Source of the DNA: Candidatus Uhrbacteria bacterium
Lineage (GTDB): Bacteria; Patescibacteriota; Patescibacteriia; UBA9934; GWF2-40-263
DNA length: 50,250 nt
NCBI GenBank assembly: GCA_014239775.1
Contig: JAAZYG010000050.1
Span: 1 to 50,250, forward strand
Direction: 5' to 3'
Part shown: positions 1-50,250 of the stretch, in pieces
How positions within the stretch are numbered: the first letter of the stretch is position 1
Layout of the letters: every line of letters starts with the position of its first letter
Notes under the pieces: model-generated
The model's input: only the letters and a program-made list of their open reading frames with translations
Databases searched by the model: none
Told to the model about the DNA's origin: nothing
Position numbers and translations under genes: made by a program

Positions 1-49
1 AGACATATTGAGTTGTATATTACCACATTGTGTTTGTGTACTATTTATC

Positions 50-85
50 TCTAAAAATAAAAACCGTCTTATTACATAAGACGGT
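50..85 (-). terminator. Rho-independent terminator downstream of ORF 150..818
   Basis: 9-bp stem ACCGTCTTA(63-71)/TAAGACGGT(77-85) with loop TTACA. The A-run at 50-62 on the plus strand gives a T-run after the hairpin on the minus strand. Confidence 0.55.
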
Positions 86-149
86 AAGAGTGCATTATAA
101 GCTGTATTAGCTTATCTAAAATACTGAGTGTACAGTTGCATTAACAACA

Positions 150-818
150 CTAGGAATGGGTTGTTGAAAAACACAAGCTGTTATTCCTTTCAATTCTCTC
201 GATCGAATCAATTTGAGTATAATCAACTTGATCTGGATCATCTAGTTCGTCTGCAACTCGCCCAAGGTGCGTCACTTCATATTCACCATACCATTCTTCA
301 AATGTATCCTTGGGTACAAAATATGTTCGACGTCGATTCTGACCATAGTCTACATGCAGAAAGCATGTAAACATGATTTCTGGAAAATACTCTTTGAGCA
401 TTTTTTTTCCACGCACCATATGGTCTACAGTACCAACAACATCTAAGTCGATCATACTGGATGCACCGCAAGGTGTGTGTACCATCAGCGCAACAGATCG
501 AATACCTTTCATTTTAATTGCTTGAGCAATTTCAGTTCTAATCAAACCAGAGACATCGTGTTCTTCAAACAGATTTACACCGTCTGACAAAAGCATGGCG
601 CCGCCATGATTGGCAATTGTATGAGGTCTTGTTTGACCTTCACTTTCAATTGCCATCGATGCATTATGATTAAGAAGATCAGTTAATTGATCCCCATCAC
701 TGCAGCATACAATAATTGAGCCAACGTGTTGATTGAACTTCGTAGAGTCTGTATTAACAAGAACATCTCCTTGTCTCATCATATCTACCAATTGACGATC
801 TCTGATACTAAGTTTCAT
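150..818 (-). CDS. Hypothetical protein with a beta-carbonic-anhydrase-like Cys/His/Cys signature (tentative)
   Basis: 222-aa ORF. SD GGAGGTG (825-831) lies 6 nt upstream of the ATG. Motifs VCCSDGD ... IANHGG ... ALMVHTPCGA parallel the beta-CA motifs CSDSR ... RNAGN ... GHxxCG. The Arg of the Asp/Arg dyad is replaced and the spacing is about 18 residues longer. Confidence 0.8.
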   Translation of the reverse strand: MKLSIRDRQLVDMMRQGDVLVNTDSTKFNQHVGSIIVCCSDGDQLTDLLNHNASMAIESEGQTRPHTIANHGGAMLLSDGVNLFEEHDVSGLIRTEIAQAIKMKGIRSVALMVHTPCGASSMIDLDVVGTVDHMVRGKKMLKEYFPEIMFTCFLHVDYGQNRRRTYFVPKDTFEEWYGEYEVTHLGRVADELDDPDQVDYTQIDSIERIERNNSLCFSTTHS

Positions 819-863
819 TAATCACACCTCCTATTCTGTTATACTTTGTGTACAACGAGCGGA

Positions 864-892
864 ATGATAACAGTAAAATAGGCAAAAGTCAA
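864..892 (-). promoter_or_regulatory. Sigma70-type promoter for ORF 150..818
   Basis: On the minus strand: TTGACT (892-887), 17 nt, TATCAT (869-864). Confidence 0.5.
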
Positions 893-921
893 GAGTGAAC
901 TTTAGTTCACTCCTTTTTTTT
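893..921. terminator. Stem-loop at the end of the atp operon
   Basis: 8-bp stem GAGTGAAC/GTTCACTC (893-912) with loop TTTA. Eight T follow on the plus strand (914-921). On the minus strand the hairpin is followed by UUGACUUUU. Confidence 0.5.
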
Positions 922-923
922 GG

Positions 924-1352
924 TCATTTTATATCCCTATATTTTTTTCTTTTTATTGCAACTCTGTGTCTTGCAAGTTCCCTCTCAAGCATTGCTGTAG
1001 CATCTGCAAAAGCAATATCATCCACACCTCTTTTTTCTGCTAACAATTTTATTGCTCGTTCTTTTGCTTCTTCGATTTGCTCAAGTTCTAAGTCATCTGC
1101 TCTGTCTGCTGTATCTGCCAATACAATTACATCTTTTCCATTTTTTACTTCAAGGAAACCTGTAGAAGTAACCATATAGTGAATTTCTTTTTCTTTTTTT
1201 AAAATCATTTCACCAGCCTTAAGATTTGAAACTAAATCTATATGGTTGGGTAATATTGTTACCTGACCACTTTCAGTTGTTAATGTAATAGAATCAGCCG
1301 TATCTTCAAAGACAACTTTTTCTGGTGTTACAATTTTTATATTAATACTCAT
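924..1352 (-). CDS. atpC: F1 ATP synthase subunit epsilon
   Basis: 142 aa in the last position of the atp operon. N-terminal beta-sandwich (IVTPEKVVFEDTADSITLTTESGQVTILPNH) plus a C-terminal helical hairpin. Confidence 0.9.
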   Translation of the reverse strand: MSINIKIVTPEKVVFEDTADSITLTTESGQVTILPNHIDLVSNLKAGEMILKKEKEIHYMVTSTGFLEVKNGKDVIVLADTADRADDLELEQIEEAKERAIKLLAEKRGVDDIAFADATAMLERELARHRVAIKRKKYRDIK

Positions 1353-1363
1353 ATAAATGGAGT

Positions 1364-3662
<2,299 letters not shown>

Positions 3663-3667
3663 ATTTA

Positions 3668-5185
3668 TTAAGATTTTTCTTCTGTACCAAATGTAAGATT
3701 ATAATCTTCAATTGCTTTTTTCAGATTTTCTTCAATATTGTCAGTAATCTTTTTTTCTTTTCTCATTTCATCCAAAATATCAGCACCCGAACTAATCATA
3801 AATTTATTGAAACCAATTTCCCACTCTACTACCTGTTCAACAGGAATGTTGTCTAAATATCCATTTGTCACTGCATACAAAACAGACACTTGTTGTTCAA
3901 ATGGCATTGGATCATACTGCTTTTGTTTAAGAAGCTCTGTAATACGTGATCCTCTTTCAATTTGTTGTTTTGTTTGTGGATCTAGATCTGATGCAAACTG
4001 AGCAAATGCTTCCAGCTCTCTAAACTGTGCTAACTCCAAGCGTAATTTACCGGCAACTTTTTTCATTGCTTTAGTTTGAGCTGATGAACCAACACGAGAT
4101 ACAGAAAGACCAACGTTTAATGCAGGTCGCATACCTTTATAAAATAAACTTGTTTCTAGATAAATTTGACCATCTGTAATAGAAATTACGTTTGTAGGAA
4201 TATATGCAGACACATCTCCAGCCTGAGTCTCAATTATAGGAAGAGCTGTTAGTGAACCTCCACCGTTTTCTTCATTCAATCTAGCAGCACGTTCCAATAA
4301 TCGTGAATGTAAGTAAAAAACATCTCCAGGATATGCCTCACGTCCTGGTGGCCGTCTTAATAGTAATGAAATTTCACGATACGCCCATGCTTGTTTTGAT
4401 AGATCGTCATAAACAACAAGTGCATCTTCACCTTTGTTCATGAAGTATTCACCTATTGTACAGCCAGTAAATGGAGCTATATAAGACAAAGATGCTGGAT
4501 CTGATGCACCTGCAACAACCACAGTTGTGTACTCCATAGCACCTGCTTCTTCTAGTCTTGCAACTATCTTTGCAATTTTCGATTCCTTTTGACCAATTGC
4601 AACATAAACACACTTAACACCCAAACCTTTTTGATTAATAATTGTGTCTATTGCAATCGCAGTTTTACCAGTCTGTCTATCTCCAATAATCAACTCCCTT
4701 TGTCCACGTCCAATCGGTATCATGCTGTCTATTGCCTTAATACCTGTTTGTAAAGGCGTGTTAACTGATTTACGTGTCATAACACCTGGAGCAATTTTTT
4801 CAATAGGTAGGAAGTTTTTTTCTGTAATCTTACCCTTACCATCGATTGGTACACCTAATGGATTAAGAACTCTTCCGACAACATCATTTGATACTGGTAT
4901 AGATAAAATCTTACCTGTTGTTTTAACAGTGTCACCTTCTTTAATTTTAGATGCATCTCCTAAAATAACTGCACCGACACCATTTTCCTCCAAATTTAAA
5001 ACAACACCATAAACTCCACCTGTAAATTCAAGCATCTCTGATGATCGTGCTTCTGATAAACCACTCATTCTTGCAGTACCATCACCAACAGATAAAACAG
5101 TTCCAACCTGTTCCTCTTTTGACTCTACATGAAATTTATCTAGAGCGTCTTGCAATGAATTTATTATTTCCTTTTTTGTAGTCAT
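3668..5185 (-). CDS. atpA: F1 ATP synthase subunit alpha
   Basis: 505 aa. Walker A GDRQTGKT, strongly alpha-like throughout. Confidence 0.97.
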
Positions 5186-5186
5186 A

Positions 5187-5564
5187 TTAGCTTTCTTGCA
5201 ATGTTCTTTTTAGTTGTTTTAGATGGCCTTGAATACTTCCATCAATTACTTTGTCATCTATTCTTAATTTTGCACCTCCTATTAAACCTTTATTGATTTT
5301 TTCCTGAACTTCAGCACCTTTAGAAATCTTCTCAAGGGTACTTCTTAATTCATCTGATATTTTTTCTGCACTCTCTATAATTATTGTTCCTATTCCGTAC
5401 TTATCCTTCCACACATTTTCTATTTCAGAAATCACATCAACCATTCTGTGAAGCTCACCTTGGTCTGAAAGGAGTTCGATGATACCTTTTGACACTTTGC
5501 TTACATCATTGTTTTCTGATGCTTCAACAATTACCTGAGCAAGTTGTTTGTTTGTATACATCAT
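5187..5564 (-). CDS. atpH: F1 ATP synthase subunit delta (OSCP), unusually short
   Basis: 125 aa between b and alpha. C-terminus [26 protein letters not shown] matches the delta C-terminal domain. The N-terminal part is much shorter than the usual ~180-aa protein. Confidence 0.8.
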
Positions 5565-6136
5565 ACTGCTTTTTCTACAACATCTTCTGCTATTTTTTGT
5601 GATTTCTTTTCATCTATTGCATCTTCTAGAATTTTCTTTGATGCTTCCACAGCAATTTGTGCGATTTCTTTTTTTACATCTTGTATCATCTGTGTTTTTT
5701 CTGTTTGTAATTGTATTTTACCTTTTTGAACCACTTGTTGAACTTCATTTTTTGCATTAGTAATCATTTTTTCACTTTGTTTTTCAGATTGAGTTCGTGC
5801 GGTTTCAATTATTTTTACAGCCTCTGTTTTTGCAAGTTTTAATATATCTTTTTGCTCATGCCTTGTAGACTCCATTCTTTTTTCAATTTCATCCGCATGC
5901 TTCATGCTCTGCTCAATTTTCTCAGATCTTTTATCCAGCATTTTTATGATTGGTCCGTATGCCCATTTTCTCAATACTAAAAGCACAACAAGAAAGTTTA
6001 CTAATTGTGCGAGAAATATTTTTAGATTAATCCCTAAGGTTCCTAGTCCACCAGTTGCCTCTGCTACGTGGGCTACTTCTTGTACTGCTACAGCAGCGTT
6101 TTGAATTTCTTGTGACATATATTTTTTAATCAACAA
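5561..6136 (-). CDS. atpF: Fo ATP synthase subunit b
   Basis: 191 aa with one N-terminal TM helix (LKIFLAQLVNFLVVLLVL) and a long charged coiled coil. The track start is TTG at 6136; an alternative ATG lies at 6118. Confidence 0.85.
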   Translation of the reverse strand: MLIKKYMSQEIQNAAVAVQEVAHVAEATGGLGTLGINLKIFLAQLVNFLVVLLVLRKWAYGPIIKMLDKRSEKIEQSMKHADEIEKRMESTRHEQKDILKLAKTEAVKIIETARTQSEKQSEKMITNAKNEVQQVVQKGKIQLQTEKTQMIQDVKKEIAQIAVEASKKILEDAIDEKKSQKIAEDVVEKAV

Positions 6137-6144
6137 ACTACTTA

Positions 6145-6168
6145 CAACATCGAGAGATCTCGATGTTG
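6145..6168 (-). promoter_or_regulatory. Perfect 24-nt palindrome (intercistronic stem-loop) between atpE and atpF
   Basis: CAACATCGAGAGATCTCGATGTTG gives 10-11 bp of perfect pairing. No adjacent U-run on the minus strand. Confidence 0.6.
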
Positions 6169-6187
6169 ATGATTGTGTGTCGACTTA

Positions 6188-6415
<228 letters not shown>

Positions 6416-6474
6416 TTATTAATTATTTAGTAATTAGCAACTTATGACTAAATATAATCATCAGTTGCTAACCA

Positions 6475-7350
6475 CTAAGCTGTTGCGTTTTGTATTTTGT
6501 TTGTTGAATTATTTTTTCTAAGATTTTTCGTTTTTTTATTTTCTTCATGTTCGTCATCATGATCATGACTTGTGGTTGCAACAACTAAGTATGCCAATGT
6601 AAGCATTGCAAATACTGTAGCTTGCACAATTCCTACCAAAATCTCTAAAAACATGAAAGGTATTGGTAAAAAGTAAGATGATATTCCAAGCATGACTGTT
6701 AGTAATACTTCACCTGCAAATATATTTCCAAATAGACGAAGTGATAATGACACAACTTTTGCAATTTCACCAACTATTTCAATTAATCCTACGCCGAATT
6801 CAACAATTGCAACCAAAATCGCAACAGGTCCTTTTTTAAATGAACGTATAATACCGCGTATGTTAAAAAACTTACTTATGTGAGATACCACACCTATTGA
6901 ACGCAGCCCAACAAAATGAGTTGTTAGTATTGAAAATAGAGCAATTGCTAATGTTAGGTTAACATCACTTGCTGCTGGTCTTAATAAAGGAATTAGTTCG
7001 ATTTTTCCATGCATTTCACCCCACACGCCAATTGATCCAGTTCCTGGAAGAAGACCTATCCAGTTTGAAAATAAAATAAAAAAGAAAATAGTTGCTACTA
7101 AAGGAAAGAATTGTAATGCTTTTTTTCTACTTCCAGCAATTTTTTCAACTTCATTTAGAAAAAATTCAACTAGAAATTATGAGAGGTTTTGAATTCCTTT
7201 TGGAATAAGACTTTTTTTGTTTTTAATAAAAAAAGCAATCCCAACAAAAAACATAACAGCAATCCACCCATTAACCATAGAATTGGTTATGGGCATCGGT
7301 CCAATATTAAATATTATTTCTGCTGCTGCTGGTGGAATCACTAAGCTCAT
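6475..7350 (-). pseudogene. atpB: Fo ATP synthase subunit a, full-length reading frame interrupted by one in-frame TAA (7177-7179)
   Basis: The 3' part (6475-7026 in the track) carries LSLRLFGNIFAGE with the essential Arg. The same frame continues upstream to ATG 7350, which overlaps the TGA of the preceding ORF (ATGA). This stretch encodes the N-terminal TM helix and the segment KGIQNLS*FLVEFF. The stop is the only defect. Confidence 0.8.
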
Positions 7351-7649
7351 ACTTTGTTTATATTATTTTCAGGATCCTTTTTCTCATCTATGGCTATTAT
7401 TGCTAGATATTGCTGCTTGTACGTATGTGCTTTTTTTACAATCATTAAACTTGTAAAAATAAACGCCACCAGAAGCAATATAGCCAAATACCTAGGTGCT
7501 GTTTGAAATTTGGTATCTAGCCATTTACCAGCAAAAACTGCAGACAATGCTGGTATAGCAATTGCTGCGCTAAAGTCTGAAAAAATTTTGAATGCAAGCC
7601 TATAATAGGCTTTATCGTTTTCCATATAGTGTGTGTAAGGTCCATTCAA
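7347..7649 (-). CDS. AtpZ/AtpI-like small membrane protein of the atp operon
   Basis: 100 aa with two TM helices. First gene of the operon, and FAGKWLDTKF...P is AtpZ-like. ATGA overlap with atpB. Confidence 0.7.
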   Translation of the reverse strand: MNGPYTHYMENDKAYYRLAFKIFSDFSAAIAIPALSAVFAGKWLDTKFQTAPRYLAILLLVAFIFTSLMIVKKAHTYKQQYLAIIAIDEKKDPENNINKV

Positions 7650-7705
7650 AACACAACTTTACTTAAAATTATTTTTGTAATAGACCCTATAAATTTCGCG
7701 CCGAT

Positions 7706-7734
7706 AGTATATGTCTTTATTTGCTTTTGGTCAA
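7706..7734 (-). promoter_or_regulatory. Sigma70-type promoter of the atp operon
   Basis: On the minus strand: TTGACC (7734-7729), 17 nt, TATACT (7711-7706). Lies between the upstream terminator and atpZ. Confidence 0.55.
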
Positions 7735-7752
7735 TAGGGTAATTTTTTAAAC

Positions 7753-7801
7753 AAAAAAAAGCGGTAATAACATTATATTTAATTCATAATATTATTACCG
7801 C
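7753..7801 (-). terminator. Rho-independent terminator of ORF 7822..9402
   Basis: 16-bp stem with one mismatch, GCGGTAATAACATTAT / ATAATATTATTACCGC (7761-7801). On the minus strand it is followed by eight T (plus-strand A-run at 7753-7760). Confidence 0.7.
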
Positions 7802-7821
7802 AGTACGCACACTGTCACTTA

Positions 7822-9402
7822 CTAAGATGTAGGGCTCGCATCATTAGAAGAAGACGTCTTTTTTTTAGCAGACTTCTTCTTTAGGGCATTAGGCTTCTTT
7901 GCAGAAGTCTTCTTTGCAGAAACCTTCTTTCTTCCTGAAGTAGAAGATTTCTTTGAAGCCTTTTTGCTCTCAGTCTGTTTCTCAACGTAACCATCTTTCT
8001 TAAGAATAAAATTAATTACCCAAGACCGAATCGTACGATGGAAATGACTTCTGTGATTATATTCTCCGTCAATAACAGAGTTGAGCCAACACACAACTGC
8101 ATCTTCAGAATCAGGAGTGCCTCGCACAACATTAGGACCGTTACCAGCAAGCATGACTTCAGCAGAAGGCATTCCAGGAACTCTGCTTAGTTTTGACCAC
8201 ACATCAGCAAGCTTGGTCTTATAGCAATCCAAGGCTTTTACTACGGCCTCTCGAGCCAAATCACTAAGAATTGGACCTACAAGATTACAAGAATCACTTG
8301 ACTCAATACGTCCAAGCTGCAATGCCCAGTCATAAAGTGGATTAGTCAAATCATAATCCCGTCTCAACAGCATGGCAGTGTGTTTTTCAACCCTGTCAGG
8401 ATTGAAACGCATAATATTCGTACCAAGAACTGCAAATGGATCAAATTCACTTTTTACATCAACATCCATCTGACACTCATTGATTTGAACATCTTTTTCA
8501 CGACCCAGCCAGGTTGCAACAATTGATGACTCTAGCAGTCTGATACGAAAAACATGCTTTTGACCAGTGTAGACATATTGTCCATTACCTTCAATCTTTG
8601 CAGGTGGAGGAGATTGAGATCTGTCATCTAACTGGATCTTTTTTCCAAAAATCGAACCAATGAAGTAAACCTCCTTGTGCTTTTGTTTACCTTTTTCAGG
8701 ACCAAATCTAATGGTCTCCTTATAGGTCTGTGACCACATACGCCCAACAGGCAGAGTGATACGACGTGTACCATTCTTGTTAAGATTATGTGAGATTGGC
8801 TCAATGTGTGGCCACTTGCGCTCAGGCAAATCATCTACAATACGATTCCAACGAGACAAGATTGAAGGATCTGCAAGTCCGACAGGCAACACCTTAAAAG
8901 GTCCTTTGTCGTTCTTTGGTTTAAATACAATACAATGAAATGTTCCATTGGACCGCAACCAGCCATTGTCATTTACAATGTAGTTAATCCCTACAACGAT
9001 CAGAGGAACCACCTCCACCTCACCATATCCAGACAAATGAACTGTAGAGCTGATGCGTACATCAATCACCTTTCTAACACCCTTGTCAGTCCTGTGAATG
9101 GTTTGACCTTCAAATTCAATCGGAATGATTTGTGGTGACACACCGTCTGACTGCACAACCAAACGCTCACGCATTTTATTGTGTGCCTTCTGGTCTCCGC
9201 CAGTAACAATTGCCGACAATTGCAACAAGTTTGTTACCAGACTTTTTACAGTTCCAACATGTCCTGGCAATGCCAGTGCAGTTGATTCAGATCCATTCAC
9301 CTTATTGTTTTCAGGCTCCTTACTTGGAATAGTCATTCCTAGTGCACTGATAACAGGATCATCTGTTGTTTTAATTCTCGAATCTGTTTTATCTTCATCC
9401 AT
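7822..9402 (-). CDS. Orphan 526-aa protein with a lysine-rich histone-H1-like C-terminal tail
   Basis: Long ORF in AT-rich DNA. SD AGAGGTGA (9407-9414) with its own promoter and terminator. The tail is KKASKKSSTSGRKKVSAKKTSAKKPNALKKKSAKKKTSSS. I recognise no family motif in the ~470-aa body. Confidence 0.85.
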   Translation of the reverse strand: MDEDKTDSRIKTTDDPVISALGMTIPSKEPENNKVNGSESTALALPGHVGTVKSLVTNLLQLSAIVTGGDQKAHNKMRERLVVQSDGVSPQIIPIEFEGQTIHRTDKGVRKVIDVRISSTVHLSGYGEVEVVPLIVVGINYIVNDNGWLRSNGTFHCIVFKPKNDKGPFKVLPVGLADPSILSRWNRIVDDLPERKWPHIEPISHNLNKNGTRRITLPVGRMWSQTYKETIRFGPEKGKQKHKEVYFIGSIFGKKIQLDDRSQSPPPAKIEGNGQYVYTGQKHVFRIRLLESSIVATWLGREKDVQINECQMDVDVKSEFDPFAVLGTNIMRFNPDRVEKHTAMLLRRDYDLTNPLYDWALQLGRIESSDSCNLVGPILSDLAREAVVKALDCYKTKLADVWSKLSRVPGMPSAEVMLAGNGPNVVRGTPDSEDAVVCWLNSVIDGEYNHRSHFHRTIRSWVINFILKKDGYVEKQTESKKASKKSSTSGRKKVSAKKTSAKKPNALKKKSAKKKTSSSNDASPTS

Positions 9403-9493
9403 GAAATCACCTCTATTTGGAAGCAGACATTTAGTCTTTGTGAATATTTAAAAGTACGATTCCCTTACTAGTTTAACTTTAGTACGAGGATCG

Positions 9494-9522
9494 ATATTAT
9501 CAGTAAATTTTCTAAATGTCAA
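9494..9522 (-). promoter_or_regulatory. Consensus sigma70-type promoter for ORF 7822..9402
   Basis: On the minus strand: TTGACA (9522-9517), 17 nt, TAATAT (9499-9494). This implies a 5' UTR of about 85 nt. Confidence 0.6.
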
Positions 9523-9590
9523 GCGATCTAAACTTTTTTTTATATTTTGTAATAATGCTCTACAACACAACATATTTATGTAAAAATATA

Positions 9591-9619
9591 TTGACAAAAT
9601 CAATAATTACTGCTATATT
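9591..9619 (+). promoter_or_regulatory. Consensus extended -10 promoter for the acidic-protein gene
   Basis: TTGACA (9591-9596), 17 nt, TGcTATATT (9611-9619). Confidence 0.6.
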
Positions 9620-9654
9620 TACTCCCTGCACTCATGCAGCAAAGGAGGTGTACT

Positions 9655-10782
9655 TTGAAAATTTCAACTAGGGTTGAAGCTCTTCAAGCTATTTTTGGTG
9701 AACGTGAATGTCGAGACTTTGATCTCGCTGTTGATTTAATTGGTGATAATCTTGATCTGGGTTCTGCTGAAAAAATGGAACTGGACACTTTAAATGACTC
9801 AACTTTAGTGAACCTAAATGAATTCAAGGAAGATCCAGAAAATTTTATCGAAGAAGAATACGATATTGATACTGGGTATAATCCTTATTTGATCAAACTA
9901 GCCCGTCTGATTGGTCTGACATTTATCACTCTTCATGAAGAAGTTATTGCACATACAGATAAGCTACTTCAGCACGTTTCTACTATAAAAGACACTGCTA
10001 ATCCTATGGATTTTGATAGTTCTTCTGGCGAGGAGACAGAACTTGATGATGCTGAACAAGAAACTGCAGCATCTTCAATGGCTGTTGATGGATCTGATGA
10101 CGATAATTTATATCCTGTGAATGAGTTAAATCCACCTGATGCAGTCTCACTTGATCATGAAAATGATTTTGTTGTGCTAGACACAGAATCAAATCAAGAT
10201 CAACCAACTGATGTTATGGTTGAGGAAGTGGCAGATGATCATGCCGGTCTATTGGAATCACTAAACTCAGGGTTTGTTAGACCAAATCTTGGTCATGATG
10301 AACAAGAATCTCTGCCTGAGGACTTTCAAGATCAAGAAGCTTTAGAGAATCCTGCAAAAGAAGATGATTCTCATAATTCTGTACAACCTGAATCAAACAT
10401 CACATCAAATTCAGTTTTTAGTAATGTGAGTAAGAATGTGGTGCCAGATCTATTTTTTCCTGTGGCTGGAACTATGTCTCAGTCTGAGGAGCTGAGTACC
10501 CAAAATACACGAGCAATCACAGAACATGCTTGGTGGATTAGTAGAAAACAATCCATTGAACATGCCGTGCGTATTGTACGAGATGAAAAATGTGTGTTTG
10601 AGGCTATTGGCGGCAAAAGTGATCTTAATATCTGGCAAGAATATATGTCAGAATGTTCACAAGGTTACTATAGTCCTATCAATATTGAGCGTGGACATCT
10701 TGGAAACGCTTTGATACAGGCTTTATTGTCCAAGATGGATATCCTAGATCCAAATGAGTATATTGAGCGTTTTGGCTCTTAA
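9655..10782 (+). CDS. Orphan, strongly acidic protein with a long D/E/S/N-rich central region
   Basis: ORF is open from 9634. GGAGGTG (9644-9650) sits 4 nt upstream of the in-frame TTG at 9655, whereas the ATG at 9634 would lie only ~8 nt from the predicted TSS with no SD. The middle ~170 residues are dominated by D, E, S, N and Q. No recognisable motif. Confidence 0.8.
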   Translation: MKISTRVEALQAIFGERECRDFDLAVDLIGDNLDLGSAEKMELDTLNDSTLVNLNEFKEDPENFIEEEYDIDTGYNPYLIKLARLIGLTFITLHEEVIAHTDKLLQHVSTIKDTANPMDFDSSSGEETELDDAEQETAASSMAVDGSDDDNLYPVNELNPPDAVSLDHENDFVVLDTESNQDQPTDVMVEEVADDHAGLLESLNSGFVRPNLGHDEQESLPEDFQDQEALENPAKEDDSHNSVQPESNITSNSVFSNVSKNVVPDLFFPVAGTMSQSEELSTQNTRAITEHAWWISRKQSIEHAVRIVRDEKCVFEAIGGKSDLNIWQEYMSECSQGYYSPINIERGHLGNALIQALLSKMDILDPNEYIERFGS

Positions 10783-10800
10783 TAAGCTCGTAAATTCTCT

Positions 10801-10833
10801 AGAGTGATTACATTTGTTTTCACTCTTTTTTTA
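10801..10833 (+). terminator. Rho-independent terminator after the acidic-protein gene
   Basis: Stem AGAGTGA (10801-10807)/TCACTCT (10820-10826) followed by a T-run. Abuts the convergent tatD stop. Confidence 0.6.
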
Positions 10834-11712
10834 TAATTTAAAAAGTTTTTTTGCATTTAATGTTGTTTGTTTTGCAACATGCTCTACACTCAGATTCTTT
10901 AAATAAGCAACTTTTTGTGCAACAAATTCAACATAACCAGGCTCATTCCTCTTCCCTCTATAAGGTAATGGTGTTAGGTATGGTGAGTCTGTCTCGATTA
11001 ATATTTTTTCCAATGGGATATTTTTTACAACATTTTGAATCTCTGTAAGACCATCAATTAAAACATCTTTCTTTCTTGCTGGAAAAGTAATTGTTCCAGT
11101 AAATGAAATATAGAGGCCCAGATCAATAAATTTATTTGCCTGTTCTAGGTTGCCAGAAAAGCAATGCACAACACCTCCAGCTTGAAGCTTGCCTTCTTTT
11201 GTATATTCAAAAACTAGATCAGCCTGCTCATCATACCCATCTCTGCAATGTATTATAATAGGAAGATTCATTTCTGTTGCAAGATCAAAGTGCTGTCGTA
11301 CTACTTCATACTGCTTTTCTATAACCTCATCTTTATTAGCCTCCTCTGGTATTCTATAAAAATCCAGACCGCACTCACCTATTGCAACACACTTTGGATG
11401 TTGTGCTAATTTCCTAAAATACTCATAATCAAAATCTTCAGTTCTTGTTTTTATCTTGTTTGTTGTTTGTTTTTCTGGAGGAAGTTCATCATCATCAAAA
11501 AATGATTGTGCAACCAGATGATTTGGGTGTAGGCCAACAGAGGCCCACAGTCCATCGTGTTTCTCTGATACTAGCAATCCATTTTTACTTGTATCCTTTT
11601 GGGTTCCAACCGTAATCATAAAAACCCCTTTTTTAAGGGTTCTTTTTATTACATCATCCATATCATCTTTGTACGCATTGAAATGCACATGACAGTGTGT
11701 ATCAAATAACAT
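10831..11712 (-). CDS. tatD: TatD-family metal-dependent hydrolase/DNase
   Basis: MLFDTHCHVHF, GECGLDFYR, IIHCRD, VVHCFSG and ETDSPYLTP motifs. Confidence 0.92.
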   Translation of the reverse strand: MLFDTHCHVHFNAYKDDMDDVIKRTLKKGVFMITVGTQKDTSKNGLLVSEKHDGLWASVGLHPNHLVAQSFFDDDELPPEKQTTNKIKTRTEDFDYEYFRKLAQHPKCVAIGECGLDFYRIPEEANKDEVIEKQYEVVRQHFDLATEMNLPIIIHCRDGYDEQADLVFEYTKEGKLQAGGVVHCFSGNLEQANKFIDLGLYISFTGTITFPARKKDVLIDGLTEIQNVVKNIPLEKILIETDSPYLTPLPYRGKRNEPGYVEFVAQKVAYLKNLSVEHVAKQTTLNAKKLFKL

Positions 11713-11713
11713 A

Positions 11714-12220
11714 TTACTTATTCATTACTCCTTGCAGTGCTTGCGGGAATAGAACTTCTAGTGCGCTAGTGGTAGCAACTAGGTACTTTGCAACCGTAGA
11801 TGTTTCAAGTGCAAGTAGAAGCGTATCATTTGGCAAAACCTGCATTGCATAAAACAATACAACACCCACAACTATGACACCTTCTATAAATCCGAAGATT
11901 GCTCCAAGAAATCTATTTAATGACTTTGCAAAAGGTATTATTGTAATTATTCCAAAAACCTTTTCTATTAGCCAAAAAATTATTCCAACCAGTCGTGTAA
12001 TAACAATAAATAGTATTATAAATAGTATTATTTTTCCTACCTCTCCACCACCAAATAAAAATCCGAACTTTGCAAAAGCTGGATCTATGAATCTGGTTGC
12101 CAAAAAAATTCCAGCTATTGCACCAACAAGACTTCCAATTGTATGAACTAATCCGAAAAATAAACCAAAAAAAACAAAGGCTGCAACTATCACTATTAAA
12201 ATTATGTCAATTAAACCCAT
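11714..12220 (-). CDS. cvpA: CvpA-family membrane protein
   Basis: 168 aa with four TM helices. The N-terminus MGLIDIILIVIVAAFVFFGLFFGLVHTIGSLVG is typical of CvpA. Confidence 0.75.
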   Translation of the reverse strand: MGLIDIILIVIVAAFVFFGLFFGLVHTIGSLVGAIAGIFLATRFIDPAFAKFGFLFGGGEVGKIILFIILFIVITRLVGIIFWLIEKVFGIITIIPFAKSLNRFLGAIFGFIEGVIVVGVVLFYAMQVLPNDTLLLALETSTVAKYLVATTSALEVLFPQALQGVMNK

Positions 12221-12222
12221 AC

Positions 12223-13659
12223 TTAATCCTTCTTTGGAAATAACGGATCCCCTACTAATATAAGTTTACCATATCTACGCAATATTTCTTCTGCTGTTTC
12301 TGGAATGATTGGTAAAAGTGCATCTGCTATGAATCTAATATTCTCTGCAAGTTCTGATAAAACTTTTTTTGCAGCATTTTCATCTTCTTTAACTAGCTTA
12401 AATGGCTTAGTTTTCTCAATTGTTTCATTTGCATCTGAAATACTTTCAAAAATATGGTCAACGTATTTTTTAAAATCATAATTAGTCATGTCATCTTTCA
12501 ATTGTTTTTTCTTTAAACTAAAATCAATGTGCACTTGATCTAAATTACCTTGAAAGTATGAATTAGACATTGAAGCAACTCTACCAACAAGATTACCCAA
12601 TTGATTTGCAAGTTCAGAGTATCTTTCATTCATTCTTTTTTCTGAATAATCACCATCTGCGTGTGAAGGCATTTCACGTAATAAGTAGTACCTTACAGCA
12701 TCGGCTCCGTAATTTTCAACAATCTGATATGGATCAACTACATTACCAAGACTCTTGCTCATCTTCCTTCCTTCCGATGTAATAAATCCGTGTATAAAGA
12801 CCTGTTTTGATGTTGGTAAACCTGCAGACATAAGCATCGCCTGCCACATAGCTGATTGCTGACGCAAATTATCTTTACCAGCAACCTGTACACCAGGCCA
12901 GTATTCATTAAATTCTTTTCCGTCATCTTGCCAATCTAGTGTTGAGATATAATTAATTAAAGCATCAAACCACACATACATTACATGATCACTGTCTCCT
13001 GGCACCTCTATTCCCCATGGCATTTTTTTCTTTAATCTTGAAATACTAAAATCCTGCAACCCCGATTCAACAAAGTTTTTTATTTCAAGAAGCCTATTTG
13101 ATGGAACTACGAAATTTGGATTACTCTCATATAACTCAATTAGCTTGTCTTGATACCTTGAGAACTTGAAGAAATAATTCTCTTCATTTTTATGTTCTAT
13201 TTCTCTGTTTGGATGTGTTCCACATTTACCATCAAGTAACTCAGAGTCTGTAATTTCTAATTCACAACCAACGCAGTATTTAGTTTTGTAGTTCTTTTTA
13301 TATATATCACCATTCTCACTACAAATATTCCAAAATTTTTGAGCAGCTCTGATATGCTTTTCATCTGTGGTTCTTATAAAATGATCATAGGTTAAATTTA
13401 ATGCATTTTTTAATGCATCGAATTTTTCTGCATACTCATCAGCATACTCTTGTGGTTCTTTACCAGCCTCGACCGCTTTTTCGTAAATCTTTTTACCATG
13501 TTCGTCTGTTCCGGTATTAAAAATTACACTCCTACCTAAATTACGATTATACCTTGCAATTACATCGGCCTGAATAATCTCAAGAGCAAAACCGATGTGT
13601 GGTTTTGCATTTACATATGGCAATGTGGTTGTGATGTAAAAATTTTCTTTATCGTTCAT
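12223..13659 (-). CDS. metG: Methionine--tRNA ligase (no C-terminal tRNA-binding domain)
   Basis: 478 aa. HIGH-type PHIGFALEIIQAD, a Cys knuckle CVGCE...GKCGTH, and KMSKS (RKMSKSLGN). Confidence 0.95.
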   Translation of the reverse strand: MNDKENFYITTTLPYVNAKPHIGFALEIIQADVIARYNRNLGRSVIFNTGTDEHGKKIYEKAVEAGKEPQEYADEYAEKFDALKNALNLTYDHFIRTTDEKHIRAAQKFWNICSENGDIYKKNYKTKYCVGCELEITDSELLDGKCGTHPNREIEHKNEENYFFKFSRYQDKLIELYESNPNFVVPSNRLLEIKNFVESGLQDFSISRLKKKMPWGIEVPGDSDHVMYVWFDALINYISTLDWQDDGKEFNEYWPGVQVAGKDNLRQQSAMWQAMLMSAGLPTSKQVFIHGFITSEGRKMSKSLGNVVDPYQIVENYGADAVRYYLLREMPSHADGDYSEKRMNERYSELANQLGNLVGRVASMSNSYFQGNLDQVHIDFSLKKKQLKDDMTNYDFKKYVDHIFESISDANETIEKTKPFKLVKEDENAAKKVLSELAENIRFIADALLPIIPETAEEILRRYGKLILVGDPLFPKKD

Positions 13660-14335
13660 ATTTTTTTGGTGCTAGCACAATAACAAATTCACCTTTGATA
13701 CTAGTTGATTTCAACTCTTCTGTCACGTCACTTACTGTTCCTCTATATATTGTTTCGTGTAACTTAGTTAGCTCACGACCAATAATGATCAACCTGTTTT
13801 CTGTACGTTGTTCTAGCTCATCAAGTGTTTTAAATATACGATGTGTACTTTCATAAAATACAACAGTCGACTCTATATCACATACTTTATTAAAAAATTT
13901 CTGTCTTCCTTTTTTGTGCGGAGGAAAACCTAAAAAAACAAACTCATCTGCTGGAAAACCTGAAACTGACAGTGCTGTGATTAACGCTGAAGGACCTGGA
14001 ATAGGAACAATTGTAATATTGTCTTTAAAATGAAGAATTAATTCTTCAATGAGCTTACCCCCTGGATCAGAAATTGAAGGTGTGCCTGCGTCCGTAACCA
14101 TTGCAATATCGGACCCCTCCTCAAATAATCTAATTATTTTTTGTGTTTTAGATTTTTTTGAGTGCTGATGATATGACATTACTTCCGCCTTAATTTTGTA
14201 TTGATTTAATAATATCTGTGTAACACGAGTATCCTCACACAATACAATATCAACTAAAGAAAGCGTGTTTTTAGCACGCTCACTTATATCTTTTAAATTT
14301 CCTATTGGTGTTGCAACCACGTACAGGATTGGCAT
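13649..14335 (-). CDS. rsmI: 16S rRNA (cytidine1402-2'-O)-methyltransferase
   Basis: LYVVATPIGNLKDIS ... CEDTR ... tetrapyrrole-methylase-like fold. 228 aa. Confidence 0.9.
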   Translation of the reverse strand: MPILYVVATPIGNLKDISERAKNTLSLVDIVLCEDTRVTQILLNQYKIKAEVMSYHQHSKKSKTQKIIRLFEEGSDIAMVTDAGTPSISDPGGKLIEELILHFKDNITIVPIPGPSALITALSVSGFPADEFVFLGFPPHKKGRQKFFNKVCDIESTVVFYESTHRIFKTLDELEQRTENRLIIIGRELTKLHETIYRGTVSDVTEELKSTSIKGEFVIVLAPKKYER

Positions 14336-14338
14336 AAA

Positions 14339-15076
14339 TTATTTGTTACTCATATTTTCAAATGCACGCAATACCTCAAGTGGAAGTGCGAATATGACAG
14401 TATTCGATTGATCTGAAGACAGATCATTTAATGTACTTAATGTTCTTAAATGCAATGCTCCAGTTGAAGCAGCTAGGGTCTCGGCAGCTTTAGCTAGATT
14501 ATCAGACGCCTCAACCTCACCAAGCGCCTTAATCACAACAGCACGCCTTTCTCTTTCTGCTTCAGCTTGTTTTGCCATCGTACGTTTCATTTCAACTGGT
14601 AATGTGATGTCCTTTAATTCTACATTCTCAACCTGAATACCCCATGGGTCTGTAAGTGAATCTACGATTTCACGAATTTTTTTTGACGCATCCTCACGAG
14701 ATGTAAACAGTTCATCTAGGTCCATTTCACCAACAACATTACGCATTGTTGTCTGTGCAAGCTGGCTAACTGCATGCCTAAAATACTCAACTTCGATTAC
14801 GGCCTTTGCAGCATCCTTAACTTTATAATAAATTACTGCATTTATACTTGCTGAAATATTATCTTTTGTAATTGCCTCTTGGTCTGGAACATCAACAGCC
14901 TTAACTCTTATATCAACTTTCTTCATTGATTCCATTACAGGAATAATCAACCTCCAACCTGGATTCAGTGTAGAAACATATCTTCCAAACCTAAATTTTA
15001 CACCCCTTTGATATTCATTTACCTGCCTAATACTAATTAAAAGAACGAAAATTATAAAACCTATTAAAAATTCCAT
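14339..15076 (-). CDS. SPFH/Band 7 (stomatin/prohibitin-like) membrane protein
   Basis: N-terminal TM helix, then VNEYQRGVKFRFGRY ... ITKDN ... coiled-coil AEAERERRA. Confidence 0.9.
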   Translation of the reverse strand: MEFLIGFIIFVLLISIRQVNEYQRGVKFRFGRYVSTLNPGWRLIIPVMESMKKVDIRVKAVDVPDQEAITKDNISASINAVIYYKVKDAAKAVIEVEYFRHAVSQLAQTTMRNVVGEMDLDELFTSREDASKKIREIVDSLTDPWGIQVENVELKDITLPVEMKRTMAKQAEAERERRAVVIKALGEVEASDNLAKAAETLAASTGALHLRTLSTLNDLSSDQSNTVIFALPLEVLRAFENMSNK

Positions 15077-15080
15077 AGTA

Positions 15081-16208
15081 TTATTTATTATATATACTTA
15101 TATTTAAATTAAATGCTGAAAAACAAAACCAAAAATAATTTTCTAATGGAATTGGAGTAAGTTTTAATCCGCGCAACTCACCACTAAATGCCTCGCCATC
15201 TAAATCCCATCTTGTACTAGTTTGATCATCAACCAAGACTTTATTTTCAATCCTAAAATTTAATATATCACCATTAATATTTCTTGAAAAACCACGAACT
15301 GTATTAAGTACCATATCCCAAAATACAACAACATCTTGATCACCTACTACATCATTTATAATTTTGTCTTGCTTAACATCCTCTAAAGTAAAAACCTTGC
15401 CTATTTTGTCATCTGAAACACCAACTATCAAATCCTTTACATGAAGTCTTTGATCTTTATTTTTTATAGGGAAAAAAACTGAATTGTCTGTATGATATTT
15501 TATATAGGGATCTCTTGTATAGTCACGTGATGCTCCTGTATTTCTTGACAACACATCTCCATCTGCAAAATTCTTTTTGAAATCATTCCAAGTTATTGTA
15601 AGTGATGGATAGTTTGCTAATTTTAATCCAGCAAGCTCTCCATATATTGACTCTCCCAAAACCTGTGACCATAAGGAGTTTGTCCCCTTGTCATACATCA
15701 CTAAATTACTATTATATAATTTTCCTGAAACACCAAACTCAACTTCGTCTTCATTTATCTTTCTTTCAAACACAATCCCAGAGTTACACAATGGACAATA
15801 CGTAACAAGTAATGATTGCCCTTTAAATACATCATTGATCACCTCGTGCCAAACCAATATTTGATATGGATAAAATCGCGCATGGCTTCCATTTTGTACC
15901 AATAATCCATATCCATCATCATCTAAATATTGATCCGCAGCTCTTACTGATTCAAAATCAGGATCATCTATAGATGGAATCCCGTTATTTAACACACCTC
16001 CAGAAACAAGATCTGTTACATCAAAATCATTATTGTTACTTAAAACAACTTTATCACCAGACTCATTTTCAATCACACTATTTATTGATGTTGTGTAAAA
16101 ATCATATCTCCAATAAAAAACTGTAGACGCTATTAATAAAATAAATATAATTACATACTTTGTCTTTTCTCTGTCCATATTTACTACAAAACCTTTATTC
16201 ATCGTCAT
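15081..16208 (-). CDS. DUF3179-domain protein (membrane-anchored/secreted)
   Basis: N-terminal TM helix. YPYQILVWHEVINDV ... LLVTYCPLCNSGIVFER is characteristic of DUF3179. Confidence 0.8.
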   Translation of the reverse strand: MTMNKGFVVNMDREKTKYVIIFILLIASTVFYWRYDFYTTSINSVIENESGDKVVLSNNNDFDVTDLVSGGVLNNGIPSIDDPDFESVRAADQYLDDDGYGLLVQNGSHARFYPYQILVWHEVINDVFKGQSLLVTYCPLCNSGIVFERKINEDEVEFGVSGKLYNSNLVMYDKGTNSLWSQVLGESIYGELAGLKLANYPSLTITWNDFKKNFADGDVLSRNTGASRDYTRDPYIKYHTDNSVFFPIKNKDQRLHVKDLIVGVSDDKIGKVFTLEDVKQDKIINDVVGDQDVVVFWDMVLNTVRGFSRNINGDILNFRIENKVLVDDQTSTRWDLDGEAFSGELRGLKLTPIPLENYFWFCFSAFNLNISIYNK

Positions 16209-16572
16209 CTAGAGGTGCATCATAGCCTTTATCAGACATTAATCTTTTCTCATGCTCTATAGCACCTTCCATAATTATATCCTCCTTTATTTCTTCGTAC
16301 TCTTTACGTTCTTCCTCACTTATTTTTAACTCTTTTTTCTTTTCTTTAACTTTTTGCTCCACCTGTTTTATTACTTTTTTAAAAATTTTTGTTCTTTCTT
16401 CTTGATCTCTTACACCCATATTGGTCAATGCCTGCCATACATGATGATTGCCTTCATACTCATCAGACAACGCAACAGCCTCTGCAATTACTGCAGATAA
16501 TAACCTTTCACTGTAATTAGTTTCAAATCTACGCATATATTTATTTGACGTTAAGTATAATTCATATACCAT
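16195..16572 (-). CDS. Hypothetical charged/coiled-coil protein
   Basis: 125-aa ORF overlapping the next gene by 14 nt. K/E-rich centre, no recognised motif. Confidence 0.6.
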   Translation of the reverse strand: MVYELYLTSNKYMRRFETNYSERLLSAVIAEAVALSDEYEGNHHVWQALTNMGVRDQEERTKIFKKVIKQVEQKVKEKKKELKISEEERKEYEEIKEDIIMEGAIEHEKRLMSDKGYDAPLDDDE

Positions 16573-16608
16573 GTAAATGAATTTTTATAAAGAAATAAAC
16601 TACATAGT

Positions 16609-17241
16609 ATGACCTCATCAAGAGACTACGAATCAAAACCTTTGCCCTTTAACAAGGATTTGATCGGAATATCCAATAATACAATTGAGATACATCACGA
16701 CAAGCTTTATCAAGGATATGTTAATAAAATGAATGAGATCGGCAGTAAATTAGCAAAATTTTCACATGGAGAAACTGACGTTTCTGGAAATCAAACTCAT
16801 TCTGAGCTTAGAGGACTTAGAAACGGAGAAACGTTTGCAAATAATGGTGTTTACCTGCATGAATACTATTTTAATGTACTTGGACGCAACAATGAAGATG
16901 TTCCAGAAAATGACTTAATTAAGGCCATTATAGAAAAATTTGATTCGATTGACAATTTTATTGCATATTTTTCAGCCAGTGGAATGGCGATGCGTGGTTG
17001 GGTTGTTCTTGCATGGGATATACAGCTTGGTAAATTAAAGGTTTACGGATGTGACTCTCATAACCAAGGTGGCGTGTGGGGGTGTGTGCCAATTATCGTA
17101 CTTGATGTGTATGAGCATGCATATTATCTAGATTATGGCGCAGACAGAAAAAAATACATCACTGATTTCTGGAAAAATCTAAACTGGGAAGCAGCTAATC
17201 ATATTTATAAAAAAATTAATTCAGTAACATTAAACGGATAA
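16609..17241 (+). CDS. sodA: Fe/Mn superoxide dismutase
   Basis: IEIHHDKLYQGYV, LHEYYF and DVYEHAYYLDY. All four metal-ligand positions are present. Confidence 0.92.
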   Translation: MTSSRDYESKPLPFNKDLIGISNNTIEIHHDKLYQGYVNKMNEIGSKLAKFSHGETDVSGNQTHSELRGLRNGETFANNGVYLHEYYFNVLGRNNEDVPENDLIKAIIEKFDSIDNFIAYFSASGMAMRGWVVLAWDIQLGKLKVYGCDSHNQGGVWGCVPIIVLDVYEHAYYLDYGADRKKYITDFWKNLNWEAANHIYKKINSVTLNG

Positions 17242-17246
17242 TTATT

Positions 17247-17792
17247 ATGTCAGACAATCAAGCCCCACAGAGAGCTCAGGTTGGAAAAACCGCACCACAA
17301 TTTAAGGTAGAAGCAGTTAGTAGATCTGGTGATTTTGTGAATGTAGATTTAAATGACTACAAAGGAAGGTGGTTGGTGTTGTTTTTCTACCCACTAGACT
17401 TTACATTTATTTGCCCTACAGAAATTACAGGTTTTTCAGATCGTCATGATGAATTTGCAACATTGAACGCTGAAGTTCTTGGTGGATCGACAGATTCTGT
17501 GCACTCACATAAAGCTTGGCTAAAAGATTTAGGTGAATTAAAATACTCATTGTTTTCAGATATGACAAGATCTATGTCTCGTGATTATGGTGTGTTAATG
17601 GAAGATGAAAGCATTGCACTTAGAGGTACATTTATAATCGATCCAGAAGGGGTGCTTAGATATTCTCTTTATCATGATCTTGGTATTGGACGATCTGTAA
17701 CAGAAACATTAAGAGTTTTAAAGGCATTGCAAACAGGCGAACTGTGCCCTGTTGAATGGAGTGAAGGAAAAGATACACTTGGAAAAGCTTAG
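17247..17792 (+). CDS. 2-Cys peroxiredoxin (AhpC/Tsa family)
   Basis: FFYPLDFTFICPTEI peroxidatic Cys motif and a C-terminal GELCPVEW resolving Cys. Confidence 0.93.
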   Translation: MSDNQAPQRAQVGKTAPQFKVEAVSRSGDFVNVDLNDYKGRWLVLFFYPLDFTFICPTEITGFSDRHDEFATLNAEVLGGSTDSVHSHKAWLKDLGELKYSLFSDMTRSMSRDYGVLMEDESIALRGTFIIDPEGVLRYSLYHDLGIGRSVTETLRVLKALQTGELCPVEWSEGKDTLGKA

Positions 17793-17812
17793 TATGCGAG
17801 AAATCCGTCAAG

Positions 17813-17848
17813 ATTAATAAAACAGGGCTCATGCCCTGTTTTATTAAT
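17813..17848. terminator. Bidirectional terminator between convergent peroxiredoxin and glutaredoxin-like genes
   Basis: Perfect 16-bp inverted repeat ATTAATAAAACAGGGC/GCCCTGTTTTATTAAT with loop TCAT. The GC core is flanked by A/T runs on both sides. Confidence 0.7.
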
Positions 17849-18080
17849 CTTCTATTTTTAGCAATTCTGCTACCTTTTTTTTATCAAATCCAACTAATAT
17901 CTCACCATTCGCATCTATTACAGGTACACCCATTTGTCCAGATTTTTTTATCATCTCTTGTGCCTTGTCTTGATCTGTAGATACGTCAATATTTTCATAT
18001 TTAACCTTTTTCTCACTTAAATATTCTTTAAGTTGATTACAATATGGACATGTTGGTGTTGAATATACTATTACACTCAT
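17844..18080 (-). CDS. Glutaredoxin-like (NrdH/Grx family) protein
   Basis: 78 aa with a CPYC active site (YSTPTCPYCNQLKEYL) and GVPVI. Confidence 0.88.
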   Translation of the reverse strand: MSVIVYSTPTCPYCNQLKEYLSEKKVKYENIDVSTDQDKAQEMIKKSGQMGVPVIDANGEILVGFDKKKVAELLKIED

Positions 18081-18085
18081 ATATT

Positions 18086-18364
18086 TTACTTATTTATAAT
18101 TGAAATTATTTCTGGAATGTCCTCCTCTTTAACCTCTCCTAAGTATACATTATCAGGCATTATTGCAATAGTTGCGCCTGACAAGCAATTACCTAAACAA
18201 CCTGTTTTTGATACACGTATTTCTGGATCAGATTCTGCAATTTTTATTTTTAGCTTGTTATATAAATCTAGTGACAGCTTATTTGCACAACTTGTAGAAC
18301 CTATCTGCCGTTCATTTACGCAAACCAGAACTATTTTTTTATATTGTATATCTGCTTTTCTCAT
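18086..18364 (-). CDS. Thioredoxin-like [2Fe-2S] ferredoxin-domain protein
   Basis: 92 aa. VLVCVNER...STSCANK ... KTGCLGNCLSGATIAIMP Cys pattern. Confidence 0.75.
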   Translation of the reverse strand: MRKADIQYKKIVLVCVNERQIGSTSCANKLSLDLYNKLKIKIAESDPEIRVSKTGCLGNCLSGATIAIMPDNVYLGEVKEEDIPEIISIINK

Positions 18365-19857
18365 TAAATTGCTTTTAGAAATTCTATTAATGTCCTAACG
18401 CCATGTCCTGTTGCACCTTTTTTCTCATATGAATTCATAGGCCTTTCTGCATACGCCGGACCAGCAATGTCTAAATGAGCCCAAGGAGTCTTACCTACAA
18501 ATTCCTCTAAAAATAAACCGGCTGTTAATGCACCACCGTATCTTCCACCTATATTTTTCAGATCAGCAATATCAGACTTAAGAAGTTTTTTATAATTTTT
18601 TTCAAGTGGCAATTCCCACATTTTTTCTCCTGCAGATGCTGCTGCAATTAAGATTTTATTTGCTAATTCTGGATTATTTGACATTACACCTGTCATTTCT
18701 TCACCAAGTGCCACAACACATGCACCAGTCAATGTTGCTAAATCTATAATTAAGTCAGGTTTTTTCTTAACAGCAAATGATAGTGTATCTGCAAGTGTCA
18801 CACGCCCTTCCGCATCGGTGTTTAGTATTTCAATAGTTTTACCATTAAGTGCTTTTATTACATCTCCTGGTCTAATTGCTTTTCCAGAAGGCATGTTCTC
18901 AACCGCACCAAATATACCATGCACTTCTACCTGAGGTTTTATTTCATTTATAACTGAAAAAAGTCCTAAAAGTGCAGCAGAACCACCCATGTCACATTTC
19001 ATTGACATCATATATTCAGCCGGCTTTAGTGATAAACCACCTGAATCAAACGTCACAGCCTTACCAACTATAGCAATTTTCTTTTTGATCTTTCCTTCTG
19101 GCTTATAAACCATATGGACCAAATAAGGCTCATGATCGGAGCCTTGATTTACAGCCAGCAAACCTCCTGCCCCCATTTTTTTTAGCTGTTCTTTATCGTA
19201 TACACGCACTTTAAGATCTTTCTTACCTTTTGCTATTTCTTTTGCTGAATTCACTAAATCAACTGGAGCCATATGTAGCCCAGGTGTATTTACAAGATCT
19301 CTGGCAAACATTGTGCCTTCAGCTCCATTTTTACCATCTGATATAGCCTTAGATAATTCTGCAGGCTTTATAGCATCTGAAAAAACTTCAACTATTTCAA
19401 GTTTATTAGCTGTTTTATCTTTCTTATATTTTCCATATACATAACCACCCAAAATCAAACCCTCTATTAGTGCTTTTGCGAGGTTTTTTGTATCTATTTG
19501 TTCTATATCATCTCCATGGATTACTGTCACAACTTTTTTACATCCCATTTTTTTTATCAAACAAGAAACTGTAGCTGAAATCTCTCTCTCAGTTTGTGAT
19601 GTAAACTCTTCTTCTTTTCCAAGGCCAACTAATAATATTTTCTTTGTTGGTATCTTGTTAAAAGTCCTTAATTTTAATATTGTAGATTTTTTAAATTTAA
19701 AATTATCTTCTTTAATAACTTTACTTAATACACCATCTAAAATAATATCTATATTTTTAATTTTTTTATTTAAACCTTTACGACCCTCAAAGTCACTCAG
19801 TACTAATAGATCACAATCATTTTGTCCTAAATCTGTTTTGTTTATCAATATTTTCAT
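18364..19857 (-). CDS. pepA: Leucyl aminopeptidase (M17)
   Basis: VGKAVTFDSGGLSLKP, MKCDMGG and NTDAEGRVTLAD. Confidence 0.95.
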   Translation of the reverse strand: MKILINKTDLGQNDCDLLVLSDFEGRKGLNKKIKNIDIILDGVLSKVIKEDNFKFKKSTILKLRTFNKIPTKKILLVGLGKEEEFTSQTEREISATVSCLIKKMGCKKVVTVIHGDDIEQIDTKNLAKALIEGLILGGYVYGKYKKDKTANKLEIVEVFSDAIKPAELSKAISDGKNGAEGTMFARDLVNTPGLHMAPVDLVNSAKEIAKGKKDLKVRVYDKEQLKKMGAGGLLAVNQGSDHEPYLVHMVYKPEGKIKKKIAIVGKAVTFDSGGLSLKPAEYMMSMKCDMGGSAALLGLFSVINEIKPQVEVHGIFGAVENMPSGKAIRPGDVIKALNGKTIEILNTDAEGRVTLADTLSFAVKKKPDLIIDLATLTGACVVALGEEMTGVMSNNPELANKILIAAASAGEKMWELPLEKNYKKLLKSDIADLKNIGGRYGGALTAGLFLEEFVGKTPWAHLDIAGPAYAERPMNSYEKKGATGHGVRTLIEFLKAI

Positions 19858-19911
19858 ATAAAAAAATAATACCTTTAAATGTAAGGTAAAAGATTACACA
19901 CTTTCCGCAAA

Positions 19912-20256
19912 TTACTCAACTAAAACAAAAAATTCGTAAACAATAGGCATTGTCATAATTAAAAACAATACTACGGAAATCATTAAAAACCACAAAATTC
20001 CATCTCTATTATGCGAAACATCCTTGCCTTTTAAAAACAATAGTGAAATACCAAATATTATAAAAAAACTAACTAGTGTTTTTAGGTACAGTCCTGAAAT
20101 CGGTCCAACAGACTCCTTAAGTGTAAACAACTCCCTTATTAAATCAATTCTGTAAACCAGAAAATTGGATATCCAGGCAATGTTTAGAGTTAAGCCTGTA
20201 GCAAATAAAGCTGAAAATGCAACAGATTCATGAATTCGTTTTTGAAAAAATTTCAT
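19912..20256 (-). CDS. Hypothetical small membrane protein
   Basis: 114 aa with 3-4 predicted TM helices. No motif. Confidence 0.6.
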   Translation of the reverse strand: MKFFQKRIHESVAFSALFATGLTLNIAWISNFLVYRIDLIRELFTLKESVGPISGLYLKTLVSFFIIFGISLLFLKGKDVSHNRDGILWFLMISVVLFLIMTMPIVYEFFVLVE

Positions 20257-20258
20257 AA

Positions 20259-20714
20259 CTAAAATAATGATTCAAATCCTATTATGATTATTGATAAAAA
20301 ACTGACAAAAACAGAAAACTGTACAGCTAGTCTGTATTCCTTCGCGTACTTTTGATTTATATTATCCCTATAAACCATCAATATTATTATGGACATTAAA
20401 ATTAAAATTACTGGCAATTGTATTAATATCCAACGATGAGATGATAATAATTCTGAAAGCTCTGCAAAATGTTGAATAGTATAAATACCAGAACCCGCAC
20501 TGTATAAATCTATTATGATTATTCCTACGAGTAAAAATAATATCAATATTAATATACCTAATAATATCTCAAATAGTTTGGGTAGTTTTTTAAGGAGTAT
20601 TACTAACACAAAGGATGCTCCAAATGCAACTAAAAGTAAACCGAACAAAACTAGCCCTGAATCATTCAAGGCAGATTGAATTGCTGTGCTGTTTCCCAAT
20701 AATACAGTCTGCAT
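20259..20714 (-). CDS. Hypothetical small membrane protein
   Basis: 151 aa with about 4 TM helices, 2 nt upstream of the previous ORF. Confidence 0.6.
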   Translation of the reverse strand: MQTVLLGNSTAIQSALNDSGLVLFGLLLVAFGASFVLVILLKKLPKLFEILLGILILILFLLVGIIIIDLYSAGSGIYTIQHFAELSELLSSHRWILIQLPVILILMSIIILMVYRDNINQKYAKEYRLAVQFSVFVSFLSIIIIGFESLF

Positions 20715-20780
20715 GTATATATTTTACCATGTATATAAAAACATACGAATAGTTATGTTATACTATCGAAAAATATACAT

Positions 20781-21629
20781 ATGTCTAAACCTATATTAAT
20801 AATGAAATCACATGGACAATTAGAGCCATTTGATGAAAAAAAGGTTCGAACAAGCATTGCACGTACTGGTGCTGATAAAAAAGTTGTTGATCAAGTGCTT
20901 GATGTAATTAAGAAAAAACTTAAACCAAAAATGCGTACATCTGATATTTATAAATTAGTAAATATTGAACTTGATAAATTGAAACCATGGGCTGCTGCCA
21001 GATACAACCTAAGAGATGCGATCATTAAAATGGGGCCAACTGGCTTTCATTTTGAAAAATATGTTGCGTCTATACTAAACGCGTATGGATATGACGCAAT
21101 TACACCCGATACTTATCAGGGAGCATGTATTTCACATGAAGTAGATGTTACAGCAAAAAAAGAAGGTAGAACAGCATTTATAGAAGCAAAGTTTAGACAT
21201 GATTACAGAGGTACTGTAAATATCAAAGACACCATGTCTACATGGACACGTTTTTTAGATCTTGTTGATGGTTCAAAAGTTGAGCTTTGTCCGCATTTTG
21301 ATGAAGCATGGATCGTTACAAATGCACGTTTTACAGATCAATCATTGAAGTATGGACATTGTAAGAATATGGTTCTTATTGGTTGGAATCATCCTCGAGA
21401 AAGAACCTTTGCTCATATGGTAGATTTGAATGCATTATATCCCGTAACACTGATAAAAGATCTAAATAAGCCTGAACTTGAAGCACTTGCCAGTGAAAAC
21501 ATCATGTTGTGCAGAGATATAATAGGCCTTGAAATACCAAAATTAAAACAAAAAACCGGCTTTTCTATATCTCGAGCTGAAAATATTATAAAATCATGCG
21601 AGGCCATAATTTCTGGTGACAAGGTTTGA
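20781..21629 (+). CDS. ATP-cone domain fused to a PD-(D/E)xK (Mrr-like) restriction-endonuclease-fold domain
   Basis: N-terminus IMKSHGQLEPFDEKKVRTSIARTGADKKVVDQVLDVIKKKL is an ATP-cone. It is followed by GFHFEKYVASILNAYGYDA ... HEVDVTAKKEGRTAFIEAKF, a D...ExK nuclease core. Confidence 0.8.
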   Translation: MSKPILIMKSHGQLEPFDEKKVRTSIARTGADKKVVDQVLDVIKKKLKPKMRTSDIYKLVNIELDKLKPWAAARYNLRDAIIKMGPTGFHFEKYVASILNAYGYDAITPDTYQGACISHEVDVTAKKEGRTAFIEAKFRHDYRGTVNIKDTMSTWTRFLDLVDGSKVELCPHFDEAWIVTNARFTDQSLKYGHCKNMVLIGWNHPRERTFAHMVDLNALYPVTLIKDLNKPELEALASENIMLCRDIIGLEIPKLKQKTGFSISRAENIIKSCEAIISGDKV

Positions 21630-21654
21630 CAAAAAAACAAAAAACACGTAGAAT
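21626..21654 (+). promoter_or_regulatory. Consensus sigma70-type promoter in front of a 41-codon basic ORF
   Basis: TTGACA (21626-21631, overlapping the TGA stop of the upstream gene), exactly 17 nt, TAGAAT (21649-21654). Confidence 0.6.
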
Positions 21655-21680
21655 TTCATCGATTCAAGTAAAAAAGATGT

Positions 21681-21806
21681 ATGGCTAAACGTAAAAAAAT
21701 AAGAACAAAATGGAAGGCTGAAAGAAAAGTTCAACTTTCTAAAAATAGAAAACAGAAAGCAATTAGGCTTTCTAAAGAACCACAAAAAGTAGAAACTGCC
21801 AAATAG
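21681..21806 (+). CDS. Unannotated 41-aa extremely basic peptide (possible ribosome-associated bS22-like protein; speculative)
   Basis: Manual translation gives MAKRKKIRTKWKAERKVQLSKNRKQKAIRLSKEPQKVETAK. It falls below the ORF-track cutoff and is flanked by a consensus promoter and a terminator. No clear SD. Confidence 0.5.
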   Translation: MAKRKKIRTKWKAERKVQLSKNRKQKAIRLSKEPQKVETAK

Positions 21807-21819
21807 GCAGTTTTATTTT
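21793..21819 (+). terminator. Rho-independent terminator after the small basic ORF
   Basis: Stem AAACTGCC (21793-21800)/GGCAGTTT (21806-21813), loop AAATA, followed by TTATTTT. Overlaps the stops of both convergent genes. Confidence 0.65.
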
Positions 21820-23351
21820 GTCCTTGACGGTATTGCAACACCAGAAACCTTTGTAATCAATGGTTTTTTTAGACGCTCAAAAAAACCAAACTTAATAAGT
21901 TCCTTGTCAGATAAAAAAGGTATGACAAATAGCAAGAAACCTATTCCCATAGGATGATTTAGGTACGGAGAAAATACATGAGTACCATATAAAAAGAATA
22001 GAGATGAGATTAAACCAATCGAAAGCCACTGCCTCTCTGTTTTTAGATGCAATACCAATGATTTTACATAGAACATTAATATCAAAATAAATGACATTGG
22101 TCCTAAAACACCCATCTTTAATAATAATTCTTGCCAACCCCATTCCATTGAATAAGTAGACCATTCTCCGTCTGGACTAAGCGACCTTACACGAGGATCA
22201 TCAGAAATAAATGTTATCTTTTTACCAAATCCATTTCCTAAAATCACATCATTAGAAATAGCTTTATTCATTGGATCTAATAATTTCCACCTGCTTGATA
22301 TTGCGCTATCAGATAAATTTGTTCCTCTTTTGCCAAATAAATCTGACAGATCACTTGAATCCACTCTTTGCTGTGGAAATGGAAATAAAACAACAGAGCC
22401 AATTAAAGAAAGTGCTATGGTTGTTGAAATAAGAATATTAGTAATTGTTTTACCAACCTCCTTTAATTTTGGTTTAACGTATTTTGATAATACGTACACA
22501 AATACAAAGACCCCAATTATAGAACCGAACCAAAAACTTCTAGATAAGCTAAGTAGCATTATTGCTATACATAGACTTAGTAATAAAATAATCATCTGCT
22601 TATTTTTTTTATTTTTACTTTGAAGTAACAGACCAGCCAACATAAATGCAAATATAATTGAAAACATTTGTGACTGAATAAATACCCTGTACATCATTGC
22701 ACTTACATTTGTTACTTCAACCAGTCGAATATCTCTTATAAAAATATATAAGTATCTCAATGTCATCTCCGTAAAATGTGTATACAAATACAGAACGGTT
22801 ATAGTTGTAAAGGATGTTACAACAACAGATGCTGTAAGCACCTGAAGTAACATTTTTTTCTTAATTGAATTCCATTTAACAGACAGAACTGGAAACAAGT
22901 ACAGAGTATATAAATAAGCATTGCCGTCTTTTATTGCATCTATTGGATTATTTTGTGATAGACCTGTTATAAACCCAAGTAAAATAGCTATGAGTAGTGG
23001 CAAATATATTATTAACCATGGAGACTGCTTTGGTAACTTGATCTTATGTGTCAATAACAAAATAAACCAACCAGACATAACAGCTACAAACACAACCATT
23101 CTTAATGAGACTGAGAAATTTCCAATATCATAAAAAAACATATGCCCATGTGGATTTGAAAATAATTCCAAAAAAACAATAGCTAATCCATAGTGTAAAT
23201 TCCGCAATGTGATAATAAAAATTAAAATTGCAAATATAACCAAAAAAAATGAACCCAAATTAAATACATACGATACAAGTGAAAATGCAAGTAAACCTGC
23301 AAGAACAGATATGCTGATTTTAAATTCTTTTCCAAAAAATTGCTCAATCAT
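21813..23351 (-). CDS. O-antigen ligase/polymerase-like (Wzy_C family) polytopic membrane protein
   Basis: 512 aa with more than 10 TM helices. LLLSLCIAIMLLSLSRSFWFGSIIG plus a large extracytoplasmic loop. Last gene of the glycan cluster. Confidence 0.75.
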   Translation of the reverse strand: MIEQFFGKEFKISISVLAGLLAFSLVSYVFNLGSFFLVIFAILIFIITLRNLHYGLAIVFLELFSNPHGHMFFYDIGNFSVSLRMVVFVAVMSGWFILLLTHKIKLPKQSPWLIIYLPLLIAILLGFITGLSQNNPIDAIKDGNAYLYTLYLFPVLSVKWNSIKKKMLLQVLTASVVVTSFTTITVLYLYTHFTEMTLRYLYIFIRDIRLVEVTNVSAMMYRVFIQSQMFSIIFAFMLAGLLLQSKNKKNKQMIILLLSLCIAIMLLSLSRSFWFGSIIGVFVFVYVLSKYVKPKLKEVGKTITNILISTTIALSLIGSVVLFPFPQQRVDSSDLSDLFGKRGTNLSDSAISSRWKLLDPMNKAISNDVILGNGFGKKITFISDDPRVRSLSPDGEWSTYSMEWGWQELLLKMGVLGPMSFILILMFYVKSLVLHLKTERQWLSIGLISSLFFLYGTHVFSPYLNHPMGIGFLLFVIPFLSDKELIKFGFFERLKKPLITKVSGVAIPSRTK

Positions 23352-24190
23352 ACTCTTTTAACTATAGACGCGATAAAACTTAGTACAAAAAACACTGGAT
23401 CTAATAATATAAACATGATCCAAAAAATATTTCCGTGATGTTTTTTAATGTATCTTCTTATACTTTTACGTAATATATTCTGTTTTGTTAAAGTCCCAAC
23501 CCTGTCAAAGCTGCTGCCCTTTTTGTGCAGTGCTGAAATATCAGAAAAATATTTTATTTCATAACCAGCATTTTTAACTCTTTTACAAAAATCCACCTCT
23601 TCGTACCAGATAAAATACTTATCATCTAATAAACCAACCTCCTCTAGAATGGTGCGTCTTATGCAAAAAAATGCACCCATGACCTGATCAACACTTTGTG
23701 TTTTTGTATAGTCAAAATCATCAAACCTCCATCTTGATATTGGTCTAATATTTTTTTTAATATGATGAATTTTTAATAGCAACAATAATTGATTTAGCGG
23801 TGTTGGAAATCTCCACACACATTTTTGTTGTGAACCATCTATATTTTTTAATGAAACACCTCCAACTCCTACACTTAAATTTTCATTCATTTTAATTTCA
23901 ATTTGGTTAATTGCATCATCTATGAAAACAATATCTGGATTTACCAATAAAACATAATCACCTTTTGCTTTTTTTATTGCAATGTTACACGCACCTGCAA
24001 AACCAAGATTTTTTTCAGTATTTATAAACTTTACTTTTGAATATTTACTTACTAATAAATCAAGATTGTCTTCTGTGTCATTATTAACAACAAATACCTC
24101 AAAATTACCTTTATTGTTTTTAAACAAGGACTCTAGCATGATACATAAATAATCTGCCGTTTTGTAATTTACTGTAATAACAGAAATCAT
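23348..24190 (-). CDS. Family 2 glycosyltransferase
   Basis: MISVITVNYKT ... GFAGACN ... LLVNPDIVF (DxD-like). 4-nt overlaps with both neighbours. Confidence 0.88.
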   Translation of the reverse strand: MISVITVNYKTADYLCIMLESLFKNNKGNFEVFVVNNDTEDNLDLLVSKYSKVKFINTEKNLGFAGACNIAIKKAKGDYVLLVNPDIVFIDDAINQIEIKMNENLSVGVGGVSLKNIDGSQQKCVWRFPTPLNQLLLLLKIHHIKKNIRPISRWRFDDFDYTKTQSVDQVMGAFFCIRRTILEEVGLLDDKYFIWYEEVDFCKRVKNAGYEIKYFSDISALHKKGSSFDRVGTLTKQNILRKSIRRYIKKHHGNIFWIMFILLDPVFFVLSFIASIVKRV

Positions 24191-24894
24191 AAATTGTGCT
24201 TACTTATAATTACAGATTTAGCTGTATTGTATTTTTTTACTTGCTCTGGCATGAATCCAAAAAACCTCCAAGGGATTTTATATAAAATAGATGGAAGCCA
24301 GGTTGAAATATTTTGTCTATTTTTAATTTGATGAACTGTATACAGTTCCCTATCTACAAATCCACCAAACGAACCTTTTTCAAGCATTGATAGCCACAAA
24401 TCCCAATCCTGAAATTTTTTTAGCTCCTCATCCCACTGTAAAAAATCTTCTCGTCTGATTAATGCAGAAGATGTGTGTATGTAATTTTCTTTTCTTATCC
24501 TAGAGACATCAAACTCGCCACACGCAAACGACCTATTCATCCACTTAAACCTGCAATATGCATAAGCAATTTCTGAATTTTGCTCTAAATATTTTTCTAA
24601 TTCCTCAATCATAGTAGGTTTCATTTCAACATCTGCATCACAAAATAAAACCATGTCCCCCGTTGATTTTCTGAACCCTGTATTACGTGCTGATGGTGCG
24701 CCATTATTATTTTGATAAATAATATCTATTTTATCAAAGAAAGTTTTTAAAATTTCTTGTGTGACATCTGTAGACCCATCGTCAACAATAATTATCTCAT
24801 CAACAACGCGAGACTGACCTAAAACACTTTTTATGCAAATACTGATAGAATCAGCATGCTCAAATGTTGGAATTATGACAGATATCTTTCTCAT
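24187..24894 (-). CDS. Family 2 glycosyltransferase
   Basis: ISVIIPTFEHADSI ... IIVDDGSTD ... FCDADVEM. Confidence 0.88.
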   Translation of the reverse strand: MRKISVIIPTFEHADSISICIKSVLGQSRVVDEIIIVDDGSTDVTQEILKTFFDKIDIIYQNNNGAPSARNTGFRKSTGDMVLFCDADVEMKPTMIEELEKYLEQNSEIAYAYCRFKWMNRSFACGEFDVSRIRKENYIHTSSALIRREDFLQWDEELKKFQDWDLWLSMLEKGSFGGFVDRELYTVHQIKNRQNISTWLPSILYKIPWRFFGFMPEQVKKYNTAKSVIISKHNL

Positions 24895-25973
24895 AAATAC
24901 TCATCCAGTTTTGCAAATTGCTTCTTACATGTAAATTCACTTACCACTCTTTTACGTGCATTGTCTGCCAACTCCATTCTGTACTCATCGTTGTTTATTA
25001 AAGTAAAAATTGCTTTAGCGAGCATCTCTATGTCACCATCTGTCACCAATACTCCTGTTTTATTATTTAACACTGCCTCATCTACACCGTCCATATTAGT
25101 TGCTATTGATGGTGTTCTGAATTTTGCAGCCTCAATGTAAACCAAACCAAACCCCTCTTTATCAATAGGATCATTTTTTACTGGCATTACAAATACGTCT
25201 GATTTTCTGTACAGATCATCTAACTGAGAATCACTTAAGTCTCCGTGGAAAACCACATGTGATGTTAATCCAAGACCATCAACAAGTGAACGGATTGATT
25301 TTTCAAATGGTCCTGTGCCTACAATGTCATATATTAAATTATCTATCTTTTTTGCACGTCTTAATATTGATAGTGCATTCAGTACATTTGAATGCCCCTT
25401 TCTTTCAACAAGCCTGCTTACTGTTAGTATGTGTGTTTTTTGTTTATCTGTGGGCACATTATGTACGTCTATATTTGATATGCATGGATATACAACAACA
25501 ACATACCTAACACCTAATTCAGACAACTCTAGTGATAGTGCATTTGAATTAGAAACTATTAATTCTGCACCCTGAAGTACTCGTTTGAATACAAATTTTT
25601 TCCATAATGATTTTTTTGCAAGTCTTACATCCATACCGTGTGTAAATAACACATATGATTTTTTTGTAATTATTTTTGCAAATAAAGCCGCGGTACCAAA
25701 TGGTAATGCATGACTTATGACAACTGTGTCGTAAGTCAATTTTTCTCTTATTAAAATCACAACTGTTTTAATCCATCTTGGCCATATAAAACTATATAAC
25801 AAAGCCTCAACTTTTACATTTGATTGAGGGTTATCTTTAGGTTGTTTGACGGAGGTTATTACATTGATCCTATCAGAATAATAATTAACTAATTCATTTA
25901 AATAACGTGCCACACCGCCTCTATTGGGTTTAAAATCAGGTGTAATTAAAAGTAGTTTTTTATCACTGTTCAT
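24891..25973 (-). CDS. Family 4 (GT-B, group 1) glycosyltransferase
   Basis: 360 aa. C-terminal EGFGLVYIEAAKFRTPSIATNMDGVDE (E-x7-E motif). Confidence 0.88.
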   Translation of the reverse strand: MNSDKKLLLITPDFKPNRGGVARYLNELVNYYSDRINVITSVKQPKDNPQSNVKVEALLYSFIWPRWIKTVVILIREKLTYDTVVISHALPFGTAALFAKIITKKSYVLFTHGMDVRLAKKSLWKKFVFKRVLQGAELIVSNSNALSLELSELGVRYVVVVYPCISNIDVHNVPTDKQKTHILTVSRLVERKGHSNVLNALSILRRAKKIDNLIYDIVGTGPFEKSIRSLVDGLGLTSHVVFHGDLSDSQLDDLYRKSDVFVMPVKNDPIDKEGFGLVYIEAAKFRTPSIATNMDGVDEAVLNNKTGVLVTDGDIEMLAKAIFTLINNDEYRMELADNARKRVVSEFTCKKQFAKLDEYL

Positions 25974-25982
25974 AACATTCTA

Positions 25983-27416
25983 TTAACCTCTTATTAAGCT
26001 TTTAACCTTGTTTATATCTTGTTTTGTAATCACACCTGTCACCATCAAACTAACACCGTACACAACAGCTGAGATAGGTATTAATGCAATCCAACCAACT
26101 AACTCTTTTACATATATTCCAAAAGTTAACATTATAAGACCACACGCAGATACTTTCAGAAGAATAAAAAACAGTTTTGTGAATGAATACCCATTAATTA
26201 TCTGTGGAATAAAATATAAACCTGCCACGAACATAAATGAAAAACTAAATAATGCAGCATAAACCGCACCGTTTAAGCCAATAACAGGAATTAATAATGC
26301 ATTTAGTACAACATTAAGAACCATCGTTATTCCCATAATTACTGTTTTTGTTGTTTGACGGTTTGCAGCGTTTAGAAGTGACCCTATTGGAAAATCTAAA
26401 AAAATTGGTATAAGAACCAAAATTAATAATTGCAATATAGGAGCAGCTTGGACATACTCTTCTCCAGCTAGCAGCACTGCATTTGGCGCAATAAGCCATA
26501 TACCAAGTACAATTGGTGTAACAATAACCATCATGTACCACATTGCTTTATCGAACATGTTTCTCAATTGAACAGAATCTTTCCCTACAATTGCACTTAA
26601 CCCAGGATACAGTGCGGCAATAAATGCCAATGGAAGAAATTGAAATGCATATGTAAATTTATAAGCAACAGAATAAATACCTAATGAAGTTGTTCCCATT
26701 AATTTTGATATAAATATGCTGTCTACGTAAGAATAAACTTTTACAAACACTGCAGCTAGAGCAAATGGTAAGGCAACCTTAAAAATTTTCTTTACAAACC
26801 CAACATCCCACATTGGTATAAAAACTGAGTTACCAAGTATATTTGATACGTTCTTGATTGAAATGATTAAATTAGCAGTGCTACCAAGAGTAAGTGCTAA
26901 TATAAGCAATGCCACAGATGGGTTGTACATCAAAATTAAACCACCTACAACTCCAGTAACAATTTGAGCGGAAAACATTCCAATGGCCTCAAACTTAAGC
27001 ATTTGATACCCACGTAGCACTCCGTAATAAAATAAATGAAGTGAGTCAAATATTAATATAAATGATGTAAGTAATATTAAGAAACGTAGATTTGCGTCAT
27101 AACCAATTATTATTGGTACAACCACTACTGATATAAGTGCTAGTACTATAAACGGAATCTTGATCCCTAATGCTTTTTTTATGTATGTAACTGTATTTTC
27201 TGGTGACTTAGCGATCTCTCTAATTACAACTGGTGTTAGACCGAAATCTGCAACTACGGAGAAAATCATTACAAAGGACGTTGCAAGAAAATAGACACCA
27301 GTATTTTCTGGCATCATTATTCTGGCGAGAAATAAAAAATAGACAAATGCGATTAGCTTTTGCCCAACAGATGCAAGTGTTAATGATAGTGTGTTTTTTG
27401 CCAGTATGTTAGTCAC
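25983..27416 (-). CDS. Wzx-like oligosaccharide flippase (MOP superfamily)
   Basis: 477 aa with about 14 TM helices. First gene of the glycan cluster. GTG start. Confidence 0.8.
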   Translation of the reverse strand: MTNILAKNTLSLTLASVGQKLIAFVYFLFLARIMMPENTGVYFLATSFVMIFSVVADFGLTPVVIREIAKSPENTVTYIKKALGIKIPFIVLALISVVVVPIIIGYDANLRFLILLTSFILIFDSLHLFYYGVLRGYQMLKFEAIGMFSAQIVTGVVGGLILMYNPSVALLILALTLGSTANLIISIKNVSNILGNSVFIPMWDVGFVKKIFKVALPFALAAVFVKVYSYVDSIFISKLMGTTSLGIYSVAYKFTYAFQFLPLAFIAALYPGLSAIVGKDSVQLRNMFDKAMWYMMVIVTPIVLGIWLIAPNAVLLAGEEYVQAAPILQLLILVLIPIFLDFPIGSLLNAANRQTTKTVIMGITMVLNVVLNALLIPVIGLNGAVYAALFSFSFMFVAGLYFIPQIINGYSFTKLFFILLKVSACGLIMLTFGIYVKELVGWIALIPISAVVYGVSLMVTGVITKQDINKVKSLIRG

Positions 27417-27426
27417 AATATTTCAT

Positions 27427-27455
27427 ATTTTATCTAAAATATAACTATATGTAAA
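27427..27455 (-). promoter_or_regulatory. Sigma70-type promoter of the glycan operon
   Basis: On the minus strand: TTTACA (27455-27450), 17 nt, TAAAAT (27432-27427). Confidence 0.45.
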
Positions 27456-27488
27456 CAAAAAATCCAGGTGATTAACCTGGATTTTTTT
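27456..27488 (-). terminator. Terminator after rpsI
   Basis: Stem ATCCAGGT (27462-27469)/ACCTGGAT (27475-27482), loop GATTA, flanked by an A-run and a T-run (bidirectional shape). Confidence 0.7.
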
Positions 27489-27891
27489 ATCGTTTTGACC
27501 ATTGAGGTGATCGTCGAGCACCTCTCTTTCCAAATTTCTTCCTTTCCCTTACTCGTGCATCACGTCTTAGATAACCAAGACTCTTTAAAGTTGCTCTTAG
27601 TTCTGGATTAAAATCAATTAAAGCACGTGCAACACCCAAAAGTATACTATCTGCCTGACCATGCATCCCACCACCCTTAACAAGAACTGTTATATCAAAT
27701 AATTGCTGCGTATCAGTTTTTTTCAATGGCGATGTTACTTTTTCCTGCATAAAAGTTACAGGAAAATACTTATCATAATCCTTATCGTTGACAGTGATCT
27801 TACCTGTACCACCATGATGAAGTCTCACCCTAGCTACAGCCTCTTTTCTACGACCTACTGCTTCAATATATGTTGTTTGTTTATCTGCCAT
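27487..27891 (-). CDS. rpsI: 30S ribosomal protein S9
   Basis: 134 aa. GGGMHGQADSILLGVARAL ... C-terminus RKKFGKRGARRSPQWSKR. Confidence 0.97.
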   Translation of the reverse strand: MADKQTTYIEAVGRRKEAVARVRLHHGGTGKITVNDKDYDKYFPVTFMQEKVTSPLKKTDTQQLFDITVLVKGGGMHGQADSILLGVARALIDFNPELRATLKSLGYLRRDARVRERKKFGKRGARRSPQWSKR

Positions 27892-27892
27892 A

Positions 27893-28252
27893 TTAATTTT
27901 CTATAACTAGACGCTTCATTCTTTCATTTCTTAGCTTGTTCTTTGGTAACATTTTTGAAACAGCCTCAACAAGTACTTGTGAAGGGTTTTTATCCCAAAC
28001 CTCTTGCATTGTTTTTGTTTTTAAACCACCTGAATAACCACTATGACGATAATACTTCTTTTGAATAAGTTTATTTACATTAATCTTCATCTTTGATGCA
28101 TTAAGAACTTGCACATGGTCCCCCATATCCATATTTGGTTGATAACTAGGTTTATGCTTACCAATCAAAAAAGTTGCAACCTCTGTTGCTAGCCTTCCTG
28201 GCACCTTTCCTTCTGCATCAATTGTGTGAATTTCACGTTCTGTGGTTTTCAT
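27893..28252 (-). CDS. rplM: 50S ribosomal protein L13 (short form)
   Basis: 119 aa. IDAEGKVPGRLATEVATFLIGKHKPSYQPNMDMGDHVQVLNA. Confidence 0.95.
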   Translation of the reverse strand: MKTTEREIHTIDAEGKVPGRLATEVATFLIGKHKPSYQPNMDMGDHVQVLNASKMKINVNKLIQKKYYRHSGYSGGLKTKTMQEVWDKNPSQVLVEAVSKMLPKNKLRNERMKRLVIEN

Positions 28253-28256
28253 AAGT

Positions 28257-28610
28257 TTATTCTACTAGTTCTAGTTGAACCATTGCAGCTCCGTCACCTT
28301 GTCTTGCACCTAATTTAATAATCCTAGTATATCCACCTTTTCTTTCCATATACCGCGGCCCTAGGACTTCTAAAATCTTCTTTACAGGATGATCAGTATA
28401 AAAAAATTTCATTAGTAGTCTTCTACTTGCTAAAGTTGGTGTTTTTCCTCTTGTTATTGCTTTTTCTACTAAAGGCTTTACCGCTTTTGCCTTGGCTTCT
28501 GTTGTTTTGATTTTTTCATACAAAATCACACTAGTTGCCAAATTCCTAAGCAAGGCTTCCCTTGGAGCCTTTTTTCTACCTAAAATTTTTCCAGCTTTTC
28601 TGTGACGCAT
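28257..28610 (-). CDS. rplQ: 50S ribosomal protein L17
   Basis: MRHRKAGKILGRKKAPREALLRNL ... GGYTRIIKLGARQGDGA. Confidence 0.97.
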   Translation of the reverse strand: MRHRKAGKILGRKKAPREALLRNLATSVILYEKIKTTEAKAKAVKPLVEKAITRGKTPTLASRRLLMKFFYTDHPVKKILEVLGPRYMERKGGYTRIIKLGARQGDGAAMVQLELVE

Positions 28611-28621
28611 AATAAATATTA

Positions 28622-29383
28622 CTATTCCTGAACAATTTCTTCAGAATCTGTTTCTTTAATTTCTTCCTCAATATCAACCCTCTCTTCAGATACTGGTTGC
28701 TTTTGCAATAAAATTGAAAAATAATCAATAAGTATCTTTGTAGATTGTTCAACAGCCTCTTCTGGTGTGATTGTGCCGTCTGTTTCAATGTTCATTATTA
28801 ATTTATCATAGTTGGTTATTTCACCAACACGAGTATCTACAACTGTATATCCAACATTTCTAATTGGTGAAAATATAGCATCTATTGAAATTGTGCCCAT
28901 GTCATTATTCTCATTACCTCTTTCTTCTGTTGTGCTATAACCACGTCCTTTTCTAACTGTTAATTCCATATCTATTTCAGAAGATGAATCACTTAATGTT
29001 GCGATTATAAAATCTTTATTGATAATTTCTACATCTGCATTTGGCTCAATATCAGCCGCTGTGATTTTCTTTGCACCAGAGTGCTGTAATTTTAATACTA
29101 TTGGTTCATCACTAAACACCTTCATTCTTAAAGATTTTAGATTTAATATAATCTCAAGCATGTCTTCCTGCACACCTTTAATTGCTTGAAATTCATGTGT
29201 TACTCCCTTAATTTTAATTGCTGTAACAGCAGCACCTGGCAAAGATGATAATAATACACGCCTAAGTGCATTTCCTAATGTAGTACCATAACCATGAAAA
29301 CAGGGTTCTATTATTAGAACGCCTTCATTTTCTTTTTCGCCTTTTTCAAAACGAATATCTGATGGAAGTAAAATGTTTTCCAT
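28622..29383 (-). CDS. rpoA: DNA-directed RNA polymerase subunit alpha, N-terminal domain only (no alpha-CTD)
   Basis: GYGTTLGNALRRVLLSSLPGAAVTAIKIKGVTHEF and the rest of the NTD are present. The protein ends in the acidic tail EERVDIEEEIKETDSEEIVQE just after the NTD. I use ATG 29383 (MENILLP...) because the track's TTG 29410 would overlap rpsD by 20 nt. Confidence 0.9.
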   Translation of the reverse strand: MENILLPSDIRFEKGEKENEGVLIIEPCFHGYGTTLGNALRRVLLSSLPGAAVTAIKIKGVTHEFQAIKGVQEDMLEIILNLKSLRMKVFSDEPIVLKLQHSGAKKITAADIEPNADVEIINKDFIIATLSDSSSEIDMELTVRKGRGYSTTEERGNENNDMGTISIDAIFSPIRNVGYTVVDTRVGEITNYDKLIMNIETDGTITPEEAVEQSTKILIDYFSILLQKQPVSEERVDIEEEIKETDSEEIVQE

Positions 29384-29390
29384 AATGTTT

Positions 29391-30005
29391 TTACCTTGAG
29401 TAGAACTCAACGATTAAGGTTGAATCAAATAATTGCTCTATATCTTCACTTGCTGGCAATGCTGTAACTTTTCCAGTTATAGCCTTTTCATCTCTTGCCA
29501 ACCATGAAGGTACTTGAGTTTCTTTAATATTTTCAATTCCTTGCTTTATAATTCCTTTTTCTATCTTTGACTGTTTAATTGAAATCTCATCACCAATCCT
29601 TGCACTAAATGAAGGAATGTCAACACGTTTTCCATTAACTTCTATGAATCCGTGATTAACAATTTGCCTTGCTTGACGTCTGGTTTTTGCAATACCTAGC
29701 CTGTATATAATATTATCCAAACGTAATTCCAAAAGCTGCAACATAACCTCAGCGGTATTACCGGTTTTCTTTGATGCTTTTTGATAATAACCTCTAAACT
29801 GACGCTCCAGGATTCCATATAACGCCTTGGCTTTTTGCTTTTCAAGCAACTGTTCACCATATGATGAAAGTCTTGGTCTGCGCCTTACGTTCTTAGGACC
29901 ATGTATACCTGGTGGATATGGCCTACGACGAACATAGTTCTCCTTACCCAATGTAATTCCTAGTCTTCGAGATCTCTTTACGATTTTTGATCTATCTTTT
30001 GCCAT
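29391..30005 (-). CDS. rpsD: 30S ribosomal protein S4
   Basis: 204 aa. S4 domain RLDNIIYRLGIAKTRRQARQIVNHGFIEVNGKRV. Confidence 0.97.
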   Translation of the reverse strand: MAKDRSKIVKRSRRLGITLGKENYVRRRPYPPGIHGPKNVRRRPRLSSYGEQLLEKQKAKALYGILERQFRGYYQKASKKTGNTAEVMLQLLELRLDNIIYRLGIAKTRRQARQIVNHGFIEVNGKRVDIPSFSARIGDEISIKQSKIEKGIIKQGIENIKETQVPSWLARDEKAITGKVTALPASEDIEQLFDSTLIVEFYSR

Positions 30006-30008
30006 ATC

Positions 30009-30410
30009 TTATATACGTCGTGGTTTAGAAGGACGACATCCATTGTGTGGTAATGGAGTTACGTCCTTTATAGTAAGCACATTAAATCCATTTGCATTTA
30101 GTGCACGGATTGCAGCATCTCTTCCAGATCCAATCCCCTTTGCAAACACATTCAATTCTTTCAATCCAGTTTCTTTAACTTTTTCAGCAACACTTTTTAC
30201 AATTATACTTGCTGCATAAGGCGTAGCTTTTTTAGGACCACGAAAACCACAATTACCAGCACTAGACCATGCAAGGGTGTTACCGTTTAAATCAGTAACT
30301 GTAACAATTGTGTTGTTGTATGTTGCCTGAATATAAGCACAGCCCTGAGAAACTTTTCTCACGACAACTTTTTTCTTCTTTGATTTTGAATGTTTCTTGG
30401 CAACTGCCAT
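30009..30410 (-). CDS. rpsK: 30S ribosomal protein S11
   Basis: 133 aa. GFRGPKKATPYAA ... TPLPHNGCRPSKPRRI. Confidence 0.97.
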   Translation of the reverse strand: MAVAKKHSKSKKKKVVVRKVSQGCAYIQATYNNTIVTVTDLNGNTLAWSSAGNCGFRGPKKATPYAASIIVKSVAEKVKETGLKELNVFAKGIGSGRDAAIRALNANGFNVLTIKDVTPLPHNGCRPSKPRRI

Positions 30411-30428
30411 AGCAATTAATTCTATTTA

Positions 30429-30818
30429 TTAGGTCTTAGTTAACGCACGACGACCTGATCCTGAAGTATTTCTTACGTTTCCACGAACTGTGCGTGAATT
30501 TGTTTTAGTTCTTTGACCACGCATAGGAAGATGTTTTGCATGCCTTGAACCCCTATAACTCTGAACTTCTTTCAAACGTTTAATATTTGATATCTTATCT
30601 CGTCTCAAATCACCCTCTAGACGATAATTACCTTTTTCTAAAAAATCACGTATTGAATTTACTTGATCATCTGTTAAATCTTTTGTTCTTGTGTTTTCAT
30701 CAATTCCAGCCTGTTTAAGAATTTTTTGTGATGTTTTAAGACCAATACCACAAACATACGTCAATGAAATGACTATCCTCTTATCATTTGGAATTGTTAC
30801 TCCTGATATACGTGCCAT
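30429..30818 (-). CDS. rpsM: 30S ribosomal protein S13
   Basis: [26 protein letters not shown] ... basic C-terminus. Confidence 0.97.
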
Positions 30819-30822
30819 AATT

Positions 30823-30936
30823 TTAACCTTGCCTCTGTTTATGTTTAGGGTTTTTACAACTAACGACTACCCGACCTTTACGGCGAGTAACCTTACAATC
30901 ACGACACATTTTTTTTGCAGAAGCTCTAACCTTCAT
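30823..30936 (-). CDS. rpmJ: 50S ribosomal protein L36
   Basis: Not in the ORF track (37 aa). Manual translation of the minus strand gives [37 protein letters not shown]. Canonical position between infA and rpsM. Confidence 0.93.
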
Positions 30937-30975
30937 ATTTATAAATCTATAAACGTCACCAAAATAGATGACGTC

Positions 30976-31197
30976 TTAATAACGATATACAACCCTGCCC
31001 TTCGTAAGATCATACGGACTAATCTCCAACTTAACATCATCACCCGGAAGGATTCTGATCCTAAATTTTCTCATCTTACCAGACAGATGACCAATAATAA
31101 CTTGACCATTTTCTAATTTAATTTTGAAATTTGCTGCAGGTAGTAATTCTTCTACCGTACCCCTCATTTCAATAAAGTCTTTTGTTCCTTTTGCCAT
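30976..31197 (-). CDS. infA: Translation initiation factor IF-1
   Basis: 73 aa. S1-like fold, [38 protein letters not shown]. Confidence 0.97.
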
Positions 31198-31214
31198 AAC
31201 TTAATAACGTTGCG

Positions 31215-31243
31215 ATTCTATCAAAAGTTTCTAAATAAATCAA
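31215..31243 (-). promoter_or_regulatory. Proximal promoter of the infA-r-protein-rpoA operon
   Basis: On the minus strand: TTGATT (31243-31238), 17 nt, TAGAAT (31220-31215). Confidence 0.5.
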
Positions 31244-31270
31244 GAAATTAAGCTTTTTTAAGGCGCCGAT

Positions 31271-31299
31271 ATAATACTTTTTCTGCAGCCTTCTGTCAA
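31271..31299 (-). promoter_or_regulatory. Distal promoter of the infA-r-protein-rpoA operon
   Basis: On the minus strand: TTGACA (31299-31294), 17 nt, TATTAT (31276-31271). Confidence 0.5.
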
Positions 31300-31348
31300 G
31301 AAATATATCATATGTAATATACTGAATATTATTTTGCTTTAAATTAGC

Positions 31349-33238
31349 CTAATTTTGTTCTAAAATTGCTTTAATTCTTCTTATTCCAGAACTACTAGAT
31401 TCCTCTTTTTTTATACTGAATTTACCTAATTCACCAGTCCTTTTCACATGTGGACCTCCGCACACTTCTTTACTAAAACAAACACCCTCTGATTCAGAGC
31501 CTATGTTATATACTTTTATCTTACCGCCCAACTGAGCATATTTATCATCAAAAACACCTATAGCACCACTACTCTTAGCATCTTTAATATCATACATCTG
31601 ATATTCAACAATAAGATCTTTTTTTATATTCACATTAACTAGATCCTCTACTTTTTTTATTTCTTCTTTTGTTATTTTTTGTGGATGTGTAAAATCAAAA
31701 CGCAATCTTTTTTGTGTAATATTTGATCCCTTTTGCACAACATGGTCTCCTAAAATAGTCCTTAATGCCTGATGCAGCATATGTGTTGCAGTATGTAGTC
31801 TTACGGTTTCTTTAGCATCATCAGCAAGTCCACCCACAAATTTCTGTGTTGAACCAGCACGAGAAAGATCTTGGTGTTTTCTAAATTCTTTAATAAATAC
31901 ATCCTTATCAACTAACTGACCTTTTTCTTCTGCTAGTTCTTGTGTTAGCTCTAGCGGAAATCCATATGTTGAATAAAGTATGAATGCATCTTTGCCTGAT
32001 ATTCCATTATTTTTTTCGAACATATCAACAAACTCCTTCTCACCCTTTATAAGTGTTTTGGCAAATTTTTTCTCTTCATCTACAAGCTTCTCTAATATAT
32101 TAACTCTGTTGATTTCTAAGTCCGAATAATGGACTTTGTATTTTTCAATAAATTTTTCTGCAACCAAACCACAAAATTCATTATCTATTCCAAGCTTCTT
32201 TCCAAAACGTACAGCACGTCTTATAAGACGTCTTACAAAATAACCTTGATCTTTATTTGATGGATAAGCATTATCATTAATTAAAAAGGTTGCAGCCCTA
32301 ACATGATCTAGTATTACTCTAAATGCTTTTTTTATTTCTGTATTTTCATCATATCTTAAACCTGACTTCCCTTCCAAAACATCAATTGCTTCATTAAATA
32401 CATCAATTTTAAAAATATCTGAAACATTATTCTCGGCAGCAACAATACGCTCTAAACCTCCACCAAAATCTACATTCTTACTAGGTAATGACTTGAAACC
32501 TTTTTCTGTTCTGACATATTCCATAAATACACTGTTTCCAATCTCTAAAAACCTTCCACAGTCACAATTTACATGGCATATATTATCTTTATACTTCGAC
32601 TTTTCATGTACACCTAGATCTTCTCCAAAATCCCAAAACATCTCTGTGTCTGGTCCACCAGGCTCACCTGACGGCATTTTTTCTGGCATACCATACCTTG
32701 ACCACCAGTTTTTTGACTCATCATAATAAAAAATCTTTCCGCCTTGCAATCCATTAATTTCTGAGTTGTCAATATCAACAGCTTCTATTCCAACACTACT
32801 AAAAGCATCTTTCCATAACAAAACCGATACAACATCACGTTCTATACCTAATTTTTTATTTCCTCTAAATACAGTTACATACAGCCTATTAGGATCTAAT
32901 CCTAATTCTTTTGTAAGAAACTCGAAAACCCATGGTATTTGCTGAGTTTTAAAATAATCACCCAATGACCAATTACCAAGCATTTCAAAAAAAGTGGTAT
33001 GCCTATTATCACCAACCTCATCAATGTCTTGTGACCTAAAGCATTTCTGTGAATTTGTTAACCTTCTTCCACTAGAATGTACCTCCCCTAACAAATATGG
33101 GACTATTGGTTGCATTCCTGAGCCTGTAAATAGTGTAGTTGGATCATTGTCAGGTAACAGTGAAGCAGAACCTATTATTTCGTGGTTGTATTTTTTGAAA
33201 AAATTTAAATATTTTTCTCTAATTTCGTATGTTTTCAT
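31349..33238 (-). CDS. alaS: Alanine--tRNA ligase, short form lacking the C-terminal (C-Ala/DHHA1-like) domain
   Basis: 629 aa. The N-terminal class II core (FTGSGMQP, FEMLGNWSLGDYF) and the editing domain (HTATHMLHQALR, CGGPHV) are present. The protein stops shortly after the editing domain. Confidence 0.93.
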   Translation of the reverse strand: MKTYEIREKYLNFFKKYNHEIIGSASLLPDNDPTTLFTGSGMQPIVPYLLGEVHSSGRRLTNSQKCFRSQDIDEVGDNRHTTFFEMLGNWSLGDYFKTQQIPWVFEFLTKELGLDPNRLYVTVFRGNKKLGIERDVVSVLLWKDAFSSVGIEAVDIDNSEINGLQGGKIFYYDESKNWWSRYGMPEKMPSGEPGGPDTEMFWDFGEDLGVHEKSKYKDNICHVNCDCGRFLEIGNSVFMEYVRTEKGFKSLPSKNVDFGGGLERIVAAENNVSDIFKIDVFNEAIDVLEGKSGLRYDENTEIKKAFRVILDHVRAATFLINDNAYPSNKDQGYFVRRLIRRAVRFGKKLGIDNEFCGLVAEKFIEKYKVHYSDLEINRVNILEKLVDEEKKFAKTLIKGEKEFVDMFEKNNGISGKDAFILYSTYGFPLELTQELAEEKGQLVDKDVFIKEFRKHQDLSRAGSTQKFVGGLADDAKETVRLHTATHMLHQALRTILGDHVVQKGSNITQKRLRFDFTHPQKITKEEIKKVEDLVNVNIKKDLIVEYQMYDIKDAKSSGAIGVFDDKYAQLGGKIKVYNIGSESEGVCFSKEVCGGPHVKRTGELGKFSIKKEESSSSGIRRIKAILEQN

Positions 33239-33278
33239 AACTAGAATATTCTACATAAGCTAATTGCAAGAGTCCAGT

Positions 33279-34901
33279 TTAGCTTCCGCCTATGTTATCT
33301 GTATTTGAAAATGATTCCTCTGGCACAGTTTTTTTAAGAATTTTTTTATGCATTGCAGCAATAAATACATCCAGTTCCTCACTTTTCAATAAATAAGATA
33401 CTAGTATGTACAAAACCAAACCTACACCACCCGCAAGTACACCTTGAGACAAAACACCAATAAAAGTATCATTTGGTATTAATTCTACAGCAACTGGCTT
33501 TAATGTCTGCATCATAACACCACAAACAAGTCCTGCTGCAGACATCTTTAGCAGTGATTGTGAAATAACAGATTCACCCAAAGAACCCATTTTTTGACGC
33601 AGTGGAGCCCACAATAAAATCATATTTACAATCATTGCCAGTGAATACGCCATTGATAAGCCTATTACACCAAATGATTCTTTAAACAAAAATGCACTTA
33701 TTATACCCACCAATGAAGCCACAAACCCTGCAACAAGTGGTGTTACTGTATTTTCAAGTGCAAAGAACGCTCTTGCTAGTATGTAAACTAATGACTGGGG
33801 TATGAATGTTAGTGCAAAAAATGCAAGCGTGTCAGCTGTAAGTATTGTAGCCTCCCAATCAAATGCACCCGCACCAACGACAACACGAACAATTTGTGCA
33901 CGAAAAATAAGAAACAACAAAGTGATTGGAATCATAAAAAACAGCACTTGTCGTACTGTTGATAAAAAAGTAATTTTAAACTTATCTATTTCTTTTTTTG
34001 CAATATGATCTGAGAACGCAGGAAATGCAGCTATTGCATATGAAATACCAATAATACCTATCGGGAAAAACTGTATGTTATATGCAAACTGAAAAACAGT
34101 AACAGACCCTATTGTCATGGTTGTAGCGACCATTGTAAGAATAATAAACAAAATCTGATTTACGGCTATACCCAGAACTCTTGGTCCTGTCATTCTTAGC
34201 ATTGTCGCAATACTTTTATCTGACAATTGAAAACTCCACCTATACCTATACCCGCTTAAAAATACACCAATGACCTGTACAATCAAGTGAAGGACCGCGC
34301 CTAACACCACACCCCAAGCCAAACCAATTAAACCAATCTTATCTACAAAAAAAATTGCACCCAAAATAATTCCTACGTTATACAAAATTGGTGCAAGAGC
34401 GTATAAAAAAAATCTTTTTAAACTTTGAAGGACACTTCCTAGTACCATCGAAATTGCCAAAATAAATTGTGCAATGAGCATAACCTTAATCATTGATTCA
34501 ACCATCAATTGCTTCGCCTCACTAAAACCAGGTGCAATAATAGAACTGATTGGGTCAATAAATATAAATAAAGTAACTGAAAAACATATCATAACCACAC
34601 CCAACATGCTCACTACATTGTTGGTAAATCTCCACGCCTGTTTCTTATCAAATTTTTTATATTGCTTTGTAAATAATGGAATAAAACTTGCTGATAATGC
34701 ACCAACAACTATTAGACTAAATAAAAAGTCTGGTACCTTAAAGGCCGCATAATATACATCTAGCACATCACCTGCACCAAACTTTCCTGCCAGAATCCTA
34801 TCTCGAATCAAACCAACAATACGACTAACAAAAGAAAGGATGCCAACAATAGTGGCAGCCCCAACAATAGTCTTAGATTCCTTATTAATAAACTTAAACA
34901 T
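33279..34901 (-). CDS. murJ: Lipid II flippase MurJ (MviN)
   Basis: 540 aa with about 14 TM helices. N-terminus SRIVGLIRDRILAGKFGAGDVLDVYYAAFKVPDFLF is typical of MurJ. Confidence 0.9.
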   Translation of the reverse strand: MFKFINKESKTIVGAATIVGILSFVSRIVGLIRDRILAGKFGAGDVLDVYYAAFKVPDFLFSLIVVGALSASFIPLFTKQYKKFDKKQAWRFTNNVVSMLGVVMICFSVTLFIFIDPISSIIAPGFSEAKQLMVESMIKVMLIAQFILAISMVLGSVLQSLKRFFLYALAPILYNVGIILGAIFFVDKIGLIGLAWGVVLGAVLHLIVQVIGVFLSGYRYRWSFQLSDKSIATMLRMTGPRVLGIAVNQILFIILTMVATTMTIGSVTVFQFAYNIQFFPIGIIGISYAIAAFPAFSDHIAKKEIDKFKITFLSTVRQVLFFMIPITLLFLIFRAQIVRVVVGAGAFDWEATILTADTLAFFALTFIPQSLVYILARAFFALENTVTPLVAGFVASLVGIISAFLFKESFGVIGLSMAYSLAMIVNMILLWAPLRQKMGSLGESVISQSLLKMSAAGLVCGVMMQTLKPVAVELIPNDTFIGVLSQGVLAGGVGLVLYILVSYLLKSEELDVFIAAMHKKILKKTVPEESFSNTDNIGGS

Positions 34902-36227
34902 TTAATCTTCCTCTATTACATTTATTTTTCTTACTTTTTTGGTTTTTTGAGTAACAACCTTTTTTTTATTTACCTTAATTTCATTTTCTTCTATAACCTC
35001 ATCTAGCAGTACTTCATTTTTAATTTTTTTACCAACAGAAAACATTATGGTAATTCCAATTAAAAGCATAATTATTAATACAAGCATCGCTATTAACACA
35101 ACTTTATTTTGCAATGTAAAAAATGGTATCAGTACCGTAACACTTTCAGAGGCAACAGAACCATCACCTGATAACACTGACAACAAAACATTGTATGTTC
35201 CTGCTGATTTGAATGTGTGTGTAGATTTTTTTCTTGATGATTTTACACCATCGCCAAAATCCCATTCATATACATATCCGCTTATTTCCGGTCCTAGAAC
35301 TGAAAAGATGTATGTGTTATAGCTATTTCTAGTAAGTTTAAATACTGCGTTTGGTGACATGATCTCCTTGCCATTTTTGTCAGACAAATCGACATTTAAG
35401 GTTAGATCCTCCTTGTTATTGTCTAGATCTTGATCATTGATTTCTTTTGTTATTGTTTCTACAATCTGTTCCATTAGAACAGCGGTGTCGTTATTATCAT
35501 CAACGATGGCATTATTATTGATTTCCGCCAAATCTTTTACCTGATCAAGCTTTGGTTCAGTTTTGGGCTCTGGTTCTGGTTGTACAACAGGTATAAATTT
35601 AGTTTGATTTGGATCATTTGGAAAAGCATCATCCATGTCATCTACACCATCTCCATCACTATCCCTTGATAATGAATTTGATCCGATCTCATTTTCAACC
35701 TCATCAGTAAGTCCGTCGTTGTCGTCGTCATCATCACAAACATCTCCGAAACCATCTCCGTCATTATCATTCTGATCAGGATTTGCAACATCTATACAAT
35801 TATCATTTATATTAGAAATCTCATCCCTGTCATTATCTATAATTGGTTCGAACATACCTGTAATCGCAACGTTGTTGTCTATATGAGGATCAACTGGATC
35901 AGTACCCTGAATAATTGCTCTAATGTTAAAATTCCCGGACGGCACAACAAAATCTACATAAACTTCCTCTGGATTACCTCCAGCCAAAACTGAAATAACC
36001 TGTGAATTACCTATTGGCACACTTCCTTGAAAAAAAGAAATATAACCCGCCACATCCTCATCACCCACATTGTCAATTGATGCGTATATTCTAATACTGT
36101 CACCTGCTATTAAGACCTCTTCTGAAAGAGACAGATTTGATGACAATATCTGAATATCTATAACGGATGCCCGAACAATAAATGGCGTCATTATTAAAAA
36201 TAGTAAAACAATTAATCTTCTGTACAT
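34902..36227 (-). CDS. Membrane-anchored surface protein with CARDB-like, thrombospondin-type-3 Ca-binding repeat and PKD domains
   Basis: Signal peptide MYRRLIVLLFLIMTPFIVRASV. DxDxDG repeats (NPDQNDNDGDGFGDVCDDDDDNDGLTDE, DSDGDGVDDMDD). PKD-like YEWDFGDG...GTYNVLLSV. A C-terminal TM helix plus a K-rich tail. Confidence 0.8.
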   Translation of the reverse strand: MYRRLIVLLFLIMTPFIVRASVIDIQILSSNLSLSEEVLIAGDSIRIYASIDNVGDEDVAGYISFFQGSVPIGNSQVISVLAGGNPEEVYVDFVVPSGNFNIRAIIQGTDPVDPHIDNNVAITGMFEPIIDNDRDEISNINDNCIDVANPDQNDNDGDGFGDVCDDDDDNDGLTDEVENEIGSNSLSRDSDGDGVDDMDDAFPNDPNQTKFIPVVQPEPEPKTEPKLDQVKDLAEINNNAIVDDNNDTAVLMEQIVETITKEINDQDLDNNKEDLTLNVDLSDKNGKEIMSPNAVFKLTRNSYNTYIFSVLGPEISGYVYEWDFGDGVKSSRKKSTHTFKSAGTYNVLLSVLSGDGSVASESVTVLIPFFTLQNKVVLIAMLVLIIMLLIGITIMFSVGKKIKNEVLLDEVIEENEIKVNKKKVVTQKTKKVRKINVIEED

Positions 36228-36784
36228 ATATATAAATCATCTCCTGACTGAATCCAATTTTCCGCAGCTTCATCTGCGGAAATATGTAATTCATTAGCGA
36301 ATGTTGGATGCACCCTTACAGTAACATGATTGAATTTTATGTTTTTATTTGTGCCACACCCCAATGAAACAACGTCCCCTTGTGACAGACCAAGTTTATT
36401 TGAAACTTTTTTATCACAATGCAAATGTCTTGCTGCAATTATCACAGAAGATCTTGCATTTACTTCACCTAATGGCCCTTTTATTATACATGAACCTGAC
36501 CTTAATAAATCACCCGAAACCCTTACAGGAGCATCAACCCCCACTGCGACCGCGTCTGAAGCAGATAATTCTACCTGTGTCTTTGACCTCCATGGCCCTA
36601 TGACACATACATCTTCAAAAATTCCACTGTCACCTATTATATTTACTTTTTGTGTAAATACACCTTGCCCTCTATGTCCAATTTGCTTTAGTATTTTAAA
36701 CTCACAATCCTTACCAAAAAGTATTTTAGCGTCTTTCTCTGACAAATGAATATGTCTATATTGAATTACAGCAGGAAATTTCAT
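36212..36784 (-). CDS. pduL: PduL-type phosphate acyltransferase (phosphotransacetylase/propanoyltransferase)
   Basis: 190 aa with the two PduL repeats, each carrying an RH(I/L)H motif: YRHIHLSEKDAKILFG ... GPWRSKTQVELSASDA and AARHLHCDKK ... VRVHPTFANELHISADEA. Confidence 0.85.
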   Translation of the reverse strand: MKFPAVIQYRHIHLSEKDAKILFGKDCEFKILKQIGHRGQGVFTQKVNIIGDSGIFEDVCVIGPWRSKTQVELSASDAVAVGVDAPVRVSGDLLRSGSCIIKGPLGEVNARSSVIIAARHLHCDKKVSNKLGLSQGDVVSLGCGTNKNIKFNHVTVRVHPTFANELHISADEAAENWIQSGDDLYICTED

Positions 36785-36785
36785 A

Positions 36786-37736
36786 CTAGGTTTTTGGTCT
36801 TTTTATAATTGCAAGTACAACACCTATAACACCTAAAAAGCCTGCAAAATACAAAAATGTAATTGTTTGTGGGTTTTCTGCAAATGGCAACCAACTTACA
36901 TTCATACCATAAAAACCAGCTATAAATGTTGGCACCATGAATGCAGCAGAAATAATAGTTAGTAAAGTCACAATCTCATTTGTCTTGTGTGATAACAATG
37001 CCTCATTTACATCAAAAAGTCCGTCTATAATCAGCTTCAGATTATCTGCTGTAAGCCAAATTGTATCCAATGAATCATGTAAATCATCAAAATACACATA
37101 TAAATCATCGGAAATAAATTGCTTTTTAATATTTGAAAAACTTGTCAAAATATTTCTCTGAGGATCTATAATATGCCTCAAGAATAAAGTATTACGTCTT
37201 GCGTGACCCAATTGTACTGTAATTGATTTTTCATGTCTGTGCTGAATAGCCTGTTCTAGTTTTGACACCTCGTTTGTTAGATCAGAAACTATTTTTAGTG
37301 AATCCCTGAAACTTTCAAATAAAATCCTATACATTAAAAACGCGGTACCTTTTCCAAGAGTCGATGTTCTTTGTTTAGAACTTTTCTGAAGACGGTAATA
37401 AAGATCTTCAATCTGACTATTCTTTGTATGTGTAATTGTAACCAAACTGTCTTTGCTTAAAAAAACATATAACTGTTCTCCGTACACATGCCCTATTTTT
37501 TTATGCACATGAGGTATGTGGAAAACAAAAAATATATAATGCTTATATGTATCCATTTTAGAAATAGATGTCTCTGTACTGATATCCTCGTAGTCTAAAT
37601 GATGATACTTGAAATCAGCCTTTATTGCATCAAGGTCTTTATTTGTAACACCTGTAATATGATGCCACTTCTTATCTTTGGATTCTAAAATTTGATTGAT
37701 CATGTACCTCCTGTTCTTTTTGGTTTTTATGCCCAA
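36786..37736 (-). CDS. corA: CorA-family Mg2+/Co2+ transporter
   Basis: 316 aa. Two C-terminal TM helices with GFYGMNV (GMN motif). An alternative ATG lies at 37703. Confidence 0.9.
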   Translation of the reverse strand: MGIKTKKNRRYMINQILESKDKKWHHITGVTNKDLDAIKADFKYHHLDYEDISTETSISKMDTYKHYIFFVFHIPHVHKKIGHVYGEQLYVFLSKDSLVTITHTKNSQIEDLYYRLQKSSKQRTSTLGKGTAFLMYRILFESFRDSLKIVSDLTNEVSKLEQAIQHRHEKSITVQLGHARRNTLFLRHIIDPQRNILTSFSNIKKQFISDDLYVYFDDLHDSLDTIWLTADNLKLIIDGLFDVNEALLSHKTNEIVTLLTIISAAFMVPTFIAGFYGMNVSWLPFAENPQTITFLYFAGFLGVIGVVLAIIKRPKT

Positions 37737-38421
37737 AAGTATAATTAAATTTATCGTGTCTAATTGGACCTATAAAAGCAATATGAAATTCAGCCATCAT
37801 ATACTTCATTGCTATTTTCATTCTACCGTCCCTATCTAGCCTTCTTATAGATACTGGTATCTTTGTGGATTTTAAAAAACCAAACTTACCAACCTTTTTG
37901 AATCGCTGTGCATAATCATGATCTTCACAAAAAACAATCGACTCATCAAAACCACCAAGCTTGTCATGCAGCTCTTTTTTAACAAACATACAAAAACCAG
38001 GAGCGTGAGGATACATTGCACCCCATGCACGCACATATTTATTATATGCTTTATGCAGAAAGTGATCTAGATAGGCATCTGATAAAGGAAAAACATCGCA
38101 TGTTGCAAGTCCTAGGTTTCTTTCATAAATTTCACCGACTGATTTTTCAAGAAACTTTGGGTCTCTCAACTCTACATCTGCATCTAAAAAAAGTATTAGA
38201 TCTGTTGATGCTAATCGTGCACCTTTATTTCTACCAGCAGAAGGAAGGCCACCATCTATTACAGTAGCTCCATATTTTTTTGCAACATCCCGTGTTTTGT
38301 CATCAGACAAAGCATCAGAAACTATAATCTCTTTTGGTTGCATTGTTTGTTTCTGTATTGATTTTAACAATATCTCAATAGAGTGTTCTTCATTTTTTGT
38401 TGGTATTACAATTGTAAGCAT
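37672..38421 (-). CDS. Family 2 glycosyltransferase
   Basis: MLTIVIPTKNEE ... FLDADVEL ... I use ATG 38421, which avoids overlap with the upstream trmH-like gene. The track ORF extends to 38460. Confidence 0.85.
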   Translation of the reverse strand: MLTIVIPTKNEEHSIEILLKSIQKQTMQPKEIIVSDALSDDKTRDVAKKYGATVIDGGLPSAGRNKGARLASTDLILFLDADVELRDPKFLEKSVGEIYERNLGLATCDVFPLSDAYLDHFLHKAYNKYVRAWGAMYPHAPGFCMFVKKELHDKLGGFDESIVFCEDHDYAQRFKKVGKFGFLKSTKIPVSIRRLDRDGRMKIAMKYMMAEFHIAFIGPIRHDKFNYTFGHKNQKEQEVHDQSNFRIQR

Positions 38422-38434
38422 ATCTATTTCTATT

Positions 38435-38899
38435 TTATCGCGTCTGTGACCTGATAGCAAACATTGCTATACCTGCTGCAACAGATACATTTAGGGACTT
38501 CTTTTGTCCTTGCATTGGTATTTCTGCAATAACATCACATATTTTAATTACATCTTTTTCTATTCCTTCAACTTCATTACCCAAAATTACCACATCCTTA
38601 TCTGTTGATTCTAGTGAATTTAATGAAATGGAACCCTCACCTGTTTCTAAGGCAATAATTCTATACCCATCTTTTTTTAGTTGCTCTAGGAGTTCAATAA
38701 CATTCTCATATCTGGTCCATTTTACCCTATGTTCTGAGCCAAGTGCTGTTTTCGCGATCTCTTTTCTAGGTGGAATACCAGTATATCCGGTCAAATAAAT
38801 GTGTTCTGCATCAAAAACATCTGCAGATCTAAATACTGATCCAACATTGTGAAGTGACCGTATGTTGTGAGCTATAACTATCATAGACTTGAAATTCAT
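38435..38899 (-). CDS. SpoU/TrmH-family RNA 2'-O-methyltransferase (minimal)
   Basis: 154 aa. IRSLHNVGSVFRSADVF, ILGNEVEGI and IPMQGQKKSLNVSVAAGIAMF. Confidence 0.88.
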   Translation of the reverse strand: MNFKSMIVIAHNIRSLHNVGSVFRSADVFDAEHIYLTGYTGIPPRKEIAKTALGSEHRVKWTRYENVIELLEQLKKDGYRIIALETGEGSISLNSLESTDKDVVILGNEVEGIEKDVIKICDVIAEIPMQGQKKSLNVSVAAGIAMFAIRSQTR

Positions 38900-38926
38900 T
38901 CGTTTTTACTTTAGTCTTGGTCTATT

Positions 38927-40042
38927 ATGAAACTTTGTCCAAATAAAGAAGTGTGCGGTTCATGTAGTTGGTCTCATATACCATATAAGACACAATGCAC
39001 ACAAAAGATATCTGACATAAACGGTTCTTTCAAATTGAAAGAACTTAATTTAACTTGTTCTGAAATAATACCATCAAGTAAGACATCTCACTATAGAAAT
39101 AGGATGGATTTTGTTATTGACTTCGAGGGTAAGGTTGGGATGCGTCAGAAAGGAAAATGGTGGAGGGTTATAGATGATCACACTTGTTTTATCTCAGACA
39201 ATAAAATCGAAGACTTATTTACAAAAGTACGTGATTGGGTAAATACATCTGGATTATCGTTTTTTGACAGAAAATCTCACGAAGGTTTTCTAAGATATGC
39301 TGTAATTAGATGCACATCAACCGGTGAAACAATGATTAATATTGTAACCAGCACAGCAACCAGTAATGACTACACCGATAAAATCACAAAGGGTGATCTA
39401 ACTGACATCTCAACAACCTTAATCTGGTCAGTAAACAACACAATTACAGATGTGTCTTTTGGAGATAATATAACAATAGTTCACGGCCCTGGTTACATAG
39501 AAGAAAATATAAATGGGATCAAATACAGAATTAGTCCTAATGCTTTTTTTCAAACCAACTCAAACACATCAACTGAACTTCAAAAAAAGGTTCTTGAATA
39601 TTGTGGAAACACATCAGACAAAACATTATTAGACCTTTATTGTGGAACTGGTTTTTTTGCAATTTCTGCCAGTGCTAAAACAAAAAAAGTTGTTGGTGTT
39701 GAAATGGTTGAAGATGCAATTAACGATGCTCGTATAAATGCTGAGATCAATAATTTAAATATTGATTTTGTGCATGCAAAAACAGAGAACTTTGATTGGG
39801 GTCAATACAATGCAGACATAGTAATACTAGACCCACCTCGATCAGGAATGCACGATTCAGCTCTAAATGATGTAATAAAAATTCAACCTGATACAATAAT
39901 ATATGTTTCTTGTAATCCAAAAAACTTTGCAAGAGAAATGGTGCAATTACAAAATTTTTATAAAGTAGAAAAAATGTGTGCAATTGATATGTTTCCACAT
40001 ACTCCACACGTTGAATTAGTAAGCAAGTTAACCAAAAAATAA
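38927..40042 (+). CDS. RNA (uracil-5-)-methyltransferase, TrmA/RlmD family, without a TRAM domain
   Basis: N-terminal Cys cluster CPNKEVCGSCSW. SAM motif LDLYCGTGFFAI, then DPPRSGMH and YVSCNP. Confidence 0.88.
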   Translation: MKLCPNKEVCGSCSWSHIPYKTQCTQKISDINGSFKLKELNLTCSEIIPSSKTSHYRNRMDFVIDFEGKVGMRQKGKWWRVIDDHTCFISDNKIEDLFTKVRDWVNTSGLSFFDRKSHEGFLRYAVIRCTSTGETMINIVTSTATSNDYTDKITKGDLTDISTTLIWSVNNTITDVSFGDNITIVHGPGYIEENINGIKYRISPNAFFQTNSNTSTELQKKVLEYCGNTSDKTLLDLYCGTGFFAISASAKTKKVVGVEMVEDAINDARINAEINNLNIDFVHAKTENFDWGQYNADIVILDPPRSGMHDSALNDVIKIQPDTIIYVSCNPKNFAREMVQLQNFYKVEKMCAIDMFPHTPHVELVSKLTKK

Positions 40043-40043
40043 T

Positions 40044-40895
40044 ATGTCTAAATCAGGCTTTGCTGTAATAATTGGTAGATCAAATGTTGGTAAATCTACA
40101 TTGATGAACACAATTATAGGCTCTAAAATTGCAATAACAACTCCAAAACCACAAACCACACGCCTACCAATTCAAGGCATTCTAACTAGAGAGCAGGGTC
40201 AAATAGTTTTTGTAGACACACCGGGTATACTTAAAGGTGCAAAGGATATGCTGTCAAAAAAACTACTTGCAAGCGTACAAGATTCACTAAATGATGTTGA
40301 TGTTGTTATTTATGTAGTTGATCCAACCAGAGACATAGGTGATGAAGAAAAATCAGTAATGAGAACAGTGGAAAAAGTTGATGCAAAAAAAATACTTGCT
40401 ATAAACAAAATAGACTTAGAAGATAAGCCGTTTATTGATTTTTATAGATATCTGTCAGATAAATTTGACCAAACAGTAGAGATATCAGCATTGAATGGAA
40501 CACATGTTAGACGTTTGCTTGAAATGATTTACGAACATCTTCCAGAGGGGCAAAAATATTACCCAGATCACCAACTTACAAACATGCCAAATAAATTTTG
40601 GCTAGCTGAATTAATTAGAGAAAAGCTTTTTCTTCGACTACGACAAGAACTTCCTTACTCTGCACATGTTGAAGTAAGTGATATTGAAGATCGAGAAAAC
40701 GGAATGCTGTATATAAAAGGGACTATTTTTACAACAAACGACAGATATAAAAGCATGATAATTGGACAAAAAGGACGAGGCATAAAAGAAATTGGACAAT
40801 CAACAAGAAAAGAATTAGAAAACGTAATGCAACGAAAAGTATTCTTAGACCTTAAGGTTGAGACTGATCCGCACTGGATGATGAAGTTTGAATAG
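40044..40895 (+). CDS. era: GTPase Era
   Basis: GRSNVGKSTLMN, DTPG and NKID G-motifs. C-terminal KH domain IIGQKGRGIKEIG. Confidence 0.95.
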   Translation: MSKSGFAVIIGRSNVGKSTLMNTIIGSKIAITTPKPQTTRLPIQGILTREQGQIVFVDTPGILKGAKDMLSKKLLASVQDSLNDVDVVIYVVDPTRDIGDEEKSVMRTVEKVDAKKILAINKIDLEDKPFIDFYRYLSDKFDQTVEISALNGTHVRRLLEMIYEHLPEGQKYYPDHQLTNMPNKFWLAELIREKLFLRLRQELPYSAHVEVSDIEDRENGMLYIKGTIFTTNDRYKSMIIGQKGRGIKEIGQSTRKELENVMQRKVFLDLKVETDPHWMMKFE

Positions 40896-41808
40896 AATTT
40901 ATTTCTGTAATTTCATACCCAAGAAAACTTTGAAGTAAATTTTCTTTTGAAAAAATATTTAATGACCCTTTCGATACTGGAGACAATATAACCTCCAATA
41001 TGACAGGGTTGTTTTTATTAGCAAGAATTGTATAGCGACCAAACCAATTCTGTGCCTGTATTGTTTTAACAGTTGTTTTTTTACCATTAACCAATAAACT
41101 GTATACACCAAAGTCCTCAGATGCATTCACCTCTAAAATATCTTCCGCTTCAGAAGCTTCTTCTGAATTTTTCTGCAACTTATTAATTAAGTTCTTTATA
41201 TCATCTGTCATCTTTATCGCTGATGAAACTGAATTATCAAATAACCCTAGATTGATATGTGTTTTTTTGGTTTTTGACAGCTCATCATATTGTTTTTTTG
41301 ATAACCAAATAATCGAATTATTTGATGTATTCATAGCATCACCTTCTGGCCACGATGCTGGAAGTAGAATCGTCTCAGAGTTGTCCATACTTTCAGATCT
41401 AAGAACCCCCTCTTGCATAAATGTCTCATATGTTTTTTCTGGCCTTTCAACAACCTTGGTTCCTACAGGTGTATTTTTAAGCAATAAATCATATTCCTTC
41501 TGTTTAGCTTCAGACTCCGCTGTCTGAACTTCTTCCTCTAAAAACCATTTTAGCTCTAAACTTTTTTCTAAATCCCAATCTATAATTTCAATATTTCTCT
41601 CAAGACTCTGACCACCAAGCAATCCAACCAACCTACCACCAACACCAAATACAGTTTGTCTTAAAACCAAGCTTGATCCAGTTGTTAAATTTAGGTTATC
41701 AGTTGATTCATCAACAGATTTATTACTTATACTATTTGTAACACACCCAGATCCAAACAAAATAAAAAACACTAAAAGTATTAGAATTTTTTCATTTTTT
41801 TTAGTCAT
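40852..41808 (-). CDS. Hypothetical lipoprotein
   Basis: 318 aa. Signal peptide with the lipobox-like LFGSGC. No recognised domain. The 3' end overlaps era by 44 nt. Confidence 0.7.
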   Translation of the reverse strand: MTKKNEKILILLVFFILFGSGCVTNSISNKSVDESTDNLNLTTGSSLVLRQTVFGVGGRLVGLLGGQSLERNIEIIDWDLEKSLELKWFLEEEVQTAESEAKQKEYDLLLKNTPVGTKVVERPEKTYETFMQEGVLRSESMDNSETILLPASWPEGDAMNTSNNSIIWLSKKQYDELSKTKKTHINLGLFDNSVSSAIKMTDDIKNLINKLQKNSEEASEAEDILEVNASEDFGVYSLLVNGKKTTVKTIQAQNWFGRYTILANKNNPVILEVILSPVSKGSLNIFSKENLLQSFLGYEITEINSIQTSSSSADQSQP

Positions 41809-41847
41809 ATATTAGTTTTTGTTAATCACTTCTGATAATATCTTACC

Positions 41848-42444
41848 ATGATAAAAAATATCACCCCAGCACTATTTTTCTCTATTACTGCCCTGTTTCT
41901 TGTATGGCAGAGGTTTAGTATGGAGCCACAAATCACTGTTTATATTACAGGAACCACTACAGAAGCTACTTATAAGGTTGGCGACCTTATCAAACGCGGT
42001 CAAATTATTGAAACAAAAGACAATGAATTACTTAGTGTTCAAATAGGTGACAAAACCATTCTTGGTATAGCGGAAAATACAAGAATTGAAATACACAAAA
42101 TCCTAACAAATGACAAAATAATAAAATTTACAAAAGGACGAATAATAATAAATACTGAGGATGATGTTCCAATTGTTGTAGAAACTAACTTTACTGAAAA
42201 TCTACTACATAAAGGACGTGCTAGCTTTGTTAATTATGACTTTTTAGAAAAAGTACACATACTACCAATTATAAATAGTGTACAGACAAATACAAAAGGC
42301 TCAAATGAATATATTCTTATACCTGAGGGAATGGAAATTAAGGAAACTGATCCAGTTATGTACAAAACAATTGAATATAATTTAAACACTGGAAAACATG
42401 CTTGGTTCTATGAATGGTTTAATGCAATGATTGACCAAAATTAA
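41848..42444 (+). CDS. Hypothetical membrane-anchored protein (weak FecR-like beta-rich domain)
   Basis: 198 aa with an N-terminal TM helix. The segment GDLIKRGQIIETKDNELLSVQIGDKTILGIAENTRIEI resembles FecR-type sensors only loosely. Confidence 0.6.
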   Translation: MIKNITPALFFSITALFLVWQRFSMEPQITVYITGTTTEATYKVGDLIKRGQIIETKDNELLSVQIGDKTILGIAENTRIEIHKILTNDKIIKFTKGRIIINTEDDVPIVVETNFTENLLHKGRASFVNYDFLEKVHILPIINSVQTNTKGSNEYILIPEGMEIKETDPVMYKTIEYNLNTGKHAWFYEWFNAMIDQN

Positions 42445-42459
42445 TAAATAACTTAGTAT
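42431..42459 (+). promoter_or_regulatory. Sigma70-type promoter for the HAD-like gene
   Basis: TTGACC (42431-42436), 17 nt, TAGTAT (42454-42459). AGGAGG at 42477-42482 lies 7 nt before ATG 42490. Confidence 0.5.
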
Positions 42460-42489
42460 TTCGATGCGACTAATATAGGAGGGGTAATA

Positions 42490-43377
42490 ATGAATCATTA
42501 TAGATATGTTGCTACACCAGAAGAAGTTCTGGGAATACTTAACAGAGAGACAGTATCAGATCATCTGATTCTCAGTAAAAATGAACCTGATCTAATCAAA
42601 AAAATGGCAAGCTCAATTTGTCATATTGCTGCTGACTTTGATGGTACCATCACAGCTGGTAGTCAATGGGTGGAAATTCAAAACTTCCTACCAACCACAC
42701 TTCTTAATGAAGAACATCAAGACCGTGATTGGTACTATGACCAGACATCTGGTGTTAGTAACGTAAAAACCGACATGTCAGATCCAGATTGGCTGCATGG
42801 ACACCTTATGTTTGGTAATCAAACTGCAGTTGAAGGTGCTTGGGTTGCACGATCATTTGCAAGGTACATTCAAGCAAACTTAACAGATGTGCATGTAAAA
42901 ATGGCTGGTAAAGCTGTTGTTATGCGACAAGGTGCCGTTGAGCTTTTTGAGCTGATGAATCAGCGTGTTGTAATCACATTTGGTGTAGAGCAAATAATCA
43001 AGGCCTTTCTTGAGGAAAATAAAATACATGCATCTGTTGCAGCAACAAGACTCACTTTTGATAAAGATGGATTCATAAATGGTTACAACAGAAATGTTGT
43101 GGTCAGTGCTACTAAAGCTGCTGCAGCCAACAGATTTCATAAATTAGTTGGTGATCCACCACATTTTTTCTTATCCATTGGCGACAGTATTGTTGACATA
43201 GAAATGATGCCAGAAAACGGCTTCAACGTACTTATAATGCCACCAGGAGAGGCAAATAAAAAACTTGCAGCATTCAGACGTAATCATCTTGCTACAATGT
43301 TTAATAAACTTACAATGATTCTTGTAAGCGATAGTTTACTACCTCTTGTAGATCTTATTAGACAAGCTCGCGCGTAA
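42490..43377 (+). CDS. HAD-superfamily hydrolase-like protein
   Basis: 295 aa. Motif I IAADFDGTITAG (DxDxT) and motif IV IGDSIVDIEMM (GDxxxD). Confidence 0.7.
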   Translation: MNHYRYVATPEEVLGILNRETVSDHLILSKNEPDLIKKMASSICHIAADFDGTITAGSQWVEIQNFLPTTLLNEEHQDRDWYYDQTSGVSNVKTDMSDPDWLHGHLMFGNQTAVEGAWVARSFARYIQANLTDVHVKMAGKAVVMRQGAVELFELMNQRVVITFGVEQIIKAFLEENKIHASVAATRLTFDKDGFINGYNRNVVVSATKAAAANRFHKLVGDPPHFFLSIGDSIVDIEMMPENGFNVLIMPPGEANKKLAAFRRNHLATMFNKLTMILVSDSLLPLVDLIRQARA

Positions 43378-43397
43378 AATTTTATGCGCTTTTTTTA
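43370..43397 (+). terminator. Rho-independent terminator after the HAD-like gene
   Basis: GCGCGTAA/TTATGCGC stem (one G-U pair), loop AATT, then seven T. The stop codon lies inside the stem. Confidence 0.7.
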
Positions 43398-43955
43398 TTG
43401 AATATTTACAATCAAATTTTTATGAAACCCTACCCCACCTAATTCTAAATAATAAAATTCTGCTTCCTTTCCATCCCCTATTTCAGAATAAAGATGTCCT
43501 GGTATAACACCAAACTTTTTATTATTCATTTTTATCCACCCAGCTTTACTGGATAGCATAACTGTAAAAGTACCTGACATTCCTGGATACGGTGCCTGAG
43601 CAGGAGTTGAATAATCTCTTTTACTTGGAGTAGACACAATTTTCTTAACCTGTAATGTATCTATATTTTTTTTTACATTATTTTGACTTGCTCGCACTTT
43701 AAATCCATAAAATGCAATGGCCAGCATTGAAACTGTAAATACCAAAAGTATAAAGAAAATCTTACCATCAGTTTCAGGTAAAAAAAGTGGAATTATAGAT
43801 GGCAGCCCAGTTAAAAGCCCACAAATAATCATAATCCATGCTGCCATTGAGCGCATTTTAAACATTTTTAAAATTACAATCTTTTGTGCCTCAGAAAGCT
43901 TTCCGTTTCTATTATCTGTAAGTGAATGAGTAAGATAGTCCATGTCTGGTTGCAT
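43395..43955 (-). CDS. Hypothetical two-TM membrane protein
   Basis: Track ORF runs 43395-44012. I use the internal ATG at 43955 (MQPDMDY...), which removes a 41-nt overlap with mnmA. No motif. Confidence 0.6.
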   Translation of the reverse strand: MQPDMDYLTHSLTDNRNGKLSEAQKIVILKMFKMRSMAAWIMIICGLLTGLPSIIPLFLPETDGKIFFILLVFTVSMLAIAFYGFKVRASQNNVKKNIDTLQVKKIVSTPSKRDYSTPAQAPYPGMSGTFTVMLSSKAGWIKMNNKKFGVIPGHLYSEIGDGKEAEFYYLELGGVGFHKNLIVNIQ

Positions 43956-43971
43956 ATTTTTATAATTAATT

Positions 43972-45057
43972 TTATTGAATAATCCCACCTCCAACCATTT
44001 CATCACCGTCATAAAAAACTATTGACTGGCCCGATGTAACAGCACGTTGTGGTTCACTAAATAGTACATCTACCTCCCCATTTACCAATGACATGATTTT
44101 ACAATCTTGTACTTTTTGTCTGTATCGAATGCGTGCCTGACACTTAAATGGCATATCAACATCACGGAACCAATTTAAATCCTTTGCTTTTATTGCCTTT
44201 TTAAACAACGATGGATGATACTGACTAGCAACCACCAGTTCCTTTGTGCCTTTTCTTTTTTCAACAACATAATACGGATCACCGCCCCCTATATCTAAAC
44301 CATGTCTTTGCCCAATTGTATAATAACTTATTCCTTTGTGCTTACCTAGTTCCACACCATCTGTTGTAACAATATTACCTGGATCATTTTTAATTCTAGT
44401 CTCTAAGAATTCACGAATATTTACCTCACCAACAAAACAAATTCCTGTACTATCTTTTTTGTCAGCAACAATTAAACCTAATTTACGAGCTTTATTTCTT
44501 ACTTCTGGCTTACGCATTTCTCCTATTGGAAATAAAATTTTTGGCAATACTTTTTTATCAATTGCCCACAAAAAATATGTTTGATCCTTATTATCATCAA
44601 TTCCTTTTAATATTTTTCCATTTTGTATTCTTGCGTAATGACCTGTCGCAACATAATCACAACCCAGTTTAATTGCCTCCTTATAAAATAGGTCAAACTT
44701 TATATATTTATTGCACATTACGTCAGGATTTGGTGTTCTGCCATCTTCAAACTCACGAAACATATAATCAATCACATCCTGTCTGTATTCTTTTTCAAAA
44801 TCAAATGTAGTAAATGAAATGCCTAATTTTGCAGCCACTCTTGCAGCGTCTCTCATTTCATCTTTCCATCCACATTCTTCAAACTCTTGCCCTACATTGT
44901 CTGGATTTTTACAGCTTGGGCCACTTGAATCACCAGACCAATTTTTCATAAATGCACCAATAACATCATAACCTTGCTCTAACAGCAAAGCAGCAGTTAC
45001 AGATGAATCTACACCACCAGACATCCCCACTAATACTTTTTTAATTTGTTTTTTCAT
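43972..45057 (-). CDS. mnmA: tRNA 2-thiouridine(34) synthase MnmA
   Basis: PP-loop VLVGMSGGVDSSVTAALL. 361 aa, with catalytic Cys residues in the CNKYIKF and TGICF contexts. Confidence 0.95.
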   Translation of the reverse strand: MKKQIKKVLVGMSGGVDSSVTAALLLEQGYDVIGAFMKNWSGDSSGPSCKNPDNVGQEFEECGWKDEMRDAARVAAKLGISFTTFDFEKEYRQDVIDYMFREFEDGRTPNPDVMCNKYIKFDLFYKEAIKLGCDYVATGHYARIQNGKILKGIDDNKDQTYFLWAIDKKVLPKILFPIGEMRKPEVRNKARKLGLIVADKKDSTGICFVGEVNIREFLETRIKNDPGNIVTTDGVELGKHKGISYYTIGQRHGLDIGGGDPYYVVEKRKGTKELVVASQYHPSLFKKAIKAKDLNWFRDVDMPFKCQARIRYRQKVQDCKIMSLVNGEVDVLFSEPQRAVTSGQSIVFYDGDEMVGGGIIQ

Positions 45058-45111
45058 AACTTAAAAATACTATCACACTTATATGATTATTTGATAAATA
45101 TAATTAAACCT

Positions 45112-45140
45112 TTGACAAAATGGTATATAAATAATAGTAT
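45112..45140 (+). promoter_or_regulatory. Sigma70-type promoter for the pseudo-receiver gene
   Basis: TTGACA (45112-45117), 17 nt, TAGTAT (45135-45140). GGAGGTG at 45158-45164 precedes ATG 45167. Confidence 0.5.
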
Positions 45141-45166
45141 CCTTCAACCAAACAAATGGAGGTGAA

Positions 45167-45622
45167 ATGACTAAAAAGAACTTTCTTGTTCTATACATTG
45201 GTAATTCTGAACCTAATCTAGGCATGCTGCTTCATGGCATTATGGATTTAGTTCCAGAAAAAGTAGAACCGGAATTTCATTGTGTTGAAACTATAAATCT
45301 TGGATTACAGCTGCTGTATGAAGATGATTCATATGACCTAATAATGACACATCAGGATGATAATAAAATATCTAATGGTGGTTCCGAGTATTGTTGTGTT
45401 GAAGAATTGATCGAACACCAAAGCTACACACACTCTGCTGTTCCGATTATCGTTATGGCAGATAGAGTAATGCGTGGAACAGCAGCACTCAATAATAAGA
45501 AATTTAAAATTTACATCATATCGAAGGATAATACATCAGCAATTTCTGATGCCATTACAGCGAGTGCATGGACACTTCTTTCAAATGTTCCAAGATCACA
45601 AGCCGAACAATCCATTCACTAA
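45167..45622 (+). CDS. Stand-alone receiver-like (CheY-fold) protein with a degenerate phosphoacceptor pocket
   Basis: 151 aa that align by eye to CheY. FLVLYIGNSEP matches FLVVDDFST (DD->GN). YDLIMTHQDDN matches FVISDWNMPN (D57->T). PIIVMAD matches PVLMVTA. YIISKD matches YVVKPF, so the Lys is retained. Confidence 0.6.
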   Translation: MTKKNFLVLYIGNSEPNLGMLLHGIMDLVPEKVEPEFHCVETINLGLQLLYEDDSYDLIMTHQDDNKISNGGSEYCCVEELIEHQSYTHSAVPIIVMADRVMRGTAALNNKKFKIYIISKDNTSAISDAITASAWTLLSNVPRSQAEQSIH

Positions 45623-45650
45623 TCCTCTAAACTAGAGGATTTTTATTTTT
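45622..45650 (+). terminator. Terminator of the pseudo-receiver gene, embedded in the 3' end of the convergent HD gene
   Basis: Stem ATCCTCTA (45622-45629)/TAGAGGAT (45633-45640), loop AAC, then TTTTATTTTT. Confidence 0.6.
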
Positions 45651-46937
45651 ATTGAATTTCTCAAAATCCTCAACTCTTACAAAGAAATCTGTAAATTGTA
45701 TTTTTTCATTGTATTTTTGCAATAAATCTGAATATTGATATATAGGCACAAATGATGTGCTGTTAATATTTTTCTTCTCCACATAAATCATCATCTCAGA
45801 ATCCATCCCCTCGCATAAATGAGACAGCTCACCTGAAGCATCATTTGTAAAATACTTTATTTCATTATCTTCACACAACTTAATAAGATTCTCTAGCAAC
45901 TTACCATCTTCTAAATTTGATCTTTGTAATCGAATAATTCTTTTTGCAGTTATTCTGTTCATCAAATGATATGACCAGTAATTATGTTTATTTTCTGATG
46001 CCTCAAACATTAAATCAATAACTGTTCCATCCCTTAATTTTGCGTATTCTTTTGGATTTGTTGGAATCTTAAATTTTATTTCCTGATTTTTTATTGCCTG
46101 TTCAAGATAATGTACAAATCCAGCTTTCGTTTTATGAAAATACACCTGATCAATCATGTGATATCTTGCCAACAATAAATCCTCAAATGCCCTTACGCCT
46201 TTTTCTGAAATTGTAAAAATTAATTTACCATTATTTTCAGCTACACCCATTGCTGAAATTAACCATTCAAGATCATAATGCCCATATGACACACCACAAT
46301 AATAACTATCCCTTAATAAATAATCCATTCTGTCACAATCCACCTCACCTGAAATCAAACCTTTTAACACACGATGAAAACTAGGAATGCTATCTTCTAG
46401 ATTATTAAAATACTCTGACGGTTTAATATCCTTGTGTATTAATGAACAAATATCTTGTGCAAACCCTGAATCAAACAAACCTTCTTCTGCTAGTGTTTGT
46501 ATCAAGAGAACGCTGTAATCTTCATGAACAGCTTGTCTATCTTCAACTTTTTTCCACCAACTCCAATTAAGAGGTAACTTTTTCAAATTTGGAAAAATAA
46601 CTTCTGATGCATGAGAAAAAGGACCGTGACCAATATCATGGAGAAGTCCTGCTACTCTAATTCTTTTTCTAAGAGCATCAATATCATCTTTATTTAATTT
46701 ATTCATTAATAAATCAGACTTTTCTACAAACTGTGTAAACAACAAACCAGCAACATGCATTGCACCTAATGAATGAGTAAATCTGTTATGCACTCCTCCT
46801 GGATACACATAAGATTGAAGAAAACTTAGCTGACTAATAAATCGCAGGCGTTGAAAAAACGGGTGATCAATGATCCTCCGTTCAAATTCATTAAATAAAA
46901 TATGTTTGTGTATTGGATCGCGAACTTTATTCTCCAT
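45627..46937 (-). CDS. HD-domain phosphohydrolase (SAMHD1/dGTPase-like, COG1078-type)
   Basis: 436 aa. HNRFTHSLGAMHVAG, AGLLHDIGHGPFSH and VDCDRMDYLLRDSYYCGV. Confidence 0.88.
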   Translation of the reverse strand: MENKVRDPIHKHILFNEFERRIIDHPFFQRLRFISQLSFLQSYVYPGGVHNRFTHSLGAMHVAGLLFTQFVEKSDLLMNKLNKDDIDALRKRIRVAGLLHDIGHGPFSHASEVIFPNLKKLPLNWSWWKKVEDRQAVHEDYSVLLIQTLAEEGLFDSGFAQDICSLIHKDIKPSEYFNNLEDSIPSFHRVLKGLISGEVDCDRMDYLLRDSYYCGVSYGHYDLEWLISAMGVAENNGKLIFTISEKGVRAFEDLLLARYHMIDQVYFHKTKAGFVHYLEQAIKNQEIKFKIPTNPKEYAKLRDGTVIDLMFEASENKHNYWSYHLMNRITAKRIIRLQRSNLEDGKLLENLIKLCEDNEIKYFTNDASGELSHLCEGMDSEMMIYVEKKNINSTSFVPIYQYSDLLQKYNEKIQFTDFFVRVEDFEKFNKNKNPLV

Positions 46938-46969
46938 ATTTATTCTAGTTACATTCTACACAAATGACC

Positions 46970-47728
46970 TTACATCACTAATAATAAAAAACCTAGCAAG
47001 ACTCTAAAGACTGCTATATTTGCGTATGTATTTGTTTGTAAATATGTAAGTAAAAAACGAATTGTTATAAAAGCTGTTATAAATGCACTAATAAATCCGG
47101 CTATAAGAGGCAATAAACTTATTGTGTTTGGGGTTTGTATTATGTGAATTGTTTTTAAAATCCCTGCTGCAGCAATAGTTGGAATAGCTAGTAAAAAAGA
47201 AAACTTTGTTGCAGTTTCTCGTGATAATCCACCAAACAAACCAGCTGTGATTGTAATTCCAGATCTTGATGTACCAGGAATTAGCGCTATTACTTGTGCA
47301 AAACCAATAGCCACAGATCTTTTTAGGCCAACATTTTTTATATTATCCTTATTTTTTTTTGAATAATGATCAGCAAAATATAACACCACACCCCATACTA
47401 TAAAACTCATTGCAACGACCTGCTTTGATCTAAAATAAATCTCAACACTGTCTTGAAACAAAAAACCGAAAATAACCACCGGAATTGTTGCAGCAATAAT
47501 CCAACTAAGAAGTTTTTTATTTTTTAAAAACAAACTAACCACATCATCTCTTAATGCAAGAACTACAGCAGCCAGTGTTGCAAGATGTACAACAGCATCA
47601 AAAGACAAGCTTTGTATATTCCAACCAAATAATTCAGGTATAACTATTAAAAAACCAGAACTTGAAATTGGTAAAAATTCTGTTATACCTTGTACTATCC
47701 CTAATACTAAAGCCTGAAAAATTGTCAT
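46970..47728 (-). CDS. uppP: Undecaprenyl-diphosphate phosphatase
   Basis: 252 aa, polytopic. GITEFLPISSSGFL and IPGTSRSGITITAGLF motifs. Confidence 0.93.
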   Translation of the reverse strand: MTIFQALVLGIVQGITEFLPISSSGFLIVIPELFGWNIQSLSFDAVVHLATLAAVVLALRDDVVSLFLKNKKLLSWIIAATIPVVIFGFLFQDSVEIYFRSKQVVAMSFIVWGVVLYFADHYSKKNKDNIKNVGLKRSVAIGFAQVIALIPGTSRSGITITAGLFGGLSRETATKFSFLLAIPTIAAAGILKTIHIIQTPNTISLLPLIAGFISAFITAFITIRFLLTYLQTNTYANIAVFRVLLGFLLLVM

Positions 47729-47730
47729 GT

Positions 47731-49788
47731 TTATTCAAATTTAATAGATTGACCTTCTTTTATTGTACCTCTCTTGGTTTTGCTGTTCGACTTAATATTA
47801 TTATTACCTTGAGAATGATTGGTGTGTTTGTTCTGATTTTGTTTATTATTTTGTACCCTTATTTTTTCTTCTATTTTTTTATCTTTATTTTCTCTGACTT
47901 GTTTGTTTTGATTACGACTCACATTATTTTTCTCCTTATCTACATCTTTTGATCTATTGCGTTCTTTTTTACCAGTGTTTGATTTTGACTGCTTGTTGTT
48001 ATTATTATCACCTTCTCTGGTCTGATGTTTATTGTCTGACTTTGTTTTATTCTGCTTGTCTTTATTTTCTGTATTTTCTGTATTTTCACTGTGTTTATTT
48101 TTCTTATCTTGTGTATTTACTTTAGTCGTCTCTGTTTTACTCTCATTTATTTCTCTGGGTTTTTTTAATGAATCTAATGATATTGGTTTTTCATTTGAAA
48201 CCTTTTTCACATCTTCACCAGATGAAGGTTTTTTAGAATTTTTACTTTGTGAGTTTTGATTCTTATTTTGTTGCTTATAATTACTGTTTTTGTTTTTTAC
48301 TTTACCTTTTTTACGTTCTTCCTTAACAATCTCAATACATGTCTCACAATAAATTGGACGTGACCTATCCAGCTCAACAGGTAGTACCATGTCTTTGTTA
48401 CATTTTGTACAATTATATTCATGTCTTGGTTTACGGGATTCCTTCATTGATTTCTTTTTAGCCTTTGCTTCATCAAGAAGTGTATCTATATCCTTACCCT
48501 CCATGCCACTCCACTCTAAAATCTTTTTCTCTATATGCTCTCTTGGTAAAGCATATTTTTCTCTAGATATATTTATAATCTTTTCAGATGAATGTGTAAT
48601 ATTGGCAATTGGAGGTAGTGTTATAGCAGAAAATGGTTGACTAGATACTCCATCAATTAATAATTTTAGATATATATTAAACTTAGGTAGATTTATTATA
48701 TCTTCAGGTGTAAATCTTGGAGTAAACTCTTTTTCCATATATAAAGCATCTGGAGAACCAACTCTAAATGTAATAATAGTACCCACATTACCAAACACAG
48801 CCTCACGCACCTCGTCTGTAAGTTGTGCGATATACTGATGGGCCATTGTTAAACATAATCTATATTTTCGTGCCTCTGATAAAATTCCAGCAAATGATTC
48901 AACAGCAAAATTCTGAAATTCATCCACATATAAATAAAAGTCTTCTCGCTCAGACTCTGGCATGTCTACACGTTCCATTGCAGATAATTGTAATTTTGTA
49001 ATCAACAACCCACCGAGTAGCTTTGAATTATCTTCACCCACTCTTCCCTTTGAAAGATTAATTATGAATATCTTTTGTGAATCCATTATCTCCCTAATGT
49101 TGATCGTTGATTTTATTTGAGAAACAATATTCCTAATAACTGACGCAGATAAAAATTGTCCGATTTTATTCTGAATTGGTGCGACTGCCTCCTGTGCATA
49201 TTTTTCATTGTAAGAAGCAAATTCTTTTAACCAGAACTGTCTAACAACTGGATCTGTTACATTGCTAACAATTTCTTTTCTAAAATCTGCGTCTGATAAC
49301 ATTCTATTTATACCCAGCAGGGTCTGACCCGGATTGGCTAATAGTGCCAATATTGTATTATTTAAAATATACTCCATTCTTGAAGACCACATATTCTCCC
49401 AAATCTTTTTAAACACACCCATCATTCCACTTGCAACCAGATGCTTATGTCTCTCACTAACTGCTTCTAGAATGTTAAATCCTACAGGAAAATCTACATC
49501 TGCTGGGTTAAAATAAACAACATCATCCATCCTCCAGCTGGGTATATAATCAATTAATTTTTCAGCTGTATCTCCATGAGGATCAATATAACAACAACCA
49601 TGACCTGCATAAATATCAGATAATATATAATTTTCAAGCAAGGTTGTCTTTCCCATTCCTGTTTTTCCAATAACATAAACATGACGCCGTCTGTCGTCTG
49701 TTTTTATACCAAATTTAGTCATTTGATTTCTAAAATTTGTTTTGGCAAAATATGTTACCTCCTCTTCATGGTCATGATTATAAGTCAT
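47731..49788 (-). CDS. VirD4/TraD-like (type IV coupling-protein-like) P-loop ATPase fused to a 4-Cys zinc ribbon and a long N/K/Q-rich tail
   Basis: 685 aa. Walker A GKTGMGKT, Walker B FYLYVDEF, MAHQ. No N-terminal TM helix. CTKC-x17-CETC at residues 460-484. Residues ~492-685 are low-complexity K/N/Q/S. Confidence 0.8.
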   Translation of the reverse strand: MTYNHDHEEEVTYFAKTNFRNQMTKFGIKTDDRRRHVYVIGKTGMGKTTLLENYILSDIYAGHGCCYIDPHGDTAEKLIDYIPSWRMDDVVYFNPADVDFPVGFNILEAVSERHKHLVASGMMGVFKKIWENMWSSRMEYILNNTILALLANPGQTLLGINRMLSDADFRKEIVSNVTDPVVRQFWLKEFASYNEKYAQEAVAPIQNKIGQFLSASVIRNIVSQIKSTINIREIMDSQKIFIINLSKGRVGEDNSKLLGGLLITKLQLSAMERVDMPESEREDFYLYVDEFQNFAVESFAGILSEARKYRLCLTMAHQYIAQLTDEVREAVFGNVGTIITFRVGSPDALYMEKEFTPRFTPEDIINLPKFNIYLKLLIDGVSSQPFSAITLPPIANITHSSEKIINISREKYALPREHIEKKILEWSGMEGKDIDTLLDEAKAKKKSMKESRKPRHEYNCTKCNKDMVLPVELDRSRPIYCETCIEIVKEERKKGKVKNKNSNYKQQNKNQNSQSKNSKKPSSGEDVKKVSNEKPISLDSLKKPREINESKTETTKVNTQDKKNKHSENTENTENKDKQNKTKSDNKHQTREGDNNNNKQSKSNTGKKERNRSKDVDKEKNNVSRNQNKQVRENKDKKIEEKIRVQNNKQNQNKHTNHSQGNNNIKSNSKTKRGTIKEGQSIKFE

Positions 49789-49791
49789 AGT

Positions 49792-50250
49792 TTATGTAGG
49801 TAGATTTATTGGTACATCTTCAGACTCCTCTTCGTCATTGTTTATGCTCTTTGTTGGTGCGCTTATGTTGGGTAAAAATTCTTCTGGCGGCATTAAGTCA
49901 CCTTCTATAACAGGTAGCGTCATTTCATCAGATGAGTCAATCAGTTCCTCACCGATTACATCAACTGGCATTTCTGGAACATTCTCCATAACACCAAGCA
50001 AAGTATCCTCATCCATTGTAATTGGTAATCCCACAGGTGGCTCTGCACGTTTAGACTCACTCTTTTTAACAAGTGGTGCTTTTATTGTAATTGTAGGGAA
50101 ATGCCACAACGACGCAAGTTCTTCTGCATTTAGAAACATTGGATCAGCTCCTATACCCCAACTTCTACCTTTATAACCAGCCATTAGGTTTCTTTGTCGT
50201 TTAGTATAAGACCATCTCATCCAAAAATAATCATCTTTTGGAACTTGAGG
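49792..50250 (-). CDS. Hypothetical protein, 5'-truncated by the window edge; translationally coupled partner of the ATPase
   Basis: The frame stays open to the window end (..PQVPKDDYFWMRWSYTKRQ..). Acidic C-terminus. The stop lies 3 nt before the ATPase ATG. Confidence 0.7.
   Translation of the reverse strand, partial: PQVPKDDYFWMRWSYTKRQRNLMAGYKGRSWGIGADPMFLNAEELASLWHFPTITIKAPLVKKSESKRAEPPVGLPITMDEDTLLGVMENVPEMPVDVIGEELIDSSDEMTLPVIEGDLMPPEEFLPNISAPTKSINNDEEESEDVPINLPT

Follow-up and report, generated by a model that had tools for sequence, protein, structure and literature searches.

A divergent, rapidly evolving gene pair at the tatD–ATPase junction of a rare bacterial lineage as a candidate two-protein module

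The window, which is the whole stretch of 50,250 nucleotides that was analysed, carries two divergently oriented genes, referred to here as A and B, between the atp operon and tatD. Gene A (7822–9402, reverse strand) encodes a protein of 526 residues, as proposed in the first-pass annotation, and its lysine-, serine- and alanine-rich, disordered C-terminal tail (residues about 470–526) is encoded by positions 7822–7993 of the same strand. Gene B (9655–10782, forward strand) encodes 375 residues. The ATG at 9634, from which B was at first read, is not the real start; this is the TTG at 9655, located 6 nucleotides 3' of an AAGGAGG motif, and the same arrangement of this motif and a TTG codon is also kept in the orthologue of L002, a relative of 76% identity carried by the Logan run SRR10589503. 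The two genes are separated by a shared control region of 252 bp (9403–9654), which contains both promoters and both 5' leaders. The intrinsic terminator of A (7761–7801, reverse strand), having a 17-bp stem and a run of eight T residues (ΔG −19.7 kcal/mol, z −3.26), stands between A and the promoter region of the atp operon, where a promoter-like site with the sequence TTGACC-17-TATACT is found upstream of atpZ (7706–7734, reverse strand). The terminator of B (10801–10833, forward strand; hairpin and T run at 10801–10826), having a 7-bp stem, a 12-nucleotide loop and seven T residues (ΔG −11 kcal/mol, z −3.65), sits between B and the convergent tatD gene, and its loop is the reason why it is missed by a simple terminator scanner, which allows loops of up to 8 nucleotides. 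Both terminators are real and, together with the separate promoters of the divergent genes, this is in agreement with the initial description of an insulated cassette, self-contained and autonomously promoted. Elsewhere in the window, 37 kb from the pair, a VirD4/TrwB-type coupling protein is encoded (47731–49788).

The promoter of A (9494–9522, reverse strand; TTGACA-17-TAATAT) and the promoter of B (9591–9619, forward strand; TTGACA-17-TATATT) both have a perfect −35 element and a −10 element extended by TG, as expected from their description as near-perfect. When both strands of the 50-kb window are searched with the pattern TTGACA-N13–15-TGnTAnnnT, two matches are found, compared with 0.19 in shuffled sequences, and these are the A and B promoters. 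Of 12 control regions, a set that includes two orthologous ones, those of the window and L002, 11 contain back-to-back promoter-like matches (TTGACA with a TANNNT −10 element, on both strands); the control region of L090 has one such match only. The distance between the two −35 elements is about 70 bp at eight loci, and the control region is 81% identical between the window and L002, compared with 57% for the four-fold sites of A. These sequence features suggest strong, constitutive transcription of A and B, driven by a back-to-back promoter region that is conserved, and the promoters of the pair are the strongest in the region. A structured RNA in the leaders was considered and rejected: the folding stability of the leader of A is no greater than that of shuffled sequences (z −0.06), and there is no match to Rfam.

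Searches of Pfam, NCBIfam, PHROGs, PADLOC and the sequences of the PDB give no match to either protein, in agreement with the earlier statement that no family motif is recognizable in either product. Searched alone against the curated families, A and B give sub-threshold low-complexity matches only (TSP9, 20.1 bits, with a cut-off of 25 bits), and the family-wide comparison of 53 A members and 10 B members with Pfam, NCBIfam and PHROGs gives nothing consistent. An S1, CSD or SSB match in Pfam is found for none of the 53 A members, PADLOC-DB 2.0 matches none of these nor B of the window, and the profile search of the PDB with A is empty. The label "orphan" is appropriate in the sense that no known family is involved, but not in the sense of an isolated gene, since both A and B have homologues in related genomes. 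The family of A is small, with 64 clusters among 1.84 billion representatives.

The AlphaFold (AF2) model of A, calculated with the alignment of 53 sequences that was also used for the profiles, has a pLDDT of 85.3 and a pTM of 0.67; a model obtained with a 3-sequence alignment had a pLDDT of 38 and was discarded. In the model, a disordered N-terminus with short conserved motifs is followed by helices (residues 47–80), two β-domains (92–173 and 214–301), a helical domain (322–469) and the disordered tail. No residue is invariant across the 53 members, and only P133, P162, L326, P412, D434 and R459 are conserved in at least 90% of them; a variant of 97% identity has a 5-residue indel inside the C-terminal tail region. 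A signal peptide or a transmembrane segment is not predicted in A. When the model is compared with known structures by Foldseek, no significant match is obtained (best PDB match with E 0.11, probability 0.21). The small β-barrels followed by helices, as modelled, are at most weakly suggestive of OB-fold nucleic-acid-binding proteins such as SSB/RPA, the S1 and cold-shock domains of RNase II and Dis3L2, eIF2α and uS12, and most of the top-ranked matches come from this group (Dis3L2, RNase II, SSB, uS12, eIF2α); all of these are nonsignificant, with E at least 0.11, probability at most 0.28, TM-score at most 0.38 and rmsd 7–13 Å. The two β-domains are not an internal duplication and A and B are not homologous to each other, as in both cases the hhalign probability is below 1%. 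The model confidently predicts that A is a real folded protein with a new multi-domain architecture.

B consists of a conserved N-terminal region of about 90 residues, which can be aligned across 10 genomes, an acidic linker (about 101–275), which is probably disordered, and a C-terminal helical domain. Its length in the family varies from 230 to 375 residues, and in two lineages a membrane-spanning helix is predicted.

In the window, the charges of the two proteins are extreme: A has a pI of 9.5 and a net charge of +20, of which the last 45 residues contribute +14, and B has a pI of 4.1 and a net charge of −57, with 24% D+E and 3% K+R in residues 101–275. It was from this complementarity that a physical interaction was first proposed. 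Across the family, the trend is weak: the net charge of A ranges from −24 to +20 (pI 5.1–9.7), B is near-neutral in three of the 10 pairs and in L088 both proteins are acidic. The net charges of A and B are anticorrelated (Spearman −0.74, n = 10, p = 0.014, phylogeny ignored), which leaves room for an electrostatic relationship without making it a defining feature; as an argument for interaction, the complementarity of the charges is weakened. The tail of A in the window is also similar to the tails of histone H1, chlamydial Hc1 and actinobacterial HU in its composition, its KKxSAKK repeats and its net charge. Unlike in these proteins, this tail is a lineage-specific decoration, and the folded part of A shows no relationship to them. 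A lysine/alanine-rich basic core as in H1 and Hc1 is not conserved in the family, where the last 45 residues have a net charge between −13 and +14 and the tail is weakly basic in most members. A basic cluster is nevertheless present in the last 60 residues of 32 of the 53 members, compared with 27 of 265 internal windows (10%), and small residues are found at the extreme C-terminal end in 31 of the 53.

Related genomes were reached through the TatD alignment, as metagenome patterns derived from the A alignment were too specific. In every context with enough sequence (about 12 distinct genomes), A and a divergent B-like gene adjoin atpZ or a V-ATPase operon, and the divergent arrangement with its shared control region is kept in both chromosomal orientations. 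An A gene lacking a B-like neighbour is not seen wherever sequence is available, and the idea that the two genes stay adjacent in relatives is thus well founded. In L090, a duplication has generated a paralogue of A. The atpZ–tatD junction is empty in four more distant relatives (outgroup TatD identity 41–47%), where it measures 82–168 bp. In other outgroup genomes, the junction is occupied by one unrelated gene, examples being an FKBP-like and a GNAT-like gene. A recent insertion of orphan genes, as might have been imagined from the window, is not in agreement with the fixation of the pair in the whole clade. From these sequence comparisons, the pair appears to be confined to one rare, uncultured bacterial lineage and to be fixed there. 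Flanking repeats were considered as a cause of inversion or insertion and rejected, since only A/T-rich chance matches are found.

A and B evolve and recombine far faster than the neighbouring genes. Between genomes, A is 14–36% and B 13–29% identical where TatD is 62–72% and AtpB 63–85% identical, the flanking proteins overall being 60–85% identical in those comparisons. The cassette type, as defined by A, and its orientation are incongruent with the relatedness of the flanks; for example, L008 and L087 share 85% identity in AtpB and 16% in A. The contigs of L009 and L011 are 100% identical over metG–cvpA and A, and 59–96% identical over tatD and B, with dN/dS values of 0.37 for B and 0.07 for TatD; a chimeric assembly of two strains could also account for this mosaic. 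When a further mosaic at strain level was sought, the L088/L089 pair proved 100% identical in every segment compared and the L004/L005 pair slightly different in two segments (0.99). In close pairs, A is under purifying selection (dN/dS 0.11–0.16), so much of its divergence may be old. In composition, too, A differs from its surroundings, as its GC3 exceeds that of the flanks in each of the 11 genomes examined. That this high GC3 stems from expression-linked codon bias is contradicted by the ribosomal-protein genes, whose GC3 of 0.16–0.26 is not matched by A.

The preferred explanation, to which a probability of about 40% is assigned, is that A and B are an interacting, constitutively expressed and diversifying module. 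The two proteins would constitute one unit that originated once, between tatD and the ATPase operon, in a rare lineage with a reduced genome, where it was then fixed. A, predicted to be folded and having no recognizable catalytic site, would with its two small β-barrels, helical domain, disordered tail and usually a short basic cluster be the conserved "output" part, plausibly binding a polyanion such as nucleic acid. It is possible that B docks on A via its conserved N-terminal region of about 90 residues, and that its variable, mostly acidic linker and its C-terminal domain tune or antagonise A. The module would be under diversifying selection and recurrent recombination, and this combination favours a role in recognition or conflict, involving a phage, host or neighbour, over a core housekeeping role. 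A more specific version of this proposal is doubtful: a new type of module for recognition or conflict, constitutively expressed and with a protein architecture of its own, universal to one ultra-small clade and kept at a single site, where homologous recombination shuffles deeply divergent allelic classes of opposite orientation in the manner of idiomorphs or pherotypes, the variable end of B setting the specificity (phage, host or kin) and A executing the response. Counting against a conflict role, no clade member seen lacks the pair, whereas conflict systems are usually patchy in distribution, and no PADLOC model matches any of the 53 A members.

Comparable systems share part of this pattern. 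As in hypervariable cassettes (capsule and O-antigen loci, agr/com pherotype regions and defence hot spots), conserved flanks surround deeply divergent "alleles", with flank incongruence, a recombination tract in near-identical strains and atypical composition; unlike these, A and B are a homologous pair in all genomes and not alternative gene sets, and lack enzymatic and known defence domains. With type II toxin-antitoxin and polymorphic effector-immunity pairs, A and B share the self-contained two-gene layout, an acidic partner that is partly disordered, fast joint divergence and the exchange of alleles through recombination, but they (526 and 375 residues) are far larger, divergent, driven by consensus-strength promoters and fixed at one locus clade-wide. 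Family and PADLOC searches find no toxin domain in either protein.

It has also been considered that A is an abundant, lineage-specific housekeeping protein associated with the nucleoid or with RNA through its OB-like barrels and basic tail, that B is its acidic chaperone or mimic, a possibility raised in the initial description, and that the divergence reflects weak constraint. The consensus promoters conserved across the clade, the presence of the pair in every member examined, the basic C-terminal clusters and charge anticorrelation, the weak OB/S1-type matches and the low dN/dS of A in close pairs would all fit such a chromatin- or RNA-binding pair. It is nevertheless rather unlikely, as the basic tail and the acidity vary within the family, the cassette type is incongruent with its flanks, a strain-level replacement extends across B and the GC3 of A is unlike that of ribosomal-protein genes; moreover, abundant housekeeping proteins normally evolve slowly, and A is 14–36% identical where its neighbours are 60–85% identical. 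Two unrelated lineage-specific genes could instead share an insertion-tolerant junction with no functional coupling, in line with the unrelated single genes at outgroup junctions and with L009/L011, where B alleles are exchangeable without A. This is improbable when considering that the divergent arrangement and the shared control region are found in all genomes and both orientations, with about 70 bp between −35 elements at eight loci, and that A is always accompanied by a B-like neighbour where sequence is available.

VirE2 is a single-stranded DNA-binding substrate of the Agrobacterium type IV secretion system, and VirE1 is its acidic chaperone. By functional analogy with this pair, A could be an effector that is exported without a Sec signal, possibly by a type IV system of the lineage reading the disordered basic tail, with B as its acidic chaperone or immunity protein. 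A is similar to VirE2 in its length (about 530 residues), its β-rich nature without a catalytic motif, its often positively charged C-terminus and its acidic partner, and in the presence of a coupling protein gene in the genome. The absence of a signal peptide or transmembrane segment, the tail features (basic cluster in 32 of 53, small terminal residues in 31 of 53) and the fast evolution with recombination are also consistent with export, as is the frequent occurrence of orphan T4CP genes in Patescibacteria (PMC12102498). Against this, neither the sequence nor the fold of A is similar to VirE2 or to an effector family, the tail is non-basic in about 40% of the family (21 of 53 have no basic cluster) and the coupling protein is 37 kb away, with no virB4 or virB6 gene near the pair; B, at 230–375 residues, is four to five times larger than VirE1, mostly disordered and divergently transcribed from its own promoter rather than co-transcribed, which is unlike known chaperones or immunity proteins. 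The export of A is therefore judged very improbable. An origin from a mobile element or prophage, as its remnant or its cargo, would account for the self-contained transcription signals, the variable orientation and the compositional island, which in L001 reaches 66–70% GC for the pair compared with about 49%. It is extremely improbable: no integrase, transposase, tRNA or flanking direct or inverted repeats are found around the pair, tblastn of A against 50,697 phage and 72,556 plasmid records and a scan of IMG/VR give no match, none of the 53 members has a PHROG match and the pair is always at the same chromosomal site.

If A and B act together, they are a clade-defining module for which neither curated families nor solved structures offer a detectable relative. 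In reduced-genome, probably host-dependent bacteria, about half of the genes are unannotated, and in such organisms a role in host or phage specificity may well fall to the locus, whose extreme divergence, exchange of alleles, inversion and unusual composition are marks commonly seen in conflict and recognition loci. Even if the function turns out to be mundane, the architecture of A is new and worth solving. The locus is also a clean natural case of a gene-specific rise in GC3 that tracks a recombining cassette, in genomes ranging from 34% to 63% GC. The only named relative bears the label "uncultured Gammaproteobacteria"; the gene content, with short aminoacyl-tRNA synthetases, an rpoA lacking the α-CTD and an orphan T4CP, would better fit a reduced Patescibacteria-like genome.

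Gene A (7822..9402, minus strand, 526 aa) and gene B (ORF 9634..10782, plus strand) are divergent and lie between the atp operon and tatD. The ORF of B stands as described in the first-pass annotation and its start does not: this is almost certainly the TTG codon at 9655 instead of position 9634, giving a protein of 375 aa, because AAGGAGG is found 6 nt upstream and the identical Shine-Dalgarno–TTG arrangement is present in L002, a 76%-related contig. Otherwise the earlier anatomy of the cassette is borne out: divergent ORFs, two consensus promoters, two terminators and the charges of the products. The promoters of B (9591-9619, plus strand, TTGACA-17-TATATT) and of A (9522-9494, minus strand, TTGACA-17-TAATAT), each with TG before the -10 element, are top-ranked in the promoter scan, and when considering both strands of the whole 50-kb window they are the only matches to TTGACA-N13-15-TGnTAnnnT (shuffles expect 0.19). 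The terminators are located at 7761-7801 (minus strand; 17-bp stem, T8, dG -19.7 kcal/mol, z -3.3) and 10801-10826 (plus strand; T7, dG -11 kcal/mol, z -3.65). Protein A has a pI of 9.5 and a net charge of +20, most of it held by a Lys/Ser/Ala tail, and protein B has a pI of 4.1 and a net charge of -57, with D+E making up 24% of residues 101-275; no signal peptide or transmembrane segment is found in the A or B of the window.

The absence of a recognisable family motif, as claimed previously, is in agreement with the searches of A and B singly against Pfam, NCBIfam, PHROGs, PADLOC and PDB sequences, which give only sub-threshold low-complexity noise. Also, 0/53 A-family members match Pfam, PADLOC or PHROGs, and a search of the PDB with the A family profile gives no match. 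The genes are not orphans, as had been proposed: when 1.84 billion representatives are searched exhaustively with a profile, 64 A-like clusters are identified at E ≤ 0.001 (56 at E ≤ 1e-10), mostly of 470-640 aa with a few shorter partial sequences, and B-like partners occur in related genomes. A word-indexed search of 5.8 billion proteins had returned two relatives of A, P0002 (76% identical) and P0003 (35% identical), and none of B. The A–B lineage is rare. No curated or phage family, defence catalogue entry or solved structure resembles A or B, and no description of the pair was found; we therefore regard it as far from any known kind.

The AlphaFold model of A calculated from a 3-sequence alignment has a mean pLDDT of 38 and a pTM of 0.24, and these values are 85.3 and 0.67 with a 53-sequence alignment. 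The latter model has a disordered N-terminus with short conserved motifs (residues 1-45), helices (47-80), two beta domains (92-173 and 214-301), a helical domain containing a 34-residue helix (322-469) and a disordered tail from about residue 470. Foldseek finds no significant match to this model in the PDB (best E 0.11) or BFVD (best E 0.054); the weak, non-significant PDB matches are mostly OB/S1 proteins (Dis3L2, RNase II, SSBs, uS12, eIF2alpha, CST/RPA), which is a hint of a possible OB/S1 likeness. No duplication is detectable between the two beta domains, and A and B are unrelated, sharing no homology. There is no invariant residue in the A family, which argues against a conserved catalytic site; only P133, P162, L326, P412, D434 and R459 are ≥90% conserved.

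The B proteins have in common an N-terminal region of ~90 aa with the motif M..A..ALFG.D ... F..DP..FIA....DPR, a variable low-complexity linker, which is acidic or Pro/Ala-rich, and a helical C-terminal domain. In two contigs (L085, L086) B has one predicted transmembrane helix, followed in L086 by a Cys-rich segment. A basic cluster is found within the last 60 aa of A in 32/53 members, compared with 27/265 internal windows, and small-residue C-termini (e.g. ...ASATPAA, ...QPSA) in 31/53. The complementary charge noted earlier holds for the window and not as a defining feature of the family: net charges range from -24 to +20 for A and from -57 to 0 for B, both proteins of contig L088 are acidic, and the anticorrelation between A and B (Spearman -0.74, p 0.014) is for n=10, uncorrected for phylogeny. 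In the family as a whole the trend is thus weak, and the strong complementarity in the window marks its extreme.

Relatives of the pair were gathered by a TatD-seeded metagenome scan, followed by tblastn and ORF inspection, and several of the evolutionary conclusions rest on short metagenome contigs. All contigs with a 60-65% identical TatD and sufficient downstream sequence (L004/5, L006, L007, L008, L009/11/12, L013) have, in the interval separating tatD from the ATPase operon, an A-like gene (480-643 aa) and, divergent from it, a B-like one (230-354 aa), so that the adjacency considered in the first-pass annotation is kept throughout. The same arrangement is seen at further, partly distant A-family loci (P0030, P0055, P0007, P0010, P0013, P0019). 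The contig of P0003 is syntenic with the window across 20 kb, in the order pepA ... sod-ahpC ... rsmI-metG-cvpA-tatD-[297 aa, opposite strand]-[P0003]-atpZBEFHAGDC, and its 297-aa protein is 29% identical to the N-terminus of B over 77 aa (E 2e-4) and shares the C-terminal DPxEF..RY ending; L002 has a 60% identical B fragment. An empty atpZ–tatD junction, also considered earlier, exists only at a distance: it is occupied by the pair in the contigs just listed, and in four contigs with a TatD only 41-47% identical the tatD–atpZ distance is 82-168 bp, without the cassette. Other contigs of this outgroup have unrelated single genes here (FKBP-like, GNAT-like, a coiled-coil protein and a 400-aa ORF in L031, L034, L026 and L019), and the junction appears tolerant of insertions in general. 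As every adequate contig of the closer group has the pair and the outgroup does not, the pair is a clade-specific acquisition at the tatD–ATPase junction, fixed in the clade. In L007 the pair (8666-10931) lies between tatD and a gene which we take, from its N-terminus, to be V/A-type ATPase subunit I; together with the lack of a detectable F-type atp gene on this contig, this would suggest that the ATPase operon was replaced in situ (V-type for F-type). In L090 (1245-5697) two convergent A paralogues, of 605 aa without and 535 aa with a basic tail, precede a B-like gene, the sole A duplication seen.

Judged from the sequences, no feature of the cassette is better conserved than its expression signals. 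The 252-bp control region of the window shares 81% identity with that of L002, versus 57% for the four-fold degenerate sites of A. Among 12 control regions, including the two orthologous ones of the window and L002, a relaxed promoter pattern (TTG plus three partly fixed bases, 15-19 nt, TANNNT) is present on both strands in 11, from genomes of 34% to 63% GC, and on one strand only in L090. Nearly all inspected matches have a TTGACA -35 element and TG two bases before the -10, and the two -35 elements are about 70 bp apart in 8 of the 11. Strong constitutive co-expression of A and B would be the natural reading. A-tract, UP-element-like sequences precede the -35 elements, which makes it odd that the window's rpoA (28622-29410, minus strand, 262 aa, rplQ directly after) is without the alpha C-terminal domain; its NCBIfam match stops at profile position 251 of 320, with an acidic tail beyond.

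The proteins themselves diverge fast, the between-genome identities being 14-36% for A and 13-29% for B, compared, in these same genomes, with 62-72% for TatD, 63-85% for AtpB and about 80% for AtpA. The unit occurs in two orientations: A adjoins the atp operon in the same direction (+) in the window, L001, L009/11/12, L087, L088 and the P0010 locus, and the whole divergent unit is inverted (-) in L004/5, L006, L007, L008, L013, L085 and L086, with no flanking repeats found that explain the inversion. The similarity of A tracks orientation, against the relatedness of the flanks: L008(-) and L087(+) share 85% in AtpB and 16% in A, the window(+) and L008(-) share 70% in CvpA, 66% in MetG and 18-19% in A, and identities among the (+) A proteins of the window, L001, L087 and L088 are 27-35%. 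At the nucleotide level, L009 matches L011 without a single difference (100%) across metG-cvpA (2.2 kb) and again across control region and A (1.36 kb), and between these lies a 2.1-kb tract (L009 2200-4290; tatD and most of B) of 59-96% identity, in which B has 72% amino acid identity (dN/dS 0.37) and TatD 92% (dN/dS 0.07). The tract either was imported by recombination or reflects an assembly that mixes two coexisting strains; in both cases, two B alleles coexist with one A allele. In close pairs the dN/dS of A is 0.11-0.16 (purifying selection) and that of B 0.32-0.37 (weaker constraint), and 97%-identical variants of the window proteins differ mainly in the disordered ends of A and the acidic linker of B.

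The GC3 of A exceeds that of the flanking genes in 11/11 genomes (0.34 versus 0.18-0.25 in the window, 0.92 versus about 0.47 in L001, 0.97 versus about 0.70 in L005, 0.81 versus about 0.39 in L008), as does that of B in 9/10 genomes where this gene is complete (all but the window). The usual expression-linked codon bias is ruled out as the cause, since the ribosomal-protein genes of the window have a GC3 of 0.16-0.26. A recombination hot spot with GC-biased gene conversion would agree with flank incongruence, mosaic and GC3 alike. The GC3 anomaly may also be general to the fast-evolving genes of this lineage, because a second such gene at the far end of the atp operon (window 150-818, minus strand; L001 20142-20717; no Pfam match), 31% identical between these contigs with neighbours at 60-87%, is likewise raised (0.30 in the window, 0.76 in L001).

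The facts support what would be a single functional unit, fixed in one clade, served by one strong control region common to both genes, and diverging and recombining unusually fast; that A and B are unlinked neighbours is improbable. In the preferred mechanism, to which we give as a whole a probability of about 0.4, the conserved N-terminus of B would dock on A, the variable end of B would set specificity or antagonism, and A, in which no catalytic site is recognisable, would be the output component and probably bind a polyanion. Its main rival, a plain housekeeping chromatin or RNA-binding pair, is rather doubtful, as it strains against the flank incongruence, the L009/L011 mosaic and the raised GC3. 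It is quite improbable that A is an effector delivered by a type IV secretion system (T4SS) with B as acidic chaperone, an attractive proposal that the tail motif of A and the orphan VirD4-like gene at 47731-49788 fit and that no homology supports. A mobile-element remnant is very improbable, no recombinase, repeats, tRNA, phage or plasmid matches having been found.

The orphan coupling protein is of the VirD4/TrwB type (minus strand; PF10412, PF12696) and adjoins bacA; no further T4SS genes are recognised among the window genes scanned, and orphan type IV coupling proteins have been described as common in Patescibacteria (PMC12102498). The gene content looks Patescibacteria-like. A short AlaRS (31349-33238, minus strand, 629 aa, PRK01584-type), a short MetRS (12223-13659, minus strand, 478 aa) and the lack of tRNA genes and Rfam families across the 50-kb window are consistent with a reduced genome. 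The protein encoded at 20781-21629 (plus strand), adjoining a glycosyltransferase/Wzx cluster (21.8-27.4 kb), has an unusual nuclease architecture, in which an Mrr-type restriction endonuclease domain occurs together with an ATP-cone and, at the C-terminus, an AF1548-like domain.
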